DNA from: a bacterium | GTDB lineage: Bacteria > Bacillota_I > Bacilli_A > RF39 > UBA660 | DNA length: 64,000 nucleotides | NCBI GenBank assembly: GCA_963641945.1 | Contig: CAVIDW010000001.1 | Coordinates: 31,136 to 95,135 of the forward strand | Direction: 5' to 3' | Part shown: in pieces, positions 1-64,000 of the stretch | Layout: each line of letters opens with the position of its first letter | How positions within the stretch are numbered: position 1 is the first letter of the stretch | Notes under the pieces: model-generated | Told to the model about the DNA's origin: nothing | The model's database searches: none | What the model saw: the letters and a program-made list of their open reading frames with translations, nothing else | Position numbers and translations under genes: made by a program

Positions 1-31
1 TTCTGTAATAGAAATTCCTAAATCAGTTATT

Positions 32-1096
32 TTATTGATCATTATGTTCTCCAAGATGCATTCTTTCATCTTCAGCAATTAAAGCTTCAAGAAGTTCTTC
101 TAAATCGCCTTCCATAATTTTATCTAAATGCATAACTGTATAATTAATTCTATGATCTGTTAATCTATTTTGTGGATAGTTATATGTTCTTATTTTTTCT
201 GCTCTATCTCCAGTTCCTATTTTACTTCTTCTTTCATTACCAAGTTTTTCGTCTTGTTCACGTTGTTTTAAATCATAAAGTCTTGTTTTAAGAATTTGCA
301 TAGCTCTTTCTTTGTTCTTTATTTGACTTCTTTCTACTTGGCAATAAACTATTATTCCTGTTGGAATATGAGTAAGTCTTACAGCAGAATCAGTTGTATT
401 AACACATTGTCCTCCTGCTCCACTACTTCTTGTAATATCTACTCTTACATCACTATCTTTTATTTCAATATCTATTTCTTCTACTTCTGGCATAACTAGA
501 ACTGTAGCAGTTGATGTATGAACTCTTCCTTGAGATTCTGTTTCTGGAACTCTTTGAACTCTGTGTGCTCCACTTTCATATTTTAATTTTGAATATACAG
601 CTTCACCACTAATTACTACTTCTATTTGTGAATATCCTCCACTTTCTCCAGGAACTTCATGAGTTATTTCTAATTTCCAGCCTTGTTTTTCAGCATATTT
701 ACTGTACATTCTAAATAAATCTCCAGCAAATATATTAGCTTCATCTCCACCTGCTGCTCCACGAATTTCCATAACGATATTCTTTTCATCATTAGGATCT
801 TTTGGTAATAACATAACTTTTAATTTATTTTCTAAACTATCTCTTTCAGCATGCAGATTATCTAATTCCTCATTAGCAAACTCTCTCATATCTGGTTCTT
901 TAAGCATTTCTTTTGCTGCTTCAATATCATCTAATACAGTTTTATATCTTCTATAAGTTTCAACCGTTTTTTCAATAGAGTTCTTTTCTTTAGATATTTC
1001 TTGCATTTTTTTATAATCTTCATAAATCTCTGGTTTTAATAGTTCATCACAAAGATTATTATATTTTTCTTCTAATATTTCTAATCTTTCTTTCAT
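32..1096 (-). CDS. prfA: peptide chain release factor 1
   Basis: 354 aa. GGQ motif (SGAGGQ) and an RF1-type tripeptide region (RVQRVPETESQGRVHTS). Typical RF1 length. Confidence 0.9.
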   Translation of the reverse strand: MKERLEILEEKYNNLCDELLKPEIYEDYKKMQEISKEKNSIEKTVETYRRYKTVLDDIEAAKEMLKEPDMREFANEELDNLHAERDSLENKLKVMLLPKDPNDEKNIVMEIRGAAGGDEANIFAGDLFRMYSKYAEKQGWKLEITHEVPGESGGYSQIEVVISGEAVYSKLKYESGAHRVQRVPETESQGRVHTSTATVLVMPEVEEIDIEIKDSDVRVDITRSSGAGGQCVNTTDSAVRLTHIPTGIIVYCQVERSQIKNKERAMQILKTRLYDLKQREQDEKLGNERRSKIGTGDRAEKIRTYNYPQNRLTDHRINYTVMHLDKIMEGDLEELLEALIAEDERMHLGEHNDQ

Positions 1097-1133
1097 ATTT
1101 GTTCCTTTCTATTTTATTTGAAATAAACATGAG

Positions 1134-1574
1134 CTAAAGATCTGATTCGTCTTCATATCCTTCATCTACAATAACTAAATCTTTATAGTCATCTTCTTCT
1201 TTATCATCATCCATATCATCTATATCGTCATAGTAGTCAGATTCTTCATTTTCTTCATATTCTTTTTCTTCTTCTAGAATGATGTCGTCATCATCATCTT
1301 CTAATTCTTTAATATTTATTTCAGATGTATGATTTTCTCTTAAATCCCAATATCCTTTTTCTAATTGAATAAATCTTTTTTCTGTTGCAAGTAATGCAAA
1401 AAAATCTCCAATTTGATTTTCAAATGCTTTATCTCCTAAATTTAGAGTATCGCATATTATTTTAAATATATCATTAATTTTCATTTTTTTACCTTTTTCT
1501 TTTAAGATGATATAAGCAATATCATCAAAAGGTAATACTTCTAAATCTTCTTTACTTATTGTTTTAAATTTCAT
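1134..1574 (-). CDS. rpoE: DNA-directed RNA polymerase delta subunit (RpoE-like): N-terminal HARE-HTH-like domain plus a strongly acidic D/E-rich tail
   Basis: 146 aa. The N-terminal ~90 aa resemble Firmicute RpoE (...GDFFALLATEKRFIQLEKGYWDLRE). The C-terminal ~60 aa are poly-Asp/Glu, as in delta subunits. Confidence 0.65.
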   Translation of the reverse strand: MKFKTISKEDLEVLPFDDIAYIILKEKGKKMKINDIFKIICDTLNLGDKAFENQIGDFFALLATEKRFIQLEKGYWDLRENHTSEINIKELEDDDDDIILEEEKEYEENEESDYYDDIDDMDDDKEEDDYKDLVIVDEGYEDESDL

Positions 1575-1690
1575 TATTTAAAGCCTCCTCAAGCCCTTTT
1601 CTTCTTTCCATTAAAATTATACATACTTTTTTTTATAAATCAAGTATTTTTTATTTATTTATATCTCATAATAAATAACAGGTAATAATT

Positions 1691-3613
1691 ATGAAATATA
1701 CAAACAAATTTTTAAAAATTTTAATTTTAATTATTTTTGCTATTATTATAATAGATATATCATTTTATGTGTATGCTTATATCACACCTAAATTTCCTAT
1801 TTATACAAATAATAATATTACCTATTATGATATAAATGGTAATGATATGTTTAATTCTAATAATAATGATTATGTTAAACTTGATGAAATAAGTCCTGAT
1901 GTTATTAATGCTATTGTGTCTATCGAAGATAAAAATTTTTATAAACATAATGGATTTGATTTTCTTAGAATAGCTAAAGCTATGGTTATTAATATAACTA
2001 GCGGGAAAATAAAACAAGGTGCTTCTACTATATCTCAACAGTATGTAAAAAACCTTTATTTGACATTTGATAAGACTTGGAAAAGAAAAATTAAAGAAGC
2101 TTTTTTAACTATAGAACTTGAAACTCATTATAGTAAAGAAGAAATACTTGAAGGTTATTTAAATACTATTAATTTTGGAGCAGGATGTTATGGAATAAAG
2201 AATGCAAGTAATTATTATTTTAATAAAAATCCTAAAGATTTAACTATTGAAGAAGCTACTCTTTTAGTTGGGATACCTAAGAGTCCCATATATTTTAATC
2301 CTATTACAAATTATGATAACTCAAAAGATAGACAATATGATGTTATTTATAGTATGTTTAAAAATAATTATATTAATAAAAATGATATTGATAAAATATA
2401 CAACAAAGAATTAAATTTTTATGGTAAGAAAGAAAAACATGAATTATCTAGTATTTATTATTATAGAGATTCTGTATTAAAAGAAATGTCAAATATTAGT
2501 GAAATACCTGATACTTTACTTGACTTAAATAAAATTAAAATATACACAAATTTTAATAGTGATGTACAAAAAACTTTAGAAAATTGTATTGATGAAGAAA
2601 CAAAAAATACAAATATGCAAATAGCTTCTACTGTAATTGATCCAAAAACTGGAAAAGTACTTGCTTTAATTGGTGGTAAAGATTATTCTATAAGTCAATA
2701 TAATAGAGCTAGTTCAGCTAAAAGACAAGTTGGTTCAACTATTAAACCTTTTTTATATTATTCTGCTTTGGAGAATGGTTTTACTCCGTCTAGTACGTTT
2801 TTAAGTGAAAAAACTACATTTAATATTGGAAATGAATTATATTCTCCTAAAAATGCTAATAATGTATATGCTAATAAAAATATATCTATGATATCAGCTA
2901 TTGCATATTCTGATAATATTTATGCACTTAAAACTCATTTATTTCTTGGACAAGATAATTTATCAAAAACAATTGAAAGAGTTAAAATTAAAACACCAGT
3001 TAAAAATAATGCTAGTTCTGCTCTTGGAACTACAGAAATTAACATGTTAGATTATGCTAATGGATTTATTACTTTAGCAAATGAAGGTAAACATGAAAGT
3101 CCTCATTTAATAGAAAGAATTGAAGACATAAATGGAAATATTATATATGAATATAAATATGAAAATGAGTATGTATTAAATAAAAAATACGTTTATATTT
3201 TAAATAATCTTTTAACATCTACGTATAATTATAATCTTGTAAATTATGCTTCACCTACTTTAGTTAGTATTTCAAATAAATTAGATAGTAAATATGCTGT
3301 TAAAAGTGGAAGCACTGCAACTGATTATTGGACTGTTGGATATAACAAAAATGTTCTTGTTCTTGTTTGGGCAGGAAATGATGATAATAGTAAAGTTAAA
3401 TCATCTGATTCAAGAATTACTAAATATATTTGGGCTAATACTATAACTAATTTAGATGTAAATAAAAAGGAATGGTATGACATTCCTAAAGGTGTTACTT
3501 CAAGTGTTATTGATCCGATTAGTGGTAATGTTTCAGTTAAAGGCTTTGTTTGTTTTTATGAAAAAGGTACTGAACCTAATTATATTTATAATAATATTTT
3601 TAATCCAAATTAA
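1691..3613 (+). CDS. class A penicillin-binding protein (glycosyltransferase GT51 + transpeptidase)
   Basis: 640 aa. N-terminal TM helix, GT51 motifs (SIEDKNFYKHNGFD, ISQQYVKN), transpeptidase SxxK (GSTIKPF) and KSG (VKSGST). Confidence 0.8.
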   Translation: MKYTNKFLKILILIIFAIIIIDISFYVYAYITPKFPIYTNNNITYYDINGNDMFNSNNNDYVKLDEISPDVINAIVSIEDKNFYKHNGFDFLRIAKAMVINITSGKIKQGASTISQQYVKNLYLTFDKTWKRKIKEAFLTIELETHYSKEEILEGYLNTINFGAGCYGIKNASNYYFNKNPKDLTIEEATLLVGIPKSPIYFNPITNYDNSKDRQYDVIYSMFKNNYINKNDIDKIYNKELNFYGKKEKHELSSIYYYRDSVLKEMSNISEIPDTLLDLNKIKIYTNFNSDVQKTLENCIDEETKNTNMQIASTVIDPKTGKVLALIGGKDYSISQYNRASSAKRQVGSTIKPFLYYSALENGFTPSSTFLSEKTTFNIGNELYSPKNANNVYANKNISMISAIAYSDNIYALKTHLFLGQDNLSKTIERVKIKTPVKNNASSALGTTEINMLDYANGFITLANEGKHESPHLIERIEDINGNIIYEYKYENEYVLNKKYVYILNNLLTSTYNYNLVNYASPTLVSISNKLDSKYAVKSGSTATDYWTVGYNKNVLVLVWAGNDDNSKVKSSDSRITKYIWANTITNLDVNKKEWYDIPKGVTSSVIDPISGNVSVKGFVCFYEKGTEPNYIYNNIFNPN

Positions 3614-3614
3614 A

Positions 3615-3641
3615 ACACAGAATAAATCTGTGTTTTTTTTA
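3615..3641. terminator. bidirectional rho-independent terminator between the convergent PBP and SPFH genes
   Basis: Stem AACACAG/CTGTGTT with a 7-nt loop, followed by a T8 run (and an A-run on the other strand). Confidence 0.55.
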
Positions 3642-4802
3642 TTAATCTAATTTTGCTCCGCAGTTACTACAGAATTTTCCTGTTCCTTTTGTATGGCATT
3701 CAGGACATTCTTTAGATTCTTCTTCTTTAATTTCAACAATTGGTTCTTCTGTTCTACCAAAGATTGTACCCATTTCTGGTTGTTGATTTCCTGGTTGATA
3801 TCCAGCTACATCTGATCCTTGATTTGCTGCATTCATCATACTTCCAGCTGCTCCATTTGCCATATTCATTCCCATGAATCCCATCATTGCTCCATTTGAA
3901 TTACTTGAAGCATTTCTTAAAGCATCAGCAGAAGCACTAGCCATTAATCCTGATTGTAAATTTTTATTTGAGAAAATAGTTGCTTCATCAATCTTATTAA
4001 CTTTTGTCATTGAATCATCAGTTAAATTAATATCTCCAATAGCAACATCTGTAATTTCTAATCCATAATTCTTTTTCCATGATTCATCTAAGCATACATT
4101 CATTTCATTTGAAATATCACTATTATATAAACCAATATCTCCAAAAGAAACTTTATTTTTTCTCATAACTATTGAAATTGCTTGAGTAACTTGTTCTACA
4201 AATTTAGCTTGTAATTGACTTCCAACAATTTCTTCATATGTAACAGTATCTTCTGGATTAGCTCCAATTACACTATTAACCAAAAGAATTGGGTCAGCTA
4301 CTTTAAATGCATATTCTCCAAAGAATGTAACTTCTAACATACCATATTTTTCATCAGTAATCTTTTTAGGCTGTGGTGAACCAAATTTATTTCCGGTAAT
4401 TGTTAATAAATTTACAAAGTAAACTCTTTGATCTTTAGCTGTTTGTCCACCATAAGTAAATCTTTTACCAATAGTTTTAAAAGTATCAATAATTCCTTTT
4501 CCTAAACCGCCTGTAAAAATACTTGGTTCGCTACTTGTATCATAATAAAAAGTTCCTGCTTCAGCTGTAAATTCTTTAATCTCTCCATTATCAATAATCA
4601 TCATTGCCATTCCTTGTGGAACTGCAATTGTACTACCATTTGAAATTATTCCTTCTGAAGGATTTTTGTTTCCTTCTCCATGATTTACTACTCCTTTTTG
4701 AATAATAACATTTTTTGCTATAGTTGGACAAGTTACAAATTCTTTAAATTGATCACCTAAAGCCGAAGTAGTAGCTCCAGATAATGCTTTAATTAATCCC
4801 AT
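3642..4802 (-). CDS. SPFH/band-7 family protein (YdjI-like) with C-terminal zinc ribbon
   Basis: 386 aa. N-terminus MGLIKA...LGDQFKEF and an internal GGLGKGIIDTFKTIGKRFTYGG...DQRVYFVN resemble B. subtilis YdjI. C-terminal CPECH...CSNCGAKL zinc ribbon. Confidence 0.55.
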   Translation of the reverse strand: MGLIKALSGATTSALGDQFKEFVTCPTIAKNVIIQKGVVNHGEGNKNPSEGIISNGSTIAVPQGMAMMIIDNGEIKEFTAEAGTFYYDTSSEPSIFTGGLGKGIIDTFKTIGKRFTYGGQTAKDQRVYFVNLLTITGNKFGSPQPKKITDEKYGMLEVTFFGEYAFKVADPILLVNSVIGANPEDTVTYEEIVGSQLQAKFVEQVTQAISIVMRKNKVSFGDIGLYNSDISNEMNVCLDESWKKNYGLEITDVAIGDINLTDDSMTKVNKIDEATIFSNKNLQSGLMASASADALRNASSNSNGAMMGFMGMNMANGAAGSMMNAANQGSDVAGYQPGNQQPEMGTIFGRTEEPIVEIKEEESKECPECHTKGTGKFCSNCGAKLD

Positions 4803-4904
4803 AAATCTTCCTCTTTTCTTTTCATCTATTATAAGTATATCATTTATTTAATTTTTAGTAAAACATTTTTATTTTATTAATGTAAACAAATAAGATAAAA
4901 TACT

Positions 4905-6083
4905 TTAAGCTTTTTTATCTATTTCTATTATTATTTGATATTTGTCATCTAAATCCATTTCAGATGTTTCAATTAATCTACTTACTTCATCTAAACTAGA
5001 TACAAATTTTCTAACCTTTCCTATTACTTTTGGTAAATTAACTTCTCCGTCTTCAGAAATTAAACTATCTGTTTCTTCAATTATTGTTTCTTTTTTCTTT
5101 TCGAATACTGGATTTTCTTCTTCTAACTCTTTTACTTCAAACTGATTTATTGATTGTGATGGAGTAAGTTCAATTGCTTCAATCGAATCTTCTAATTTAG
5201 TTTCTTCTTTTAGTTCCTCATGCATTTCGAATACTGGTTTTTCTTGTTTAATATTTTCTATTATATTTAAAGTATTAGTACTTTGAAATGGATTGATTAT
5301 TTCTCTATCATCTTTGTATTCTACAAGTTCCGATTTTTCATTATCTGGTTCTAATTTTTTTTGTTCATTTATATCTATTACTTGAGGCACATCTATTTTA
5401 ATTTCTTCTGTAGGCTTATTTTTCTGAGGATTTAAGAATAATTCAATATCTTTTGGAATATCAAAATGATTACTATCTTTATTTAAAATCATACTCACTT
5501 CATCTTCAGTTTGTTTAACTGTTAATTTTTCATTTATGATTCTATTTAATAAATTTATTTGTAAATCTTTATTACTTAAAGATAATAAAGTTCTAGCATG
5601 TCTTTCTGATATTTTGTTATATAATAATGCATCTTGAACTTCTTTAGGTAAGTTTAAAAGTCTTAATCTATTTGCAACAGAAGATTGGCTCACTCCAAGT
5701 TTTTGAGCTATATCATCTTGTGTGAATCCTCTATTCATTAGTTTCTTATATGATTGAGCTTCTTCAATGACAGTTAAATTTTTTCTTTGAAGATTTTCTA
5801 ATAAAGCTATTTCAGCACTTGTATCATCATCTGTGTTATTCATAATTGCTGGAATTCTTTTAAGACCAGCTAAACATGATGCTTTATATCTTCTTTCACC
5901 AGCAATAATTTCATATTTTTCTCCTATCTTTCTTACGACAATAGGTTGTATAACACCATATTTAATTATAGAATTAGCTAAATCATTTAATTCTTTTTCA
6001 TTAAATGCTAATCTTGGTTGAAATCTATTTGGTAGTATATCTTCTACTGGTATATATAAAACTTTATCTTTATTATCTTCCAT
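4905..6083 (-). CDS. parB: ParB/Spo0J/Noc-family partition protein with long acidic/Lys-rich C-terminal extension; no adjacent parA
   Basis: 392 aa. ParB N-domain motifs (RFQPR, IQPIVVR, GERRYKA) and an HTH (TQDDIAQKLGVSQSSVANRLRLL). About 150 aa of low-complexity sequence precede the C-terminus. Confidence 0.8.
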   Translation of the reverse strand: MEDNKDKVLYIPVEDILPNRFQPRLAFNEKELNDLANSIIKYGVIQPIVVRKIGEKYEIIAGERRYKASCLAGLKRIPAIMNNTDDDTSAEIALLENLQRKNLTVIEEAQSYKKLMNRGFTQDDIAQKLGVSQSSVANRLRLLNLPKEVQDALLYNKISERHARTLLSLSNKDLQINLLNRIINEKLTVKQTEDEVSMILNKDSNHFDIPKDIELFLNPQKNKPTEEIKIDVPQVIDINEQKKLEPDNEKSELVEYKDDREIINPFQSTNTLNIIENIKQEKPVFEMHEELKEETKLEDSIEAIELTPSQSINQFEVKELEEENPVFEKKKETIIEETDSLISEDGEVNLPKVIGKVRKFVSSLDEVSRLIETSEMDLDDKYQIIIEIDKKA

Positions 6084-6159
6084 AATCTTTCCTCTTTATT
6101 CTTATTATAATTTTAATCCATTTTATAAATTTTATCAAGATAAAAGTAGTATTTGGTTA

Positions 6160-6864
6160 CTACTTATATTTTTTTACTATTTTTGAATAGTTTTCTGGAT
6201 ATTTTATATTTGTTTTCTTTGTTTTTTTAAATACAGGTATTGTTCTAAAAGCATTATTTATTGGTAAATTATATGTTATTTTTTTAGTTAATTCTAAATC
6301 TAATTCTTTTAATAAATATTTATATTTTAATAATTCTTCATCACAATTAGATTTTAATGGAGAAAGATAACCATTTACTTTTACTAATGATGATGATAGT
6401 TCTAAAATAATTGGTATTGATGTTACTGCTCTACATGTAACAATATCAAATTTTTCTCTATTTTCTCTTGAATAGTCTTCTACTCTTGAATTTATTATTT
6501 CAACATTTTTTAAATTTAATTCTTTTTTTATGTGTTCTAAAAATGAACATTTTTTAGTATTAGACTCTATTAAAGTAACATTCAAATTATCAAATACTAT
6601 AGCAAGTACTAATCCTGGGAAACCAGCTCCTGTACCAAAATCACATAAAGACTTAGTAGTATTTAGATCAACTGCTTTTACTAAACATAGTGAATCATAA
6701 AAGTGAAGTAAAAATACATCTTTTTCTTCTAAAATAGTAGTCATGTTGAATTTATTATTCCATTCTACTAATGATTTAAAATAACTATATAATTTGTTAT
6801 AAATATCTTCTGTAATGCCTACATTAAGTGTTTTACAATTAGTTATAAATTCTTGTTTATTCAT
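6160..6864 (-). CDS. rsmG: 16S rRNA (guanine527-N7)-methyltransferase
   Basis: 234 aa. SAM motif DFGTGAGFPGLVLAI. Conserved position after mnmG. Confidence 0.9.
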   Translation of the reverse strand: MNKQEFITNCKTLNVGITEDIYNKLYSYFKSLVEWNNKFNMTTILEEKDVFLLHFYDSLCLVKAVDLNTTKSLCDFGTGAGFPGLVLAIVFDNLNVTLIESNTKKCSFLEHIKKELNLKNVEIINSRVEDYSRENREKFDIVTCRAVTSIPIILELSSSLVKVNGYLSPLKSNCDEELLKYKYLLKELDLELTKKITYNLPINNAFRTIPVFKKTKKTNIKYPENYSKIVKKYK

Positions 6865-8719
6865 TATTATATTCCTTTTTTAAATAAACTAATAACATAG
6901 TAATATCTGATGGATTTACTCCACTTATTCTTGATGCTTGTCCTATTGTTAAAGGTCTAATTTTTTCAAATTTTTGTCTTGCTTCTGTAGCTATATTTTT
7001 AACTTTACTATAGTCAATATCTGAAGGTATTTGTTTTTCTTCTAATTTTAACATTTTTTTAACTTCATTCTTAGTTTTATTAATATATCCTTCATATTTA
7101 ATATCAGTTTCAACCATTTCTATTATTTCTTTATCACATTCATAACCAATAAGTTTTAATAATTCAGATAATTCTATTTCAGGTCTTTTAACCAAATCAA
7201 TTAATTTTATTTTTCCTGTTAAAGGTGATGAATTATGTTCTTTTAAAAAAATATTATTTTTTTCATTATAATCTAAATAATTTGTATTTAAATAGTTATT
7301 TAATTCTTTTATAGAATTCATCTTTTCATTGTAAATAGACCATTTTTCATCATTTATTAATCCAAATTTTCTTCCATATTCAGTTAATCTAATCATAGCA
7401 TTATCATGTCTTAATAATAATCTGAATTCAGCTCTTGAAGTTAATAATCTATATGGTTCAGTGATACCTTTATTGATTAAATCATCTACTAAAACTCCAA
7501 TATATGCTTCATTTCTTTTTAAGATAAATGGTGGTTTGTTTTCAATTTTTAATACAGCATTTATACCAGCAATTAAACCTTGTGCTGCTGCTTCTTCATA
7601 ACCACTTGTTCCATTTATTTGACCTGCTGTAAATAAATTTTCTATTATTTTACTTTCAAGTGACATTTTTAATTGCATTGGATCAATAGCATCATATTCA
7701 ATAGCATATCCATATTTAGTTATAACGCAATCATGTAATCCTTCCATAGTGTGAAGTAATTTTTCTTGGATTTCATGGGGCATTGTAGTAGAAAAACCGC
7801 CTACATAATATTCTATATCATCACTTCTTTCTGGTTCTAAGAATATTTGGTGTCTTTCTTTATCATTAAATTTTACTACTTTATCTTCTATTGATGGACA
7901 ATATCTAGGTCCTACACCTTTAATCATTCCACTATAAAGGGAACATTTATCTAAATTATCCATTATTATTTTATGAGTTTCTTTATTTGTATAAGTTAAA
8001 TAACATGGCCATTGTTCATCTACTTTATAAGATGCCTTATAAAAATTACTAAATGTTAAAGGTTCATTATCGCCTAGTTCAGGAATTACTTCATTAAAAT
8101 TAATTGAACTCTTAAGTATTCTTGGAGGAGTTCCTGTTTTTAATCTTATAATAGTTAAACCATTTTTTCTTAATGACTCACTTAAAAACATAGAATTTTT
8201 TTCTCCATGTGGTCCGCCTTTATGACTTTCATGTCCACACATAATATCTGAGTTTAAATATGTTCCTGTTGTTAGAATTACTGCATCACTAAATATTTTT
8301 TCATTTTCTTCAGTAACAATTCCTTTTACACATGAATTTTCAACTATTAATTCTTTTGCAAATCCTTCTTTTAAGTCTAAATTTTCTTGATTTTTTAGAG
8401 TATTTAACATTTCTTTTGGATAATTAATTTTGCATCCTTGAGCTCTTAATGATCTTACTCCGGGTCCTTTTTTTACATTCAACATTTTAATTTGTAAAAG
8501 TGTTTTATCAGCATTATATCCCATTTCTCCACCTAATGCATCTATTTCTCTTACAACAATTCCTTTTGCAGAACCACCTATTGAAGGATTACATGGCATA
8601 TCAGCAACATTATTTAAATTTCCTGTGATTAACAATGTTTTTTTACCCATTCTGGCACTTGCTAATGCAGCTTCACATCCGGCGTGTCCTCCACCTACAA
8701 CTATAATTTTATAATTCAT
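6857..8719 (-). CDS. mnmG: tRNA uridine-5-carboxymethylaminomethyl modification enzyme MnmG (GidA)
   Basis: 620 aa. FAD-binding N-terminus (VVGGGHAGCEAA), full-length GidA similarity, overlaps rsmG. Confidence 0.95.
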   Translation of the reverse strand: MNYKIIVVGGGHAGCEAALASARMGKKTLLITGNLNNVADMPCNPSIGGSAKGIVVREIDALGGEMGYNADKTLLQIKMLNVKKGPGVRSLRAQGCKINYPKEMLNTLKNQENLDLKEGFAKELIVENSCVKGIVTEENEKIFSDAVILTTGTYLNSDIMCGHESHKGGPHGEKNSMFLSESLRKNGLTIIRLKTGTPPRILKSSINFNEVIPELGDNEPLTFSNFYKASYKVDEQWPCYLTYTNKETHKIIMDNLDKCSLYSGMIKGVGPRYCPSIEDKVVKFNDKERHQIFLEPERSDDIEYYVGGFSTTMPHEIQEKLLHTMEGLHDCVITKYGYAIEYDAIDPMQLKMSLESKIIENLFTAGQINGTSGYEEAAAQGLIAGINAVLKIENKPPFILKRNEAYIGVLVDDLINKGITEPYRLLTSRAEFRLLLRHDNAMIRLTEYGRKFGLINDEKWSIYNEKMNSIKELNNYLNTNYLDYNEKNNIFLKEHNSSPLTGKIKLIDLVKRPEIELSELLKLIGYECDKEIIEMVETDIKYEGYINKTKNEVKKMLKLEEKQIPSDIDYSKVKNIATEARQKFEKIRPLTIGQASRISGVNPSDITMLLVYLKKEYNNE

Positions 8720-8729
8720 ATTAAAAAAC

Positions 8730-10079
8730 CTACTTTCCTAGGCAGAATTTGCTAAATATCTCATCTAGTAATTCGTCTCTATATGTATTTCCAGTAATTT
8801 CTCCAAGTGTTTCCCACAAGTTTTTAACATTTATTTCTAATAAATCTACTGGAATATCTTTATCTACTTCTTCATTTAATTCTTTTATAATTTCTAAACA
8901 TTTTCTAAGTAATCCAATTTGTCTAGCATTAGAAATGTATGTATAATCTGAATTTGTTAAATCATTTAGATTAAATATTTCTATTATTTTATTCTTTAAT
9001 AAATCTATTTTTGATTCATCTTTTGTATTAATTTTGATACTTTCAAATGATGATAATTCAGGTATTTCTTTGATATTTAAATCATCTTTATTGTAAACAA
9101 CTAATACTTTTTTATCTTTTATTTTTAATAATACCTCTTTGTCTTCTTTATCAAATTCAGTTCCTGAATCTACTACAAATAATATTAAGTCTGATTCATT
9201 GATTTTCTTTATACTTTTTTCTATTCCTATTGATTCAACTATTTCAGTTGTTTCTCTAATACCTGCTGTATCAAAGAAATTAACTTCAATTCCTTGTAAT
9301 AAAATAGTTCCTTCAACTATATCTCTTGTAGTTCCTTTTATGTCAGTAACTATTGCTTTTTCTTCTTTTAATAATTTGTTTAATATACTACTTTTACCTA
9401 CATTTGGTTTTCCAACAATAGCAATATTAATACCATTTTTTATTAATAATCCATTTTTACTTTCATCTAATAACTTATGAATTTCTTTATCAACATAGTT
9501 TGTTTTTTCTTTAATTAAATCGCATGTAATAACTACAGCATCTTCATATTCTGGATAATCTATATTTACTTCTATGTTTGCTATTAAAGACAAAATATTG
9601 TTTCTTAAATCATTTATTTTATTTGACAATTCTTTATCTACACCTTTTATAGACATTTTTCGTGCATTATCAGTTTTTGAATTTATTAAATCAGATACTG
9701 CTTCTGCTTGAATTAAATCTATTCTTCCATTTAAAAAAGCTCTTTTTAAAAATTCTCCTGGTTCTGCTAATCTTGCTCCGTTACATAGTAGTAATTCCAT
9801 TATTTTATTAACACATACTTTTCCACCATGTGTATTTATTTCAACTATATCTTCTGTTGTGAATGATTTAGGACTTCTAAATACTGAAACTAATACTTCA
9901 TCTACTTTTTCATTATTGTCCGTAATAAATCCATATGAAATAGTATTTGATTCTTTCTTTGTTAAGTCTCTATCAAATATTTTATTTACTATTTCAATAG
10001 AAGTATCTCCACTTACTCTAATTACATTTATAGAACTTTCACCAACAAGTGTAGCTATAGCACAAATCGTATCTTTCAT
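8730..10079 (-). CDS. mnmE: tRNA modification GTPase MnmE (TrmE)
   Basis: G-domain GKPNVGKSS and DTAG, C-terminal CLGK. Start moved to the internal ATG at 10079, which has RBS AGGGGA 5 nt upstream. The ORF track extends to 10115. Confidence 0.93.
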   Translation of the reverse strand: MKDTICAIATLVGESSINVIRVSGDTSIEIVNKIFDRDLTKKESNTISYGFITDNNEKVDEVLVSVFRSPKSFTTEDIVEINTHGGKVCVNKIMELLLCNGARLAEPGEFLKRAFLNGRIDLIQAEAVSDLINSKTDNARKMSIKGVDKELSNKINDLRNNILSLIANIEVNIDYPEYEDAVVITCDLIKEKTNYVDKEIHKLLDESKNGLLIKNGINIAIVGKPNVGKSSILNKLLKEEKAIVTDIKGTTRDIVEGTILLQGIEVNFFDTAGIRETTEIVESIGIEKSIKKINESDLILFVVDSGTEFDKEDKEVLLKIKDKKVLVVYNKDDLNIKEIPELSSFESIKINTKDESKIDLLKNKIIEIFNLNDLTNSDYTYISNARQIGLLRKCLEIIKELNEEVDKDIPVDLLEINVKNLWETLGEITGNTYRDELLDEIFSKFCLGK

Positions 10080-10147
10080 AAAAGTCCCCTTTCTTTCCAC
10101 AAGATTATAGCACAATCAATATTAATTTACAATAAAAAAGAGTATTT

Positions 10148-10765
10148 CTACTCTTCCGTTTTAACATATTTAATAACAACATATCTATTTGGATCTTCTC
10201 CTTCACTCTCTGTTGTTATATGTTTAAAGTTCTGTAATGCAGAATGAACAACTCTTCTGTCATATGCATTCATTGGATCAAGTTTTACATCTACTTTTGT
10301 TTTACTTACTTCTTTAGCAATTTGTTTAACTTTCTTTTCTAAGAAGTAATTTTGTTTTTCTTTATAATTTTCTACATCTACAGATACATTAACAAATATA
10401 TCTAATGTATTTAAAATAGCTTGTCTTAAATAAGTTTGTATTGAATCTAATATATGACCTTTTTTACCAATTAATACTGAATTATTTTGAGAATAAATTT
10501 CATATTTAATTTGTTTGTCTCTTATTTTTGTTTCAATGTTAGCGTTTATATTTAATGAATTTAATAATTCACGTAATATGTCTTTTCCTAATTCAGCAAC
10601 ATCACTTAGTTTTACTACTTCTAAAGTATATTTTTTTCCACTAAATAATCCACCCTTTTCTTCATATGTACTAGTAACAATGTCTTCTTCTTTAACATTT
10701 AATTCTTCTAAAGCTTTTTCTAATAAATCTTTTTCACTTTTAGCTTGAAATTTATATTTTTCCAT
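10148..10765 (-). CDS. khpB: Jag/KhpB RNA-binding protein (Jag_N, KH, R3H)
   Basis: 205 aa. R3H-type C-terminus (RRVVHSALQNFKHITTESEGEDPNRYVVIK). Conserved position between yidC and mnmE. Confidence 0.8.
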   Translation of the reverse strand: MEKYKFQAKSEKDLLEKALEELNVKEEDIVTSTYEEKGGLFSGKKYTLEVVKLSDVAELGKDILRELLNSLNINANIETKIRDKQIKYEIYSQNNSVLIGKKGHILDSIQTYLRQAILNTLDIFVNVSVDVENYKEKQNYFLEKKVKQIAKEVSKTKVDVKLDPMNAYDRRVVHSALQNFKHITTESEGEDPNRYVVIKYVKTEE

Positions 10766-19616: not shown

Positions 19617-21536
19617 ATGAATGATGATTATGGAGTAAATGATATACAAGTATTAGAAGGATTAGAAGCAGTAAGAAAAAGACCTGGTATGTACATTGGT
19701 ACTACTGATGTTAAAGGATTACACCATTTAGTTTGGGAAATCGTTGATAACTCAATTGATGAAGCTTTAGCTGGATATTGTAATAATATTGAGATAATAA
19801 TTAATAAAGATAATTCAATTACTGTTAAAGATGATGGACGTGGAATTCCAGTTGGTGTTCATCCTAAAACAGGAATATCTACTGTAGAAACTGTTTATAC
19901 AGTATTACATGCTGGAGGAAAATTTGGAGGTGGCGGATATAAAGTATCTGGTGGTCTTCACGGAGTAGGTGCTTCAGTAGTTAATGCGCTTTCTAAATGG
20001 GTTACTGTTACAGTTTATAAAGGTGGAAAAGTATATGAAGCTAAATTTGAAGATGGTGGAAAAACTGTTCAAAAGTTAACTGTTATTGGAGAATGTAATG
20101 AAAATAGAACTGGAACAACTGTTTCATTTAAACCTGATCCAGAAATATTTGATACAGATATATATGATTACGAAACTTTAAAGACAAGAACAAGAGAGTT
20201 AGCATTTTTAAATAAGGGATTAAGACTTACTTTAAGAGATGATAGAGATGAAGAGGATACTCAAGGTGAAATATTCTTATATGAAGGTGGAATTAGTGAA
20301 TATGTTAGATTTATTAATCAAGGTAAGACACCTTTACATGATAAAATAATTCACTTAAATGGTGAAAAGAATGATGTTTGGTTTGAAGTAGCTCTTCAAT
20401 ATAATAATGGATATTCAGATAATATATATTCATTTGTTAATAATATTAATACTCATGATGGTGGTACTCATGAAGATGGAGTTAAAAGAGCTTTAGTTAG
20501 AACAATTAATGCTTATGCTAGAAAAAATAATATATTAAAAGATAAAGATGAAAATTTAAAAGAGGATGATGTTAAAGAAGGATTAACAATGATTATTTCT
20601 TGCAAGCATCCTAATCCTCAATTTGAAGGTCAAACTAAGGGAAGACTTGGTAATTCTGAAGTTAGATCTTTAGCTGATTCAGTTTTCTCTGAAGGATTTA
20701 ATCAATTCTTATTAGAAAATCCAGATGAAGCTAAAATAATAGTAAATAAAGCTATATTAGCTCGTAATGCTAGAATGGCTGCTAAAAAAGCTCGTGAAGC
20801 TACTAGAAAATCTGATTTAACTACTACTAATTTTTTTGGTAAGTTGTCTGATTGTAAGAGTAAGGATCCAAGTGTTAGTGAAATATTTATAGTCGAGGGA
20901 GATTCAGCCGGAGGTTCTGCTAAAAAAGGTAGAGATTCAATGACACAAGCTATTCTTCCATTAAGAGGAAAAATATTAAATGTAGAAAAAGCTAGACTTG
21001 ATAAAGCATTGGGAAATGAAGAAATTAAAACTATAATAACTGCTTTTGGTACTGGAATTGGTGAATATTTTGATTTATCTAAATTAAGATACGATAAAAT
21101 TATTATCATGACCGATGCCGATGTAGATGGTGCTCATATTAGAGTATTGTTATTAACATTATTTTATAGATTTTTTAAACCAATTGTTCAAGCTGGTCAC
21201 GTATATGCTGCTCAACCACCATTATTTAGAGTAATGCATGGTAAAACTAGAAAGTATACTTTGGATGAAAAAGAAAAAGATGAATATTTAGCATCTTTAC
21301 CTGAAAATGTAAGAAGTCGTGCTGAAATAGCTCGTATGAAAGGTTTAGGAGAGATGGATGCTGAAGAGTTAAATGAAACAACAATGGATATAAATAAAAG
21401 GGTTTTAAGAAAAATTACTGTTGATGATTGTATTGCAGCAGACGCAATATTTGAAAAATTAATGGGTGATGAAGTAGAACCTAGAAGAGAATTTATTGAA
21501 CAAAATGCTCAATTTGTTCAAAATTTGGATATATAG
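19617..21536 (+). CDS. gyrB: DNA gyrase subunit B
   Basis: 639 aa. GHKL ATPase, TOPRIM ([10 protein letters not shown]), QPPLFR. Confidence 0.97.
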
Positions 21537-21546
21537 GAGGTAGAGA

Positions 21547-24096
21547 ATGGATACTAATGAAAATGTTGATAATTCACAAGTTGTTAACAATGAAAATGAT
21601 TTTTCTGGTACATTTCATGAGAGAGATAGTCACAATGTAAATAATATAGTAGATGAAGTTAAGAGTTCTTTCTTAGATTATTCAATGAGTGTTATAACTT
21701 CTCGTGCTATTCCAGATTTAAGAGATGGTTTGAAACCGGTTCACAGAAGAATTCTTTGGTCTATGTATGAGGAAGGAAATACTCCTGATAAGCCTCACAG
21801 AAAATCAGCAACAACTGTTGGTAATGTTATGGGACATTATCATCCACATGGTGATAGTTCTATTTATGAAGCAATGGTTCGTTTAGCTCAAGATTTTAGC
21901 CAAAGATATATGTTGATTGATGGACATGGAAACTTTGGTAATATAGAAGGTGATGGTGCTGCTGCTTACCGTTATACTGAAGCAAGATTAGCTAAGATTT
22001 CTCTTGAATTATTAAGAGATATCAATAAAGATACTGTTGATATGGATGATAACTTTGATGTTACTAGAAAGGAACCTAAAGTTTTACCTTCTAGATTTCC
22101 AAATATTTTGGTTAATGGTTCAATGGGTATTGCAGTTGGTATGGCTACAAATATTCCTCCACATAATTTAAGAGAAGTTATTGATGGATGTATTGCTTAT
22201 ATTGATAATCCTGATATAGATGTTCTTGGATTAATGAATTATATTAAAGGTCCTGATTTTCCAACAGGTGGTATAATTCTTGGAAATTCCGGTATTAAGA
22301 AGGCATATGAAACAGGTAGGGGTAGTATTACAATAAGAAGTAAGGCAACTATTGAAGAACATAATAATCATAATTGTATTGTTATTTCTGAAGTTCCATA
22401 TGGTGTTAATACTATGGAATTAAAGAATAAGGTTGCAGAATTGGTTCATACAAAGGTAATTGATGGAATATCTGATTATCATACTGATTTAAAAGATGGT
22501 GTTAAGATTACAATTACTTTAAAGAAAGATGCTAATCCACAAGTTGTATTAAATAATCTATATAAACATACATCTTTCCAAATAAATTATGGAATTATAT
22601 TCCTTATGTTAGATGGATTAACTCCTAGAACACTTGGTTTAAAGGATATTATTTCAAAATATATTGATCATCAAAAAGTTGTTATTATTAGAAGAACAAG
22701 ATTTGACTTGGCTAAGGATGAAAAAAGAGTACATATTTTAAATGGATATAAGATAGCACAAGATAATATTGATGAAGTAATTAGAATTATTAAACAAGCT
22801 AAAAATGATGATGAAGCTAAAGCTAATTTAATGGAAAGATTTGGATTAGATTTAATTCAGTCTGAAGCTATTTTAGAGCTAAAATTAAGAAGATTAACTG
22901 GTCTAGAAAGAAGTAAGATAGAAGAAGAGTTAGCTAGCTTATTAAAGGAAATAGAGGAGTTAAAAGCTATATTAGCTTCTGAACAAAAAGTATTAGAAAT
23001 TATTAAAAATGAAATGCTAGAAATTAGAAATAAATATGGTGATGATAGAAGAACTGAGATTGATATGACTGCTGTTGAATATATCGAAGATGAGTCATTA
23101 ATACCTCAAGAAGAAATAATCGTTACTTTAACAAATAAGAATTATATTAAGAGAATTCCTAAGGATACTTATAAGGTTCAACATAGAGGTGGAGTTGGTA
23201 TTAAGGGTATGACTACTACTGATAATGACTTTGTTGAACAGTTAATTTCCTTAAATACTCATGATGACATATTATTCTTTACAAATAAAGGTAAGGTTTA
23301 TAGATTAAAAGGATATAAGATTCCAGAGTATTCTAGAACTGCTAAAGGTCTTCCAATTGTTAATTTATTGCAATTAGAGAAGGATGAAAAGATAAAAACT
23401 GTTATTAAAATATCTAGTAAAGAAGACTTTACAAACAAATGTTTGTTATTTACAACTAAAAATGGATTAATTAAGAGAACTGCTATTGCAGAATTTGAAA
23501 ATATTAGACAAACAGGTAAAATTGCTATTACTTTAAAAGATGATGATGAACTTATTTCAGTAAAAATGACTTCAGGTGATGATCAAGTTCTTATTTGTTC
23601 TTCTAAAGGAAGAATGGCTAGATTTAATGAGAATGAAATCAGAATAATGGGTAGAACAGCTTCTGGTGTTAGGGGAATAAATTTAACTGATGATATATGC
23701 GTAGGAGCTGAAATTTCTGAACTAGGAAAGTCATTATTAGTTGTTACTGAAAACGGATATGGTAAAAAGACTGCTATTGAAGAATATAGAGAAACTAAGC
23801 GTGGTAGTAAGGGAGTTAAAACTCTTAATATTACTGAAAAGAATGGTAATGTAGTAGGCTTCAAATCTACTGATGATAATAAAGATTTAATGATAATTAC
23901 AAATGATGGTGTTATTATAAGAATGGATGTTAAATCTATTTCAACAATGGGTAGAGTTACTAAAGGCGTTAGACTTATAAACTTAAAAGATAATAATAAG
24001 GTTGCTTCAATATCTATTCTTGAAAAGGAATTAGAAGAGGAAAATGATTCTTCAACAATTGAAAGTGTAGAACCTGTTAATGAAGAGAATGAGTAA
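21547..24096 (+). CDS. gyrA: DNA gyrase subunit A
   Basis: 849 aa. Active-site region (AAAYRYTEARL), C-terminal beta-pinwheel repeats, acidic tail. Confidence 0.97.
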   Translation: MDTNENVDNSQVVNNENDFSGTFHERDSHNVNNIVDEVKSSFLDYSMSVITSRAIPDLRDGLKPVHRRILWSMYEEGNTPDKPHRKSATTVGNVMGHYHPHGDSSIYEAMVRLAQDFSQRYMLIDGHGNFGNIEGDGAAAYRYTEARLAKISLELLRDINKDTVDMDDNFDVTRKEPKVLPSRFPNILVNGSMGIAVGMATNIPPHNLREVIDGCIAYIDNPDIDVLGLMNYIKGPDFPTGGIILGNSGIKKAYETGRGSITIRSKATIEEHNNHNCIVISEVPYGVNTMELKNKVAELVHTKVIDGISDYHTDLKDGVKITITLKKDANPQVVLNNLYKHTSFQINYGIIFLMLDGLTPRTLGLKDIISKYIDHQKVVIIRRTRFDLAKDEKRVHILNGYKIAQDNIDEVIRIIKQAKNDDEAKANLMERFGLDLIQSEAILELKLRRLTGLERSKIEEELASLLKEIEELKAILASEQKVLEIIKNEMLEIRNKYGDDRRTEIDMTAVEYIEDESLIPQEEIIVTLTNKNYIKRIPKDTYKVQHRGGVGIKGMTTTDNDFVEQLISLNTHDDILFFTNKGKVYRLKGYKIPEYSRTAKGLPIVNLLQLEKDEKIKTVIKISSKEDFTNKCLLFTTKNGLIKRTAIAEFENIRQTGKIAITLKDDDELISVKMTSGDDQVLICSSKGRMARFNENEIRIMGRTASGVRGINLTDDICVGAEISELGKSLLVVTENGYGKKTAIEEYRETKRGSKGVKTLNITEKNGNVVGFKSTDDNKDLMIITNDGVIIRMDVKSISTMGRVTKGVRLINLKDNNKVASISILEKELEEENDSSTIESVEPVNEENE

Positions 24097-24118
24097 TCAT
24101 TCTTTTTTATTTATTTAA

Positions 24119-25190
24119 TGTTCCACATGAAACAATTATTTCCCGGGAAATAAAAAATGTTTAAAAAATATTTCCCGGGAAATATTTTTGTATGTTCCAC
24201 GTGAAACATATTGTTATTAAGTTATTTTTATTGGCTGTTCATAATTTAAATCGAGATGATATATTATATGTTATTTCATTTCTCGATACGTTTTATCAAT
24301 TGTTAAATTTTAATTAAATTTTATTGTTTATAATATAATGTTTCACGTGAAATATATTGTGGATAAGTATTATTAAAGATACCAAATATATATTAGTATT
24401 AATTTGATTGTTATATTCTTTTATAATTCAATTTTTCATTTTCACTTTCTAAGAAGTGATTTTTCCTTGTAATTACGGCACTTTGTATACTTTTTATATA
24501 CTATTTTAATTTTAAAATATGTATTTATTTGTATGTTCCACGTGAAACATGTGTGGATAAATAGCTAAAACGTGTTAAATTTTAAGAAAATATTTAATAT
24601 TTAGTTTAAATTTATTATTTTGAGTTTGTATTTTTAATTAAATTTTTTATAGGTTTCACGTGGAACATATTGTTAATATGATTATATGTTAATAAATATT
24701 TTTTTTTAATCATTATTTATATTAAAATTTTTTTCTTTTAAATATATGTTTATCCCAGTAATTTCGGTGTTTTTTTATATTTTTGTAAAAGAATTTTAAT
24801 AAATATATTTAATGTTCCACGTGAAACATGATGTTAATAACTTTTTAAAAAATTTATAATTTATTTTTATTTTATTAAAAAAGATGTTAAATATTATATT
24901 CAATAACAATTTTTATGTTTCACGTGGAACATTGTGTTGAAAACTTAATATTTTTGTTAAATATACTTAATTATTGCCTATTATTTTATTAATTTTATTA
25001 AATATTTTTTACAATTTATAATATGTTCCACGTGAAACATATTGTTAATAAGTTGCGTTTATTTGTTATTTTTAATTTAAATTGAGATTATATATTATTT
25101 TATTTCTTGATGCATTTTAGAAATTATTGATATATTTTATAAAATAAAAAGTGTTAATTGTTAATGTTTCACGTGGAACATTGTTGATAA
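24119..25190. repeat. intergenic array of nine 18-bp near-palindromes ATGTTYCACGTGRAACAT, each followed by a DnaA-box-like 9-mer
   Basis: Copies at 24119, 24193, 24339, 24533, 24651, 24812, 24915, 25023 and 25164, in alternating orientation. The downstream 9-mers are TGTGGATAA (perfect DnaA-box complement, twice), TGTTGATAA and TGTTAATAA (three times). The copy at 24119 has a degenerate CACATG core and is followed by the CCCGGG palindrome instead of a box. No ORF of 60 aa or more across the region. Confidence 0.8.
24140..24186. repeat. two copies of 14-bp perfect palindrome ATTTCCCGGGAAAT
   Basis: 24140-24153 and 24173-24186, 33 bp apart. The GC-rich CCCGGG core is unusual in this AT-rich genome. 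Confidence 0.7.
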
Positions 25191-25267
25191 GTTTGTAAAT
25201 TTAAGAAAAATTGTGTAAAAAGTTAGATTTAATTGTTGATTTTGTGTTTATTTTGTTGTAAAATTTG

Positions 25268-25346
25268 TTTGTGCAACAATATGTGCATGAACCAGGTCAG
25301 AATTGGAAGATAGCAGCCTTAAATGTAATTATTGTGTGCACTTTTT
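25268..25346 (+). ncRNA. ffs: small SRP RNA (4.5S/scRNA-type) candidate
   Basis: The domain IV signature CCAGGUCAG...GGAAG.UAGCAGCC sits in a GC-richer hairpin (GTGCAAC...GTGTGCAC) ending in T6. An extended -10 (TGTTGTAAAAT) lies upstream. In B. subtilis scr lies next to tadA/dnaX. Confidence 0.6.
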
Positions 25347-25360
25347 TAATGGTGTAAAAA

Positions 25361-25759
25361 ATGATTGAAGAAATGTTAAAAAAATTAAATTCAAAAGCAA
25401 TAAAACATGGTGATGTACCAGTTTCTTGTATAATTGTGAAAAATGATAGAATTATTGCGTCTTCTTATAACAAAAAGAAAAAAAATAATGATCCTTTAGC
25501 TCATGCTGAAATTTTAGCTATAAGAAAGGCGTGTAAGAGACTTAAAACTAATAATTTGTCTGATTGTAAATTATATGTGTCTTTGATGCCTTGTAATATG
25601 TGTAAAGATGTTATAAATGAGGCTAGAATTAAAGAAGTATATTATATTTTAAATAGTGAAAAAGTAGTTAATAATACTACTAAATTTGTTAAATTTTCTA
25701 CAAGTTATCAACATTATTTTGAAAATGAGCTTAAAAATTTTTTTAGTGATAAAAGGTAG
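25361..25759 (+). CDS. tadA: tRNA-specific adenosine deaminase
   Basis: 132 aa. HAE...PCNMC zinc-binding deaminase motifs. Position upstream of dnaX. Confidence 0.75.
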   Translation: MIEEMLKKLNSKAIKHGDVPVSCIIVKNDRIIASSYNKKKKNNDPLAHAEILAIRKACKRLKTNNLSDCKLYVSLMPCNMCKDVINEARIKEVYYILNSEKVVNNTTKFVKFSTSYQHYFENELKNFFSDKR

Positions 25760-25801
25760 TAAAAATAGTGGTTTTTTGTTATAATGTTTTAAGGAGGGTT
25801 T

Positions 25802-27487
25802 ATGAGCAATTATATATCATTATATCGTAAATATAGACCTAAAACTTTTTCTGATGTTGTAGGTCAAAAAGTGACTATTGAGATACTAAAAAATAGCATT
25901 TCTAATGGTAAAATTAGTCATGCTTATATATTTAGTGGTCCTAGGGGTACAGGGAAGACTAGTATTGCTAAAATTTTCGCAAAAGCTATCAATTGTTTGC
26001 ATAATTCCAATGGTGATTTATGTGGAAAATGTGAAGTATGTATGTCAAATTTTGAAAATAATATTGACATTATTGAAATAGATGCTGCTAGTAATAATGG
26101 AGTAGATGAAATAAGGGAAATCAGAAATAGTGCTAAATTATTACCGGCAAATTTGAAATATAAAGTTTATATTATTGATGAAGTTCATATGTTATCTACT
26201 AGTGCTTTTAATGCTTTATTGAAGACACTTGAAGAACCTCCTGGACACGTTGTATTCATTTTAGCTACAACAGAGTTCAATAAAATACCAGCAACCGTTA
26301 TTTCAAGATGCCAAAGATTTGATTTTAAGAAAATTAAAAAGAGTGAAATTATTGATAGATTAAAATACATTTTGGAAAAAGAAAATAAAAAGATTAACGA
26401 GGATATTCTCCCTTTAATTGCAAAATTATCTGATGGTGGTCTAAGAGATGCAATTAATATGCTTGACCAAGCTTTATTGCTTGATAAAGAAGATATTACT
26501 GAAGATGATTTCTATAATTTGATTGGTGAATTTAAATCTGATTCTATTAATCAATTTCTTCATTCAATGGTTAATGGTGATATTAAAACTACTTTATGTA
26601 AACTTGATGAGTTTTATGATGAAGGTAAAAATTTAATTAATCTTTGCAATAAATTACAGTTATTAGTTAAAGATTTATTGATAAATAATAATACTAAGAA
26701 CTATTTTTCTCCTGACTATTCTAAAAAAATAGATGAATTTGATTTTTTAGATAGTGAAGAAGTATTGAAAATATCTGATTTGTTGTTTAATTTAAGTATT
26801 GATCTTAAAAAAGGAAATAATCAAAAAATGGTTTCTGAAATATATTACATAGAGATTTGCTTGTTATTTGTTTCAGATAAAGATAAGAAGGTTAAAGTAA
26901 TTTCTAAAAAGAAGACTATTGATGATAATTCAATTGATGCTGATGTTACTGATAATAACGATACTGAACCTGTTAATGATGCAATCACTTCAAATGATGA
27001 AGAAAAAGTTGATGAATCTAATAATGTTGATGCTGAAAATAAGAAAATTATAATTAATAATGCTTTTTATGGTGCAAATAAAGAAATTAAAACTAAATTT
27101 CTTGAAGATTATAGTAAAATAAAAAATTATATGTATAAAAAAGAATATACAAATATAATAAATTTATTGGAAAAATCTGTTACTCAAGTTGTTTCTGACA
27201 ATTCTATAATATTTTCATTAAAAAATAATTTTGAGGTAGTATTATTTGAAAAGAATGTTTCTGATATACAAAAATTATTAAAATTAATATATGCAAAAAT
27301 GTATGATATTGTTGCTTTGAGTGATAAAGATTGGGAAAATGAAAAAAATGAATATATAAAAAATATAAAAAATGGTGTAAAATATAGTTATATAAATAAA
27401 AAAGAGATTAAAAATGGTAAAAAAAGTACTGTTTTAAAAAATAATTTAGATAATATATTTGGTGAAAATCTTGTAAAAGAGGATTAG
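25802..27487 (+). CDS. dnaX: DNA polymerase III subunit tau
   Basis: 561 aa. Walker A GPRGTGKTS, zinc module CGKCEVC, SRC motif. Confidence 0.9.
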   Translation: MSNYISLYRKYRPKTFSDVVGQKVTIEILKNSISNGKISHAYIFSGPRGTGKTSIAKIFAKAINCLHNSNGDLCGKCEVCMSNFENNIDIIEIDAASNNGVDEIREIRNSAKLLPANLKYKVYIIDEVHMLSTSAFNALLKTLEEPPGHVVFILATTEFNKIPATVISRCQRFDFKKIKKSEIIDRLKYILEKENKKINEDILPLIAKLSDGGLRDAINMLDQALLLDKEDITEDDFYNLIGEFKSDSINQFLHSMVNGDIKTTLCKLDEFYDEGKNLINLCNKLQLLVKDLLINNNTKNYFSPDYSKKIDEFDFLDSEEVLKISDLLFNLSIDLKKGNNQKMVSEIYYIEICLLFVSDKDKKVKVISKKKTIDDNSIDADVTDNNDTEPVNDAITSNDEEKVDESNNVDAENKKIIINNAFYGANKEIKTKFLEDYSKIKNYMYKKEYTNIINLLEKSVTQVVSDNSIIFSLKNNFEVVLFEKNVSDIQKLLKLIYAKMYDIVALSDKDWENEKNEYIKNIKNGVKYSYINKKEIKNGKKSTVLKNNLDNIFGENLVKED

Positions 27488-27496
27488 GAGGAAAAT

Positions 27497-27790
27497 ATGA
27501 ATATACAAGCAATGATGGCACAAGCCAGAAAAATACAAGGTGAAATAGAAAGAGGTACTAAAGAAATAGAAAGTACTATTTATAAATATGAAAATGATAA
27601 TATTTTAATTGAAACTTCTGGTAAAAATGAGGTTAAAAGAATAGAAATTAAAAATGATGATATTTTGGCTGATAAAGAATTATTGGCTGATATATTAACT
27701 GTTGGAATTAATAATACATTAGAACAGGTTAAAAAGGACAAAAATAGTAAATTAGGTAAATATACTAATGGTCTTGGAGGACTATTTTAA
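27497..27790 (+). CDS. ybaB: nucleoid-associated protein YbaB/EbfC
   Basis: 97 aa. Conserved dnaX-ybaB-recR synteny. Confidence 0.85.
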   Translation: MNIQAMMAQARKIQGEIERGTKEIESTIYKYENDNILIETSGKNEVKRIEIKNDDILADKELLADILTVGINNTLEQVKKDKNSKLGKYTNGLGGLF

Positions 27791-27793
27791 TAA

Positions 27794-28390
27794 ATGGCAC
27801 TTCCAAAAAGTTTTTCTGAATTAGTTAGTAATTTAACACTATTGCCTGGAGTTGGTGAAAAAACTGCAGAGAGATATGTTTATGCTTTGTGTGATAAAGA
27901 GTTTGATGAGGTAGAGAACTTGGCTAATGCTTTAGTTAATTTTAAAAAAAATATTAGAAATTGTAAAATATGTGGATGCTTAAGTGATACTAATGAATGT
28001 GATATATGTTCAAATGAATCTAAAAGTAATGATACTATTTGTGTAGTAGAAGATTCTAAAAGTGTTTTTTTTATTGAAAAGACTGGTAAATATAATGGAA
28101 AATATCATGTTATAAATGGTTTAATATCTCCAATTGAAGGAATTAATCCAGAGGATTTAAACATCGGATCATTGATTAATAGAATTGACTCTAGTGTTAA
28201 AGAGATAATTATTGCATTAAATCCTTCTATTGAAGGAGAAGTTACATCATTATATATACAAAAGATTTTAGAAAAATATGATGTAAAAGTATCTAGACTT
28301 TCTTATGGTATACCAATGGGTGGAGATATTGAATATTTAGATCCTATAATGATTGCTAAAGCTTGGGATGATAGAAAGGTAATATCATAA
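27794..28390 (+). CDS. recR: recombination protein RecR
   Basis: 198 aa. HhH N-terminus, C4 zinc finger (CKICGCLSDTNECDIC), Toprim. Confidence 0.9.
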   Translation: MALPKSFSELVSNLTLLPGVGEKTAERYVYALCDKEFDEVENLANALVNFKKNIRNCKICGCLSDTNECDICSNESKSNDTICVVEDSKSVFFIEKTGKYNGKYHVINGLISPIEGINPEDLNIGSLINRIDSSVKEIIIALNPSIEGEVTSLYIQKILEKYDVKVSRLSYGIPMGGDIEYLDPIMIAKAWDDRKVIS

Positions 28391-28396
28391 TATTTT

Positions 28397-28425
28397 CTCT
28401 CATAAATTTATATGAGAGGTTTTTT
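28397..28425 (+). terminator. rho-independent terminator after recR
   Basis: Stem CTCTCATA/TATGAGAG, 6-nt loop, then T6. Confidence 0.6.
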
Positions 28426-28611
28426 ATGATAATAAGTGTAATTAAAAGAATAGTTTTTGCTGTTTGTTTGCTTTATACAGTAAATATTTTTATTACCAAA
28501 ATGGGAAAGATGATTCCAATTAATATTTATACTATAATTATTACATATTTTTTTGACTTTTTTGGAATTATAGCTATAATATATTTGAAATATTATTGTT
28601 AGGGGAAAAGT

Positions 28612-29412
28612 ATGTTAGGTAAATTTAAGGATTATTTTAATTTGATGTTTAATGAAAATAGGTTAGCACATTCTTTTTTAATTGGTAATGTTCTTTTTGA
28701 TGAAATAAAAGATGATTTAAATGAAGTAATTAAAAAAATATTTAATAATGATAATTTAAATATTGAATCAAATCCTGATATTTATATATTAAAGAATGAT
28801 GATGGTATTATTAGTAAAGATGACATTAAAAATTTATTAGAAGAAATATCAACAACATCTCAATTTAATAATAATAAAGTTTACATAATAGATGGAGTTG
28901 AAAAGCTTAATGACTTTGCTGATAATGCATTATTGAAGACTTTGGAAGAACCACAAGCTAATATTTATGCGTTTTTAATTACAAATAATATTAATGCAGT
29001 TAAGCCTACTATTTCAAGTAGATGTCAAAAATTATATTTGAATTCTGATCGTGATAAAATAGATACTTTTACTGACGAGGAAAGAGAATTGGCTATTGAT
29101 ATTATAGAATCTATAGAAACTGATGGAGTTAAGAGTATTGGTAGATATAATAAAATTTATACTAAAATTAATGACAGAATATTTTTTATAAATATTTTAA
29201 AATGTATATTGAATTATTATTATTCGTCACTTAAAATAAAATGTGGTAGTGATGATGGAGAAGAACTTGAATATTTAAAGAATTTTGATATTGTTACTAT
29301 ATCTAAAAAAATTATTGTAATTAATAATACAATTGAAAGATTGAATAGTTATTTAAATAAAAATTTATGTATTGATAGATTTATTATAGAGATGTGGAGA
29401 TGCAATGTATGA
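28612..29412 (+). CDS. holB: DNA polymerase III delta-prime subunit (short form)
   Basis: 266 aa. Degenerate AAA+ with clamp-loader motif ALLKTLEEP and SRC. Synteny before the PSP1 gene. Confidence 0.7.
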   Translation: MLGKFKDYFNLMFNENRLAHSFLIGNVLFDEIKDDLNEVIKKIFNNDNLNIESNPDIYILKNDDGIISKDDIKNLLEEISTTSQFNNNKVYIIDGVEKLNDFADNALLKTLEEPQANIYAFLITNNINAVKPTISSRCQKLYLNSDRDKIDTFTDEERELAIDIIESIETDGVKSIGRYNKIYTKINDRIFFINILKCILNYYYSSLKIKCGSDDGEELEYLKNFDIVTISKKIIVINNTIERLNSYLNKNLCIDRFIIEMWRCNV

Positions 29413-30233
29413 AATTAGTTGGTGTTGAATTTAAAAAGAATGGAAAACAATATACTTTTAATGATAATGATTTGCCTTTAAAAGAAGGAGATAGAGTTAT
29501 TGTTAATACTGAACGAGGATTACAATTTGGTGTTGTTTCTACATTATATGGTGAATTAAATGATAATAAAGAGCATGCTAATGTGGTTAAAATTGCTAAT
29601 GATAAAGATGAAAAACAAAATGAAAAGAATTTAAAGGATGCTAAAAAGTCTATTGAAAAGGCTCAGTCTTTAGCTAATGAATTAAATTTAGATATGAAGT
29701 TTTTAGATGCTTATTTTACTTTTGATAGAAAACAATTAGTTCTGCAATTTTTAGCTGATAATAGAATAGATTTTAGAGATTTAGCTAAAGGATTAGCTGC
29801 TGTTTATAAAACAAGAATTGAATTAAGACAAGTTGGAGTTCGTGATAAAGCAAAAGAAATATCTGGTATTGGTCCTTGTGGAAGAAAAATTTGTTGTTCT
29901 AGTTTTTTATTAGATTTAGATTCAGTTGGAATAGCTCAAGTTAAAAATCAAAATTTAGCCTTAAATCCTGCTAAAATAAATGGTTTATGTGGTAGACTTT
30001 TGTGTTGTTTAAAATATGAGGATGAGTTATATCAAGAATATAGAAAAGATTTACCAGAAGTTGGTGATAAAGTAGAAGTTGATGGTGAAAGTGCTACTGT
30101 AATATCTATTGATATTCCAAGAAGAAAATATGTGGCAATAACTGAAAAGAATAATAAAGTTGAAAAGTATGTTCCATTTAAAAATATAGATAAAAAGAGT
30201 GGTAGTAATAATGGAAGAAAAGGTAATAAATGA
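29394..30233 (+). CDS. ricT: PSP1-domain protein, RicT/YaaT-like
   Basis: 279 aa. Conserved cysteines (GPCGRKICCSSF, GLCGRLLCCLKYE) typical of the YaaT Fe-S region. Synteny after holB. Confidence 0.75.
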   Translation: MEMQCMKLVGVEFKKNGKQYTFNDNDLPLKEGDRVIVNTERGLQFGVVSTLYGELNDNKEHANVVKIANDKDEKQNEKNLKDAKKSIEKAQSLANELNLDMKFLDAYFTFDRKQLVLQFLADNRIDFRDLAKGLAAVYKTRIELRQVGVRDKAKEISGIGPCGRKICCSSFLLDLDSVGIAQVKNQNLALNPAKINGLCGRLLCCLKYEDELYQEYRKDLPEVGDKVEVDGESATVISIDIPRRKYVAITEKNNKVEKYVPFKNIDKKSGSNNGRKGNK

Positions 30234-30939
30234 TTTAGTTTACTATGATAATTTAAAAATAGTTCAAAATAAGAATTATTTTAATTTTAGTTTGGATTCT
30301 GTTTTGCTTCCAAACTTTGTTTTTTTAGGACAAAATACTAAAATGATATTAGATTTATGTACTGGTAATGCTCCTGTTCCTTTGATTTTATCTATTAAAA
30401 CTAATGCTAAAATATATGGTGTTGAAATACAAAAAGATATATATGATATGGCTGTTGAAAGTGTAAAAATTAATAATTTAGAAAATAGAATTGAATTAAT
30501 TAATGATGATGCTAAAAATATTATAAATAGATTTGAAACTGATACTTTTGATGTTATAACTTGTAATCCACCATATTTTAAATGTACTGATACTAGTCTA
30601 AAAAATGATAATGATATTAAGTCTATAGCTAGACATGAAATAATGATAGAACTGGAAGATGTAATAAAAGTTGCTAAAAAGTTATTAAAAAATGGTGGTT
30701 CTTTATGTATGGTTCATAGAACTGATAGATTAATAGAAATTATTGAAACTATGAGAAAACATAATATAGAACCTAAGAGATTACAATTTATTTATCCTAA
30801 AAAGGATAGTGAATCTAATTTGATTTTAATAGATGGTAAGAAAAATGGAAATGTTGGTCTTAAAGTATTAGCTCCTTTATATGTACATAATGATGATGGA
30901 AGCTATACAGATGAGGTATTAAAAATATTTGGGAAGTGA
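30211..30939 (+). CDS. tRNA (adenine-N6)-methyltransferase, TrmN6/YabB-like
   Basis: NPPYF motif and a SAM-binding region. Start taken at the MEEKV ATG; the ORF track starts at 30199. Confidence 0.7.
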   Translation: MEEKVINDLVYYDNLKIVQNKNYFNFSLDSVLLPNFVFLGQNTKMILDLCTGNAPVPLILSIKTNAKIYGVEIQKDIYDMAVESVKINNLENRIELINDDAKNIINRFETDTFDVITCNPPYFKCTDTSLKNDNDIKSIARHEIMIELEDVIKVAKKLLKNGGSLCMVHRTDRLIEIIETMRKHNIEPKRLQFIYPKKDSESNLILIDGKKNGNVGLKVLAPLYVHNDDGSYTDEVLKIFGK

Positions 30940-30943
30940 TTAT

Positions 30944-31780
30944 ATGAAACAAAAGAGTTATGAAGAAAGTGAATATGGAAAATTATATTTAATTCCTACT
31001 CCTATTGGAAATTTAGATGATATTACAATAAGAGCCATTAATACTTTAAAAATGGTTGATTTAGTGTTTGCTGAAGATACTCGTGAAACTTTAAATTTAT
31101 TAAAATATTTAAATATTACTAAAAAGGTAGAATCATGTCATAAATATACTGAAATGCAACATAAGGATAGAATAATTAAACTATTAAAAGATGGAAAGAA
31201 TATTGGATATGTAACTGATAGAGGTACTCCTTTGATTAGTGATCCTGGAAATGTAGTTGTTGATTATGCGATTTGTGAGGGGATAAGTGTTATTGCTTTA
31301 CCTGGACCAAATGCTTTATTACCTGCTATTAATATGTCTGGAATAAGTAATGAAAGATTTCTTTTCTATGGTTTTTTAAATAGTAAAGAATCTATTGCTA
31401 AAAGTGAATTAATTGATTTAAAAGAAGAAAAGTTTACACTTATTTTTTATGAATCTCCTCATAGAATAGAAAATACTTTAAAATTGATGTATAGTGTATT
31501 TGGAGATAGAAAAATTGCTATAGTTCGTGAAATATCTAAATTACATGAAGAAGTTGTTAGAGATAATATATCTAATGTTATTAAATTATCTAATAGTTTA
31601 AGAGGTGAAATGGTAATTGTAGTGAGTGGATATGAGCCTCTTGAAGATACTAATGATTATATGAAATTAATTAGTGATTTAGTTGAAAAAGGATATTCTA
31701 AAAGGGATGCTATTAAAGAAATAGCTGAAGAATATAGTGTAAGTAAAAATAAATTATATAATATGTTTAAGGAGGAGTAA
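30944..31780 (+). CDS. rsmI: 16S rRNA (cytidine1402-2'-O)-methyltransferase
   Basis: Tetrapyrrole-methylase fold (LYLIPTPIGNLDDIT). Start moved to MKQKSY, which has an RBS. Confidence 0.85.
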   Translation: MKQKSYEESEYGKLYLIPTPIGNLDDITIRAINTLKMVDLVFAEDTRETLNLLKYLNITKKVESCHKYTEMQHKDRIIKLLKDGKNIGYVTDRGTPLISDPGNVVVDYAICEGISVIALPGPNALLPAINMSGISNERFLFYGFLNSKESIAKSELIDLKEEKFTLIFYESPHRIENTLKLMYSVFGDRKIAIVREISKLHEEVVRDNISNVIKLSNSLRGEMVIVVSGYEPLEDTNDYMKLISDLVEKGYSKRDAIKEIAEEYSVSKNKLYNMFKEE

Positions 31781-31781
31781 T

Positions 31782-32339
31782 ATGAAATTAGTTGTTGGTC
31801 TTGGTAATCCAGAAAAAAAGTATGAATTTACTCGTCATAATTGTGGTTTTAGAGCAATCGATTATTATGCATCTAAAAATAACTTAACTTTTAAAAGTAA
31901 ATTTAATGGACTTTATGCTGAAACAATTGTTAATAATACAAAGCTAATTTTATTAAAACCTCAAACATATATGAATTTATCTGGAGAGAGTGTAATTAAG
32001 TTTGTTAACTATTACAATATTAATATTGAAGACATATTGGTTATTTATGATGATGTTGATTTTGAAGTGGGAAAATTTAAATTAAGACGTGGAGGTAGTT
32101 CTGGTGGTCATAATGGAATTAATAATATTATTGATTTATTGAAAACTCAAAATATTTCAAGACTTAGAATGGGAATTTCTAAAAACAATATTCCACTAAT
32201 GGATTACGTTTTAGGTAAATTTAGTAGTGAAGAAAATGAAAAAATAGAATCTATATTACCAGTAATATCTAATATTATTGATGACTTTTCTGTACATAAT
32301 ATAGATGAATTGATGGAAAAATATAATAGAAATGAATAA
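31782..32339 (+). CDS. pth: peptidyl-tRNA hydrolase
   Basis: 185 aa. GLGNPE and HNGIN motifs. RBS GGAGGAG. Confidence 0.9.
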   Translation: MKLVVGLGNPEKKYEFTRHNCGFRAIDYYASKNNLTFKSKFNGLYAETIVNNTKLILLKPQTYMNLSGESVIKFVNYYNINIEDILVIYDDVDFEVGKFKLRRGGSSGGHNGINNIIDLLKTQNISRLRMGISKNNIPLMDYVLGKFSSEENEKIESILPVISNIIDDFSVHNIDELMEKYNRNE

Positions 32340-35300
32340 TAAATTATGTTTAAAATTATTTGATTTTAATGTAGATAAAGTTAATAAAATATCTATAAAT
32401 AAAAACGAAATATATAATCAATTATTGTTATATATGTTTTTTAAGTGTAACAAAAGCATTCTTTTGGTAATGCCAACTTTAAACGACGCAACTATAGTAT
32501 ATAACGATTTAAAAAATTATATTGATGATGTTTATTTATTTCCAGAAGATGACATAATGACTAAAAAAGCTATTGCTAGTAGTCCAGAATTATTGTTTAT
32601 GAGAGCTAATATCTTAAATAAAATAGGTGAAGATTCTAATAAAATAATAATTGTTCATTTAAATAGTTTTATAAAGAAATTACCAGAGCCAGATGTTTTT
32701 GTTAATAAGAAGATTAAATTATCAGTTGGTTCTAAATTTGATAGAGATAGTTTTATTAGAAAGTTAATTAGTATAGGATATAAAAAAGAAAGTATGGTTT
32801 ATGATACTTCTGATTTTTCTGTACGTGGATTTGTAATTGATATTTATCCAATTAATGAAGAGAATCCTATTAGAATAGAATTATTTGATGATGAAATAGA
32901 AAAGATTAAGTATTTTGATCCTATGACTCAAAAGTCTATTAGTGAGATAAATGAAATAGTTATTAATTCTATTAAAGATGATTTTGGGGATAATAATTCT
33001 TCTATTAGAGATTATATGAATAATGGTGTAGTTGTTTTTTCTGATTATAATCAAATACTTGAACAAGAAAAAATGATAATACCTCAAATTAAGTATTTAG
33101 GAATAGAAGATGATATTTTTAAATTAAAAGATTTAACGTTGAAAGGCGATAAATACATAGATACTATTAATAATAAAAATTATGATATTAAAATAGAAGC
33201 AAAATCTATTGATAAATTTAATTCTAATAAAGAAAAATTTTATAATGAGATTAATTCTCATGATTCTTTTGTGTTTACTAAGAATGATCATTTGATTCAA
33301 GATTTAGTAAAGTATTGTAAGAATGCAAAAATTGAAAAAAATACATTAAATCATGGTTTTGTGTATAATAATATTTATTATTTTTCAGAATATGATTTAT
33401 ATGACACATATATTAGAAAAGAATTAGGTAGTGATAAAGTATATGGTAACAAGATTTCGTCAATTGACAGTATAAAAGTTGGTGATTATGTTGTTCATAG
33501 AAAATCTGGTATAGGAATTTATAGAGGTATTACCACTATTGAAAAGAATGGATTAAAAAGAGATTATATTCTAATTCAATATAAAGGTGATGATAAACTT
33601 TATATGCCTGTTGAGGATATTTCTAAGTTATATAAATATTCTGCTAAAGAAGGTGTTCATCCTATAATAAATAAATTAAATAGTGTAGAATGGACTAAAA
33701 CCAAACTTAGAATTAAAGAAAGAATTAAAAATATAACTGGTGAATTATTAAAGATATATAAAGAAAGAAATAAAGCTACTATTACTCCATTTGCTCCTGA
33801 TGATGAAAATCAATTGTTGTTTGAAAATGAATTTGAGTATGAGGAAACAACTGATCAGTTAAAAGCAATTAATGATATTAAAAAAGATTTAGAAAAATCT
33901 AGACCTATGGAAAGACTTTTGTGTGGTGATGTAGGTTATGGTAAAACAGAAGTTATTTTTAGAGCTATGTTTAAAACTGTAATGAATAATATGCAAGTTG
34001 CTTATTTATGTCCAACTACATTATTATCTCATCAACAATATGATTCTGCTTTAAAAAGATTTAAAAATTATGGTGTTAATATTGATTTGATTAATAGACA
34101 TTTTTCTAATAAGCAAGTTCAAGAAAAATTAAAAAAATTAAAAGAAGGTAAAACTGATATAATATTTGGTACTCATAGATTATTAAGTAATGATGTTGAA
34201 TTTAAGAATTTAGGATTGTTAGTTATTGATGAAGAGCATCGTTTTGGAGTGGAACAAAAAGAAAAAATTAAGAAACTTAAATCTAATGTTCATGTTTTAT
34301 CTGTTTCTGCGACTCCAATACCAAGATCATTACAAATGTCTTTAGTTGGATTAAGAGATTTATCTTTAATAGAGAGTGCTCCTAAAAATAGATATCCTGT
34401 TCAAACATATGTTATTGAATATAATGAAATGTTATTAAGAGAAGTAATATTAAAAGAAATATCTAGAAAAGGTCAAGCATTTATTCTTTATAATAATGTT
34501 ACTAATATGGAAACTATGGCTTCTAAAATAAGTAAATTGATTCCTGAAGCTAGAGTTTGTTATGCTCATGGTAAGATGGCTAAAGATCAAATGCAAGATA
34601 TAATATATAGTTTTACTAATCGTGAATATGATGTTTTACTTAGTACAACTATTATTGAGAATGGAATAGATATTCCTAATGCCAATACGATTGTTGTTAT
34701 TGATAGTGATAGATTTGGGTTAAGCCAGTTATATCAAATAAGAGGAAGAGTTGGTAGAGGAGATAGAATTGCTTTTGCATATCTTATGTATAAAAAAGAA
34801 AAAGTTTTAAATTCTACAGCCTTAAAGAGGCTTGAAGCAATTAAAGAATTTACTGAACTTGGAAGTGGATATAAGATATCTATGAGAGATTTAGCAATTC
34901 GTGGAGCAGGTGATATTCTTGGTAAAGAACAGGCTGGATTTATTGATTCAGTTGGTGTTGACATGTATTTAGATTTAATTAATGAAGAAGTTAATGGAAT
35001 TACTAATGAAGATGGTGAAGTTGATTCTAATCAAATTGATGTTGAAACTCATATTGGAGAAGAATATAGTTCTGAAAGTGAAATATTAATCGAATTACAT
35101 AAGAAAATAAATGGAATTACTAATAGAAAAGAATTAAATGATGTATTAAGTGAAATAAAAGATAGATTTGGTCATACAAATGAATCTTTAGAAATTTATG
35201 CTCATGAAAAGTATTTAGAAAAACTATTAGTTATTAATAATATTAAAGTAATAACTAATGATAATTTAAAAGTTGTATTAAAAGTTAAGAAAGAAGTATA

Positions 35301-35481
35301 TAGTTCTATAAGTGTTGAAAAGTTGTTTGTAGAAGCTATGAAAATTACTCCTAAATTTAACTTTGCATATAAAAGTGAAGCAATATGGATCACTTTATTA
35401 AAAGCTACTTTAGATAAGAATTATATATTTTACTTAGAAGAATTATTAGAACTAATATATAATTTGAAATTTAAAGTATAA
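32332..35481 (+). CDS. mfd: transcription-repair coupling factor
   Basis: 1049 aa. Superfamily-2 helicase motifs (GDVGYGKTEV, DEEHRFG). pth-mfd synteny. Confidence 0.9.
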   Translation: MNNKLCLKLFDFNVDKVNKISINKNEIYNQLLLYMFFKCNKSILLVMPTLNDATIVYNDLKNYIDDVYLFPEDDIMTKKAIASSPELLFMRANILNKIGEDSNKIIIVHLNSFIKKLPEPDVFVNKKIKLSVGSKFDRDSFIRKLISIGYKKESMVYDTSDFSVRGFVIDIYPINEENPIRIELFDDEIEKIKYFDPMTQKSISEINEIVINSIKDDFGDNNSSIRDYMNNGVVVFSDYNQILEQEKMIIPQIKYLGIEDDIFKLKDLTLKGDKYIDTINNKNYDIKIEAKSIDKFNSNKEKFYNEINSHDSFVFTKNDHLIQDLVKYCKNAKIEKNTLNHGFVYNNIYYFSEYDLYDTYIRKELGSDKVYGNKISSIDSIKVGDYVVHRKSGIGIYRGITTIEKNGLKRDYILIQYKGDDKLYMPVEDISKLYKYSAKEGVHPIINKLNSVEWTKTKLRIKERIKNITGELLKIYKERNKATITPFAPDDENQLLFENEFEYEETTDQLKAINDIKKDLEKSRPMERLLCGDVGYGKTEVIFRAMFKTVMNNMQVAYLCPTTLLSHQQYDSALKRFKNYGVNIDLINRHFSNKQVQEKLKKLKEGKTDIIFGTHRLLSNDVEFKNLGLLVIDEEHRFGVEQKEKIKKLKSNVHVLSVSATPIPRSLQMSLVGLRDLSLIESAPKNRYPVQTYVIEYNEMLLREVILKEISRKGQAFILYNNVTNMETMASKISKLIPEARVCYAHGKMAKDQMQDIIYSFTNREYDVLLSTTIIENGIDIPNANTIVVIDSDRFGLSQLYQIRGRVGRGDRIAFAYLMYKKEKVLNSTALKRLEAIKEFTELGSGYKISMRDLAIRGAGDILGKEQAGFIDSVGVDMYLDLINEEVNGITNEDGEVDSNQIDVETHIGEEYSSESEILIELHKKINGITNRKELNDVLSEIKDRFGHTNESLEIYAHEKYLEKLLVINNIKVITNDNLKVVLKVKKEVYSSISVEKLFVEAMKITPKFNFAYKSEAIWITLLKATLDKNYIFYLEELLELIYNLKFKV

Positions 35482-35519
35482 ATAGCATTAAAATCATCAA
35501 ACTATAATTAGGTGATTTA

Positions 35520-36023
35520 ATGCAAACAACTGGTATAGTTAGAAAAATAGATGAATTTGGTAGAATTGTATTACCAAAAGAATTAAGAAAGTGTTTAAAT
35601 ATTAAAACTGGAGATGATTTTCAGATATCTCTTAATTCAGAAAAAATTGTATTAGAGAGATATTCTCTTTTGTGTGGAAAAGAAGAAGAAATTATTAAAT
35701 TAATTGAGTGTTTTAAAAATACTTATTCTTTTGATATATTGTTAATAGTTAATAATAAAATAGTTAATTATAATAATTTAGGTGTTAGTGATGTTATTAG
35801 TAATTTGATTAGTGAGAGAAAAATATATATTAATAATGTTAATGATAGAAATATAATATCTGGTGAATTAATATTAAGTGGAAAGATGGTTTTAAATCCT
35901 ATAGTTATGAATAGTGATTTGTTAGGATCTATAATAATAGTGTCTGATTCAAATATAAATAATATGATAGATGTATCTAAAGTGATTATTAATCTAATAA
36001 AGATGAAATATAAAAATAATTAA
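35520..36023 (+). CDS. spoVT: SpoVT/AbrB-family regulator (SpoVT-like: AbrB-N domain + GAF-like C-domain)
   Basis: The N-terminus TGIVRKIDEFGRIVLPKELRK closely matches the SpoVT/AbrB swapped-hairpin domain. Length and position after mfd match B. subtilis spoVT. Confidence 0.7.
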   Translation: MQTTGIVRKIDEFGRIVLPKELRKCLNIKTGDDFQISLNSEKIVLERYSLLCGKEEEIIKLIECFKNTYSFDILLIVNNKIVNYNNLGVSDVISNLISERKIYINNVNDRNIISGELILSGKMVLNPIVMNSDLLGSIIIVSDSNINNMIDVSKVIINLIKMKYKNN

Positions 36024-36052
36024 TATGTTATAATGACTATAAGAGGTGTTTT

Positions 36053-36802
36053 ATGATAGATAGTCATGCTCACATTATTAGTGAATTTTATAATGATATA
36101 GATGAAATTGTTAAAACAATAAAAGATAAAGGTATCGTTGATGTTATTAATTGTGGTGATGGAATAAGTACTTCAAAAGAAGTAATTGAAATTAATAAAA
36201 AGTATGATATTTTAAAACCAGCAGTTGGTATACATCCAGAGAATATAAGTGATAGTAATAAAATAGATGAATTAGAAGAATTAATAAAAAATAATAAAAT
36301 ATATGCAGTAGGAGAAATTGGTCTTGATTATTATTGGAATAAAGAAAACAAAGATGAGCAAAAAGATTTATTTATTAAACAATTAGATTTAGCTATAAAG
36401 TATGATTTACCTGTTATTATTCATACTAGAGATTCTATTCAAGATTGTTATGATATTTTAAAAGATAAAAATAATAGAGGTGTTATTCATTGCTTTACTG
36501 GAAGTATTGAGATGGCTAAACTATTTATAAAAAAAGGATATAAATTAGGTATAGGAGGAGTTTTAACTTTTAAAAATTCTAATTTATATAAAGTGATTGA
36601 AAGTATTAATTTAGATAATATATTACTTGAAACTGATAGCCCTTTTCTATCTCCTGAGCCATTTAGAGGTCAAACTAATATACCATCTAATGTTTATTAT
36701 GTGGCTTCAAGAATAGCAGAAATAAAGAATATAAGTGTTGAAGAAGTAATAGATATAACTAGAAAAAATGCAAGTAAACTTTTTGACATTAATTTAAACT
36801 AA
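36053..36802 (+). CDS. tatD: TatD-family deoxyribonuclease
   Basis: 249 aa. HxH at the N-terminus (IDSHAH), conserved E/H/D metal ligands. Confidence 0.85.
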   Translation: MIDSHAHIISEFYNDIDEIVKTIKDKGIVDVINCGDGISTSKEVIEINKKYDILKPAVGIHPENISDSNKIDELEELIKNNKIYAVGEIGLDYYWNKENKDEQKDLFIKQLDLAIKYDLPVIIHTRDSIQDCYDILKDKNNRGVIHCFTGSIEMAKLFIKKGYKLGIGGVLTFKNSNLYKVIESINLDNILLETDSPFLSPEPFRGQTNIPSNVYYVASRIAEIKNISVEEVIDITRKNASKLFDINLN

Positions 36803-36831
36803 TTATATAATATACTTAAGTGGAGTAGTAA

Positions 36832-37386
36832 ATGAGAGAGTATATTAGAAATAGAGTTATTATATGTATACAAATAATTGCTTTGGTAATTATTTCTTTA
36901 AGTTTGCTTAAAAAAGAAACGTTTTCATTATCTACTTTAAGTGTAGCAATGAATAATAATTTAGATAAGTATGTTGATAAAGAAACATTAAGAGAATATC
37001 AAAATCAATTGTATGAGAATGGTCTATATAATCCTGTTTATACTTTTACTGGTGAATTAACTGGATATGCTGGAGATTGTCCTTTATGTTCTGGATATTT
37101 AGCTTGTCCACCAAGAACTAATGTTTTAGAAAATGGAATATATTTTGATGATAAAACTTATGGTAATGTAAGAATTGTTGCTAGTAGTAAAAATTATCCA
37201 TGTGGAACTATATTACAATTTAATGTTAATAAATTATCTAGTGAACCAATTATAGCTATTGTACTTGATAGAGGTGTAGGTGGAAATGTTATAGATTTAT
37301 TGACTGAATCTGAAGAGTTTGCTACTAAAAAAGTTGGCAGAGTTAGAAATCTAGAATTTGAGGTATTAAGAGAGGGTTGGGGTTAA
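36832..37386 (+). CDS. membrane-anchored 3D-domain protein (YabE/YocH-like)
   Basis: 184 aa. N-terminal signal anchor. The C-terminal block fits a 3D domain (TGYAGDCPLCSG...GNVRIVASSKNYPCGT...VLDRG). B. subtilis yabE sits between yabD and rsmA. Confidence 0.55.
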   Translation: MREYIRNRVIICIQIIALVIISLSLLKKETFSLSTLSVAMNNNLDKYVDKETLREYQNQLYENGLYNPVYTFTGELTGYAGDCPLCSGYLACPPRTNVLENGIYFDDKTYGNVRIVASSKNYPCGTILQFNVNKLSSEPIIAIVLDRGVGGNVIDLLTESEEFATKKVGRVRNLEFEVLREGWG

Positions 37387-38174
37387 TGTATAGCTTTGAT
37401 TATAAGAAATCATTAGGTCAAAATTTTTTAATGGATAAAAACATTATATATAAAATATCTGATAGTATTAGTCCTAATGATGATGATTTAATTATAGAAA
37501 TAGGTCCTGGTGCTGGAGCCTTAACTAAAGAATTAGTAAAAAAGAATTGCGATGTTTTATGTTTTGAAATAGATAGAAGATTAGAAGAAACATTATCTAA
37601 AATAGAATCAGATAGATTAAATGTTGTTTTTAATGACTTTTTAAAAGTTGATTTATCTTCTTATATTGATAAAAAATATAAAAATATATTTTTTGTAGGA
37701 AATTTACCATATTATATTACTACGGCGATAATTAATAAAATATTAGATGAATCTGATCCTAAAGAGATAGTTGTCATGATACAAAAAGAAGTTGGAGAAA
37801 GATTTATGGCTTCTCCAAGAAGTAAACAATATAATTCTTTAAGTGTATTTTTACAATATAATTTTGATATATTAAAGGTATGCGATGTTAATAAGAATTG
37901 TTTTGAACCAATTCCTAAAGTTGATAGTATTGTTATAAAATTAATTAAAAATAAAAAAATAATTGCTGATTCAGAAGAAATTTTCTATAAATTAATTAAA
38001 GATGCCTTTAAACAAAAAAGAAAAAATCTTAAAAACAATTTAATTAGTTATGATTTAGATTTAATTGAAGAAAAACTAGAAAAATCTAATAAAAGTCTTA
38101 AAAATAGAGCGGAAGAATTAACTATAGAAGAATTTGTTGATATATCAAATATAATTTATTCTAGAAAAAAATAA
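37377..38174 (+). CDS. rsmA: 16S rRNA (adenine1518/1519-N6)-dimethyltransferase
   Basis: 265 aa. SLGQNFL N-terminal motif and SAM motif EIGPGAGALT. Confidence 0.9.
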   Translation: MGLMYSFDYKKSLGQNFLMDKNIIYKISDSISPNDDDLIIEIGPGAGALTKELVKKNCDVLCFEIDRRLEETLSKIESDRLNVVFNDFLKVDLSSYIDKKYKNIFFVGNLPYYITTAIINKILDESDPKEIVVMIQKEVGERFMASPRSKQYNSLSVFLQYNFDILKVCDVNKNCFEPIPKVDSIVIKLIKNKKIIADSEEIFYKLIKDAFKQKRKNLKNNLISYDLDLIEEKLEKSNKSLKNRAEELTIEEFVDISNIIYSRKK

Positions 38175-38200
38175 TCTTAGTAAAACAAGATTGTTTTTTT
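38173..38200 (+). terminator. rho-independent terminator after rsmA
   Basis: Stem AATCTT/AAGATT followed by GTTTTTTT. Confidence 0.5.
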
Positions 38201-38259
38201 ATGATTTTTATTATATAATTGTTAAAGTAGAAGAGTAGACGATAAAGGAGTTGATTTTT

Positions 38260-40143
38260 GTGGTAAGTTCTTATTCAGCAAGTACAGGATTAACAATTTG
38301 TGCGTTAATGTTTATTGTATTGCTTACCATTATGTTTTTAAGTAAAAAGAAAGATTGGACTTTAAATCAAATGATTTTTTCAGGCTTATTGGTTGTTTTA
38401 ATAATAATGCTTGTTGTTGAAATGATTGCTTCATATACGATGATCAATTCGGATAAATATGATGTTTTAAACACCATTGCTTGTAAAGGATATATATATT
38501 TTTGTTTCTTATTTGAAAATTTATTCATTATATATACTTATGTAGTGGCTAAACAAAAATTTAATAAGGCTGATATTAAAAACTTTGATGTTAAATTATT
38601 TATAGCTGTTGTTATTTGTATGGTATTGCCTTTGTTGATAGTTTTAATATTACCAATAACGCATATAGGTGGTATAAATGGTAGACCCGCAGTTATAGTT
38701 GGATCTGCGGCAAGTGCATTACATATTTATAGTTTGCTTATTAGTATTGCTGTATTGTATTTATTTAATAAGCATAAAAATGATGTTAAATCTATTAGTA
38801 TGTTACCACTCTATTTTTCATTTATTTGTTATTTAGTATTTTTGTTAATGCAAAAAATATTTAATTATGAAATAAATGATTCAACATATTTTTTTGCATT
38901 ACTTATTGCAATATTGTATTTCACTATTGAAAATCAAGATTCTAAACTGATTCTTGAATATCAGAAATCAAAAGAAGAGGCTGATGTTGCTAATAGAGCT
39001 AAAACAGAGTTTTTAATTAATATGTCACATGAAATTAGAACACCTATGAATACGATTTTAGGGTTTAGTGAATCTTTATTAGAAGAAAAACAATTAACTC
39101 CAGAAATTGTAAAAAGAGATTTAAAAAGTATTTGTCAAGCTAGTGATGAATTATTAAATTTAATTAATAATATTCTTGATATTTCTAAATTAGAAACTGG
39201 TCAAGAAAAAGTTGTTGAATCAGAATATAGTTTAGAAAACTTAATATTTGAAATTAATAGTTTTATTCCTCCTAAAATTGATAAAGAAAATCTAAGATTC
39301 AATATAGAAATTAATGAAAACTTACCTAAACAATATTATGGTGATGCTTATAAGATTTATAAAATAGTTACATTTATAATATTAAACGCTATAAATTATA
39401 CAAATTATGGTGAAGTTAAATTAAGTGTTAATGGAAGAACCGTTGATTCGAATAACTTTGAACTTGAATTTGTAGTATCTAATACTGGTCATGCTATGAC
39501 TGTTGAAAACTTTGATAAGAAATTTGAGGATTTTATAAAGTTAGAACATACTGCTGAAAATAATATTGATAATATTAAATTAGGGTTAATTATTGCTAAA
39601 AGACTTATTAATATGTTGGGCGGTAGAATTAATTTTGTTAACGAAAAGGATCAAGGCACAAAATATTATATTAAAATAAGACAAAGAGTATCTGGAACTG
39701 AAAAGATAGGAAATATATTTGAAACTAAAAATAGTACTATGTCTAGTTCTAAAGGAATAGTTGATTGTAGTGGTAGGAATGTATTAATTGTTGATGATAG
39801 TGAAGTTAACTTGAAACTTGCATCTAGATATTTAGAACAATATCAATTTGAAATTGATACTGCGTTAAGTGGTCAAGAATGTTTAAGTAAGGTTAGCCAA
39901 AAGAATTATGATTTAATATTTTTAGATCATATGATGCCTGAAATGGATGGTATTCAAACTATTAAAGCATTAAAATCCACACATGAAAAATTACCTCCTA
40001 TTGTAGCATTAACCGCTAACTCATATGATGGGTTAAAGAGTGATTATATAACAGAAGGATTTTCTGATTATTTGAGTAAACCAATTATATTCAAAGAATT
40101 AAATAAATTAGTTAATAGATTATTTAAAAAAGAGGATGCTTAA
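38260..40143 (+). CDS. hybrid sensor histidine kinase/response-receiver protein (polytopic membrane sensor, HisKA, HATPase, REC)
   Basis: About 6 N-terminal TM helices. H-box [12 protein letters not shown]-boxes, and a C-terminal REC domain ([20 protein letters not shown]). Start uncertain: TTG at 38251 abuts the RBS, so GTG at 38260 is preferred. Confidence 0.8.
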
Positions 40144-40162
40144 TGGAAAGGAGTAATAATTT

Positions 40163-42025
40163 ATGACATTTGGGATAATATTTACAATAGGTAGTTTACT
40201 ATTTTTAATAGCATTAATGATTACTTATTTTTCTAAAGTCACATTTAATCAAATATCTAATCAATTATACAGATTAACATTAATTTTATCTCTTGCATTT
40301 GGCCTTAGTGAGATTTGCAGTATACTTTTATTAAAGTATGTTAATATAGACATAGTGACACATATTACATTTAAATTGCACTGGACAATTGGATTATTAA
40401 TGTATTTGGTATTCTTTATTTATTTGTTCTCTTTAGTATATAAATATAATAATAACAATATAATTGATTTAGTAAAAAAAGAAAAAATTATATCTGTTAT
40501 AACTGCAATATTTATGGGATTGTCAGTTGTATATTGGTTCTTACCATTTAACGGACTGGATATTAATAATTTAACTTTCTTTCCAAGTAAATTGGGAATG
40601 ATTGTGATTCCTGTTGCATTCTTTATTATATGTTTTCTATTAGTTATAATTTATATTCAAAGAAGAAAAGATTTACAAAAAAATATAGGATTAATTGTAT
40701 TTTTTAATTTAGGAGTAGCTGTTATATCATTTGTTTTACAAGTATTATTTAATTATGTTTCATTTTTGCCTTTAGGTGCTGTTGTTGATCTTTTATTTGC
40801 ATATTATTTTTTAGAAAATCCAGATTTACAATTATTAAGTCAATTATTATCTGTCAGAGGTGAAATAGAAAAATCAAATAAAACCAAAACTGATTTCTTA
40901 AGTAATATGACTTATGAAATTAAAATACCAATGAATTCTATTTCGAGTATAAGCGATGCATTATTTAGTTCTCCAACATTTGATGAAAAGTCTGTTAGAG
41001 AAGATATTCAACAAATATATGATGCAGGTACTAACTTAGTAGAAATAGTTAATAATATTCTTGATATATCTAAGATTGAAACTGGCAAAGATTCACTTCA
41101 AGAAAGAGATTATGCTATTAATGATATGGTTGTTGAAGTAACTAATATGATTAAATCTAAATTAGGTGCTAAACCAGTACAATTAATTGTTAATATTGAT
41201 CAAAACATTTCTTCTAAATTAAATGGCGATTCTGCAAAGCTTTATCAATCAATTTTAAATATTATGACTAATTCAGTTAAATACACTGATGTTGGTAAAA
41301 TAACATTAACATTAACAAGTTCTAAAACAAATAATGTTGAAAATTTATTATTTAAAGTTTCAGATACTGGTTCTGGTATTAAACAAGAAGATTATGATAA
41401 ATTATTTACTAAATTTAGTAGACTTGATAATGCTGTTGAAAAAGAAATTGATGGTAGTGGACTTGGACTTGCAATTACTAAAAACTATGTAACTCTTATG
41501 GGTGGTAGAATTTGGTTTGAAAGTCAATATAGAGTTGGTACTACTTTCTATATTGAGGTTCCTCAAAAAATTGTTGATCCTAAACCAATTAGTGAAGCTA
41601 TTAAGGAAGTTAAAAAACCTAAAGTTGATGAAAAGTTAGATTGTTCAGCATATACTGCATTTATTGTTGATGATAATAATCTTAATATTAAGGTTGCTAA
41701 AAGACTTCTTGAACAATATAAATTTAAGGTTGAAAGTGTTACTAATGGAAAAGATTGTATTTATAAGGTTAAAGAAGGTATTCAATATGACATTATATTT
41801 ATGGACCATATGATGCCTGAAATGGATGGTATTGAAACTTTACATGTATTAAAAAAATTAGATGGATATAAGTTACCTCCAATTATTGCATTAACTGCTA
41901 ATGCTATTACTGGTATGAAAGAAATGTACTTGAATGAGGGTTTTGATGAATATCTTTCTAAACCAATTAATACTAATGAATTAGATAGAATCTTAAATAA
42001 GTATTTTAATAAAGATGCTCAATAA
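40163..42025 (+). CDS. paralogous hybrid kinase-like protein whose H-box lacks the phospho-accepting His (NMTYEIKIPMN)
   Basis: 620 aa with the same architecture as the upstream kinase. HATPase N/G boxes (NSVKYTDVG, DTGSGI, GSGLGLA) and the REC Asp ([11 protein letters not shown]) are intact. The HisKA His is Tyr and RTP is KIP. Confidence 0.8.
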   Translation: MTFGIIFTIGSLLFLIALMITYFSKVTFNQISNQLYRLTLILSLAFGLSEICSILLLKYVNIDIVTHITFKLHWTIGLLMYLVFFIYLFSLVYKYNNNNIIDLVKKEKIISVITAIFMGLSVVYWFLPFNGLDINNLTFFPSKLGMIVIPVAFFIICFLLVIIYIQRRKDLQKNIGLIVFFNLGVAVISFVLQVLFNYVSFLPLGAVVDLLFAYYFLENPDLQLLSQLLSVRGEIEKSNKTKTDFLSNMTYEIKIPMNSISSISDALFSSPTFDEKSVREDIQQIYDAGTNLVEIVNNILDISKIETGKDSLQERDYAINDMVVEVTNMIKSKLGAKPVQLIVNIDQNISSKLNGDSAKLYQSILNIMTNSVKYTDVGKITLTLTSSKTNNVENLLFKVSDTGSGIKQEDYDKLFTKFSRLDNAVEKEIDGSGLGLAITKNYVTLMGGRIWFESQYRVGTTFYIEVPQKIVDPKPISEAIKEVKKPKVDEKLDCSAYTAFIVDDNNLNIKVAKRLLEQYKFKVESVTNGKDCIYKVKEGIQYDIIFMDHMMPEMDGIETLHVLKKLDGYKLPPIIALTANAITGMKEMYLNEGFDEYLSKPINTNELDRILNKYFNKDAQ

Positions 42026-42037
42026 TGAGCATTTTTT
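42015..42037 (+). terminator. rho-independent terminator after the second hybrid kinase
   Basis: Perfect 7-bp stem ATGCTCA/TGAGCAT with loop ATAA (contains the stop codon), then T5. Confidence 0.65.
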
Positions 42038-42081
42038 ATGCATAAATTTATTTTATTTTAATAATATGAAATAGGGGTTTT

Positions 42082-42828
42082 ATGATTAAAATATGTGATT
42101 ATGTAACTAGAAATAAATATAATAATGATATTTTATTTAAAGTAAAAAAAATAGTAAATAATAAAGTTATTTTGAGTGGTGTTAATTTAAGACTTTATGC
42201 TGATGCTGATATTAATGATTTAAGAAAAAGTGGAGTTAAAATAGAAAATATTAAGTATGAAGAAAATAATTTAGATAGGAGTAATTATTATTATATTCCT
42301 GGTGTTATTTTACATTTAGATACTGATACTGATTATTTAAAAAAATGCATGAATTATTATAAATCTAAAAATATTAAATGCTATGGGTACGTATTTGAAG
42401 TTAGTGAATTTAGTAAAAAAATAAATGAGTTAATCGATAAGCATAATCCTAACGTTATTGTTATTACAGGTCATGATGCTTATTATAAGAAAACTAATAA
42501 GTATAAAAATAGTAATTATTTTATTGATACTATTAAGTCTATTAGAATAAATATTAGATTGCATGAAGAAACAGCAATAGTTGCTGGTGCTTGTCAAAGT
42601 GATTATGTAGGTTTAATAAAAGCAGGTTCTTCTTTTGCATCTAGTCCTAATCATATAAATATTCATGTGTTAGATCCTGCTATTGTAGCTTCTGAAATTG
42701 CTTTGAGTGATATTAATTACCCATTAGATGTTATGAATATTCTTTCTAAAACTAATTGTAAGAAAGAGGGATTTGGTGGTTTAAAAATAAGAGGTATGAT
42801 GATTTGTGGTTATCCAAGAAAGGAATAA
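42082..42828 (+). CDS. yabG: sporulation-specific protease YabG (peptidase U57)
   Basis: Blocks VIVITGHDAYYKK, AGACQSDY..IKAGSSFASSP..INIHVLDP and GGLKIRG match B. subtilis YabG. Conserved position after rsmA and before veg. Confidence 0.8.
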   Translation: MIKICDYVTRNKYNNDILFKVKKIVNNKVILSGVNLRLYADADINDLRKSGVKIENIKYEENNLDRSNYYYIPGVILHLDTDTDYLKKCMNYYKSKNIKCYGYVFEVSEFSKKINELIDKHNPNVIVITGHDAYYKKTNKYKNSNYFIDTIKSIRINIRLHEETAIVAGACQSDYVGLIKAGSSFASSPNHINIHVLDPAIVASEIALSDINYPLDVMNILSKTNCKKEGFGGLKIRGMMICGYPRKE

Positions 42829-42830
42829 AA

Positions 42831-43046
42831 TTGAATATAGATAAAATTAAAAATCATGTTAAGAAATTGGTTGGTTTAAAATTAAAAATCAAAGTTTATT
42901 TAGGAAGAAATAAGTATTTGTATTATGATGGATATATTGAAAAAATTCATAATAATATTTTTACTGTTAATACAAGTAAAGGTATTAAGTCCTTTACATA
43001 TTCAGATATAGCTACAAAAGCTGTAATTATAAGTAAATTTGATTAA
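42831..43046 (+). CDS. veg: Veg-like small protein
   Basis: About 71 aa from the TTG at 42831; RBS AGAAAGGAA precedes it. Lys/Ile-rich. Conserved position after yabG. Confidence 0.55.
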   Translation: MNIDKIKNHVKKLVGLKLKIKVYLGRNKYLYYDGYIEKIHNNIFTVNTSKGIKSFTYSDIATKAVIISKFD

Positions 43047-43109
43047 AATTGTTGCTATTCAAAAAATTATGTATTATAATTAAGTTAGCTAATTATTAAG
43101 GAGGAACTC

Positions 43110-43391
43110 ATGGAAATTACATCAGTTAAAGTTTTTAAAGACGATAGAGGAGTAAATCGTATGAAAGGAAAAGCATCAGTTGTTATTGATGATGCTATTG
43201 CTATTCATGATATAAGAATCATTGAAGGTGATAAGGGATTATTTATCGCAATGCCTAGCAGAAAAACTCCAGTAGGTGAATATAAGGATATTGTTCATCC
43301 AATCAATAAAGAAGTAAGAGCAATATTTGAAAAAACTATTCTTGACAAATATAATGAAATTGATACTAATACAGAAGTTGAAAACGAATAA
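43110..43391 (+). CDS. spoVG: septation/sporulation regulator SpoVG
   Basis: 93 aa. MEITSVKV...DIRIIEGDKGLFIAMPSRKTPVGEYKDIVHPINKEVR is a near-canonical SpoVG. Confidence 0.9.
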   Translation: MEITSVKVFKDDRGVNRMKGKASVVIDDAIAIHDIRIIEGDKGLFIAMPSRKTPVGEYKDIVHPINKEVRAIFEKTILDKYNEIDTNTEVENE

Positions 43392-43404
43392 ACTTTTATA
43401 AATT

Positions 43405-43430
43405 AAATTCCATTTATTTGGAATTTTTTT
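43405..43430 (+). terminator. rho-independent terminator after spoVG
   Basis: Stem AATTCCA/TGGAATT, 6-nt loop, T-run. Confidence 0.6.
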
Positions 43431-43463
43431 TATGATATAATATATATAATATTGGAGGTAAAT

Positions 43464-44084
43464 ATGGAAGAACGAAATCTTAAAAAAAGTAATAATTCTT
43501 TATTTATAATGTTTATATTTTTTTTAATTATATTTGGATTTATATTTTTTTATTTTAAAATTTTTTATAATAATGATGATGGTGGTGAATGTCCTAGTGA
43601 AAATAAATCTATTAGTAACATTAAAGAAGAAGATAGTATTTCATGGTATGATTTAAATTCAATATTTTATATTGAAAAATTAGATAATATTCTTGGGAAA
43701 GAAAACAAAACTGGTTTTTTAAAATATAAAGATAATTATGTATTAAATCCTAGTGGTAACAAAATTAATCCATTAATGATGCTAATAGGCGATAAAGATG
43801 GTGAATCTTATGGAAAAATGTATATATTTGATAATGATAGAAATATTTATACTATTAACTTGGATGATATTATTAATGAAAATGAAAAAATAGAAACTTC
43901 AAAATATAATGGTAAAGATATTATTGATTTATCTTTTACAACTAATTATTCAGTGCCTACAATTAAAGATTTGAAAGATTATTATTTTGATAATTATCAA
44001 GTAAAAGTTATTTATTCAAATAATAAAGAAGAAATATTTGAAGGTAAAAATATTTTATCTGGAACAGTATTAGATTTTGATTAG
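43464..44084 (+). CDS. hypothetical membrane-anchored protein
   Basis: One N-terminal TM helix (LFIMFIFFLIIFGFIFFYF), then a hydrophilic domain with no motifs. Start taken at MEERNLKK. Confidence 0.45.
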   Translation: MEERNLKKSNNSLFIMFIFFLIIFGFIFFYFKIFYNNDDGGECPSENKSISNIKEEDSISWYDLNSIFYIEKLDNILGKENKTGFLKYKDNYVLNPSGNKINPLMMLIGDKDGESYGKMYIFDNDRNIYTINLDDIINENEKIETSKYNGKDIIDLSFTTNYSVPTIKDLKDYYFDNYQVKVIYSNNKEEIFEGKNILSGTVLDFD

Positions 44085-44139
44085 ACACATTTGTGTCTTT
44101 TTTTACTCCTTTAATCATATATTTTGATAGGAGGGTATA

Positions 44140-44430
44140 ATGGAGAAATCTAAAGAATTATGTGATGGTTCTAACCATATTATTACTATTAATGAAAGAA
44201 AAAATATTATATTGACTGGTATAAAAAAACTTAATAGTTTTGATGATAAAGAGTTTTTCGTTGATAGTATAATTGGGCCAATATTAATTAAAGGAGAAAT
44301 ACTAGAATTAATTAAAATGGATACATTTCAAGGAAACTTATCTATTAAAGGTAAAATATATTCAGTGAACTATTTAGAAGAAAGTGGAAAGAACAAAACT
44401 GATCATATTATGGCCAGGTTATTTAAATGA
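44140..44430 (+). CDS. yabP: sporulation protein YabP
   Basis: 96 aa, beta-rich. Synteny after spoVT and overlap with the following yabQ-like gene. Confidence 0.7.
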   Translation: MEKSKELCDGSNHIITINERKNIILTGIKKLNSFDDKEFFVDSIIGPILIKGEILELIKMDTFQGNLSIKGKIYSVNYLEESGKNKTDHIMARLFK

Positions 44431-44705
44431 TTACATTAAGAATACAAATATTATCATTTGTTTTTTCTTTTTTATATGGTGGAATTGTAAATTTCTTTTT
44501 AAAACTTTGTAAAAAATATCTATATTGTAATAATTTTGTGTATAAATTTTTAAATTCTTTATTGTTTATGATTGATATTATTTTGATATATTTTAAATTT
44601 TTTTTAATAATAAGTGATGGTTATATAAGTAATTACTTTGTTGCTATAAGTATTGTTACTTTTTTCTTATTTGATAAAATATTTACAGAAAAAAATGTCA
44701 ACTAA
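44427..44705 (+). CDS. yabQ: spore cortex membrane protein YabQ-like
   Basis: 92 aa, about three TM helices. 4-nt overlap with yabP. Confidence 0.55.
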   Translation: MITLRIQILSFVFSFLYGGIVNFFLKLCKKYLYCNNFVYKFLNSLLFMIDIILIYFKFFLIISDGYISNYFVAISIVTFFLFDKIFTEKNVN

Positions 44706-44768
44706 AGTAGAAGCAATTGTAATTAAATTACTTAAAGTATATAATTATTTTAGGAATAAAGGGTTGTT

Positions 44769-45059
44769 ATGAAAAAAATTAGCAATAAGGCAAAATTTAG
44801 AGTGATTTTTTTGACATTAGGTTGTATAATAACTAGTGTAATTTTTGTCTCTACTCTTGTTTCCCTTAACTTGCAAATTGAAAAGACTAAGAATGAAATA
44901 AAGGAACTTGAAGTTTCTTATAGTGATAAATTAGAAGAAGAGGAAAATTTAAAAGAGGAGATTACTAGATTACAAGATTCAGAGTATATGGCTAAATATG
45001 CTCGCGAAAAGTATTTATATTCTAAAGATAATGAAATCATATTAAAAATTGAAGAATGA
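44769..45059 (+). CDS. divIC: septum formation initiator DivIC/FtsB family
   Basis: 96 aa. A single TM helix then a coiled coil (QIEKTKNEIKELEV...). Confidence 0.65.
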   Translation: MKKISNKAKFRVIFLTLGCIITSVIFVSTLVSLNLQIEKTKNEIKELEVSYSDKLEEEENLKEEITRLQDSEYMAKYAREKYLYSKDNEIILKIEE

Positions 45060-45071
45060 GAAAGGCTTGAT

Positions 45072-46397
45072 ATGGAAGAAGTATATAATTTTATTAAGAA
45101 TAAAATAGGCTTAGAACCAAATGATACGATTGTTGTTGGTGTTTCTGGTGGTCCTGACTCTATGGCATTATTATATATTTTAAATGAGTTTAAAAAGAAA
45201 TTAGATTTAAAGATAGTTTGTGCTCATGTTAATCATAATAAAAGAATTGAAAGTGAACAAGAAAAAATTGATTTAGAAAATTATTGCAAAGTCAATAATA
45301 TTATTTTTGAGTATATTAAAATAACAAAATGGGGAGACGATAATTTTCATAATGAAGCAAGAAGTGTTAGATATAATTTTTTTGAAGAATTAGTTATGAA
45401 TTATGGTGCAAAATATTTAATGACAGCTCATCAAGGAGACGATTTAATAGAAACAATATTAATGAGAATTGTTAGAGGTTCTACATTAAAAGGTTATAGT
45501 GGTTTTAGTAGAATAGTCGATAAAGGAACATATAAGATAGTTAGACCACTTATTACAGTTACTAAAGATGAAATAATGGAATTTGATAAAGTTAATGGTA
45601 TAAAATATGCGATTGATCAATCAAATAATGAAGATCATTATACTAGAAATAGATATAGACATACTGTACTACCTTTTTTAAAACATGAAGATCCTAAAGT
45701 ACATAAAAAGTTCTTAAAGTATAGTGAAATATTACTTGAATATAGTGATTATGTAGATAAAGAAGCAAATAAAGTATTTAATAAAGTATTTATTAATGGA
45801 AATCTTGATATAGATAAATTTAATGAATTAGATAATATTATACAAACTAAGATTATTTATACGATACTTGAAAAAATATATGGTGATGACTTATTAATAA
45901 TAGGTGCTGTTCATGTAGAGTTAATATTTGATTTAATAAAGAGTAATAAGTCAAATAGTATTGTTCATTTACCTAATAATGTTATAGTTATAAAGTCTTA
46001 TAATGAATTAAGTTTTAGTTTTGATGATGATGAATCTAGTGAATATGAAATAGAAATTGATGATAGAGTTAATTTACCTAATGGTAAAATAATAGAAATA
46101 GTTGATGAATGTATTGATACTACAAATTATACTATTAGATTAAATAGTAATGAAGTTAAGTTACCTTTGTATGTTAGAAATAGAAAAGATGGAGACAGAG
46201 TAGAAGTTAAGGGGCTTAATGGTACAAAAAAAGTAAAAGATATTTTTATTGATGAAAAAATAAAGATAAGTGATAGAGATTCTTGGCCAGTTGTATTAGA
46301 CTCTACAGATAAAATTGTATGGATACCTGGATTAAAGAAGTCAAATCTTGACAAGAAAATTACTGAAGAGTATGATATAATAATGAAATATTATTAG
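45072..46397 (+). CDS. tilS: tRNA(Ile)-lysidine synthetase
   Basis: 441 aa. PP-loop VGVSGGPDSMALL. Confidence 0.85.
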   Translation: MEEVYNFIKNKIGLEPNDTIVVGVSGGPDSMALLYILNEFKKKLDLKIVCAHVNHNKRIESEQEKIDLENYCKVNNIIFEYIKITKWGDDNFHNEARSVRYNFFEELVMNYGAKYLMTAHQGDDLIETILMRIVRGSTLKGYSGFSRIVDKGTYKIVRPLITVTKDEIMEFDKVNGIKYAIDQSNNEDHYTRNRYRHTVLPFLKHEDPKVHKKFLKYSEILLEYSDYVDKEANKVFNKVFINGNLDIDKFNELDNIIQTKIIYTILEKIYGDDLLIIGAVHVELIFDLIKSNKSNSIVHLPNNVIVIKSYNELSFSFDDDESSEYEIEIDDRVNLPNGKIIEIVDECIDTTNYTIRLNSNEVKLPLYVRNRKDGDRVEVKGLNGTKKVKDIFIDEKIKISDRDSWPVVLDSTDKIVWIPGLKKSNLDKKITEEYDIIMKYY

Positions 46398-46411
46398 AAA
46401 GGAAATGAGAA

Positions 46412-48328
46412 ATGAATATAAAAAGAAACAAAAGAAATATTAGTTTTATGCCTTATATTTTGCTAGTTGTTGTAATTGTGTGTTCTTATTTGTTTTTAAA
46501 TACTTTAGGAACAAAAGTTAATACTTTAAATTATACAGAACTAGTTGGTCAAATAAATGATGGTAATGTTACAGAGATAGCAGTAACCCCTAGAAGTGCT
46601 TCTGGAGTATATGTAATTACTGGTAAATTAAGTAGTTATTCTAAAGGAGAAACATTTAGTGTTACAGTACCATATACTGATACAGTTATTTCTTCATTAT
46701 ATGAAACTGCTGAAAGTAAAAATTTGAAAGTTGAAACAAATACTAATCCTGATAATGCTACTTGGTTAAATATATTAATTAATGTTGTGCCTATTGTGAT
46801 ATTTGGCGTATTAATATATGTAATGTTTATTAAACTTGGAAATAATGGTAAAGGAACATTTGATTTTGGTAAGAGTAAAGCTAAACTTGCTGAAGAAGGA
46901 AATAATCGTAAAACATTTAAGGATGTTGCTGGACTAAAGGAAGAAAAAGAAGAAGTTCAAGAACTTATTGATTTTTTAAAAAATCCAAAGAAATTTACTA
47001 AAATGGGTGCTAGAATTCCTAAAGGAGTATTATTAGTTGGTCCTCCAGGAACAGGTAAAACATTATTAGCTAAAGCTATTGCTGGTGAAGCAAAAGTTCC
47101 GTTCTTCTTTATAAGTGGTTCTGATTTTGTTGAACTATTTGTAGGTGTTGGTGCTTCACGTGTTAGAGATATGTTTAAACAAGCTAAACAAACTGCTCCT
47201 TGCCTTATATTTATTGATGAAATTGATGCTGTTGGACGCCAAAGGGGTACTGGTTTAGGTGGAGGACACGATGAAAGAGAGCAAACATTAAATCAATTAC
47301 TAACTGAAATGGATGGTTTTGGAGAAAATGAGGGTATTATTATCTTGGCAGCTACTAACAGGCCTGATGTATTAGATCCAGCTTTACTTCGCCCTGGAAG
47401 ATTTGATAGACAAGTTACTGTAAGTAATCCTGATGTAAGTGAAAGAGAAGAAATATTAAAAGTTCATGCTAAAAATAAAATATTAGATGAAACTGTTAAC
47501 TTAAAGAATTTAGCAGAAAGAACTCCGGGATATTCTGGTGCCGATTTAGAAAACTTATTAAATGAAGCAGCTTTATTAGCAGTTAGAAGAAATAAAAATG
47601 CTATATCAATGGAAGAAATTGATGAAGCAAGTGATAGAGTTTTAATGGGGCCTGCAAAAACGAGTAGAAAAGTTACTGACTATGAAAAAAGAATTGTTGC
47701 TTATCATGAAGCAGGACATGCTGTGTCTGGAATAGTACTTCCAAATGGAGAAGAAGTTCATAAGATTACAATCATACCACGTGGTATGGCTGGTGGGTAT
47801 ACTCAAATGTTACCTAAAGAAGAAAGAACTCTTGTATATACTAAAAAAGAATTGGAAGAACAAATTATTACATTATTATCTGGTAGAGCAAGTGAAGAAA
47901 CTTATATGAACGAAATTTCTACTGGTGCTAGTGATGACTTAAAGAGAGCTACTAAAATTGCTAGAAGTATGGTTACTGAATATGGTATGAGTTCTCTTGG
48001 GCCTATGCAATATGAACATAGAAGTGAAAGTGTGTTTTTAGGTAGAGATTACAATAAAACAAAAGATTTCTCTGATCAAGTAGCATTACAAATAGATCAA
48101 GAAGTTAAGAAAATTATTGATAGTTGTTATAGTAAAGCTAAAGATATTGTTTCTAAAGAAAAGAAATTAATAGATGTATTAGCTCAAACATTAATTACTA
48201 AAGAGACACTTACTAAAGAAGAAATTGAAAAAATTGTTTCTGAAAATAGTAAATACAAATTTGATAATGATGATGTAATTGAATCTAAAAAAAGTAAAAA
48301 AAATCAAGAAGAAAAGATTACTGAATAA
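46412..48328 (+). CDS. ftsH: ATP-dependent zinc metalloprotease FtsH
   Basis: 638 aa. Two TM helices, AAA+ ([11 protein letters not shown]), HEAGH zinc motif. Confidence 0.96.
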
Positions 48329-48356
48329 GTAGTCTTTTTTGATAAAAAGGATATTT

Positions 48357-49253
48357 ATGAAAGAAAAAACGTTATTAATATTAGCTGCTGGTCTTGGTAG
48401 TAGATATGGTGGATGTAAACAATTAGATGGATTTGGTCCTAATAATGAGTTTATTATGGATTATTCTATTTATGATGCTATAGAAAGTGGATTTACGAAA
48501 GTAGTATTTTTGATTAAAAGAGATATGTTGGAAACAATAGAAAATACTATTGCTAAAAGAATTAAAAATAAAATTAAAGTAGAATATGCATTTCAGGAAT
48601 TGAATAATATTCCAGATGATGTGATTATTCCAAAAGATAGAATTAAACCATGGGGTACTGCACATGCAATATATTGTTGTAAAAATGTAATACATGAACC
48701 ATTTGTTATAATTAATGCTGATGATTTTTATGGAAGAGAATCATATAAAAAAATTAGTAAATATTTAGATTGTATGAAACCAAATTGTATTGGAATAGTT
48801 GGCTATAAATCTAAAAACACTATGAGTGAACTTGGCTCTGTTAAAAGAGGAGTTTGTACGGTAAAAAATAATAAAGTTGAAGATATAGTTGAAAGTGAAT
48901 TAAGATATACTGATGGAAAAATAGAAGCAAGACCTTTAAATGAATCTGAATTTCATTTAATTGATGACGATACATTAGTATCAATGAATATGATAGTTTT
49001 TGATTATAGTTTCTTAAAATATATTGATGATAATGTTAAAGAGTTTTTTGAAAAATCAGATTTATCTAAAGATGAATTTTTGATTCCTACATTGATAAGA
49101 AAAAGTATTAATGATAAAACTTATACTTGTAACATTATTAATACTAATGCTAAATGGTGTGGAGTAACATATAAAGAAGATAAAGAACAATTAATAGAAT
49201 TTTTAAATAAATTATATGATGAAGGAGTTTATCCAAAAGATATGTGGAAATAA
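48357..49253 (+). CDS. sugar-phosphate nucleotidyltransferase-family protein (GlmU/RmlA-like N-domain), specificity unknown
   Basis: LILAAGLGSRYGG signature. Start taken at MKEKT, which has an RBS. Confidence 0.55.
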   Translation: MKEKTLLILAAGLGSRYGGCKQLDGFGPNNEFIMDYSIYDAIESGFTKVVFLIKRDMLETIENTIAKRIKNKIKVEYAFQELNNIPDDVIIPKDRIKPWGTAHAIYCCKNVIHEPFVIINADDFYGRESYKKISKYLDCMKPNCIGIVGYKSKNTMSELGSVKRGVCTVKNNKVEDIVESELRYTDGKIEARPLNESEFHLIDDDTLVSMNMIVFDYSFLKYIDDNVKEFFEKSDLSKDEFLIPTLIRKSINDKTYTCNIINTNAKWCGVTYKEDKEQLIEFLNKLYDEGVYPKDMWK

Positions 49254-49328
49254 GATTATATTAATCCTATTTTTAATTTACTTTATAGTTAAATAATGAT
49301 ATAATATGCACGAAAGAAAGGGATAATT

Positions 49329-49877
49329 ATGATATTATTTATAGATACTCATGATGAATTAATAACTGTTGGATTAAAAAATGGTGAAGAGTTATATTTA
49401 AAAACACAAGAAAGTGAATATAGTCATTCTATTTATACTATGCCTATGATTGAAAGCTTATTTAAAGATAATAACTTAAATGTAAATGATTTAAAGAAAA
49501 TTATAGTTGTAAATGGACCTGGAAGTTTTACTGGTATTAGAATAGGATTATCTATTGCTAAGACTATGGCTTATGCTTTAAATATAGATATAAATACTAT
49601 TTCTAGTTTGACTGCTTATTTAATTAGTAATAATAATGGTGAAAAAAGAAGAGCTGTTATTGAAGATAATAAAGGTTATTATATTAGTGTATTTGATGAA
49701 AATGATAATAATATAGTACCTGAATTCTATAGTGAGAATGATGAATATAGTGATTATAAAACTGTAGAAAGTAAGTTAGATGTTAATAAAATAATAGATT
49801 ATTTTGAAGGTATGAAATCTGAAAATCCTCATTTTGTTAAAGCAAATTATGTTAAGAAAATTGAGGTGGAAAAATGA
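49329..49877 (+). CDS. tsaB: tRNA threonylcarbamoyladenosine biosynthesis protein TsaB
   Basis: 182 aa. MILFIDTHDE...GPGSFTGIRIG. Confidence 0.85.
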   Translation: MILFIDTHDELITVGLKNGEELYLKTQESEYSHSIYTMPMIESLFKDNNLNVNDLKKIIVVNGPGSFTGIRIGLSIAKTMAYALNIDINTISSLTAYLISNNNGEKRRAVIEDNKGYYISVFDENDNNIVPEFYSENDEYSDYKTVESKLDVNKIIDYFEGMKSENPHFVKANYVKKIEVEK

Positions 49878-50206
49878 TAGAGAAAGAAATACTTAGTGAT
49901 ACTGATTCTATATATAATTATATGGATGGTGATAAAGTACTAGGATATTTAGAAATTAGATTGGTTGATGGTGTTCTTGATATAATGAATTTATTTGTTA
50001 ATGAAGAAGATAGAAGAAAAGGTATAGCTACTGAATTAATGAATAAGATGATTCAAGAAGAGAATTATAGTAGAATAATGTTAGAAGTTAATGAGAATAA
50101 TGATTCAGCTATTAGATTATATAATAAACTAGGATTTAAAGAGATTAGTTTAAGGGATAGATATTATGGTGAGGATACTGCTATAATTATGGAGAAGGTG
50201 AAATAA
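49874..50206 (+). CDS. rimI: GNAT acetyltransferase, RimI-like
   Basis: 110 aa. Acetyl-CoA motif (RRKGIATELM). Conserved position between tsaB and tsaD. Confidence 0.65.
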   Translation: MIEKEILSDTDSIYNYMDGDKVLGYLEIRLVDGVLDIMNLFVNEEDRRKGIATELMNKMIQEENYSRIMLEVNENNDSAIRLYNKLGFKEISLRDRYYGEDTAIIMEKVK

Positions 50207-51207
50207 TGAAGGATGTTTATATTTTAGCTGTTGAATCTTCTTGTGATGAGACAAGTGTTAGTGTAATTAAGAATGGACATGAGGATGTAGCTACTATTAT
50301 TAATTCTCAAATAGATGTTCATACTAAATATGGGGGAGTTGTTCCTGAAGTAGCTAGTAGACTTCATTTAGAGAATATTACTATGGTTATAAATGAATGT
50401 TTAGAGAAGGCTAATATGAAGCTTGAAGATATGGATGCTTTTGCTTGTACTTATGCTCCTGGTTTACTTGGAAGTTTATTGGTTGGTGTTGAAGCAACTA
50501 AAGCTCTTTCATTCATATATAATAAGCCTTTTATAGCAACAAATCATATGATGGGGCATATTTATGCAAATATGATAGGAAATGAGCTAGAATACCCTCT
50601 TTTATCGCTTATAGTGTCTGGTGGACATACTGATTTAATTTTAATGAAGAGTGAGAATGAATTTGAATATTTAGGTCAAACATTAGATGACGCTATTGGT
50701 GAAGCTTATGATAAAGTAGCTCGTATATTAGATTTACCTTATCCAGGTGGACCTAATGTTGAAAAGTATGCTTTACAAGGAAATCCAAGTTATAAAATGC
50801 CTAATATATTAATGGATGATTCTTATAATTTTAGTTTTAGTGGTATTAAAAGTCATGTTAATAATTTAGTACATAATGCTAAACAAAGAGGAGAAGAAGT
50901 AAATAAATATGATGTTGCTAGATCTTTTCAAGATTGTGTAACTAATCATTTAGTTGATAAAACTAAGAAAGCATTATTAAATTATAATTTAAAGACTTTC
51001 TTAATTAGTGGTGGTGTAGCTGCTAATTCACATATTAGAGAAGCATTAAAATCTATGTGTGATAGTATTGGTGTTGAAATGCATATGCCGGAAAAAAGAT
51101 ATTGTACAGATAATGCCGCTATGATAGGTGCTGCTGCTTATGTACTATATAAACATAAACAATTTGCTCCACTAAGTACAAATGCTCAAAGTCATGTTAG
51201 ACTATAA
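50206..51207 (+). CDS. tsaD: tRNA N6-adenosine threonylcarbamoyltransferase TsaD (Gcp/Kae1)
   Basis: 333 aa. Metal-binding H..H (NHMMGH) and SGGV motifs. Confidence 0.95.
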   Translation: MKDVYILAVESSCDETSVSVIKNGHEDVATIINSQIDVHTKYGGVVPEVASRLHLENITMVINECLEKANMKLEDMDAFACTYAPGLLGSLLVGVEATKALSFIYNKPFIATNHMMGHIYANMIGNELEYPLLSLIVSGGHTDLILMKSENEFEYLGQTLDDAIGEAYDKVARILDLPYPGGPNVEKYALQGNPSYKMPNILMDDSYNFSFSGIKSHVNNLVHNAKQRGEEVNKYDVARSFQDCVTNHLVDKTKKALLNYNLKTFLISGGVAANSHIREALKSMCDSIGVEMHMPEKRYCTDNAAMIGAAAYVLYKHKQFAPLSTNAQSHVRL

Positions 51208-51213
51208 TAAAAA

Positions 51214-51238
51214 CTCAAGAAAAATCTTGAGCTTTTTG
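51214..51238. terminator. bidirectional terminator between tsaD and the convergent glycosyltransferase gene
   Basis: Stem CTCAAGA/TCTTGAG, loop AAAA, flanked by T-runs. Confidence 0.6.
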
Positions 51239-51244
51239 TTTGTA

Positions 51245-52132
51245 CTATAAATAATCTTCGTCTATTCCCATTTTGTTTTTAATAATAAATAGATTAGATG
51301 TTGATCTACTATTCATTATAATAAACTCTATAATATTAAAGATAAATAACATTAATATTGAAAATAATAGAAGTGTTATAGTAATTATTAATAATGTGTT
51401 TGATTTATTTACTATTGATAGTATAAGTGTCACTAAGAAACTAATAAAAGCTAAAATACTTATTAATATACTTGATATAGCAGATTTTCTTAATGATTTG
51501 TTTTTATTTAAATATCTATTTTCTATTATTCTATTTAATAAATATAATTTATCTTTTTGTTTTGTTGATACTTTGCATTTAGCATAAAAAGTATTAAAAC
51601 CTACATTATTATAAACATATTTGTTATATCCATATTTACCACTATAATCTAAAATAGCTTTTCTCATTTTAGATGTTATTATTCTATTGCATGTTGCGTT
51701 GTTTATTAATTCTATATCATTTGTTTTATTTATAAGTTTATCTATAAAAGTTTCTTTTTCTTTCTTTTCACATATGCATACACTATCTATTTTTTTATCT
51801 TCTTCCATGCATTTTAACATTTTATTAACAAGTGAAATGCTATTTTTTATATTTGTATCTAATATACAAGTTAAGTTACTTTTTGAGTGAAGTAGTCCTG
51901 CATATATTGCATTTTCTTTACCAAATTGTTTTGAAAATTCTATTACTTTTACATTACTATTATTTTCTGATAACTTTGTTAGTTTATCAAGTGTTTTATC
52001 GTTTGAACCATCATCTATAAATATAACGTTATATTTTTCAATTTTTATTTCTTCGTTTATTTTATTGTATAAATCGGTTACTATGTTTTCTTCATTGTGA
52101 AGTGGTATAATTATGTCTAAATTCATTGTCAT
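51245..52132 (-). CDS. family-2 glycosyltransferase with C-terminal TM helices (GtrB / polyprenyl-phosphate glycosyltransferase-like)
   Basis: 295 aa. IIIPLHNEE...FIDDGSNDKT, a DxD region, two C-terminal TM helices. Confidence 0.7.
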   Translation of the reverse strand: MTMNLDIIIPLHNEENIVTDLYNKINEEIKIEKYNVIFIDDGSNDKTLDKLTKLSENNSNVKVIEFSKQFGKENAIYAGLLHSKSNLTCILDTNIKNSISLVNKMLKCMEEDKKIDSVCICEKKEKETFIDKLINKTNDIELINNATCNRIITSKMRKAILDYSGKYGYNKYVYNNVGFNTFYAKCKVSTKQKDKLYLLNRIIENRYLNKNKSLRKSAISSILISILAFISFLVTLILSIVNKSNTLLIITITLLLFSILMLFIFNIIEFIIMNSRSTSNLFIIKNKMGIDEDYL

Positions 52133-52138
52133 GTGCTC

Positions 52139-52627
52139 CTAATAACCTCTGATTCCTTCAATGCTTTCATCATTATTAATTAGATCTTGAACAAGTATTT
52201 CTCTATATTTTGTTTTTGTATCTCTTATAATTATTTTTGATATACCACTATTTATAATAACTCTTTTACACATAGAACATGACATGGCATTTTCTACATA
52301 TTCTCCTGTATCTACATGTTTACCAACCATATAAAGTGTAGCATCTATCATACTTTTTCTTGATGCACTTATGATAGCATTTTGTTCTGCATGTACGCTT
52401 CTACATAGTTCATATCTTTCACCTCTTGGAATATTTAATTTTTCTCTTATACAATATCCAAGCTCGTCACAGTTTTTTCTTCCTCTTGGAGCTCCATTAT
52501 ATCCAGTTGATATAATTTCATCATCCTTTACTATTACAGCTCCCCATTTTCTTCTTAAACATGTACTTCTTTCTAAAGCAGTTTCTGCCATATTTAAATA
52601 ATAATTTTGTTTGCTAATTCTTTTCAT
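52139..52627 (-). CDS. comEB: dCMP deaminase (ComEB-type)
   Basis: 162 aa. HAEQNAI and CSMCKRVI zinc motifs. RBS upstream. Confidence 0.8.
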   Translation of the reverse strand: MKRISKQNYYLNMAETALERSTCLRRKWGAVIVKDDEIISTGYNGAPRGRKNCDELGYCIREKLNIPRGERYELCRSVHAEQNAIISASRKSMIDATLYMVGKHVDTGEYVENAMSCSMCKRVIINSGISKIIIRDTKTKYREILVQDLINNDESIEGIRGY

Positions 52628-52773
52628 TTTACTTCTCCTTTATTTAATAATTAATTATTGCCTTTTATATTAATAACTTTATTATGATTTAAATCTAATA
52701 CACCCCTTATAATAATTTTATCATAAATTGTTCTATAAATAAATTTAAAACATAATTTTAATTAGAGGAAAAT

Positions 52774-55302
52774 ATGAATACTAATAATAAAAATGGATTA
52801 AGTCATGTAGAAGTTATTAAATCTAGAAATAAATATGGTTCAAATAAGTTAACTATTAAGAAAAAACATACTATATTTAGTATGATAATAGAGTCTTTAA
52901 ATGATCCAATTATTAAAATATTATTGGTTGCTTTGTGTGTGAAAGTGATTTTTTTATTTAAAGATTCAAATATATATGAAACTCTTGGAATAGCTGTTGC
53001 TGTTTTTTTAGCATCTTTTATATCTGTTTTATCTGAATATGGAAGTGAAAAGGCATTTGAGAAGTTAAGTGAAGAAAATTCTTCTTATAAGGTAAAGACT
53101 ATAAGAGATGGGAAAAAATGTATTATATCTGTAGATGAAGTTGTTGTAGGTGATATTGTTTACCTTGAAAGTGGAGATAAAGTTCCAAGTGATGGGGTAA
53201 TAATTGAAGGAAGTATTTATACTGATGAAAGTGCTTTAACTGGAGAAACTTTTGAAAAACTTAAGAAGATTAATGATAAAGTATATATGGGTAGTATAGT
53301 TACTAATCAAAGTGGTATTATGAAAGCAACTAAAGTTGGTAATAGTACTTATTACGGAAAAATAGCTAATGATATTCAAGAGAAAACAATAGAAAGTCCG
53401 CTTAAATCTAAATTAAGAGATTTAGCTAAATATATTAGTTATGTAGGATATTTTGGTGCAATATTGGTTTTTGCTTCATACATGATAAATGTTATATTGA
53501 GTGGTGAAACTAATTTGGTGCCACATATTTTATATGCTTTAACATTAAGTGTTGCTGTTATTGTTATGGCTGTTCCAGAAGGTTTACCTATGATGATTAC
53601 TTTAGTTCTTTCTTCTAATATGAAAAGATTACTTAAAAAGAATGTTTTAGTCAGAAAATTAGTTGGTATTGAAACATCTGGATCATTAAATATATTATTT
53701 ACTGATAAAACAGGTACTTTAACTGAAGGTAAACTAAAAGTAGAAAATTTTATTGATGCTGAACTAAATATTCATGAAAAGATTACTGATTTGAAAGATG
53801 AACTATATGAAATTGTATATCAATCACTTGTATATAATAATGAATCTTTTTATAGTGAAGGTGTAGTTCAAGGTGGAAATATTACTGATAGAGCAATAAT
53901 AGAATATTGCAAAAGTGATGATAAAGATAAATATAAAATTATTAGCAAAGAGTTATTTAATAGTAAACTTAAATATTCAAAAATAACTACTAATTATAAT
54001 GGTAAGACTGATTTTATTAAAGGCGCTTACGAAGTTATATTAGATAAATGTACTTATTATATGAAGTTTGATGGTGAAAAAAGAGTTTTAATTGATAAAA
54101 ATAATGTCTTAAATTATATAAATACTATTACTAAGAATGGGAATAGAGTACTTGGTTTAGCTATTAATGATGGGATTAGATACATTTTGGTTGGATTTGT
54201 CACTCTTAAGGATAAGATTAGAAAAGAAGCATTTTCTGCGATTGAATCAATTAAATCTGCTGGTGTTCAAGTTGTTATGGTGACTGGAGATGCTAAAGAA
54301 ACTGCGTGTTCCATAGCAAAAGAATTGAAGATAATAGATAATGAATATGATATTATTTTGACAAGTGAAGAGTTTAATAATATGACCATAAGTGATGTTG
54401 AAAAAATACTACCAAGATTAAAAGTTTTATGTAGAAGTTTACCAGAAGATAAAAACAAATTGGTTAAAATAGGGCAAGAAAATAATTTGATAGTTGGTAT
54501 GACTGGTGATGGTGTGAATGATGCTCCTGCTTTGAAAAGAGCTGATGTTGGATTTTCTATGGGAAGTGGTACAGAAGTTGCAAAAGAAACAAGTGACGTT
54601 GTCATTTTAGATAATAATATATTGTCAATTAGTCATGCAATATTGTATGGTAGAACTATATTTAAAAATATAAGAAAATTTGTTGTTTTTCAGTTAAGTG
54701 TTAATATATGTGCTGTTCTTGTTAGTATTATTTGTCCATTTATAGGTGTACTTGCTCCAGTTACAATTATTCAAGTATTATGGGTGAATATGGTGATGGA
54801 TACTTTTGCAGGACTTGCATTTTCTTTTGAACCAGCATTAAATGAATATATGTTAGAAAAACCAAAAAAGCGAAATGAAAATATAATTAATTCATATATG
54901 AAGAATCAGATATTTTTTAATGGAATATATTCTACTATTATATGTATATGGTTTTTGACTTCATCATTTATTAAAAAAATATATATAGATGATAAATATT
55001 TAATGACGGCTTTTTTTGGTCTTTTTATTTTTATTGATATATTTAATGCCTTTACTGCAAGAACTAGTCGTATTAATACTTTTTCTAATTTATTTAAAAA
55101 TAAAATATTCTTATTTATATTTTTATTTATAACTATTGTGCAAATAATGCTTATATATTTTGGAGGAGAATTATTTAGAACGACTGGATTAACTTTTTAT
55201 GAGTTTGAAATAATGATATTGATAGCTTTTTCTATTATAATATTTGATATTTTTAGAAAAATTCTAATTAAAAGGAAAACTAAAATTAATATGACTTATT
55301 AA
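52774..55302 (+). CDS. P-type cation (Ca2+-type, P2A/P2B) ATPase
   Basis: 842 aa. DKTGTLT phosphorylation site, GDGVNDAPAL, ten TM helices, N-terminal cation-ATPase motif. Confidence 0.85.
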   Translation: MNTNNKNGLSHVEVIKSRNKYGSNKLTIKKKHTIFSMIIESLNDPIIKILLVALCVKVIFLFKDSNIYETLGIAVAVFLASFISVLSEYGSEKAFEKLSEENSSYKVKTIRDGKKCIISVDEVVVGDIVYLESGDKVPSDGVIIEGSIYTDESALTGETFEKLKKINDKVYMGSIVTNQSGIMKATKVGNSTYYGKIANDIQEKTIESPLKSKLRDLAKYISYVGYFGAILVFASYMINVILSGETNLVPHILYALTLSVAVIVMAVPEGLPMMITLVLSSNMKRLLKKNVLVRKLVGIETSGSLNILFTDKTGTLTEGKLKVENFIDAELNIHEKITDLKDELYEIVYQSLVYNNESFYSEGVVQGGNITDRAIIEYCKSDDKDKYKIISKELFNSKLKYSKITTNYNGKTDFIKGAYEVILDKCTYYMKFDGEKRVLIDKNNVLNYINTITKNGNRVLGLAINDGIRYILVGFVTLKDKIRKEAFSAIESIKSAGVQVVMVTGDAKETACSIAKELKIIDNEYDIILTSEEFNNMTISDVEKILPRLKVLCRSLPEDKNKLVKIGQENNLIVGMTGDGVNDAPALKRADVGFSMGSGTEVAKETSDVVILDNNILSISHAILYGRTIFKNIRKFVVFQLSVNICAVLVSIICPFIGVLAPVTIIQVLWVNMVMDTFAGLAFSFEPALNEYMLEKPKKRNENIINSYMKNQIFFNGIYSTIICIWFLTSSFIKKIYIDDKYLMTAFFGLFIFIDIFNAFTARTSRINTFSNLFKNKIFLFIFLFITIVQIMLIYFGGELFRTTGLTFYEFEIMILIAFSIIIFDIFRKILIKRKTKINMTY

Positions 55303-55426
55303 GTTTTTTATATTTTTTGTGATGTGATGCTATTTAATTTTATATGATAATCTAATGAATTTTATTTTGTGATATTTTATTTTAAATTAAAGACTTTTTA
55401 TTAGAAATTTGATACAATTTTATTAG

Positions 55427-55864
55427 GTGATATTGACTATGTATAAATATAAAAAAATGATTATTAAACTAATTGCATTATTATATATTGCAGTTACTAT
55501 TATTGAGACTATTAAATATTTATTTAGTGATTCTAATATATTTGGATTAATTTATTTATTAATATCATTTTTTATAATATTTTTGTTAGTACCTACTTGT
55601 CACAATTACAATAGATATTTTTCTCGCGCTAGAATCAGTAAACTTATAATAATTTTTATATTAGGGATATTCTCTAGTTATTTTTTAGATAAAATTATAT
55701 TAAATTTATCATATACTGATTCGTCTAATGTTTATATAAGCAGTATTTTTATATATAAGAACATACTAAAGGTGGGTATTTATTTTTTTATATTTGTATT
55801 TACTTTCTTTGAATTTAAACTTGATAAACTATTACTTAATAATAGTAAAAAGAAAAAATCTTGA
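55427..55864 (+). CDS. hypothetical small membrane protein
   Basis: 145 aa with 4 predicted TM helices and no motifs. Confidence 0.4.
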   Translation: MILTMYKYKKMIIKLIALLYIAVTIIETIKYLFSDSNIFGLIYLLISFFIIFLLVPTCHNYNRYFSRARISKLIIIFILGIFSSYFLDKIILNLSYTDSSNVYISSIFIYKNILKVGIYFFIFVFTFFEFKLDKLLLNNSKKKKS

Positions 55865-55992
55865 TTTTGGGTTAGTTTTGTGGTATAATATGTTTACAAT
55901 TAAGGAGATAAATAATCTAATAAAATCTTCTTGATTACAAAATATGAGAAAAATTAATTATATTTGACATTTCAATGGCTTTGTGTTATAAT
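55861..55992 (+). promoter_or_regulatory. two tandem sigma-A-type promoters
   Basis: P1 is TTGATT-17-TGgTATAAT (55861-55889). P2 is TTGACA-17-TGtTATAAT (55964-55992). Both lie upstream of the gene starting at 56022. Confidence 0.5.
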
Positions 55993-56021
55993 ATAGCCAC
56001 ATTACAAAGGGGGGATTGGTA

Positions 56022-57386
56022 ATGAATAATGAATTATTAAAAGAAATGAACAATAGACTTGCTTATGAATATTACAAAATAGTGGATCTTGATGAGGAAC
56101 TTCGTGAGGAATATAAAGAGGCTAAAAATGAAAGAAAATCAGTTAGGGAATTAAATGCCATAGCAGATAAAATTAATCAACTTGAATCTAAATATCGTGA
56201 GATTAAATCTGATATTAATTTATATAAAAAGGTTAATGCCAGCGCTGATAAAGTAAATATTTATAATGTTGAAGAAAAACTTATGAAGAAATATGATGTA
56301 TGTAGTGTTGAATTAAAAAATGTACCAAAAAGAATTAAAGAAGTTGAAGATAAAGAAGTTGAAGATAAAGAAGATAAAAACAAAAAATCAAAAACTACCG
56401 CTATTATAGCTGGTACAATTGCAGGAATTGAAGCCTTGACACTTGGTACTATTGCATTATCTAGTTGCAATAAAGAAGTAGTACAAGTTTCAGAAAAAGA
56501 TTCTGGAGTTAAAAATGATAGTTCTATTTCCGAAACAAAAGTAGAAGAAACTAAAAAAACATTTGTAGATGCATCAAATGATAAACAAATAAAAAATCAA
56601 GCACAATCTATATATGATAATTATGTTAATACAAATGATGCTTCTGAAGCTTTCAAATCAACTATGACTGTTGAAAAAATTTCTGATGTGCTTAGAATGG
56701 CAAATGGACAATTTAAAATGGTTGATGGAAGTGTTTCATATAATGCTGAGGATATTGATTTAATTGCAAATTATATTAATGAATATGCTAATTCAACATC
56801 TTATAAACAATATGGTACAAATTTACAATTTAAACCTATGGCTGTTTTCTTTGAACAAGATACTGATGCTTATAAAATTGTGAGCAAGGGTGATGAATTA
56901 ATGTCTAAAGTTTATGAAGACATTAAAACTGGAGATGTTGCTAAATTTAAAGAAGATTCAGTTAACTGGGGTATATTTATAAAAGATACTTTAGAAAAAA
57001 CGTCATTGGATGGAAATGTTAAGAGCATTTGGACACTTCCTGCTTCTCAACAATTCTATGTTGCTCAAGCATTAACTAGTCAATATGGATGTTCAATTAT
57101 GGAATATGGTATTGCATTGGATTTAGCTGATAGTCAAGGTAATACTCATTCAATTTGTATTCCTTACTGTTATAATGAATCTGGTTCAGTTGTTTATAAA
57201 CCATTAAGTGAATTAATTTATGATATTAATAATACACCAATGAATGATTTAGCTGCTAGAGCTGGTCATTTAAAGGAATGGCAAGAAAAAAATGAATCAA
57301 TTATGTGGGAATTAGGAAATAATGCTGAAGAATATTACAATAGTAAATATGAGCTTGAAGTTGGTTATTCAAAGAAATTAAAATAA
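56022..57386 (+). CDS. hypothetical bitopic membrane protein (N-terminal cytoplasmic coiled coil, one TM, large external domain)
   Basis: Start at the ATG at 56022, 6 nt after RBS GGGGGGA. KEVEDKEVEDKED repeat, TM TAIIAGTIAGIEALTLGTIAL. Confidence 0.5.
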   Translation: MNNELLKEMNNRLAYEYYKIVDLDEELREEYKEAKNERKSVRELNAIADKINQLESKYREIKSDINLYKKVNASADKVNIYNVEEKLMKKYDVCSVELKNVPKRIKEVEDKEVEDKEDKNKKSKTTAIIAGTIAGIEALTLGTIALSSCNKEVVQVSEKDSGVKNDSSISETKVEETKKTFVDASNDKQIKNQAQSIYDNYVNTNDASEAFKSTMTVEKISDVLRMANGQFKMVDGSVSYNAEDIDLIANYINEYANSTSYKQYGTNLQFKPMAVFFEQDTDAYKIVSKGDELMSKVYEDIKTGDVAKFKEDSVNWGIFIKDTLEKTSLDGNVKSIWTLPASQQFYVAQALTSQYGCSIMEYGIALDLADSQGNTHSICIPYCYNESGSVVYKPLSELIYDINNTPMNDLAARAGHLKEWQEKNESIMWELGNNAEEYYNSKYELEVGYSKKLK

Positions 57387-57408
57387 GTATTAAAAGGGGG
57401 AAACAATT

Positions 57409-58791
57409 ATGTATAGTAATGATAAAAGAAATGGATTTAGTATTCTAGATTTAGTGGTTAAAATTATCTTTGCTTGTTTGTTTATATTTATATTAGTTTG
57501 GTTATTTCAAAAGAAAGTTCCAAACATGACTCCATTTTACAGTAATGTATTTAGAGAAAATATAAAATATATGCAAGAAGCTGGAGAAAGCTATTTTACT
57601 GATGAGAAGATGCCTACTGAAATAGGTAACGAAGTAAAAATAACTTTAAATGATATGATTGGTAGAAAGTTAATCATTCCATTTGTTGATGAAGATGGTA
57701 ATTCTTGTAATTTATATGAATCATATGTTAGTGTTACTAAAACTGATACAGGATATAATTTAAAAACTAATTTAGTTTGTAATAATGAATCTGATTATAC
57801 TATTAAAGTATTAGGATGTCACACTTATTGTGAAGGTAAGGATTGTGCAAAAACATGTTCCATAGAAAAAATAACTAAATATCAATTTAAGAAATTAGTT
57901 ACTGGAACTAAGACTAAATATAGTTGTGAATCTGGTTATGCATTAAATGGTAAATATTGTTATAAAACCGTTTTAGATGATACAAAGTCTGCTGAAGTTA
58001 AGAAAACTACTACTAAGACATTAATTGTAGATGCCAAAAAAGTAATAGAAAGTGGTAAGAAAGAGTTATTAACCACTCGTACTGAAACTAAGTATGATGA
58101 TGTTGAACCAATTCGCGCTACTACTAAGACTGTTAAAGAAAGTTATACTTATGATTGCAGTTCAACAAAAACTGAAAAGAAATGTACTACATCATATATT
58201 ACAGAAAGTTATAGTTGTAATTGTTCAACACATACCGTTAATCATAAACAAGTAGTTACTTGTGATACATGTACTAGTACAATTCCTGTTGAAACTTGTG
58301 AAAATGTTGAAGTTAGCGTTCCTAAAACATGTACAGGAACTAGAGATAAAGTTGTAGATGTTCCTGCTAGTTGTCCTAGTGGAACTGATAAACAAACTGG
58401 ATCAGGAGATACATTAAAATGCTATAAGAGTAGAACAGTTTACTTATGTCCAAGTGGTTCTAATTATAGTGAAGGAAGTGGAAAAGACTTGAAATGTTAT
58501 AAAGTTACAGATGGTTCTTTCCATTATGAATGTGATGATAAGTCATATACATTAAGTGGTGATAAATGTACTAAAACTGTTAATGAAGAATCTACTGAAT
58601 ATTCTTGTGATTCTGGATATAAATTAGAAGAAACTATTTGTAAGAAATATAAAACAGATAAAGTTAAAGCTAAAAGTAAAAAAATAACTACTAAATATTA
58701 TAAATATACATGGAGTGAAAAAGAAACTTTATCTGGATGGACAAAAACGGGTAAAACTAAAACTGTTGATGGAAAAGAGAAATGTGAATAA
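57409..58791 (+). CDS. cysteine-rich secreted/anchored repeat protein with type IV pilin-like N-terminus
   Basis: 460 aa. N-terminus MYSNDKRNG/FSILDLVVKIIFACLFIFILV resembles a class III (prepilin) signal, but Asp replaces Glu at +5. More than 40 Cys in repeated C.SGY.L....C.K modules. Confidence 0.5.
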   Translation: MYSNDKRNGFSILDLVVKIIFACLFIFILVWLFQKKVPNMTPFYSNVFRENIKYMQEAGESYFTDEKMPTEIGNEVKITLNDMIGRKLIIPFVDEDGNSCNLYESYVSVTKTDTGYNLKTNLVCNNESDYTIKVLGCHTYCEGKDCAKTCSIEKITKYQFKKLVTGTKTKYSCESGYALNGKYCYKTVLDDTKSAEVKKTTTKTLIVDAKKVIESGKKELLTTRTETKYDDVEPIRATTKTVKESYTYDCSSTKTEKKCTTSYITESYSCNCSTHTVNHKQVVTCDTCTSTIPVETCENVEVSVPKTCTGTRDKVVDVPASCPSGTDKQTGSGDTLKCYKSRTVYLCPSGSNYSEGSGKDLKCYKVTDGSFHYECDDKSYTLSGDKCTKTVNEESTEYSCDSGYKLEETICKKYKTDKVKAKSKKITTKYYKYTWSEKETLSGWTKTGKTKTVDGKEKCE

Positions 58792-58862
58792 TTTGAGAAA
58801 TATTTCTCTTTTTTCTTGTAAAATTTTCTTAGATGTTTTAAACTATTTATAGAGGTGGGAAA

Positions 58863-59525
58863 ATGGCAAAAATAAATAATGCTAAAAAACAAATTAAAAA
58901 TAAGGTGAATACCGTTAGTAAAAATGTGAATGTCGCAAAAAAGAATGTGAAAAAGGTAACAAATAAAATAGAAAAAAAAGTAAATGAAATTAGTGATAAT
59001 ATTGAGGATTCAATTGAAGTGATAGAAGAAAAGGTTGTTCCTAAAAAAGAAAATAAAAATAAAAAATTAATTACTATTTTTGGAATAGTATTAGCTGTGG
59101 GTCTATTTATAGGGTTATCATTTTTGATTGATGTAAGTGGTAAAAATAGTGAAAGTAATGAAAATAATGAAAATAGTTCAAGTGGTACAACTGCGGATAT
59201 AGAAAGTTGGTATAATAAGTCAACTAATGGTGATGAAATTGTAACAGTAATTGCTAGTTCAACATGTCCACATTGTCAAGAATATAAACCTGTTATAGAA
59301 AATTTGGCTAGTGAAAAAGGATTTACATTATATTTCTTTGAAGCTGATTATTTAGATGAAACGGATTATACAATGCTAACCGGAACATTTGAGATTGAAA
59401 ATTATACTGGTGCTGTTCCATATACATTTATTGTAAAAGACGGAAAGTTTGTAGCTGATACTATTGGATATAGTGATGAAGATACTACTATTTCATTTTT
59501 GAAAGAAAATAATATTATAAAATAA
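58863..59525 (+). CDS. membrane-anchored thioredoxin-fold protein with CPHC active site (DsbA-like thiol:disulfide oxidoreductase)
   Basis: 220 aa. Lys-rich N-terminus, one TM, then a thioredoxin-like domain containing ASSTCPHCQEY. Confidence 0.55.
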   Translation: MAKINNAKKQIKNKVNTVSKNVNVAKKNVKKVTNKIEKKVNEISDNIEDSIEVIEEKVVPKKENKNKKLITIFGIVLAVGLFIGLSFLIDVSGKNSESNENNENSSSGTTADIESWYNKSTNGDEIVTVIASSTCPHCQEYKPVIENLASEKGFTLYFFEADYLDETDYTMLTGTFEIENYTGAVPYTFIVKDGKFVADTIGYSDEDTTISFLKENNIIK

Positions 59526-59585
59526 AAACTAGGAAACTAGTTTTTTAATTTATAATATAGTATAATTTTTTTAGGAGTAAAATGT

Positions 59586-60680
59586 ATGAATAAGAAGCTG
59601 ATAATATTTTTATTGTGCAATATTTTTATTATTATATTTAAATATTTTATTTCTGATTATACAATCAATTATAAATTAAATAACTATGATGTTAGTATAA
59701 AATATAGTGATAAGAGATATTATATTGAGATCAATAAAAATTATAAATATAATTTTGATATTTATAAAAAGAGAAGTTTTAATAGAAAAATTATTAATGA
59801 TATTAAGGTAATAAATGATGATAATTTTGAGTGTATTGTGCCAATTATTGAATGTGTTAATACAAATCCATTATGTTATAAAGAAAATGAGTATATTGAC
59901 TTTAATTTGATTGAATCTGGAAAACTTGATAAATATAAGAAAAAAATTATAAGTGACAATATTAATAATGAATTTGAATATTATGATAGTTTAGATAGTA
60001 ATGAATATATGGCTTTATGGAATTATAAGGGATATGTAGTTATGAATGGTAATTCTTATGATATTGTTAAATTATTTGATAAAGATAGATATGATAATAA
60101 TTTAGCATATCAAATAGGTGAAATTATTTATATGCCTAATTATAATCAAGAGCATGAATATAGTGAATTAATTAAATTTAATATTAAAACATTAAAATAT
60201 GAAAAGATAAATATTGATAACAATATTGATTATGATTCTTATGTTGTTGGTCATATAAAAAAGAAATTATATATTTTTGATAATAAACATTCTATATTAT
60301 ATGAAATAAATCTTAAAGATGGAGAGAGTAAGATTATTGGTAGTAATGAAATAGGGTTTGTTAAATATAAAAATAAAGAGTTTGTTAGTTGTAGTAAGTC
60401 TGAATATAAAAATGATAAGATAAAATATAATAAATTTGTTTCTATTTATAAGTATAAAAATAATAATGGATTATATAAAACTATTAAAGATAATGAAGGA
60501 ATAATTCAAAAAATAAGTAATGATGAAGTTATTATTTTGGGTGAATATGATAATGTTTTATATTATTTATTAAAAAATAAAGTATATAAATATGAGCCTA
60601 TGAAAAATATAAAACAAGTGTTATTTGAGAATGAACTTGAATTTAATAATACTAATATGATATTTATATATAATGAATAG
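59586..60680 (+). CDS. hypothetical exported/anchored protein
   Basis: 364 aa. N-terminal signal anchor. Asn/Lys/Tyr-rich, no motifs. Confidence 0.45.
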   Translation: MNKKLIIFLLCNIFIIIFKYFISDYTINYKLNNYDVSIKYSDKRYYIEINKNYKYNFDIYKKRSFNRKIINDIKVINDDNFECIVPIIECVNTNPLCYKENEYIDFNLIESGKLDKYKKKIISDNINNEFEYYDSLDSNEYMALWNYKGYVVMNGNSYDIVKLFDKDRYDNNLAYQIGEIIYMPNYNQEHEYSELIKFNIKTLKYEKINIDNNIDYDSYVVGHIKKKLYIFDNKHSILYEINLKDGESKIIGSNEIGFVKYKNKEFVSCSKSEYKNDKIKYNKFVSIYKYKNNNGLYKTIKDNEGIIQKISNDEVIILGEYDNVLYYLLKNKVYKYEPMKNIKQVLFENELEFNNTNMIFIYNE

Positions 60681-60717
60681 CAAACATTAACATTAAACAT
60701 ATAATACTTTAGGTGAT

Positions 60718-61038
60718 ATGATGAAAAGTAAATTAGAGAGTCCTTTTTATGATATATATGAAATCAAAAAAGGTGATACATTATATAAGATATCTAAAGA
60801 ATTTAATGTTAATACTAAATTATTAGCAGAATTAAATGGATTAAAACTAGATGATTATATTTATGCTGGTGATACAGTATTGATTCCTAAAAAAGATGTT
60901 AGCTATTATATAACTAAAGATGGAGATATACTTTATACAGTCAGCAAAATATTTAATGTTAGTGAGAAAGATTTAGTAGATCAAAATAAGACAATTTATT
61001 TACTTCCTGAACAAATGATATACTATAAAAGAGATTAG
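60718..61038 (+). CDS. tandem LysM-domain protein
   Basis: 106 aa. Two LysM repeats (YEIKKGDTLYKISKEFNV..., YITKDGDILYTVSKIFNV...). Confidence 0.7.
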   Translation: MMKSKLESPFYDIYEIKKGDTLYKISKEFNVNTKLLAELNGLKLDDYIYAGDTVLIPKKDVSYYITKDGDILYTVSKIFNVSEKDLVDQNKTIYLLPEQMIYYKRD

Positions 61039-61097
61039 AATACTAGTCTTTTTTTTTAATACGTGATATAATTTCATTATAATAGGAGTTGGTTAGT

Positions 61098-64000: not shown

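What the first reader, a model, noticed from the sequence alone, without database searches (positions are those of the whole stretch)
4905..6083. Orphan ParB-family gene with about 150-aa low-complexity extension and no parA
The usual rsmG-noc-soj-spo0J arrangement is reduced to a single ParB-like gene directly after rsmG. The protein is 392 aa against about 280, with a long Glu/Lys/Pro-rich linker before the C-terminal dimerisation region. It could be a Noc-like or a ParA-independent partition/condensin-loading protein. parS sites (TGTTNCACGTGAAACA) were not seen in the window, except that the parS consensus resembles the 18-bp palindrome of the gyrA-downstream array.
Basis: partly seen in the sequence, partly recalled or inferred. 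Interest (0 to 1): 0.55.

Follow-up and report, generated by a model that had tools for sequence, protein, structure and literature searches.

The report
Noc-like clamp lacking its membrane anchor
The gene is not an orphan ParB but a variant of the nucleoid-occlusion protein Noc: it has no membrane-binding helix, carries a long acidic disordered linker, and its predicted binding sites sit interleaved with a dense array of centromere (parS) sites next to the replication origin, an arrangement conserved across an uncultured gut lineage of Bacilli.

Summary
The ORF is real: 4905-6083, minus strand, 392 aa, 76 nt after rsmG, with no ParA or second ParB in the 64 kb window.

It is Noc-type, not Spo0J-type:
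- Best matches are Noc structures (190-203 bits) against 157-158 for Spo0J.
- The best NCBIfam model is nucleoid_noc.
- The four DNA-specificity residues read Q-R-N-R (Noc is QKKR, ParB is R..G).
- The C-terminal domain matches the Noc CTD (hhalign 94%) and not the Spo0J CTD (0.8%).

It differs from canonical Noc in two ways. It lacks the N-terminal amphipathic membrane helix, and it has a 136-aa acidic, predicted-disordered linker carrying conserved short motifs. The best 150 cluster representatives in a 1.84-billion-protein library show the same build, and the few that carry an organism label are uncultured.

The gyrA-downstream spacer holds nine canonical parS sites plus two perfect Noc-binding sites (NBS). 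In 80 related loci this spacer holds 306 parS and 91 NBS, often alternating, and no site mixes the two half-site types.

Two discrete site classes imply a separate canonical ParB elsewhere in the genome. This is inferred; I could not scan the whole genome.

Verdict: a new variant of a known kind, moderately to highly interesting.

The parts
4905..6083 (-). Gene for a 392-aa Noc-type ParB-family protein (stop codon 4905-4907).
   Evidence: ORF. Pfam ParB_N and HTH_ParB. TIGR04285 nucleoid_noc scores 270.8 bits. Noc structures are the best PDB matches.
6091..6094 (-). Shine-Dalgarno GAGG about 8 nt upstream of the ATG. In-frame stop codons lie just upstream, so no N-terminal extension is possible.
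5787..6065 (-). N-terminal ParB/CTPase domain (residues 7-99). It contains PNRFQPR, GERRYKA (residues 62-68) and ENLQR (96-100). There is no preceding amphipathic helix: residue 3 aligns to residue 25 of B. subtilis Noc.
5490..5783 (-). HTH DNA-binding domain (residues 101-198). The specificity residues are Q133, R139, N144 and R161, equivalent to Caulobacter ParB positions 173/179/184/201.
   Evidence: Alignments. The rule comes from PMC7383237.
5064..5471 (-). Acidic linker (residues 205-340) with conserved short motifs: LPxDIxxFLxP (209-219), DxxVPxVxDI (about 226-238) and EYxDDxEIINPFQ (255-267).
   Evidence: Composition. pLDDT below 50 over most of it. Conservation islands.
4908..5063 (-). 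Noc-type C-terminal (dimerisation) domain, residues 341-392. It is a helix at 350-368 followed by ...TSEMDLDDKYQIIIEIDK.
   Evidence: hhalign against the B. subtilis Noc CTD gives 94.3% probability, E 1e-7. Against the Spo0J CTD it gives 0.8%. With the linker removed in silico, TIGR04285 aligns end to end.
6160..6864 (-). rsmG (gidB), the upstream neighbour. The gene after rsmG is the position noc occupies in B. subtilis.
   Evidence: The B. subtilis gene order is from my own knowledge.
24137..24152 (.). Perfect Noc-binding site (NBS), TATTTCCCGGGAAATA.
24169..24184 (.). Perfect Noc-binding site (NBS), TATTTCCCGGGAAATA.
24119..25180 (.). Array of nine parS sites starting at 24119, 24193, 24339, 24534, 24652, 24813, 24916, 25024 and 25165. 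It lies in the gyrA-tadA spacer, about 9-10 kb from dnaA.
   Evidence: The same array is conserved in related loci.

Best explanation
The gene encodes the lineage's Noc orthologue. It is a CTP-dependent ParB-family DNA clamp whose helix-turn-helix is set for the Noc-binding site (NBS, TATTTCCCGGGAAATA) and not for parS.

It belongs to a large subfamily, uncultured wherever an organism label was found. This subfamily has lost the N-terminal amphipathic membrane-targeting helix that canonical Noc needs. It has gained a long acidic, disordered linker between the DNA-binding domain and the Noc-type C-terminal dimerisation domain.

Proposed mechanism:
1. Dimers load at NBS sites. Two perfect sites lie in this window.
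2. They close into a clamp on CTP and spread over nearby DNA.
3. In this lineage the NBS sites are concentrated in, and interleaved with, the origin-proximal parS array downstream of gyrA. The protein therefore coats the same roughly 1-kb centromere region as a separate canonical ParB.
4. Because it cannot bind membrane through its own N-terminus, its output most likely runs through the conserved short motifs in the linker, which would recruit one or more partners.

Shown: domain make-up, Noc-type residues and CTD, absence of the helix, linker properties, the sites and their conservation.

Inferred: NBS binding by this protein, CTP clamping, existence of a separate ParB, and partner recruitment.
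For: Noc versus ParB assignment:
- PDB hits: Noc 203, 202 and 191 bits; Spo0J 158 and 157 bits.
- TIGR04285 nucleoid_noc is the best NCBIfam model.
- 49% identity to B. subtilis Noc over residues 4-203.
- Specificity residues are Q/R/N/R here. The pattern is QKNR in 108 of the best 150 representatives, and Q...R in every one that could be read.
- Jalal et al. (PMC7383237) report that Q173 reads A1 and R201 reads C6 of NBS once a K or R sits at 179 or 184. [quoted passage not shown]
- The CTD profile matches the Noc CTD at 94.3% and the Spo0J CTD at 0.8%. With the linker deleted, the Noc model aligns over positions 1-255.

Sites:
- Two perfect NBS and nine parS lie in the window.
- In 80 related loci, 306 parS and 91 NBS lie within -100 to +2500 of the gyrA end. 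The other 598 kb holds 0 parS and 19 NBS.
- The two site types alternate in L070 and L082.
- NBS sites are mostly 20-70 bp from a parS.
- Half-sites fall into two discrete classes, 579 and 194, with 3 hybrids and no site pairing a parS half with an NBS half.

Missing helix:
- The start codon is fixed by upstream in-frame stops and a Shine-Dalgarno.
- PNRFQPR starts at residues 15-19 in 140 of the best 150 representatives. It starts at about residue 40 in B. subtilis Noc (numbering from the alignment).
- NocNdelta10 is non-functional, and the helix is 'extremely' conserved in Noc homologues (PMC4331003).

Linker:
- Charge -20. AF2 pLDDT below 50 over most of 224-337.
- Conserved motif islands.
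- The wider family's linkers have a median of 246 aa and are acidic.
Against: - No binding, CTPase or localisation data exist for this protein.
- It scores below NCBI's Noc cut-off: 270.8 bits, or 282 with the linker removed, against 315.
- Position 184 is N, not the K that is almost invariably found in Noc.
- The exact QRNR and QKNR variants were not found in the held supplements of the deep mutational scan.
- No canonical ParB or ParA was found in the window, in +/-10 kb around the orthologue in 21 related loci, or in +/-6 kb around gyrA in 80 loci. From my own knowledge, Firmicutes usually keep parB close to oriC, so its absence there leaves room for a single-protein scenario.
- 15 of 55 related arrays carry parS only.
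- The AF2 model rests on a shallow alignment of 19 sequences (mean pLDDT 57).
Confidence: 0.7

Rival explanations
1. This is the only ParB-family protein in the genome. It serves as the centromere-binding protein, either binding parS alone or both parS and NBS. It would load SMC and segregate origins without ParA.
For: - No second ParB and no ParA were found in the window or in about 1.1 Mb of origin-proximal DNA from relatives.
- parS arrays are ubiquitous in the lineage.
- Dual-specificity variants exist in the mutational scan: 82 of 362 strong NBS binders.
Against: - Q at position 173 and R at 201 are the NBS-specific states.
- R173 and G201 are invariant in known ParB orthologues, and parS-specific variants in the scan always keep R173.
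- Dual-specificity variants mostly carry T or S at 201, not R.
- Two sharply discrete palindromic site classes with essentially no hybrids are what two separate proteins would maintain.
- The CTD is Noc-type.
Confidence: 0.1
2. It is a functionally ordinary nucleoid-occlusion factor. It still tethers DNA to the membrane to block Z-ring assembly, but the anchor is supplied differently. The anchor could be a partner bound by the linker motifs, such as a membrane or divisome protein or the downstream SPFH protein. It could also be the basic amphipathic start of the C-terminal helix (LPKVIGKVRKF).
For: - It is a Noc orthologue by sequence and position.
- NBS sites also occur scattered outside the array in relatives: 19 in 598 kb.
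- The strongest amphipathic segment is residues 350-371, whose first turn carries charge +4.
- An SPFH/Band_7_1 gene follows directly in the closer relatives.
- A heterologous amphipathic helix can replace the Noc N-terminus (PMC4331003).
Against: - The helix at 350-368 is homologous to the ordinary Noc CTD helix, so it is not a new anchor.
- The SPFH neighbour is missing in relatives L010, L013, L015, L018 and L020, and in L101.
- In this window the only NBS sites are the two at the centromere array. That is unlike a chromosome-wide occlusion pattern, although 64 kb is a small sample.
Confidence: 0.25
3. It acts mainly on replication initiation or origin organisation, as reported for S. aureus Noc, which restrains DnaA-dependent initiation. 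It would do so by coating an origin-proximal region that also carries DnaA boxes.
For: - The title of PMC5540599 states that Noc controls DNA replication initiation in S. aureus. The paper was listed in the search but not read.
- The NBS/parS array lies about 9-10 kb from dnaA, and the GC-skew minimum is near 14 kb.
- The only two perfect DnaA boxes (TTATCCACA) in the 64 kb directly abut parS sites, at 24358 and 24552.
Against: - DnaA-box counts at up to 1 mismatch in the window are not clearly above chance: 33 against 25 expected.
- The perfect boxes abut parS, not NBS.
- There is no evidence that this variant touches DnaA.
Confidence: 0.15

Closest known systems
Noc (nucleoid occlusion protein; B. 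subtilis YyaA, G. thermoleovorans Noc; TIGR04285)
   Same: - The gene sits directly after rsmG.
- ParB_N CTPase domain plus HTH, 49% identical to B. subtilis Noc over 200 residues.
- NBS-type specificity residues Q...R, with a permissive basic residue at position 179.
- Noc-type C-terminal domain ending at the same lysine.
- Perfect NBS consensus sites are present in the genome.
   Different: - No N-terminal amphipathic membrane-targeting helix or spacer; about 22 residues are missing.
- N instead of K at position 184.
- A 136-aa acidic disordered linker inserted between the HTH and the CTD. It reaches roughly 570 aa (protein length minus about 250 aa of folded domains) in the longest family members.
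- Scores below the NCBI family cut-off.
- NBS sites are concentrated inside the parS array rather than only scattered.
Spo0J/ParB (chromosomal partition protein)
   Same: - Same superfamily fold, with CTP-binding motifs GERRxxA and ENLQR.
- Origin-proximal gene.
- The same locus carries a dense canonical parS array.
   Different: - Q and R at the positions that are R173 and G201 in all known ParB orthologues.
- No N-terminal Lys/Arg ParA-interaction peptide.
- The CTD is not Spo0J-type (hhalign 0.8%).
- No adjacent parA.
ParB without ParA in Staphylococcus and Streptococcus, and the S. aureus origin anchor RicO
   Same: - Firmicutes that organise origins without ParA.
- RicO binds origin-proximal sites and bridges DNA to the membrane (bioRxiv 10.64898/2026.03.06.710092).
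   Different: - The abstract read here describes RicO as an N-terminal DNA-binding domain plus a C-terminal amphipathic helix, without calling it a ParB-family protein.
- The streptococcal case, a true parS-specific ParB without ParA, is from my own knowledge.
- The staphylococcal case is described in that abstract as an 'incomplete partition system'.

Membership tests
Noc (nucleoid occlusion protein) | NBS-specific residues Q173, K179, K184, R201 (Caulobacter ParB numbering). | tested here: inconclusive
   Here the residues are Q133, R139, N144 and R161. The family is QKNR in 108 of the best 150 representatives. Three of the four states are Noc-like. Position 184 is N. The literature says one K/R at 179 or 184 suffices. 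The exact variant was not found in the held supplements.
Noc (nucleoid occlusion protein) | N-terminal amphipathic membrane-targeting helix (aa 1-15), required for function. | tested here: not met
   The protein starts 2-3 residues before the point that aligns to residue 25 of B. subtilis Noc. In-frame stops upstream exclude an extension. The same holds in at least 140 of the best 150 family representatives. The requirement is documented in PMC4331003.
Noc (nucleoid occlusion protein) | Noc-type C-terminal domain. | tested here: met
   hhalign of the family CTD profile against the B. subtilis Noc CTD gives 94.3%, E 1e-7, over 44 columns to the last residue. The Spo0J CTD gives 0.8%. The TIGR04285 alignment covers 1-255 when the linker is removed. 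The Noc one scores 373 bits end to end on TIGR04285.
Noc (nucleoid occlusion protein) | Score at or above the NCBIfam TIGR04285 cut-off (315 bits). | tested here: not met
   270.8 bits for the native protein and 282.2 bits with the linker deleted.
Noc (nucleoid occlusion protein) | Cognate NBS sites (TATTTCCCGGGAAATA) present in the genome. | tested here: met
   Two perfect sites in the window. 110 sites at up to 1 mismatch in 80 related loci.
Noc (nucleoid occlusion protein) | Binds NBS, binds CTP, recruits DNA to the membrane and inhibits division. | not testable with these tools
   Needs biochemistry and cell biology.
Chromosomal ParB/Spo0J | parS-specific residues R173 and G201, invariant in ParB orthologues. 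| tested here: not met
   Q133 and R161 occupy these positions.
Chromosomal ParB/Spo0J | ParB_N CTPase domain with GERRxRA and ENLQR, plus HTH_ParB. | tested here: met
   Pfam E-values of 2.5e-32 and 7.7e-33. GERRYKA and ENLQRKNL are present. From my own knowledge, these motifs are shared with Noc, so this does not discriminate.
Chromosomal ParB/Spo0J | Partner parA/soj adjacent, and an N-terminal ParA-stimulating peptide. | tested here: not met
   No Soj homologue in the window or in 101 related loci (Pfam lists). The N-terminus, MEDNKDKVLY, has no LG(K/R)GL-type motif; that motif definition is from my own knowledge. Genome-wide absence of parA was not tested.
Chromosomal ParB/Spo0J | Spo0J-type C-terminal dimerisation domain. 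| tested here: not met
   hhalign probability 0.8%.

The most novel reading that the evidence does not exclude
In this lineage the origin-proximal centromere is a composite of interleaved parS and NBS sites that co-load two different CTP clamps, ParB and this Noc variant. Having lost direct membrane binding, the Noc variant would work as an adaptor. Its disordered linker motifs would recruit a cellular partner that positions or anchors the origin, or that blocks division over it. One of these motifs, D-I-x-x-F-L-K, has the spacing of the FtsZ C-terminal peptide. This could substitute for ParA. A more radical version is that it is the only ParB-family protein and reads both site types.
Probability: 0.3. 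Interest if true: 0.85.

Novelty: new variant of a known kind. Interest (0 to 1): 0.62.

Why it matters
Current models of Noc rest on one mechanism: a CTP-gated N-terminal amphipathic helix pulls NBS-bound DNA to the membrane.

Here a very large natural family keeps the Noc DNA-binding and CTPase core and the Noc CTD but has no such helix. The best 150 representatives at 50% identity all share this build, and the few with an organism label are uncultured gut Bacilli/'Tenericutes'. In place of the helix the family has a long disordered, motif-bearing linker. Either Noc has a second, membrane-independent mode of action, or the anchor has been handed to a partner. Both options are directly testable.

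The conserved interleaving of NBS with parS at one origin-proximal locus was not mentioned in the few papers I read here. It suggests functional coupling of the two paralogous clamps. It also offers a natural system for asking how two sliding clamps share one loading zone.

Practically, these genes are currently annotated as 'ParB/RepB/Spo0J family partition protein', which misstates their likely DNA target.

Tried and rejected
1. Finding parA or a second parB.
- tblastn with B. subtilis Soj and Spo0J against the window and 100 related loci (about 1.1 Mb) found nothing beyond the Noc-like gene.
- No tool reads a whole MAG, so the genome-wide question stays open.

2. Walking beyond the right end of the window. 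Two window proteins were not on record.

3. Looking up the exact QRNR/QKNR variants in the Jalal et al. mutational-scan data. They are not in the held supplements, and PtoN12/QKAR is not named in the text.

4. Direct HMM match of the isolated C-terminal 54 aa, and of the isolated C-terminal 191 aa, to NCBIfam gave nothing. This was resolved by the in-silico linker deletion and hhalign.

5. BLASTP did not align the CTD to B. subtilis Noc.

6. The SPFH/Band_7_1 downstream gene as an obligatory partner was rejected as a strict rule. It is absent in several relatives.

7. The three unannotated ORFs between rpmH and dnaA as hidden ParB or ParA. They have no Pfam hit and no tblastn hit.

8. Organism names for the wider family. 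Cluster look-ups returned almost no names.

9. The AF2 model is too shallow (19 sequences, mean pLDDT 57) to be worth a fold search, so none was run.

Full report
**Observation**

The ORF at 4905-6083 on the minus strand is real and encodes 392 aa. The start codon is secure. The in-frame upstream sequence contains several stop codons, and a GAGG Shine-Dalgarno lies about 8 nt before the ATG.

The gene lies 76 nt after rsmG, at the end of the series rnpA-yidC-jag-mnmE-mnmG-rsmG. Downstream are an SPFH/Band_7_1 protein with a zinc ribbon, a class A PBP on the other strand, rpoE and prfA.

The window is about 24% G+C. The cumulative GC-skew minimum is near 14 kb, next to dnaA at 15191.

Pfam finds ParB_N (residues 7-99) and HTH_ParB (101-198) and nothing beyond residue 200.

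The '18-bp palindromes' downstream of gyrA are canonical parS. Nine sites with 0-1 mismatch to TGTTNCACGTGAAACA lie between 24119 and 25180. In all, 21 matches at up to 3 mismatches were found, against 1.09 expected.

The same spacer holds two perfect 16-bp Noc-binding sites, TATTTCCCGGGAAATA, at 24137 and 24169. CCCGGG is a conspicuous sequence in a 24% G+C genome.

The spacer ends with the SRP RNA gene at 25263-25357 and tadA.

**Noc-type, not Spo0J-type**

- The best solved-structure matches are Noc from Geobacillus thermoleovorans (203 and 202 bits) and B. subtilis (191 bits). Spo0J/ParB structures reach 157-158 bits or less.
- The best NCBIfam model is TIGR04285 nucleoid_noc at 270.8 bits. 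That is below the curated cut-off of 315.
- BLASTP gives 49% identity to B. subtilis Noc over residues 4-203.

Jalal et al. (PMC7383237) showed that four residues set the choice between parS and NBS. [quoted passage not shown] Noc has Q173, K179, K184 and R201. Q173 reads adenine 1 and R201 reads cytosine 6 of NBS, provided a K or R sits at 179 or 184.

In the alignments the equivalent residues here are Q133, R139, N144 and R161. This is the NBS-type pair Q...R with a permissive arginine.

The C-terminal domain is also Noc-type.
- A profile of the last roughly 60 residues of 36 family members matches the B. subtilis Noc C-terminus with 94.3% probability (E 1e-7), right to the terminal lysine.
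- The same profile does not match the Spo0J C-terminus (0.8%).
- Removing the linker in silico lets TIGR04285 align over all 255 positions, at 282 bits against 274 for the N-terminal 214 residues alone.

**Two departures from canonical Noc**

First, there is no N-terminal amphipathic helix. Residue 3 aligns to residue 25 of B. subtilis Noc. Adams et al. showed that this helix is extremely conserved among Noc homologues and that NocNdelta10 is non-functional (PMC4331003).

Second, residues 205-340 form a 136-aa linker. It has net charge -20 and 21% Glu. AlphaFold2 predicts it as unstructured, with pLDDT below 50 over nearly all of 224-337. The model rests on a shallow alignment and has mean pLDDT 57, with only the HTH domain confident.

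The linker is not featureless. Among orthologues at 58-93% identity it carries three conserved islands: LPxDIxKFLKP, EExLDIKVPEVVxI and EYxDDxEIINPFQ. The INPF core persists in most relatives down to 43% identity, with variants such as LSPF.

**A family, not an oddity**

- A word-indexed search returned more than 100 clusters of 386-415 aa at 58-93% identity. The only organism labels were Tenericutes/Mycoplasmatota MAGs, and the contigs looked up came from metagenomes, including human gut.
- An exhaustive HMMER search of 1.84 billion representatives gave 80,231 hits.
- The best 150 of these score 235-440 bits, which is higher than the PDB Noc sequences scored against this query in a different search. 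Of them, 142 are at least 330 aa and the longest is 821 aa.
- In 140 of the 150, PNRFQPR starts at residues 15-19. The specificity pattern is QKNR in 108, and Q...R in all that could be read.
- Their linkers have a median of 246 aa. They are acidic and N/E/P-rich, sometimes built of tandem repeats, with recurrent short motifs (GKFF, PGFMDID, NPF).
- The gene order rsmG-X is kept throughout. No soj or spo0J follows it in any of 21 loci, including a distant 596-aa member.

**The binding sites across the lineage**

Eighty metagenomic loci with GyrA 71-99% identical were fetched with 6-kb flanks.
- The stretch from -100 to +2500 of the gyrA end (129 kb in total) holds 306 parS and 91 NBS at up to 1 mismatch.
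- The remaining 598 kb holds 0 parS and 19 NBS.
- Of 55 loci with at least 800 bp of downstream sequence, 38 have both site types, 15 have parS only, 2 have NBS only and none has neither.
- In several loci the two sites alternate strictly, for example L070 and L082.
- NBS sites lie mostly 20-70 bp from the nearest parS.
- Half-sites fall into two discrete classes: G2/A7 (579) and A2/C7 (194). There are only 3 hybrids, and no site pairs a parS half with an NBS half.

**Interpretation**

Two sharply separated palindromic site classes, both under selection at one locus, are what two homodimeric proteins of different specificity would maintain.

The protein in hand has the NBS-type residues. I therefore assign NBS to it and infer that a canonical parS-binding ParB is encoded elsewhere. 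That inference is not shown.
- No such gene was found in the window, around the orthologue, or around gyrA in relatives.
- I could not scan a whole genome.
- From my own knowledge, Firmicutes normally keep parB near oriC. Its absence from roughly -20 to +50 kb keeps a single-protein scenario alive at about 10%.

**Mechanism**

The CTPase motifs GERRYKA and ENLQR are intact. The K replaces the third arginine. The corresponding R91A change in B. subtilis Noc was the one substitution that did not abolish foci.

The most likely sequence of events is as follows.
1. Loading at NBS.
2. CTP-dependent clamp closure and spreading over the centromere region, alongside ParB.
3. An output that cannot be direct membrane binding through the N-terminus.

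What the output is remains open. The options weighed in the rival explanations are these.
- Partner recruitment through the linker motifs. One motif, D-I-x-x-F-L-K, has the spacing of the FtsZ C-terminal peptide; this resemblance is from my own memory and was not tested.
- Classical occlusion with an anchor supplied in trans.
- A role in initiation control, as the title of PMC5540599 reports for S. aureus Noc. The only two perfect DnaA boxes in the window abut parS sites.

**Verdict**

The 'orphan ParB' is better described as a helix-less, long-linker Noc variant.
- 'No parS' was wrong.
- 'No parA' is true locally and unknown globally.

This is a new variant of a known kind. It is of real interest to people working on ParB/Noc CTP switches, because it removes the feature on which the accepted Noc mechanism depends and couples NBS to parS in one conserved array.

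Noticed in passing
window 24100-25260; also L021-L100, e.g. L070 4981-5580 and L082 2251-3030: The gyrA-tadA spacer is a conserved composite array of perfect parS and perfect NBS palindromes. They often alternate strictly and sit 20-70 bp apart. All 55 related loci with enough downstream sequence carry at least one of the two site types.
   Followed up: yes
window 24358-24366 and 24552-24560: The only two perfect DnaA boxes (TTATCCACA) in the 64 kb lie 3-4 nt after a parS site. Most other parS sites are followed by degenerate versions such as TTATTAACA or TTATCAACA.
   Followed up: partly
window 25263-25357 (+): Bacterial small SRP RNA (RF00169, 52.9 bits) lies between the parS/NBS array and tadA. 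In L082 it sits in the middle of the array.
   Followed up: yes
window 17930-18424 (+): A ComK-family protein (Pfam E 4.5e-45) is encoded between dnaN and recF, where B. subtilis has yaaA (from my own knowledge). The same placement is seen in the distant locus L101.
   Followed up: no
window 12365-14875 (-): Three ORFs of 140, 210 and 382 aa between rpmH and dnaA have no Pfam match. Relatives carry different unannotated ORFs at the same spot: 490 aa in L002 and none in L101.
   Followed up: partly
window 3642-4802 (-): An SPFH/Band_7_1 protein with a C-terminal zinc ribbon lies directly downstream of the Noc-like gene. It is conserved there in the closer relatives but missing in L010, L013, L015, L018, L020 and L101.
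   Followed up: partly
L002, L005-L007 (about 5.7 kb downstream of the Noc-like gene): A Spore_II_R (SpoIIR) gene lies next to prmC and murA in these 'Tenericutes/Mycoplasmatota'-labelled MAGs. Together with the PBP, this suggests a walled and possibly sporulation-related lineage.
   Followed up: no
P0174 (775 aa) and P0165 (596 aa), linker regions: Some family members have linkers made of many tandem copies of a 16-18-aa unit, such as PAMPSFETPVEQQPMN or QMNASQPVNQFGGMNEVP.
   Followed up: no
window 24209-24300 and 25040-25130: Longer imperfect repeats lie between parS sites. They include a hairpin-like element, aaatcgagat...atttctcgat.
   Followed up: no

What the first reader, a model, noticed from the sequence alone, without database searches (positions are those of the whole stretch)
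24119..25190. Nine-copy array of an 18-bp CACGTG-core near-palindrome, each copy fused to a DnaA-box-like 9-mer, downstream of gyrA
The 1.26-kb gap between gyrA and the SRP RNA / tadA has no ORF of 60 aa or more. It carries ATGTTYCACGTGRAACAT nine times at irregular 74-194 bp spacing, in alternating orientation. Whatever the orientation, each palindrome is followed 1-3 nt later, on the same side, by a TTATCCACA-family box. Two of these are perfect (TGTGGATAA at 24359 and 24552). The others are TGTTGATAA, TGTTAATAA (three times), TGTTATTAA and TGTGTTGAA. Such a composite palindrome-plus-DnaA-box module within a few kb of oriC does not match any regulator site I could recall: not LexA, Rex, Fur, NrdR, CcpA, CodY, HrcA or WalR. 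It could be a datA-like or DnaA-box-cluster titration locus, a binding array for an unknown origin-associated factor, or a new intergenic repeat family.
Basis: seen in the sequence. Interest (0 to 1): 0.85.

Follow-up and report, generated by a model that had tools for sequence, protein, structure and literature searches.

The report
parS centromere array with DnaA boxes
The "unknown" palindrome is the standard bacterial centromere site parS, repeated nine times next to the replication origin, but eight copies sit directly against a binding site for the replication initiator DnaA (with two Noc-protein sites alongside), a pairing that recurs in related gut bacteria and may link DNA replication to chromosome segregation.

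Summary
In detail: there are nine copies of ATGTTYCACGTGRAACAT at 24118-25181, none elsewhere in the 64 kb, and none expected by chance. The gap between gyrA and the SRP RNA is therefore an origin-proximal centromere array, 7.4 kb from a canonical oriC unwinding element between dnaA and dnaN. Arrays of 2-11 parS sites lie at the same position in most of 80 related uncultured gut Bacilli.

The DnaA-box part of the finding holds up. Eight of the nine parS copies are followed 0-2 nt later by a box of the type found at this organism's own oriC. The only two perfect TTATCCACA boxes in the window are among them. Across the clade, 54 of 64 boxes inside the arrays lie within 8 nt of a parS, against about 11 expected. 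The arrangement differs between lineages.

New here: two perfect Noc-binding sites (NBS) lie in the array. The only ParB-family gene in the window has Noc-type specificity residues. No canonical ParB and no ParA were found.

Most likely this is a composite ParB/Noc-like/DnaA platform. It is a new variant of known kinds, and its function is inferred, not shown.

The parts
24118..24135 (.). parS copy 1 (ATGTTCCACATGAAACAA; 1 mismatch in the 16-mer core)
24137..24152 (.). NBS 1: TATTTCCCGGGAAATA, a perfect Noc-binding-site consensus
   Evidence: consensus from PMC7383237
24169..24184 (.). NBS 2: TATTTCCCGGGAAATA, perfect. Together with NBS 1 and parS 1-2 it forms a 92-nt inverted repeat just after the gyrA stop codon
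24192..24220 (+). Module 2: parS (24192-24209), 2 nt, then DnaA-box-like TGTTATTAA (24212-24220)
24338..24366 (+). Module 3: parS (24338-24355), 2 nt, then a perfect DnaA box TGTGGATAA (24358-24366)
24533..24560 (+). Module 4: parS (24533-24550), 1 nt, then a perfect DnaA box TGTGGATAA (24552-24560)
24651..24679 (+). Module 5: parS (24651-24668), 2 nt, then TGTTAATAT (24671-24679). A further TGTTAATAA lies at 24687-24695
24812..24840 (+). Module 6: parS (24812-24829), 2 nt, then TGTTAATAA (24832-24840)
24915..24943 (+). Module 7: parS (24915-24932), 2 nt, then TGTTGAAAA (24935-24943)
25023..25051 (+). Module 8: parS (25023-25040), 2 nt, then TGTTAATAA (25043-25051). The extended 12-mer AACTTATTAACA is of the same type as at oriC
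25164..25190 (+). Module 9: parS (25164-25181), 0 nt, then TGTTGATAA (25182-25190). The extended 12-mer AACTTATCAACA is identical to two boxes upstream of dnaA
4905..6083 (-). The only ParB-family gene in the window (392 aa). It is Noc-like, with specificity residues Q-R-N-R, and is the predicted binder of the two NBS sites. It lacks the Noc N-terminal membrane helix
14900..15150 (.). DnaA-box cluster upstream of dnaA (TTATCAACA x2, TGTTAATAA x2 and others). It serves as the reference for this organism's box variants
16592..16731 (+). dnaA-dnaN spacer: tandem boxes TTATCAACA and AAATCAACA followed by a TAT AAT AAT run. This is the probable oriC unwinding element, 7.4 kb from the array
   Evidence: definition of the basal unwinding system (BUS) from PMC8287927

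Best explanation
The gyrA-ffs intergenic region is the origin-proximal centromere of this chromosome: a dense array of nine parS sites where ParB-CTP clamps load. It is built as a composite platform. Eight parS sites abut, at 0-2 nt and always on the same side, a single DnaA box of the type used at this organism's own oriC. Two Noc-binding sites at the gyrA end are the predicted loading sites for the Noc-derived ParB paralogue encoded 18 kb away.

What is shown by sequence and comparison: the identity of the three motifs, their non-random juxtaposition, and their conservation across a clade.

What is inferred: DnaA occupies the boxes, so that DnaA and ParB sit shoulder to shoulder on each roughly 29-bp module. 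The most likely consequence is direct coupling in cis between the initiator and the partition complex. Either the array sequesters DnaA close to oriC in a way gated by ParB occupancy (like a DnaA-box cluster), or DnaA binding conditions centromere function (as in Caulobacter), or both. Such direct coupling could stand in for the Soj/ParA route, because no ParA was found in the 64-kb origin region.
For: parS identity:
- Six perfect and three near-perfect matches to TGTTNCACGTGNAACA, against the published consensus.
- The array is confined to one locus, 7.4 kb from tandem DnaA boxes plus a trio-like run in the dnaA-dnaN spacer.
- Arrays of 2-11 parS sites lie directly downstream of gyrA in most of 80 related species. 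The 18-bp unit is nearly invariant over 329 sites.

DnaA boxes:
- The only two perfect TTATCCACA boxes in 64 kb are adjacent to parS.
- The TGTKRATAA family is 35-fold enriched upstream of dnaA and 14-fold enriched in the array, all on one strand there.
- The four exact copies of the extended 12-mer AACTTATYAACA split two upstream of dnaA and two in the array.
- Clade-wide, 54 of 64 boxes (at most 1 mismatch) inside array regions lie within 8 nt of a parS edge, against 10.7 expected. For perfect boxes the count is 8 of 9.
- Offsets peak sharply at 0 and 2 nt in one orientation and at 3 nt in the other.
- At least five phylogenetically separated groups carry different arrangements.
- Box variants in an array tend to match those in the same genome's oriC spacer: 0.71 versus 1.13 mismatches.
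- Between the window and L002, modules are 91% identical and spacers 68%.

NBS and Noc-like protein:
- Two perfect NBS sites lie in the array.
- Relatives hold 133 NBS sites, 101 of them inside the arrays.
- Sites split cleanly into 285 pure parS and 112 pure NBS, with no hybrids.
- The window's ParB-family protein and 120 homologues carry Q(K/R)NR. Published mutational scanning ties that signature to NBS specificity.

Precedents: DnaA binds boxes in the Caulobacter parS region and enables segregation (Mera 2014, as described in PMC6399470). In B. subtilis, DnaA-box clusters act together with Spo0J/Soj on initiation (PMC3245932).
Against: - No binding data exist for any of the three proteins.
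- A canonical ParB (R173/G201) was not found in the window or in any fetched locus, and the rest of the genome could not be read. The presumed parS binder is therefore unidentified.
- Five of the eight flanking boxes differ from TTATCCACA at two or three positions. In 24% GC DNA, that level of match alone would be weak evidence.
- Copies within an array, and arrays in sister species, share ancestry, so the P values overstate independence.
- About three quarters of the related species have parS arrays without adjacent boxes, so the pairing is not essential to centromere function.
- The DnaA of this organism differs from E. coli at four positions that I recall as base-contacting (R399K, P423E, T435S, H439Y). 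Its true box preference is therefore uncertain.
Confidence: 0.6

Rival explanations
1. This is a plain parS centromere array. The flanking 9-mers are not DnaA sites. They either hitch-hiked when parS-containing units were duplicated, or they reflect a flank preference of ParB itself. A DnaA box resembles a parS half-site: TTATCCACA versus TGTTCCACG.
For: Units do duplicate and recombine: a 77-nt duplication at 86% identity and strain-level gain and loss of units. Most boxes in the window are two-mismatch variants. About 75% of related arrays have no adjacent boxes. TTTTCCACA-type flanks are 7 of 9 identical to a parS half-site (my own comparison of the sequences).
Against: Perfect TTATCCACA recurs next to parS in several lineages. 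Both box orientations occur, each with its own preferred offset, which a half-site model does not predict. The flanks share the extended 12-mer with the boxes upstream of dnaA. Spacers have diverged while the boxes are kept.
Confidence: 0.15
2. A single protein serves both palindromes. The Noc-like protein at 4905-6083 would be the only ParB-family protein of the clade and would load at both parS and NBS, so there is no separate ParB.
For: It is the only ParB-family gene in the 64-kb origin region and in all fetched loci. The canonical noc-soj-spo0J neighbourhood is replaced by rsmG, the Noc-like gene and an SPFH-domain gene, also in relatives. The protein lacks the membrane helix that defines Noc function. 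Position 184 is N rather than the K typical of Noc.
Against: In the published scan, parS-specific variants had an invariable R at position 173, whereas this family has Q173 and R201. Sites fall into two clean classes with no hybrid half-sites or mixed sites, which points to two distinct homodimers. A GyrA subclade has parS arrays but no NBS. From memory, parB is not next to noc in all Firmicutes (for example S. aureus), so its absence from this region is weak evidence.
Confidence: 0.15
3. The array is a second or auxiliary replication origin, or part of a split oriC.
For: It is a very AT-rich, ORF-free 1.1-kb region with many DnaA boxes, including the only perfect ones. GC skew cannot separate 15 kb from 24 kb, because all genes in between are co-oriented.
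Against: Canonical oriC elements exist elsewhere: a box cluster upstream of dnaA, and tandem boxes plus a trio-like run in the dnaA-dnaN spacer, in the window and in 13 relatives. The array boxes are single and are followed by parS, not by DnaA-trios. An origin at 24.5 kb would put dnaA through gyrA head-on to replication. Most related arrays lack boxes altogether.
Confidence: 0.05
4. The array is a REP-like or mobile intergenic repeat family, or encodes a structured RNA.
For: It consists of palindromic repeats in an intergenic region. The first 92 nt fold into a strong hairpin as RNA (-31.5 kcal/mol, z = -3.7).
Against: There are no copies elsewhere in the 64 kb. The position is fixed in about 75 species. 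No Rfam family matches the array at the gathering threshold or with a meaningful score. Promoter-like sites are no more frequent than chance.
Confidence: 0.02

Closest known systems
Chromosomal parS / ParB (Spo0J) centromere sites of Firmicutes and other bacteria
   Same: The same 16-bp palindrome (consensus TGTTTCAC-GTGAAACA), an origin-proximal location and multiple copies. Published parS counts per genome run from 1 to about 23 (PMC7333895).
   Different: The density is unusual: nine sites in 1.07 kb of a single intergenic gap. The position downstream of gyrA is fixed across the clade. The sites sit directly against DnaA boxes and are interleaved with NBS. No parA or canonical parB was found nearby.
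Caulobacter crescentus centromere, where DnaA binds DnaA boxes in the parS region and enables segregation (Mera et al. 2014, as described in PMC6399470)
   Same: DnaA boxes lie inside the parS locus, separate from oriC. The initiator and the centromere protein share one locus.
   Different: Here the pairing is a repeated module with 0-3 nt spacing, present up to eight times per array. It occurs in low-GC Bacilli with no ParA detected, whereas the Caulobacter effect works through ParA-driven movement. Nothing functional has been tested here.
Bacillus subtilis DnaA-box clusters (DBCs) outside oriC, and E. coli datA
   Same: A cluster of DnaA boxes near but outside oriC. B. subtilis DBCs restrain initiation and interact genetically with Spo0J/Soj (PMC3245932).
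   Different: Each box here is single and welded to a parS site, rather than the boxes clustering among themselves. A titration role is untested. No relation to datA-specific features such as IHF was examined.
Noc-NBS nucleoid occlusion system of Bacilli
   Same: A perfect 16-bp NBS (TATTTCCC-GGGAAATA). The paralogue is closest to Noc structures and has the specificity-switching residues Q173 and R201 plus a basic residue at 179. It sits in the noc position after rsmG.
   Different: The protein lacks the N-terminal membrane-targeting amphipathic helix and has N at position 184. It carries a disordered linker of about 120 aa. In the DNA available, its sites are concentrated in the parS array rather than scattered.
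Vibrio cholerae chromosome II rctA/parS2 locus, bound by both ParB2 and the initiator RctB (PMC3688505, PMC6399470)
   Same: One locus is bound by a centromere protein and a replication initiator, which gives crosstalk between replication and segregation.
   Different: The initiator is unrelated (RctB, not DnaA), the control there works through ParB spreading or competition at iteron-like sites, and the locus is a single site rather than a repeated module.
Plasmid centromere arrays such as F sopC (from memory)
   Same: Many closely spaced copies of a ParB-type palindrome in about 1 kb or less.
   Different: sopC is a regular tandem repeat with a plasmid-specific site. Here the spacing is irregular (74-195 nt) and the site is the chromosomal parS consensus. 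Some relatives do have regular tandem forms (39-bp and 117-bp periods).

Membership tests
chromosomal parS (ParB nucleation site) | 16-bp palindrome matching TGTTNCACGTGNAACA | tested here: met
   Six perfect matches and three with 1 mismatch, all in the array. Consensus from PMC7383237.
chromosomal parS (ParB nucleation site) | Origin-proximal location | tested here: met
   The array lies 7.4 kb from the box-plus-trio element in the dnaA-dnaN spacer and 9 kb from the dnaA promoter boxes.
chromosomal parS (ParB nucleation site) | Site and position conserved in related genomes | tested here: met
   Arrays of 2-11 parS lie directly downstream of gyrA in most of 80 species. The 18-bp unit is nearly invariant over 329 sites.
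chromosomal parS (ParB nucleation site) | Cognate ParB with parS-type specificity residues (R173, G201) encoded in the genome | tested here: inconclusive
   None was found in the 64-kb window or in the fetched clade loci. The only family member is Q-R-N-R.
chromosomal parS (ParB nucleation site) | ParB binding and CTP-dependent spreading from the site | not testable with these tools
   Needs ChIP-seq or in vitro reconstitution.
Noc / NBS | 16-bp palindrome TATTTCCC-GGGAAATA | tested here: met
   Two perfect copies at 24137-24152 and 24169-24184. Relatives hold 133 sites.
Noc / NBS | Noc-type specificity residues Q173, K179, K184, R201 | tested here: met
   The residues are Q, R, N, R in the window and Q(K/R)NR in 120 homologues. 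The paper reports that one basic residue at 179 or 184 suffices. Position 184 is atypical.
Noc / NBS | N-terminal membrane-targeting amphipathic helix | tested here: not met
   The ORF starts at MEDNKDKVLYIPV and aligns from residue 24-25 of Geobacillus and Bacillus Noc. No upstream in-frame extension is possible, and homologues start in the same way.
Noc / NBS | Sites scattered around the chromosome | tested here: inconclusive
   In the 64 kb the only two sites are in the array. In relatives, 101 of 133 lie within the arrays. The whole genome was not available.
DnaA-box cluster outside oriC (B. subtilis DBC / datA-like) | Several DnaA boxes in a short region that is not oriC | tested here: met
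   Two perfect boxes and one with 1 mismatch. Six matches to TGTKRATAA in 1.16 kb, a 14-fold enrichment. The extended 12-mer is shared with the dnaA promoter boxes.
DnaA-box cluster outside oriC (B. subtilis DBC / datA-like) | DnaA binding and a negative effect on initiation | not testable with these tools
   Needs DnaA ChIP or EMSA, plus the ori/ter ratio after deleting the array.
oriC basal unwinding system (BUS) | DnaA box(es), usually tandem, followed within 16 bp by at least three DnaA-trios | tested here: not met
   The array boxes are single and abut parS. The BUS-like arrangement is found instead at 16664-16700 and in the dnaA-dnaN spacers of relatives. Definition from PMC8287927.
Caulobacter-type DnaA-dependent centromere | DnaA box(es) within the parS locus | tested here: met
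Caulobacter-type DnaA-dependent centromere | ParA-driven movement of the ParB-parS complex triggered by DnaA | tested here: inconclusive
   No Soj/ParA homologue was found in the window or in 80 clade loci, and the positive control worked on three loci from other taxa. The whole genome was not available, and function is untestable here.
REP-like dispersed intergenic repeats | Many copies dispersed between genes across the genome | tested here: not met
   Zero copies outside the array in 64 kb, and almost none outside the arrays in 80 loci of about 14 kb each.

The most novel reading that the evidence does not exclude
The clade has evolved a three-protein cis module: NBS, then a DnaA box, then parS. 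It is contiguous over about 48 bp in some relatives, and reduced to parS plus box in the window. On it, a ParB clamp loader, a Noc-derived clamp that has lost its membrane anchor, and DnaA assemble side by side. In the commonest arrangement the CACA end of the box faces parS, which is the end that faces the DnaA-trios at oriC. ParB loading and DnaA oligomerisation would then directly help or exclude each other. That would give a ParA-independent way of coupling replication initiation to origin segregation.
Probability: 0.25. Interest if true: 0.85.

Novelty: new variant of a known kind. Interest (0 to 1): 0.6.

Why it matters
How bacteria coordinate replication initiation with origin segregation is known only through a few indirect routes: Soj-DnaA in B. 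subtilis, DnaA at the Caulobacter centromere, and ParB2/RctB in Vibrio. A repeated module that places a DnaA box 0-3 nt from a ParB site, arising in different arrangements in several lineages, would be a compact natural substrate. With three purified proteins and a 30-50 bp duplex one could test whether DnaA and ParB clamps cooperate, compete or block each other. The co-occurrence of parS and NBS in one array, together with a Noc-type protein that lacks its membrane helix, also bears on how the Noc branch of the ParB family diversified. On the practical side, it shows that the 'unknown' palindrome is ordinary parS, and that annotation pipelines and readers should recognise it.

Tried and rejected
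- Looking for the parS-binding ParB. tblastn with the Noc-like protein and a Thermus Spo0J fragment found only the one gene in the window, and none in 80 clade loci or in the low-GC metagenome loci. Walking outwards with the look-up of encoding contigs failed: two window ORFs were not on record and one contig was only 3 kb. The neighbourhood of an orthologue showed the same synteny without parA or parB.
- Structured RNA. Rfam at the gathering threshold and at E <= 1 gave only the SRP RNA plus meaningless sub-threshold miRNA and snoRNA hairpin matches over the parS-NBS inverted repeat.
- Promoters and terminators. Promoter-like sites were at the chance level and no terminator was called.
- Fixed-register logo of the parS flanks over the whole clade. 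It showed no conserved flank, because the boxes sit on different sides, in different orientations and at different offsets in different lineages. Orientation-aware counting was needed.
- Metagenome scan for TTATCCACA, 0-3 nt, then the 18-mer. It returned 35 stretches, mostly from the same clade. About 11 high- or mid-GC hits from other taxa (about 12 if a GC-0.32 locus is counted) have one adjacent box each and could be chance, so no claim is made beyond the clade.
- AlphaFold model of the Noc-like protein. Mean pLDDT was 59. Only the DNA-binding domain is confident, the linker is disordered and there is a small C-terminal domain. I did not take it to a fold search.
- NCBI taxonomy gave no useful name for the clade.
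- 'Alternating orientation' of the palindromes was rejected as a meaningful feature.
Full report
**1. The observation**

The window carries nine matches to ATGTTYCACGTGRAACAT (at most 2 mismatches) at 24118-25181. There are none elsewhere in the 64 kb and none in 100 shuffles. Start-to-start spacing is 74-195 nt. The gap between gyrA (21547-24096) and the SRP RNA (25263-25357) has no ORF longer than 41 aa.

Eight of the nine copies are followed, always on the 3' side, by a 9-mer of the TGTGGATAA family. The spacing is 2 nt in six copies, 1 nt in one and 0 nt in one. Copy 1 is followed by a different palindrome. The two perfect DnaA boxes (24358-24366, 24552-24560) are the only perfect TTATCCACA in the window.

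The 'alternating orientation' is a one-base asymmetry with no conservation.

**2. What the palindrome is**

The inner 16-mer, TGTT(C/T)CACGTG(A/G)AACA, is the consensus parS site of chromosomal ParB/Spo0J (TGTTTCAC-GTGAAACA; PMC7383237). Six copies are perfect to TGTTNCACGTGNAACA and three have one mismatch.

The window is the origin region of a 24% GC uncultured gut member of the Bacilli. One side of the origin carries prfA, rpoE, a PBP1A gene, an SPFH-domain gene, a ParB-family gene, rsmG, mnmG, mnmE, jag, yidC, rnpA and rpmH. The other side carries dnaA, dnaN, a comK-like gene, recF, gyrB, gyrA, the array, ffs, tadA, dnaX, ybaB and recR.

**3. Where oriC is**

Upstream of dnaA lies a dense cluster of box variants: TTATCAACA twice, TGTTAATAA twice, and others. 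The dnaA-dnaN spacer holds tandem boxes TTATCAACA and AAATCAACA, followed by TAT AAT AAT..., then a ribosome-binding site and an ATG at 16732. Thirteen relatives show the same layout, often with a clean TAATAATAATAA run. This is the arrangement of the basal unwinding system described for B. subtilis and other bacteria (PMC8287927).

The array is therefore not oriC. It lies 7.4 kb from the unwinding element.

**4. Conservation**

A GyrA-based scan of one genome per species returned 80 loci at 70-99% identity. Most of them have 2-11 parS sites directly downstream of gyrA. Over 329 sites the 18-bp unit A-TGTTYCACGTGRAACA-T is nearly invariant.

Arrays turn over quickly. Strains with 99% identical GyrA differ by whole units. 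Some relatives have regular tandem forms, with 39-bp and 117-bp periods. Between the window and L002 (GyrA 97%), the parS, box and NBS modules are 91% identical while the spacers are 68% identical.

**5. Are the flanking 9-mers DnaA boxes?**

*Within the window.* The TGTKRATAA family is 35-fold enriched upstream of dnaA and 14-fold enriched in the array, where every copy is on the + strand. The extended 12-mer AACTTATYAACA has four exact copies: two upstream of dnaA and two next to parS. Eleven of its 17 near-matches lie in the dnaA-upstream cluster, the dnaA-dnaN spacer, the dnaA gene itself or the array.

*Across the clade.*
- 54 of 64 boxes (at most 1 mismatch) inside array regions lie within 8 nt of a parS edge, against 10.7 expected if they were placed uniformly. 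For perfect boxes the count is 8 of 9.
- Viewed outward from parS, boxes with the CACA end proximal peak at 0 nt (54) and 2 nt (17). Boxes with the TTAT end proximal peak at 3 nt (13). Other offsets are almost empty.
- The arrangements differ by lineage. The window, L001, L002 and L087 have parS then TGTGGATAA. L049-L060, L086, L097, L105, L109 and L110 have TTATCCACA then parS. The L017 group and L028 have parS, 2-8 nt, then TTATCCACA. L077 has TGTGGATAA then parS.
- On a GyrA tree these lineages form at least five separated groups among box-free lineages.
- Box variants in an array are closer to those in the same genome's oriC spacer than to other genomes' (0.71 versus 1.13 mismatches, closer in 11 of 14 loci).

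These counts are not phylogenetically independent. The diversity of arrangements is what argues for selection rather than inheritance of a single duplicated unit.

The DnaA of this organism has GGRDHSTIIYA in domain IV. From memory of the E. coli complex, this changes several base-contacting residues. That fits the relaxed TTATYAACA boxes at its own origin, but I did not verify it.

**6. A third element: Noc-binding sites**

Two perfect copies of TATTTCCCGGGAAATA lie at 24137-24152 and 24169-24184, and they are the only ones in the window. This is the consensus Noc-binding site.

In relatives there are 133 such sites in 54 of 81 loci, and 101 of them lie inside the parS arrays. Some lineages carry five copies of a contiguous module: NBS, 3 nt, TTATCCACA, then parS.

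Sites divide cleanly into 285 pure parS and 112 pure NBS, with no hybrids. This points to two distinct specificities.

**7. The proteins**

The only ParB-family gene in the window (4905-6083, minus strand, 392 aa) sits in the noc position after rsmG. It scores higher against Noc structures (203 bits) than against Spo0J (158 bits).

At the four specificity positions defined by Jalal et al. (ParB R-T-A-G, Noc Q-K-K-R) it has Q-R-N-R. All 120 closest homologues have Q(K/R)NR. In that study, parS-specific variants always kept R173. The protein is therefore predicted to bind NBS, not parS.

It lacks the N-terminal amphipathic helix that Noc needs for membrane binding and nucleoid occlusion. It has a long disordered linker before a small C-terminal domain.

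No second ParB-family gene and no Soj/ParA were found in the window or in the clade loci. The Soj control query did find parA in loci from other taxa. I could not read the rest of the genome. The parS-binding ParB is therefore presumed but not identified.

**8. Mechanism**

*Shown.* The identity, clustering, juxtaposition and conservation of the three motifs, and a canonical oriC located elsewhere.

*Inferred.* ParB-CTP clamps load at the nine parS sites and form the origin-proximal partition complex, presumably to recruit SMC as in other Firmicutes (PMC7333895). The Noc-like clamp loads at the NBS pair. DnaA occupies the abutting boxes.

With a gap of 0-3 nt, DnaA domain IV and the ParB DNA-binding domain must touch or exclude each other. 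The most likely function is therefore direct coupling of DnaA availability or activity to centromere occupancy. This resembles B. subtilis DnaA-box clusters, which act with Spo0J/Soj on initiation, or the Caulobacter centromere, where DnaA binding enables segregation. I put about 0.6 on this composite-platform reading as a whole. For the parts, I put about 0.95 on parS identity and about 0.7 on the flanks being true DnaA sites.

**9. Rivals**

- The flanks are hitch-hikers or reflect a ParB flank preference (0.15).
- A single Noc-like protein serves both palindromes (0.15).
- The array is an auxiliary origin (0.05).
- The array is a REP-like repeat or encodes an RNA (0.02).

The evidence for and against each is given in the rival entries.

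**10. Novelty**

Origin-proximal parS clusters, NBS sites and DnaA boxes at a centromere are each known. In three literature searches I found no description of repeated parS-DnaA-box modules, or of mixed parS/NBS arrays. That is absence from an incomplete library, not proof.

I rate this as a new variant of a known kind, with interest 0.6. It is well above 'ordinary', because the composite architecture is strongly non-random and experimentally tractable.

Noticed in passing
window 24118-24209: parS1, NBS1, an 18-nt gap, NBS2 and parS2 form a 92-nt inverted repeat starting 22 nt after the gyrA stop codon. As RNA it folds at -31.5 kcal/mol (z = -3.7). It might double as the gyrA terminator or form a cruciform. 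The arrangement is conserved in L001 and L002.
   Followed up: partly
window 4905-6083 (-): A Noc-type ParB paralogue with specificity residues Q-R-N-R. It lacks the N-terminal membrane-targeting helix and has a disordered acidic linker of about 120 aa before a small C-terminal domain. It is conserved over its full length at about 60% identity in 120 homologues. The synteny is rsmG, this gene, then an SPFH-domain gene, with no parA or parB.
   Followed up: partly
window 16592-16740: The mechanical dnaN ORF (start 16659) is probably too long. A ribosome-binding site AAGGAGG and an ATG at 16732 fit the alignments better. The true dnaA-dnaN spacer then holds tandem DnaA boxes plus a TAT AAT AAT run, which looks like an oriC unwinding element.
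   Followed up: partly
window 17930-18424 (+): A ComK-family gene (Pfam PF06338, E = 4.5e-45) sits between dnaN and recF, which is an unusual place for a competence regulator.
   Followed up: no
window 12365-14875 (-): Three ORFs (140, 210 and 382 aa) between rpmH and dnaA have no Pfam or NCBIfam match. A relative (L081) has a single 490-aa gene without a family match at this position.
   Followed up: no
window 16190-16591 (DnaA domain IV): The DNA-recognition motif reads GGRDHSTIIYA, against GGRDHTTVLHA in E. coli. Aligned positions give R399K, P423E, T435S and H439Y. This may explain the relaxed TTATYAACA boxes at this organism's own oriC. The list of base-contacting residues is from memory.
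   Followed up: partly
window 24191-24267 and 25022-25098: A 77-nt direct repeat at 86% identity spans parS, its box and the following spacer (modules 2 and 8), which indicates a recent duplication of a unit. Strains with 99% identical GyrA (L001, L092, L104) differ from the window by whole units.
   Followed up: partly
L086:1-1800, L097:2500-3700, L110:4300-5900: Four to five copies per locus of a contiguous 48-bp triple module: TATTTCCCGGGAAATA, 3 nt, TTATCCACA, then ATGTTTCACGTGAAACAT. The surrounding spacers are diverged.
   Followed up: partly
L037:7857-8145; L051:8481-9064: Regular tandem forms of the array: eight parS sites at a 39-bp period in L037, and 117-bp units each with one parS and one NBS in L051.
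   Followed up: no
L016, L019, L021, L024, L034-L036, L045, L056, L058, L061, L065, L066, L069, L072, L074, L078: A GyrA subclade in which most loci have parS arrays but none has an NBS in the locus (three of them show no parS either). I could not check whether these species still encode the Noc-like protein.
   Followed up: no
L091:2150-2270, L106, L113:9020-9970: In three loci from other taxa (GC 0.32-0.54), parS sites lie next to a classical parA-parB operon, and one parS per locus is followed by TGTGGATAA at 0-3 nt. This may be chance, or a hint that the pairing is wider than this clade.
   Followed up: no

What the first reader, a model, noticed from the sequence alone, without database searches (positions are those of the whole stretch)
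24119..25190. The array palindrome is a near-match to the parS consensus
The canonical Firmicute parS is TGTTNCACGTGAAACA. The repeated core here, TGTTCCACGTGAAACA (within ATGTTCCACGTGAAACAT), satisfies it, and the alternate form TGTTTCACGTGGAACA is its reverse complement. The array could therefore be a cluster of about eight parS sites within 10 kb of oriC, each paired with a DnaA-box-like element. parS sites are normally dispersed as single copies, so such density and pairing would be unusual. It would link the ParB loading zone to DnaA-binding sites. This is a separate functional hypothesis from the DnaA-titration idea.
Basis: partly seen in the sequence, partly recalled or inferred. Interest (0 to 1): 0.8.

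Follow-up and report, generated by a model that had tools for sequence, protein, structure and literature searches.

The report
Dense parS centromere array after gyrA
About 9 kb from the replication origin of an uncultured gut bacterium, a 1-kb non-coding gap holds nine chromosome-segregation (parS) sites, two sites for the related protein Noc, and DnaA-type boxes beside most parS sites; the arrangement recurs across a whole clade and is an unusually compact variant of a known kind of bacterial centromere.

Summary
Nine parS-consensus palindromes (not about eight) lie at 24119-25180, and there are none elsewhere in the 64 kb (0.05 expected by chance). The array fills the gap between gyrA and the SRP RNA gene, about 9-10 kb from the GC-skew minimum at dnaA.

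Of 80 related genomes (uncultured Bacilli, gyrA 70-99% identical), 74 carry parS at the same place. The median is 4 sites, the maximum 11, and the density is about 8.6 sites/kb.

Two things were missed in this finding. First, the array holds two perfect Noc-binding sites, and such sites are interleaved with parS in 51 of the 80 relatives. Second, the only ParB-family gene in the window is Noc-type, has no membrane helix, and has no soj or spo0J beside it.

The parS and NBS half-sites never form chimeras (285 pure parS, 112 pure NBS, 0 mixed). This points to two separate binders, but I could not find the parS-specific ParB.

The DnaA-box pairing is real here: 6 of 9 parS have a box with at most 2 mismatches, and both perfect boxes in the window lie in the array. 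It occurs in only 16 of 81 genomes, in two orientations.

Verdict: a real, conserved, very dense centromere array, and a new variant of a known kind. Coupling to DnaA is plausible but unproven.

The parts
24119..24134 (.). parS 1 (TGTTCCACATGAAACA, 1 mismatch in the central CG), 23 nt after the gyrA stop
   Evidence: restored to CACGTG in the 99%-related L002
24137..24152 (.). Noc-binding site 1, perfect TATTTCCCGGGAAATA
   Evidence: consensus from PMC7383237 and PMC8429893
24169..24184 (.). Noc-binding site 2, perfect TATTTCCCGGGAAATA
   Evidence: 97-100% conserved in L002 and L003
24193..24208 (.). parS 2 (perfect); flank TGTTATTAA at 24212-24220 (3 mismatches to a DnaA box)
24339..24354 (.). 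parS 3 (TGTTTCACGTGAAATA)
24358..24366 (-). perfect DnaA box TTATCCACA, 3 bp after parS 3
24534..24549 (.). parS 4 (perfect)
24552..24560 (-). perfect DnaA box TTATCCACA, 2 bp after parS 4
24652..24667 (.). parS 5 (GGTTTCACGTGGAACA); flanks TGTTAATAT at 24671-24679 and TGTTAATAA at 24687-24695
24813..24828 (.). parS 6 (perfect)
24832..24840 (-). relaxed DnaA box TTATTAACA, 3 bp after parS 6; the same variant occurs upstream of dnaA
24916..24931 (.). parS 7 (perfect on the - strand); flank TGTTGAAAA at 24935-24943
25024..25039 (.). parS 8 (perfect)
25043..25051 (-). relaxed DnaA box TTATTAACA, 3 bp after parS 8
25165..25180 (.). parS 9 (perfect on the - strand)
25182..25190 (-). DnaA box TTATCAACA (1 mismatch; the form found twice upstream of dnaA), 1 bp after parS 9
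4905..6083 (-). the only ParB-family gene in the window: a Noc-type CTPase clamp (specificity residues Q-R-N-R, GERRY motif). It has no N-terminal membrane helix, a long acidic linker and a conserved C-terminal domain. It is the likely binder of the two NBS.
14876..15190 (.). probable oriC (dnaA-upstream region at the GC-skew minimum) with TTATCAACA x2 and TTATTAACA x2; used as the reference for origin distance and for the local DnaA-box variants
21547..24096 (+). gyrA, left boundary of the array locus
25263..25357 (+). small SRP RNA, right boundary of the array locus

Best explanation
The interval is the chromosomal centromere of this organism. Nine parS palindromes are packed into 1.06 kb of non-coding DNA between gyrA and the SRP RNA gene, about 9-10 kb clockwise of oriC.

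Inferred mechanism, following the established ParB-CTP clamp model. ParB dimers nucleate at each parS, bind CTP, close into clamps and slide onto the flanking DNA. Nine loading sites within about 1 kb would give a high clamp flux from a single point. This would build one compact partition complex that marks the origin region and recruits SMC.

The same gap holds two perfect Noc-binding sites. The Noc-type clamp encoded at 4905-6083 is the likely binder, so two paralogous clamps would be loaded side by side.

In this species group most parS sites also carry a DnaA-box-like 9-mer 1-3 bp away on the origin-distal side. The most likely role of the boxes is local DnaA binding. That binding would either titrate DnaA, as the oriC-proximal DnaA-box clusters of B. 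subtilis do, or be modulated by the neighbouring ParB complex.

What is shown: the sequence identity of the sites, their restriction to this locus, and their conservation across a clade while spacers decay. What is inferred: which proteins bind, and every functional consequence. I put about 0.8 on 'parS centromere array' and about 0.45 on a functional role for the DnaA boxes.
For: - Nine consensus sites against 0.05 expected, and none elsewhere in 64 kb.
- The same locus (gyrA - array - SRP RNA - tadA - dnaX) carries at least 1 parS in 74 of 80 related genomes and at least 2 in 65 of 80. The median density is 8.6 sites/kb.
- A logo of 328 sites shows an invariant 18-bp palindrome and no information in the flanks.
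- Window versus L003 identity: parS 90.7%, NBS 96.9%, box segment 83.5%, spacers 66.6%, plus gain and loss of whole units.
- No parS or NBS lies in the 21 kb on the other side of oriC in a relative.
- The window has two perfect NBS. The only ParB-family protein matches Noc structures best (203 bits against 158 for Spo0J). It carries Noc-type specificity residues Q/R/N/R, and all 120 orthologs are QKNR or QRNR. The determinants are those defined in PMC7383237.
- Site classes are discrete: 285 pure parS, 112 pure NBS, 0 chimeras.
- DnaA boxes with at most 1 mismatch in 66 arrays number 64, against 17.8±4 in shuffles. Perfect boxes number 9 against 0.6.
- 54 of those 64 boxes lie 0-7 bp from a parS. 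16% of parS have such a neighbour, against 5% of NBS.
- The only two perfect DnaA boxes in the window are in the array. The relaxed variants used there also occur upstream of dnaA.
Against: - No canonical ParB (R173/G201 type) and no ParA was found in the 64-kb window, in the 6-kb flanks of 80 related loci, or within 10 kb of the noc-like gene in relatives. The parS binder is therefore assumed, not seen.
- The DnaA-box pairing occurs in only 16 of 81 genomes.
- In the window only 3 of 9 boxes are within 1 mismatch of the consensus.
- Array units arise by duplication and the genomes are related, so site counts and p-values overstate independence.
- Everything is in silico and the organisms are uncultured.
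Confidence: 0.72

Rival explanations
1. One protein serves both site classes. The clade has lost soj-spo0J. The Noc-type protein next to rsmG is its only ParB-family member and acts as the centromere-binding protein on both parS and NBS.
For: It is the only ParB-family gene in 64 kb and in relatives' neighbourhoods. It lacks the membrane helix that defines Noc function (PMC8429893). It has N instead of the near-invariant K at position 184. Both site classes sit together at the place where a centromere is expected.
Against: Q173 and R201 are the published NBS-specifying residues, and Noc proteins do not bind parS (PMC7383237). Among about 400 sites there is not one parS/NBS chimera or hybrid half-site, as expected if two specific readers each constrain their own sites. 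The parS sequence is identical to the pan-bacterial consensus read by canonical ParB.
Confidence: 0.15
2. The DnaA-box-like flanks are passengers. They are part of the sequence unit that was duplicated when the array expanded, and they have no DnaA-related function. The array is a plain parS/NBS centromere.
For: There is no flank conservation in the clade-wide logo. 65 of 81 genomes have no adjacent box. Most window boxes have 2-3 mismatches. Two 77-nt units in the window are 86% identical, which shows segmental duplication (family D3).
Against: Boxes abut parS in two different intrinsic orientations in different lineages, which implies at least two origins. The offset varies by 1-3 bp while the motif is kept. 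The box segment is more conserved than the spacers (83.5% against 66.6%). The enrichment is 3.6-fold over shuffles, and 84% of boxes lie within 7 bp of a parS. The same variants occur in the dnaA-upstream region.
Confidence: 0.35
3. The locus is primarily a DnaA element, either a datA/DBC-like titration cluster or an auxiliary part of oriC. On this view the parS palindromes are secondary.
For: The only perfect TTATCCACA boxes in 64 kb are here. Six relaxed boxes all face the same way. The region is very AT-rich (19% GC). oriC-proximal DnaA-box clusters restrain initiation in B. subtilis (PMC3245932).
Against: What is conserved across the clade is parS and NBS, not the boxes. The GC-skew minimum and the switch in gene orientation are at dnaA, 9 kb away, where boxes also cluster. 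There are only three boxes within 1 mismatch.
Confidence: 0.07
4. The repeats are selfish or structural DNA (REP/MITE-like palindromes, terminators, a CRISPR-like array, or an integrated plasmid or phage centromere).
For: The repeats are short palindromes in an AT-rich gap. Copy number varies between close relatives. MAG assemblies break there.
Against: The repeats are confined to one syntenic locus across at least 74 genomes. There are no terminator-like sites and no Rfam match in the array. Spacing is irregular. There is no similarity to any plasmid or phage record. The match to two independently defined protein-binding consensus sequences is exact.
Confidence: 0.02

Closest known systems
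Bacillus subtilis parS / Spo0J(ParB)-SMC origin organisation
   Same: The 16-bp consensus is identical. The sites are origin-proximal. The presumed role is ParB-CTP clamp loading and SMC recruitment (PMC3245932, PMC7333895).
   Different: B. subtilis has eight origin-proximal sites spread over a large region, mostly inside genes. Here nine sites sit in a single 1-kb intergenic gap. No soj-spo0J operon lies next to noc.
Corynebacterium glutamicum parS cluster (10 sites in 35 kb, 73 kb from oriC)
   Same: It is a multi-site, mostly intergenic cluster that acts as one centromere and as the tip of chromosome folding (PMC7083940).
   Different: The array here is about 30-fold denser (one site per 118 bp against one per 3.5 kb). 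It is interleaved with NBS and DnaA boxes. It occurs in a Firmicute lineage.
Noc-NBS nucleoid occlusion system (B. subtilis, S. aureus)
   Same: The NBS are perfect. The protein has Q173/R201-type specificity residues and CTP-binding motifs, and it is encoded next to rsmG (PMC7383237, PMC8429893).
   Different: The NBS are concentrated inside the centromere rather than only scattered. [quoted passage not shown] It carries an acidic insertion of about 190 aa. It scores below the NCBIfam Noc cut-off.
DnaA binding at the Caulobacter crescentus centromere (Mera et al. 2014, as reviewed in PMC6399470)
   Same: DnaA boxes lie within the parS region, linking the initiator to the centromere.
   Different: The lineage is unrelated. 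Here a box abuts individual parS sites at 0-7 bp, is repeated along an array, and is present in only some lineages. No binding data exist.
B. subtilis oriC-proximal DnaA-box clusters (DBCs)
   Same: They are origin-proximal clusters of DnaA boxes outside oriC that restrain initiation and act synergistically with Spo0J (PMC3245932).
   Different: In B. subtilis the DBCs and the parS sites are separate loci. Here the two are fused into one repeat unit.
ParA-less ParB-parS-SMC systems (S. pneumoniae, S. aureus)
   Same: No ParA is encoded at the origin-proximal par/noc locus (PMC7333895).
   Different: Those species have a few dispersed parS sites and an identified ParB. Here the ParB gene itself was not found.

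Membership tests
chromosomal parS (ParB centromere site) | 16-bp palindrome matching TGTTNCACGTGAAACA | tested here: met
   9 sites with at most 1 mismatch to TGTTNCACGTGNAACA; 0.05 expected
chromosomal parS (ParB centromere site) | origin-proximal location | tested here: met
   8.9-10.0 kb from the dnaA-upstream GC-skew minimum
chromosomal parS (ParB centromere site) | sites conserved in related genomes while the surrounding non-coding DNA diverges | tested here: met
   74 of 80 loci; parS 90.7% against spacers 66.6% identity
chromosomal parS (ParB centromere site) | a cognate ParB with parS-type specificity residues (R173, G201) encoded in the genome | tested here: inconclusive
   None in the 64-kb window, the 80 locus flanks or the relatives' noc neighbourhood. 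A metagenome hunt found only other taxa.
chromosomal parS (ParB centromere site) | ParB binding and spreading at the sites | not testable with these tools
   needs ChIP-seq or in vitro binding
Noc / NBS system | 16-bp NBS TATTTCCCGGGAAATA | tested here: met
   two perfect copies in the window; 112 pure NBS in related loci
Noc / NBS system | specificity residues Q173, K/R179 or K184, R201 | tested here: met
   Q-R-N-R in the window protein; QKNR or QRNR in 120 of 120 orthologs (PMC7383237)
Noc / NBS system | score above the curated cut-off of NCBIfam TIGR04285 (nucleoid_noc) | tested here: not met
   270.8 bits against a cut-off of 315; it is the best-scoring family but covers only profile positions 1-216 of 255
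Noc / NBS system | N-terminal amphipathic membrane-targeting helix | tested here: not met
   The protein starts at the residue equivalent to Noc residue ~24. There are only 4 codons upstream to a stop. All orthologs start MEENKDK… (PMC8429893).
Noc / NBS system | NBS scattered around the chromosome | tested here: inconclusive
   Both window NBS are in the array. In relatives 17 of 129 NBS lie more than 1 kb from any parS. Genome-wide distribution is unknown.
DnaA-box cluster (DBC/datA-like) | several consensus or near-consensus TTATCCACA boxes in a short non-coding stretch | tested here: met
   2 perfect, 1 one-mismatch and 3 two-mismatch boxes in 1 kb, all in the same orientation
DnaA-box cluster (DBC/datA-like) | conservation of the boxes in related genomes | tested here: not met
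   adjacent boxes in only 16 of 81 genomes
DnaA-box cluster (DBC/datA-like) | DnaA binding | not testable with these tools
   needs EMSA or ChIP
oriC | location at the GC-skew and gene-orientation switch next to dnaA | tested here: not met
   the switch is at about 15.0 kb; the array is at 24.1-25.2 kb, within co-oriented genes
plasmid-type centromere repeat array (e.g. F sopC) | regular tandem iteration of one unit; plasmid or phage ancestry | tested here: not met
   irregular 74-195 bp spacing; no plasmid or phage similarity. Some relatives (L052 117-bp unit, L038 39-bp unit) are regular.

The most novel reading that the evidence does not exclude
The gyrA-proximal array is a three-way origin hub. 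A canonical ParB and a Noc paralog without a membrane helix are co-loaded as CTP clamps from interleaved parS and NBS sites. In several lineages DnaA boxes have been recruited directly beside parS. DnaA occupancy and ParB loading would then influence each other in cis. This would replace the Soj/ParA route that links segregation to initiation control in Bacillus.
Probability: 0.2. Interest if true: 0.8.

Novelty: new variant of a known kind. Interest (0 to 1): 0.6.

Why it matters
Why bacteria keep many clustered parS sites when one is enough is an open question; it is stated as such in PMC7333895. This clade offers an extreme natural case, with up to 11 sites at about 100-bp spacing in a single gap.

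Three features make it useful:
- Sites for the paralogous Noc clamp are interleaved with parS, and the two site classes are kept strictly separate.
- DnaA boxes have been repeatedly recruited next to parS.
- The Noc-type protein lacks the membrane helix thought to define Noc function.

These give directly testable predictions. Two related CTP clamps may share or compete for the same stretch of DNA. A bound DnaA may act as a roadblock or partner for ParB loading. NBS-binding proteins may have roles other than nucleoid occlusion.

There is also a practical consequence. The repeats break MAG assemblies at a predictable spot next to gyrA.

Tried and rejected
1. Searches for a second ParB-family gene all found only the Noc-type gene. 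I used phmmer and a profile built from 120 orthologs against all window ORFs and against ORFs of 80 related loci. I also inspected 10-kb neighbourhoods of the noc-like gene in relatives.
2. I tried to extend the view beyond the window ends by exact-protein look-up. Only short contigs came back.
3. I scanned metagenome contigs for an AT-rich ParB-type HTH pattern. It returned 120 loci from a truncated scan. The lowest-GC candidate (L100) turned out to belong to Tyzzerella / [Clostridium] colinum relatives, so the clade's ParB was not found.
4. I looked up the QRNR variant in the supplements of Jalal et al.; it is not listed.
5. The three unannotated ORFs between rpmH and dnaA have no Pfam or NCBIfam hit and do not resemble ParB.
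6. Rfam, terminator and promoter scans of the array found nothing beyond chance.
7. Similarity searches against plasmids and phages found nothing.
8. I rejected the idea that the DnaA-like flank is a symmetric extension of the ParB site, because the boxes occur on one side only.
9. I considered that 'TTTTCCACA' boxes in some relatives are degenerate parS half-sites (7 of 9 identical). This cannot explain TGTGGATAA or TGTTGATAA in the window lineage, which share only 4 of 9 positions with a half-site.
10. Livny et al. 2007 is not held in the library.

Full report
**Context.** The window is the origin region of a 24% GC uncultured member of the Bacilli. An exact protein look-up places it in MAG GCA_963651815.1. 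Relatives are labelled uncultured Bacilli, 'Tenericutes', Clostridium sp. CAG:302 or Candidatus Scybalousia. Cumulative GC skew is lowest, and gene orientation switches, at about 15.0 kb, just upstream of dnaA (15191-16591).

The gene order is rsmG, a ParB-family gene (4905-6083, minus strand), …, rpmH, three unannotated ORFs, [oriC], dnaA, dnaN, comK-like, recF, gyrB, gyrA (21547-24096). After gyrA comes a 1.17-kb non-coding gap, then the small SRP RNA (25263-25357), tadA and dnaX. The finding lies in that gap.

**The observation.** A search for the Firmicute parS consensus with up to two mismatches finds nine sites, all between 24119 and 25180. There are none elsewhere in 64 kb, and 0.05 matches are expected by chance.

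Seven sites read TGTTCCACGTGAAACA exactly on one strand or the other. The remaining two are the first site, which has CACATG in the centre, and the third, which ends AAATA. The fifth begins GG on the + strand and so has one mismatch. The repeat is really an 18-bp palindrome, ATGTTYCACGTGRAACAT. Spacing is irregular, from 74 to 195 bp. The array has no Rfam match, no terminator-like sites and no excess of promoter-like sites. It has no similarity to plasmid or phage records.

**What was missed.** Between the first and second parS lie two perfect copies of TATTTCCCGGGAAATA (24137-24152 and 24169-24184). This is the 16-bp Noc-binding site of B. subtilis and S. aureus (PMC7383237, PMC8429893, PMC5540599).

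**Conservation.** A gyrA-based scan of one genome per species returned 80 related loci with gyrA 70-99% identical.
- 74 of them have at least one parS immediately downstream of gyrA, and 65 have at least two.
- The median is 4, the maximum 11, the median density 8.6 sites/kb and the median spacing 128 bp.
- Several of the loci without parS are contigs that end right after gyrA.
- 52 loci also have NBS, and 51 have both. 41 of 129 NBS lie within 30 bp of a parS.
- The synteny gyrA - array - SRP RNA - tadA - dnaX holds throughout. Part of the array sometimes sits behind the SRP RNA or behind tadA.
- A logo of 328 parS sites shows the 18-bp palindrome as essentially invariant and the flanks as uninformative.
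- Between the window and L003 (gyrA 97%), parS positions are 90.7% identical, NBS 96.9% and spacers 66.6%. Whole units have been gained and lost.
- No parS or NBS occurs in the 21 kb on the other side of oriC in a relative.

This is the signature of protein-binding sites under selection in a rapidly turning-over array. It is not the signature of selfish repeats.

**Who binds.** The window encodes one ParB-family protein, a result checked by Pfam, phmmer and a family profile.
- It matches solved Noc structures better than Spo0J/ParB structures (203 against 158 bits).
- Its best NCBIfam family is nucleoid_noc, but at 270.8 bits it falls below the cut-off of 315.
- At the four positions that Jalal et al. 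showed to set parS versus NBS specificity (ParB R173/G201; Noc Q173, K179, K184, R201) it reads Q, R, N, R. All 120 orthologs read QKNR or QRNR.
- It is therefore predicted to read NBS, not parS.
- It lacks the N-terminal roughly 22 residues of Noc, including the 10-residue amphipathic helix needed for membrane binding and nucleoid occlusion (PMC8429893).
- It carries an acidic insertion of about 190 residues before a conserved C-terminal domain.
- No soj or spo0J lies beside it in the window or in relatives.

Typing of half-sites over all loci gives 285 pure parS, 112 pure NBS and no parS/NBS chimera or hybrid half-site. Two discrete, separately maintained site classes argue for two specific readers. 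I therefore expect a canonical ParB elsewhere in the genome, but I could not find it. This is the main gap in the argument.

**The DnaA-box pairing.** In the window the sequence 1-3 bp after the 16-mer, always on the origin-distal side, is as follows:

| Flank sequence | Copies | Mismatches to TGTGGATAA |
|---|---|---|
| TGTGGATAA | 2 | 0 |
| TGTTGATAA | 1 | 1 |
| TGTTAATAA | 2 | 2 |
| TGTTGAAAA | 1 | 2 |
| TGTTATTAA, TGTTAATAT | 1 each | 3 |

The first parS is followed by an NBS instead. The two perfect boxes are the only TTATCCACA in the whole window. The relaxed forms TTATCAACA and TTATTAACA are the ones that cluster upstream of dnaA.

Across 66 arrays, boxes with at most one mismatch number 64 against 17.8±4 in shuffles, and perfect boxes number 9 against 0.6. 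54 of the 64 lie within 7 bp of a parS. 16% of parS have such a neighbour, against 5% of NBS.

The pairing is found in only 16 of 81 genomes, in two intrinsic orientations. The ACA end of the box faces parS in the window, L002, L003, L051, L056 and L061. The TTAT end faces parS in L018, L021, L024, L027, L029, L040 and L078. It is therefore not a defining feature of the array, although it appears to have arisen more than once.

Three caveats apply. Units duplicate, so copies are not independent. The genomes are related. Some 'TTTTCCACA' boxes are also close to a parS half-site.

**Mechanism.** I take the array to be the chromosomal centromere. On the established ParB-CTP clamp model, nine loading sites in about 1 kb would feed clamps from effectively one point. 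This would build a compact partition complex about 9 kb from oriC that recruits SMC. ParA-less ParB-parS-SMC systems are known (PMC7333895). Noc-type clamps would load from the adjacent NBS into the same DNA.

DnaA bound next to parS could be titrated, as at the oriC-proximal DnaA-box clusters of B. subtilis, which act synergistically with Spo0J (PMC3245932). Alternatively it could interact with centromere function, as reported for Caulobacter (Mera et al., reviewed in PMC6399470). S. aureus Noc restrains initiation through DnaA by an unknown route (PMC5540599). None of these steps is shown here.

**Comparison and novelty.** Clustered chromosomal parS sites are known. C. glutamicum has ten in 35 kb (PMC7083940), and up to 20-23 are reported near some origins (PMC7333895). 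The statement that parS sites are 'normally single and dispersed' is therefore only partly right.

The new points are:
- the density, about 30-fold that of Corynebacterium;
- the confinement to one intergenic gap conserved across a clade;
- the interleaving with NBS;
- the Noc-type protein without a membrane helix, and the absence of soj-spo0J at the usual place;
- the lineage-specific fusion of DnaA boxes to parS.

I found no description of such an arrangement in five full-text searches. I rate it a new variant of a known kind, with interest 0.6.

Noticed in passing
window 24137-24152 and 24169-24184: Two perfect Noc-binding sites (TATTTCCCGGGAAATA) sit between parS 1 and parS 2. They are the only NBS-like sequences in 64 kb. 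NBS are interleaved with parS in 51 of 80 related loci.
   Followed up: yes
window 4905-6083 (-): This is the only ParB-family gene. It has Noc-type specificity residues (Q-R-N-R), no N-terminal membrane-targeting helix, an acidic insertion of about 190 aa and a conserved C-terminal domain. It lies next to rsmG with no soj or spo0J beside it, and the same holds in relatives.
   Followed up: yes
L052 8481-9386; L038 7857-8145: Some relatives have regular tandem versions of the array. L052 has a 117-bp unit carrying one parS and one NBS (5-6 copies). L038 has parS every 39 bp (8 copies, running into the contig end).
   Followed up: partly
window 14876-15190: The probable oriC upstream of dnaA has no perfect TTATCCACA. 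It has repeated ATGTTAACTTATCAACA and TTGTTAATAA motifs. The dnaA-dnaN gap is only 67 bp.
   Followed up: partly
window 17930-18424 (+): A ComK-family ORF (Pfam E = 4.5e-45) is inserted between dnaN and recF, in a genome that also encodes sporulation genes (BofA, SpoVT, and SpoIIR in relatives).
   Followed up: no
window 12365-14875 (-): Three ORFs (140, 210 and 382 aa) between rpmH and dnaA have no Pfam or NCBIfam match. Relatives have a single 490-aa unannotated ORF at this position.
   Followed up: partly
L001 (starts about 430 nt before tadA); L008, L022, L035, L038, L051, L053, L064, L073, L079: Many MAG contigs end inside or at the edge of the array. The repeats appear to break short-read assemblies at this locus.
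   Followed up: no
window 3642-4802 (-): An SPFH/Band-7 family gene lies directly downstream of the noc-like gene. The pairing is conserved in relatives (L084, L085).
   Followed up: no
L018, L021, L024, L027 position 3923; L018 11409; L041 11267 and others: Single NBS occur at conserved positions inside coding regions upstream (the gyrB/recF area) and about 2.5 kb downstream (the dnaX area) of the arrays in several relatives. NBS are therefore not restricted to the array.
   Followed up: no

Follow-up and report, generated by a model that had tools for sequence, protein, structure and literature searches.

Introduction

Sensor histidine kinases are regarded as homodimers that are insulated from their paralogues, with RetS-GacS-like heteromers as exceptions, and the split kinases known to us come essentially from a single chemotaxis system. 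Classic work on complementation in trans has dealt with EnvZ, NtrB and CheA. Spo0B and ChpT combine a DHp-like His hairpin with a CA-like domain that has lost ATP binding; they are soluble, possess neither sensor nor receiver, and are loaded by a receiver rather than by a CA domain. Systems of the RpfC/RpfG type consist of a hybrid kinase with a polytopic membrane region, an Hpt and a REC-HD-GYP regulator.

CheA3/CheA4 of Rhodobacter sphaeroides is a natural split kinase, in which ATP catalysis and the phospho-acceptor His lie on two cooperating polypeptides and neither autophosphorylates alone (PMC3591291, PMC6829392). Theory assigns ultrasensitive or bistable responses to such kinases (PMC3591291). 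In EnvZ and BarA, engineered mutants lacking either the His or the ATP site complement each other in trans, while ArcB and EvgS autophosphorylate in cis (PMC4734776). In Pseudomonas aeruginosa, GacS autophosphorylation occurs in trans, and GacS and RetS heterodimerize through their DHp domains (PMC8498467). DivL of Caulobacter, a PAS-containing alphaproteobacterial protein, carries Tyr at the phospho-His position of a histidine-kinase fold and is partner to another kinase; its CA domain is repurposed to sense DivK~P, and it regulates CckA allosterically (PMC4211667).

Here we analysed two adjacent hybrid kinase genes, HK1 and HK2, in a 64-kb window (the whole stretch of DNA under study). CheA3/CheA4 is CheA-class and cytoplasmic, is split by deletion of whole domains (P1 versus P3-P4), and does not consist of paralogues of the same architecture. 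In contrast, HK1 and HK2 are 7TM hybrid kinases of the HisKA class that keep all their domains, the split lying in point substitutions of their motifs. They show the genotype combination of the engineered EnvZ and BarA pairs, in which one subunit has no His and the other no working G box, but those were laboratory mutants of a single homodimeric protein, whereas HK1 and HK2 are natural, fixed, and encoded by two diverged genes.

Results

HK1 and HK2 are tandem, co-oriented ORFs encoding paralogues that are 32% identical across their full length (Table 1). Pfam detected HisKA, HATPase_c and Response_reg in each, with seven predicted TM helices N-terminal to these, which bore out the common architecture assigned to both genes in the initial annotation; in full, the layout is 7TM-DHp-CA-REC. 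In HK1 the TM region spans aa 1–224, the DHp domain 228–313, a pseudo-CA domain 321–477 and the receiver (REC) 507–622; the corresponding limits in HK2 are 1–218, 220–306, 315–475 and 498–615. The AF2 model of either protein had a pLDDT of 78. BarA was the best NCBIfam match for HK1, and GacS was the best solved match to both proteins, with 7n0e, 6dk7 and 7z8n among the RetS/GacS matches; DivL (PDB 4q20) was a structural match as well. By Pfam and hydropathy no PAS domain was found in HK2, the sensor of which is 7TM, and the CheA-type domain set (P1 Hpt, P3, P4, P5) was absent from the Pfam results for both proteins, which held only the three domains named above.

Table 1. Features of the HK1/HK2 locus, in coordinates of the window
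Feature	Position	Strand	Basis
Hairpin and T-run 3' of ksgA, AATCTT-agtaaaac-AAGATT GTTTTTTT	38168..38195	+	read from sequence
HK1 RBS AAAGGAG and GTG start codon (38260; 9 nt past RBS)	38244..38262	+	sequence
HK1, 627-aa hybrid kinase paralogue, His-positive/ATP-site-negative	38260..40143	+	Pfam, AF2 model, hydropathy, dN/dS
HK1 H-box SHEIRTP; His257 = CAT 39028-39030	39025..39045	+	sequence, family alignment
HK1 N-box remnant LNAINYT; Mg-binding Asn kept, ATP-contacting Lys to Asn	39382..39402	+	sequence, family alignment
HK1 pseudo-G1 box NTGHAM (versus DxGxG)	39481..39498	+	alignment to GacS 'DTGIGL', family alignment
HK1 pseudo-G2 box NIKLGL; first two glycines of GxGLGL gone (to N, K)	39571..39588	+	sequence, alignments
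HK1 receiver active site D512, D513, D556, T585, K607, all intact	39790..40083	+	sequence, family alignment
19-nt spacer: RBS GGAAAGGAG and HK2 ATG	40146..40165	+	sequence; neighbours abut or overlap in all related loci
HK2, 620-aa hybrid kinase paralogue, His-negative/ATP-site-positive	40163..42025	+	Pfam, AF2 model, dN/dS
HK2 degenerate H-box NMTYEIKIPMN; Tyr251 = TAT 40913-40915 at phospho-His site	40904..40936	+	sequence, alignment
HK2 N box TNSVKYT, intact	41267..41287	+	sequence; family N 120/120, K/R 120/120
HK2 G1 box DTGSGI, intact	41363..41380	+	sequence; family D-T-G-x-G-I 120/120
HK2 G2 box GSGLGL, intact	41453..41470	+	sequence; family G-x-G-L/F-G-L 120/120
HK2 receiver active site D503, D504, D548, T578, K600, all intact	41666..41965	+	sequence, family alignment
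Palindromic hairpin ATGCTCA-ATA-ATGAGCAT, then TTTTTT; overlaps HK2 stop codon	42015..42038	+	terminator scan, sequence
The consensus terminator scan omitted the hairpin 3' of ksgA, which has too few G-C pairs, and put the hairpin at the HK2 stop codon on the minus strand; the stem of the latter is a palindrome.

The GTG start of HK1 agrees with the gene-caller length of its orthologue, 627 aa. The hairpin 3' of ksgA is likely a terminator that sets this gene apart from the kinase operon, and the one at the HK2 stop codon likely terminates the two-gene operon. The short spacer between HK1 and HK2 suggests co-transcription and coupled translation.

Residue-level alignments to GacS and HK853 confirmed a reciprocal motif pattern. 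As read initially, HK1 has a canonical H-box, and His257 is the only phospho-acceptor His across the pair; the phosphotransfer/phosphatase motif HEIRT is kept. Its N, G1 and G2 boxes, however, are degenerate: in the pseudo-G1 box the adenine-binding Asp is replaced by Asn and the second Gly by Ala, and a new His, invariant in the family, has appeared. HK2 shows the opposite state. The Tyr reported for its H-box was confirmed, and further along HExxT the R and T are altered too, while the N box, both G boxes (NSVKYT, DTGSGI, GSGLGL) and the receiver Asp are intact, again as first described; of the ATP-binding N, G1, F and G2 boxes HK2 keeps all. The Pfam scores were 65.7 bits for HisKA and 45.1 for HATPase_c in HK1, against 38.4 and 90.0 in HK2. 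Hence, at the motif level, neither protein alone carries all defining features of a complete hybrid kinase; the acceptor His and the intact ATP-binding domain lie on separate, co-encoded polypeptides, each of which has an intact receiver.

These findings overturned the earlier description of HK1 as a catalytically competent paralogue. If HK1 were nevertheless a fully competent autokinase, HK2 would be its non-phosphorylatable partner or a phosphate sink acting through its receiver, as the perfect HK1 H-box and the intact HK2 receiver would allow. But in HK1 the N box has no Lys, G1 has neither its Asp nor its second Gly, and two glycines of G2 are gone; equivalent single changes in other GHKL ATPases abolish nucleotide binding, while a mere sink would have no need of the perfectly conserved ATP site of HK2. 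We regard this reading as very improbable, and the sink variant, which had also been proposed, gained no specific support.

The same pattern was found among homologues, for which we compared the 120 closest HK1-type clusters (47–93% identity) and the 120 closest HK2-type clusters (45–92% identity). All 120 HK1-type clusters kept the His and lacked the G1 Asp, and the H-box segment, with its catalytic Glu and phosphatase Thr, was invariant throughout. Their N box always retained Asn, with E57/K52/D9/N2 at the Lys position; the pseudo-G1 box held N, H and M in 120/120 and A in 113/120; and in the pseudo-G2 box the first Gly was replaced (S93/N14/T9, with G in only 4), as was the second (K54/T50/N7). 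About 35 more HK1-type clusters, taken as 50%-identity representatives, retained the His, with CA and often REC decaying. In the HK2-type clusters the G1 and G2 boxes were intact in 120/120, while the His position was occupied by Y68/T5/S4/V3/F2 versus H38, leaving 82 of 120 without His. All five receiver active-site residues were kept by every cluster of both families.

Relative to orthologues of 92–93% identity, overall dN/dS was 0.061 for HK1 (93% orthologue) and 0.107 for HK2. By domain, HK1 gave 0.024 for DHp, 0.017 for the pseudo-CA and 0.044 for REC, and HK2 gave 0.018 for CA and 0.020 for REC, with 0 nonsynonymous versus 13 synonymous changes in its DHp. The cytoplasmic parts of both proteins are thus under strong purifying selection, and the reciprocal pattern is a conserved state rather than decay. 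The DHp surface of HK2 was remodelled following His loss and then fixed. Because NTGHAM with its invariant His is highly conserved, the altered pocket of HK1 may bind something, conceivably nucleotide in a non-canonical manner.

A sequencing error at the Tyr251 codon, which the initial annotation had named as a possible refutation, was ruled out: the codon is TAT in four independent contigs of a relative with 92% identity, and TAC in one with 54%. With 82 His-less clusters, dN/dS of 0.06–0.11 and intact, full-length ORFs, the view that Tyr251 is an artefact or that the genes are decaying pseudogenes was refuted; we found no point in its favour, and its probability is negligible. Relatives with His at this site, the other refutation foreseen, do exist, but only distant ones, and we read them as an earlier evolutionary state, not as a sign of error in the window.

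The replacing residue is Y, S or T, and so bears a hydroxyl, in 77 of the 82 His-less clusters, which counts against the split kinase and would suit autophosphorylation of HK2 on the Tyr251 hydroxyl (Ser/Thr in relatives) as an O-phosphorylation signal, once proposed for DivL. However, F (2) and V (3) are also found, in proteins otherwise equally conserved; the variants are each a single-nucleotide step from TAT, consistent with drift; and the normal mechanism does not allow an O-phosphate to move on to the receiver Asp, which is intact. Such signalling is therefore hardly to be expected.

Wherever DNA or gene calls were available for a locus, the HK2-type gene directly followed an HK1-type gene in the same orientation, and either gene as query gave this result (window, L001–L009, L012, L081–L092 and GCA_016648615). 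In L088 the pair is duplicated as a unit, with motifs in the order HK1-type, Y, HK1-type, Y; GCA_016648615 has the same four-gene layout, judged by gene length and Pfam content only. In a tree of 75 taxa the single-gene relatives branched off before a single duplication (bootstrap 80), which was followed by an HK1-type and an HK2-type clade (bootstrap 100 each). All HK1-types are ATP-site-negative, and therefore loss of the ATP site came first. Two groups of proteins lack the His, a clade with Y, F, S, T or V in its place (bootstrap 100) and, apart from it, an Asn clade (L007/L009), and His was probably lost twice in HK2-types. We infer that this loss was tolerable only if the HK2 catalytic domain already served the HK1 His. 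In L007 only the His box is left of the HK1-type, its CA and REC having decayed, while the HK2-type lacks the His and keeps CA and REC; the sole complete path there is therefore CA(HK2) to His(HK1) to REC(HK2). The L009 HK2-type has lost the G2 glycines as well as the His, and at least this lineage may have abandoned catalysis altogether. Some 600 related hybrid kinases came up in a genome scan, the majority in Lachnospiraceae and other Clostridia, and the stated rarity of hybrid kinases among Firmicutes is true only in a loose sense.

The pair lies between mfd-spoVT-tatD-ksgA upstream and yabG-veg-spoVG-yabP-yabQ-divIC-tilS-ftsH downstream, an ordinary origin-proximal Firmicute cluster. In relatives it is located elsewhere: between dnaE and secA; by M16 peptidases, secDF and relA; or behind its own Hpt and REC-HD-GYP genes. 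With flanks so generic and a location that is not conserved, the suggested sporulation or phosphorelay input is unsupported. The absence of an adjacent Hpt or output regulator, also noted initially, extends to the whole 64-kb window, where custom HMMs found no Hpt, no further receiver and no REC-HD-GYP regulator; likewise, none of the His-less pairs had an Hpt or output regulator closer than about 10 kb. Single-gene and His-retaining relatives, in contrast, show an RpfC/RpfG-like gene set of Hpt, REC-HD_5 and then the hybrid kinase(s), although RpfC/RpfG is not homologous to HK1/HK2 at the family level and NCBIfam gave no equivalog. An Hpt and a REC-HD-GYP regulator accompany the kinase in L001, L002, L004, L008, L010, L011 and L013–L015, and are fused in L006 and L012.

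The lack of these partners near His-less pairs counts against a split kinase, and it would agree with a conserved membrane complex for signalling or scaffolding that is non-catalytic, performs no phosphotransfer, and in which nucleotide binding by HK2 and the conserved surfaces would have conformational roles only. So would the G2 loss in L009, the decayed receivers of several HK1-type representatives, and the HK2 DHp surface that was remodelled and then fixed once the His had gone. Yet both receivers keep their five active-site residues, in the window and in all clusters, and an invariant HK1 H-box with its catalytic Glu and phosphatase Thr is hard to explain without phosphoryl chemistry. We consider such a complex improbable.

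Discussion

Taken together, our analysis makes it fairly probable that HK1 and HK2 form an obligate hetero-complex, a "split kinase" that arose by point degeneracy, in which the CA domain of HK2 phosphorylates His257 of HK1 and the phosphoryl group then passes to the receivers. An ordinary hybrid sensor kinase would have undergone tandem duplication followed by reciprocal loss of active-site parts. Both 7TM proteins would be made from one bicistronic mRNA and would associate through DHp helices as a heterodimer or hetero-oligomer; His257, phosphorylated in trans by the HK2 catalytic domain, would hand its phosphoryl group on to the Asp of one or both of the intact receivers, and from there it would reach a partner encoded outside the window. 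In relatives this role would fall to an Hpt protein of 120 aa together with a regulator of the REC-HD-GYP type. A single phosphorylation site would thereby receive input from two different membrane sensor domains. For complex formation, adjacency, co-duplication and co-divergence offer indirect support. A heterodimeric or trans-phosphorylating pair, as the initial annotation had suggested, now appears the best explanation, with the difference that the roles are not those of one competent and one dead subunit, since the losses are reciprocal.

Since ArcB and EvgS act in cis, the outcome of complementation is not to be assumed for HK1 and HK2. If their DHp domains likewise acted in cis, a simple heterodimer would fail, because the CA domain of HK2 would reach its own Tyr helix. 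RetS-GacS, the closest solved relatives by sequence, likewise comprises two distinct hybrid sensor kinases joined by a DHp-DHp heterodimer, but there RetS inhibits GacS in a switch-off heteromer, and the two are neither tandem paralogues nor reciprocally deprived of active-site parts.

The cytoplasmic core of HK1, a conserved His on a DHp hairpin beside a CA-like domain without ATP motifs, is also what characterizes Spo0B and ChpT. HK1 might accordingly be a membrane-bound His-phosphotransferase or phosphatase serving another kinase, with HK2 as its ATP-binding allosteric regulator in the manner of DivL or RetS. The retained HExxT phosphatase motif would fit, as would the Tyr-for-His replacement that HK2 shares with DivL, itself among the structural matches. 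HK1, however, is not soluble and stand-alone, having seven predicted TM helices and its own receiver. HK2 differs from DivL in its canonical CA domain, its 7TM hybrid architecture and its position beside an ATP-site-defective partner, and its relatives carry F/S/T/V/N at the His position. The catalytic CA residues of HK2, the Mg-binding Asn and both G boxes among them, are complete in 120/120 clusters, whereas the CA domains of DivL-type pseudokinases are degenerate or dispensable. This scheme also requires a third kinase, and strict pairing with duplication as a unit suits one enzyme better than a regulator and a shuttle. We hold it to be unlikely, though the least unlikely of the alternatives.

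In summary, the split kinase remains our preferred reading. Whether the pair is a naturally evolved, obligate heteromeric sensor kinase, shaped by complementary losses of first the ATP site and then, probably repeatedly, the acceptor His, with one trans-served site gated by two 7TM sensors, we judge to be about evenly balanced. Nature appears to have fixed here a His-minus beside an ATP-site-minus subunit, the combination that biochemists build to distinguish cis from trans autophosphorylation. If the reading is true, this would be the first such heteromeric kinase in the classical HisKA membrane-sensor class, invisible to domain-based surveys, and a textbook case of complexity locked in through reciprocal degeneration. 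Surveys of domain architecture, such as that in PMC3591291, are blind to splits by point degeneracy; if confirmed, the pair would mean that 'pseudokinase' calls from single residues and split-kinase counts from missing domains both misjudge such systems. It would also give studies of asymmetric signalling and two-input integration a heterodimeric sensor kinase that is natural and genetically defined, and would tie in with the theory of ultrasensitive or bistable split kinases (PMC3591291). In vitro work on the proteins does not require the organism to be cultured. The pair appears to be conserved and widespread in a large clade of uncultured gut Bacilli, and with intermediate stages still present in living relatives, it would, if confirmed, offer a stepwise record of how a homomer became an obligate heteromer.

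Results

HK1 and HK2, the first and second genes of the tandem hybrid kinase pair, are paralogues with 32% identity over their full length. They share a common layout of seven predicted transmembrane (TM) helices, a DHp hairpin, a CA (HATPase_c) domain and a C-terminal receiver, and the initial annotation had both the coordinates and this shared architecture right. AF2 models of the monomers, searched with Foldseek, predicted the standard fold for each protein. No family in Pfam or NCBIfam matched the 7TM sensor regions, and no NCBIfam equivalog was found for either protein. As the two genes are flanked by a hairpin and T-run at each end, they look like a self-contained bicistronic operon. A consensus promoter scan gave 37 hits versus 43 expected, and was uninformative in this 24% G+C DNA.

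Positions of the kinase genes, their flanking signals and the origin-region genes in the window
Feature	Position	Strand	Remarks
dnaA	15191-16591		Pfam
dnaN	16659-17849		Pfam
gyrB/gyrA, putative	19617-24096		two large ORFs, assigned by position and size only
Hairpin and T-run 3' of ksgA	38168-38195		
HK1	38260-40143	+	627 aa; GTG start 9 nt downstream of AAAGGAG
HK1/HK2 spacer		+	19 nt; carries ribosome-binding site GGAAAGGAG
HK2	40163-42025	+	620 aa
Hairpin and T-run overlapping HK2 stop codon	42015-42038		

The H-boxes were as first read: SHEIRTP in HK1, whose acceptor is His257, and NMTYEIKIPMN in HK2, where the TAT codon at 40913-15 places Tyr251 at the acceptor position. From these the pair had been taken for one competent and one dead kinase, which did not survive alignment to GacS and HK853. 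HK1 has N-T-G-H-A-M as its G1 box instead of the kinase D-x-G-x-G and N-I-K-L-G-L as its G2 box instead of G-x-G-L-G-L, and its N-box lysine is replaced by Asn, whereas all CA motifs of HK2 are intact. The domain scores were 45 bits (HK1) and 90 bits (HK2) for HATPase_c, and 66 and 38 bits, respectively, for HisKA. All five active-site residues of the receiver are kept in both proteins. In all known GHKL ATPases the adenine receives a hydrogen bond from the G1 Asp, and the phosphates are bound by the G2 glycines; in Hsp90, GyrB, NtrB, EnvZ and CheA, a single substitution at one of these positions is enough to abolish nucleotide binding. Judged by its motifs, HK1 is not a competent kinase. Since HK1 has the His and a degenerate ATP site, while HK2 lacks the His and has an intact CA domain, the pair is reciprocal; the first observation was real, yet half the picture. 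The HK1 motifs also contradict the model built on it, a competent kinase beside a phosphate sink, to which we give hardly any credence.

To establish how far these states are conserved, the best 120 homologue clusters of each protein were compared. Among those of HK1 (47-93% identity), the 11-residue H-box stretch was invariant. In G1, N, H and M were each found in 120/120 clusters and A in 113/120, and the first two G2 glycines were nearly always replaced, by S/N/T and K/T/N. The degenerate G1 box (aa 408-413, window 39481-39498) is thus nearly invariant rather than random, with a new His in every one of these clusters, and the altered pocket may bind something. In the best 120 HK2 clusters (45-92% identity), DTGxGI, GxGLGL and the N-box Asn were invariant, and the acceptor position was occupied by Y (68), T (5), S (4), V (3), F (2) or H (38), so that 82/120 were His-less. 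Searching the 50%-identity representatives exhaustively added about 35 HK1-type clusters, in which the CA domain, and often the receiver, was variably decayed and the H-box His was kept with a single exception (H-to-L), as well as more His-less HK2-types with Y, N, S or Q.

Both genes are under purifying constraint. Relative to the 92-93% identical orthologues of the closest relative (locus L081), dN/dS was 0.061 for HK1 (DHp 0.024, pseudo-CA 0.017, REC 0.044) and 0.107 for HK2 (CA 0.018, REC 0.020), with 0 nonsynonymous versus 13 synonymous changes in the HK2 DHp; faster evolution was confined to the membrane sensor domains (0.10 and 0.23). The orthologue occurs on at least 14 contigs, with TAT in 4/4 examined, and a 54% identical relative encodes the Tyr as TAC. 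Independent contigs, the synonymous TAC, the 82 His-less clusters and the low dN/dS rule out a sequencing error or pseudogene, and the chance that the pair is an artefact of any kind is vanishingly small. In the same comparison with L081, synonymous divergence was 0.34-0.49 in ksgA, HK1, HK2 and yabG (window 37380-42828) and only 0.09-0.20 in the flanking mfd, spoVT, tatD, tilS and ftsH. This island of higher local divergence possibly arose by recombination.

In all loci for which genomic context was available, the two genes were co-oriented, with an HK1-type immediately preceding an HK2-type and abutting or overlapping it. This holds for the window, related loci from other genomes (L001-L009, L012, L081-L092) and GCA_016648615, with the same result whether HK2 or HK1 relatives served as queries. 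In L088 the pair is duplicated en bloc, in the order HK1-type, Tyr-type, HK1-type, Tyr-type; like genes are 54% and 70% identical, genes of different type about 30%, and each of the four has retained the motif state of its type. GCA_016648615 has the same four-gene layout, judged from gene length and Pfam content only.

A neighbour-joining tree of DHp-CA-REC (75 taxa, 390 columns, 100 bootstraps) placed the single-gene relatives (L010, L011, L013-L015), all canonical, outside one duplication (bootstrap 80), which gave rise to an HK1-type clade and an HK2-type clade (bootstrap 100 each). ATP-site loss came first, because all HK1-types are ATP-site-negative. Among the HK2-types, many remain fully canonical; those of L001, L002, L004, L005, L006, L008, L012, L091 and L092 retain the His. 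The His was lost in one clade holding the window (bootstrap 100), where CAT became TAT and later, by single steps, TTT, TCT and others, and in the separate lineage of L007 and L009, where CAT became AAT/AAC. Of 100 bootstrap trees, 63 recovered two losses and 26 a single one, and each lineage followed its own codon path; we therefore favour two independent losses, as far as such a tree can indicate.

In L007 the HK1-type keeps only its His box; its CA domain scores 27 bits and its receiver is below threshold with the acidic pair broken; the HK2-type lacks the His and keeps CA and receiver. By these motifs the division of labour is complete there. Within the His-less clade, the HK2 DHp below the former His has changed from S-H-EIR-S..A..GFS to T-Y-EIK-V..L..SLC, at 84-100% conservation, a pattern which indicates that the helix was remodelled after His loss and then fixed, with no free drift. 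Separately, the L009 HK2-type (10001-11836), with Asn for His, also lacks the G2 glycines (SSNFGL) and has an intact G1. This lineage may have abandoned catalysis, or the reading may reflect a MAG error.

With respect to partners, the kinase genes of the single-gene relatives and of four His-retaining pairs are preceded by genes for a 120-aa Hpt-like protein (VHALKSxxxxLG; 23-24 bits, just under the Pfam cut-off) and a regulator of about 520 aa consisting of REC and HD_5 (HD-GYP-type). In L006 and L012, the HK2-type carries the Hpt as a C-terminal fusion. This company of single-gene and His-retaining relatives points to a hybrid kinase, Hpt and REC-HD-GYP relay as the ancestral system, with a gene set similar to that of RpfC/RpfG. 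Custom HMMs built from the relatives found no Hpt or further receiver in the 64-kb window, and no Hpt or REC-HD-GYP regulator within about ±10 kb of any His-less locus. In a large protein collection the Hpt profile retrieved 1372 family members, and none of the best 120 of these matched a kinase-pair contig by length. The regulator itself (L001 6485-8095; L010 8409-9962) carries YYDLG in place of the HD dyad of HD-GYP enzymes, and its HD_5 match starts only at profile position 33-49; from this it may be a non-catalytic HD-GYP variant. A small receiver-like gene directly follows the pair in two His-less loci and has no counterpart in the window. The L086 version (11903-12355) encodes 150 aa, carries a TM helix at the N-terminus and has Ile for the conserved Thr; that of GCA_016648615, after the second pair, encodes 176 aa.

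The window spans the replication origin (13000-24100), with a change of GC skew sign at about 14-15 kb. The kinase pair sits on the leading strand, at a distance of about 23 kb from the origin, and occupies the ksgA/yabG interval of the origin-proximal gene string that is universal in Firmicutes. L003, L081-85, L087, L089 and L090 have the pair at this position too, and L012 has it there inverted. In other genomes it is found between dnaE and secA, alongside M16 peptidases and secDF/relA, or in further places. The initial annotation had drawn a link to sporulation from the neighbouring genes; since the location varies among genomes and the ksgA/yabG synteny belongs to one sub-lineage only, the neighbourhood says nothing about sporulation.

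Further features of this region were recorded. Between spoVG and yabP (43452-44084) lies an ORF of 210 aa, which has a TM helix at its N-terminus and matches no family in Pfam or NCBIfam; the 92% relative has a 207-aa counterpart, no gene was called in L085, L087 and L090, where yabP directly follows spoVG, and tblastn found nothing in L003. At the yabE position between tatD and ksgA (36832-37386), a 184-aa membrane-anchored protein is 62-64% conserved in relatives and matches no Pfam or NCBIfam entry. Beside the pair in L085, the gene calls split yabG (Peptidase_U57; 11952-12703) into two ORFs, of 60 and 161 aa, which may reflect a frameshift or a pseudogene. The only Rfam matches in the window were the small SRP RNA just upstream of dnaX and one tRNA (25263-25357 and 62815-62885).

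Discussion

The initial annotation had suggested that the two proteins cooperate, and the reciprocal motif states are in line with this. HK1 and HK2 would form a hetero-complex in which the CA domain of HK2 probably phosphorylates His257 of HK1; the phosphoryl group would then pass to a receiver aspartate of one or both proteins. As HK2 has a perfect CA domain and no acceptor His, and HK1 the reverse, cross-phosphorylation is the simplest explanation of selection on both genes. Moreover, loss of the HK2 His, apparently more than once, would be tolerable only if the cross-reaction already carried the ancestral signal. A complex without any catalysis is improbable. O-phosphorylation of HK2 on Tyr, Ser or Thr at the former His position is highly unlikely and is weakened by the natural F and V variants.

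Precedents make such a reaction chemically plausible. Laboratory mixtures of His-minus and ATP-site-minus mutants of EnvZ and of BarA complement in trans (PMC4734776). For GacS, autophosphorylation occurs in trans, and the DHp heterodimer that it forms with RetS looks canonical (PMC8498467). Among solved structures, GacS is the nearest relative of HK1 and HK2 alike, and the best NCBIfam match of HK1 is BarA. However, the hybrid kinases ArcB and EvgS autophosphorylate in cis (PMC4734776), and a cis mechanism, if used here, would defeat a simple HK1/HK2 heterodimer. Alternatively, HK1 could be a phosphotransferase or phosphatase of the Spo0B/ChpT kind that is supplied by a different kinase, HK2 being a regulatory pseudokinase that binds ATP. 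The core of HK1 is similar to Spo0B/ChpT, but HK1 differs from them as a 7TM protein with its own receiver, and we regard this as unlikely, if worth bearing in mind.

Literature searches on heterodimeric and pseudo-histidine kinases brought up DivL, RcsD, RetS, PsmA, a ChrS variant and CheA3/CheA4. Like DivL, HK2 has a Tyr at the His position; unlike DivL, it lacks PAS domains and has a canonical CA domain. RetS-GacS shows that hybrid kinases can heterodimerise via DHp, yet this interaction is inhibitory and not reciprocal, unlike that proposed here. CheA3/CheA4 is a well-characterised natural split kinase, and modelling suggests that a split of this kind can make the response ultrasensitive or bistable (PMC3591291, PMC6829392). 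Functionally, HK1/HK2 would work like such a split histidine kinase; they stand outside the CheA3/CheA4 family because their domain set differs. No report of a natural reciprocal His-minus/ATP-site-minus paralogous sensor-kinase pair was found in the searchable literature, which mostly leaves out subscription journals and is incomplete, so that this absence is no proof.

Taken together, HK1 and HK2 are best described, from their sequences, as a split kinase that would have arisen by complementary point degeneration after tandem duplication. Conservation of the pair extends over a broad clade of gut Bacilli that are uncultured and very low in G+C, and evolutionary intermediates are extant. The idea is relevant to how homodimeric kinases turn into obligate heteromers.
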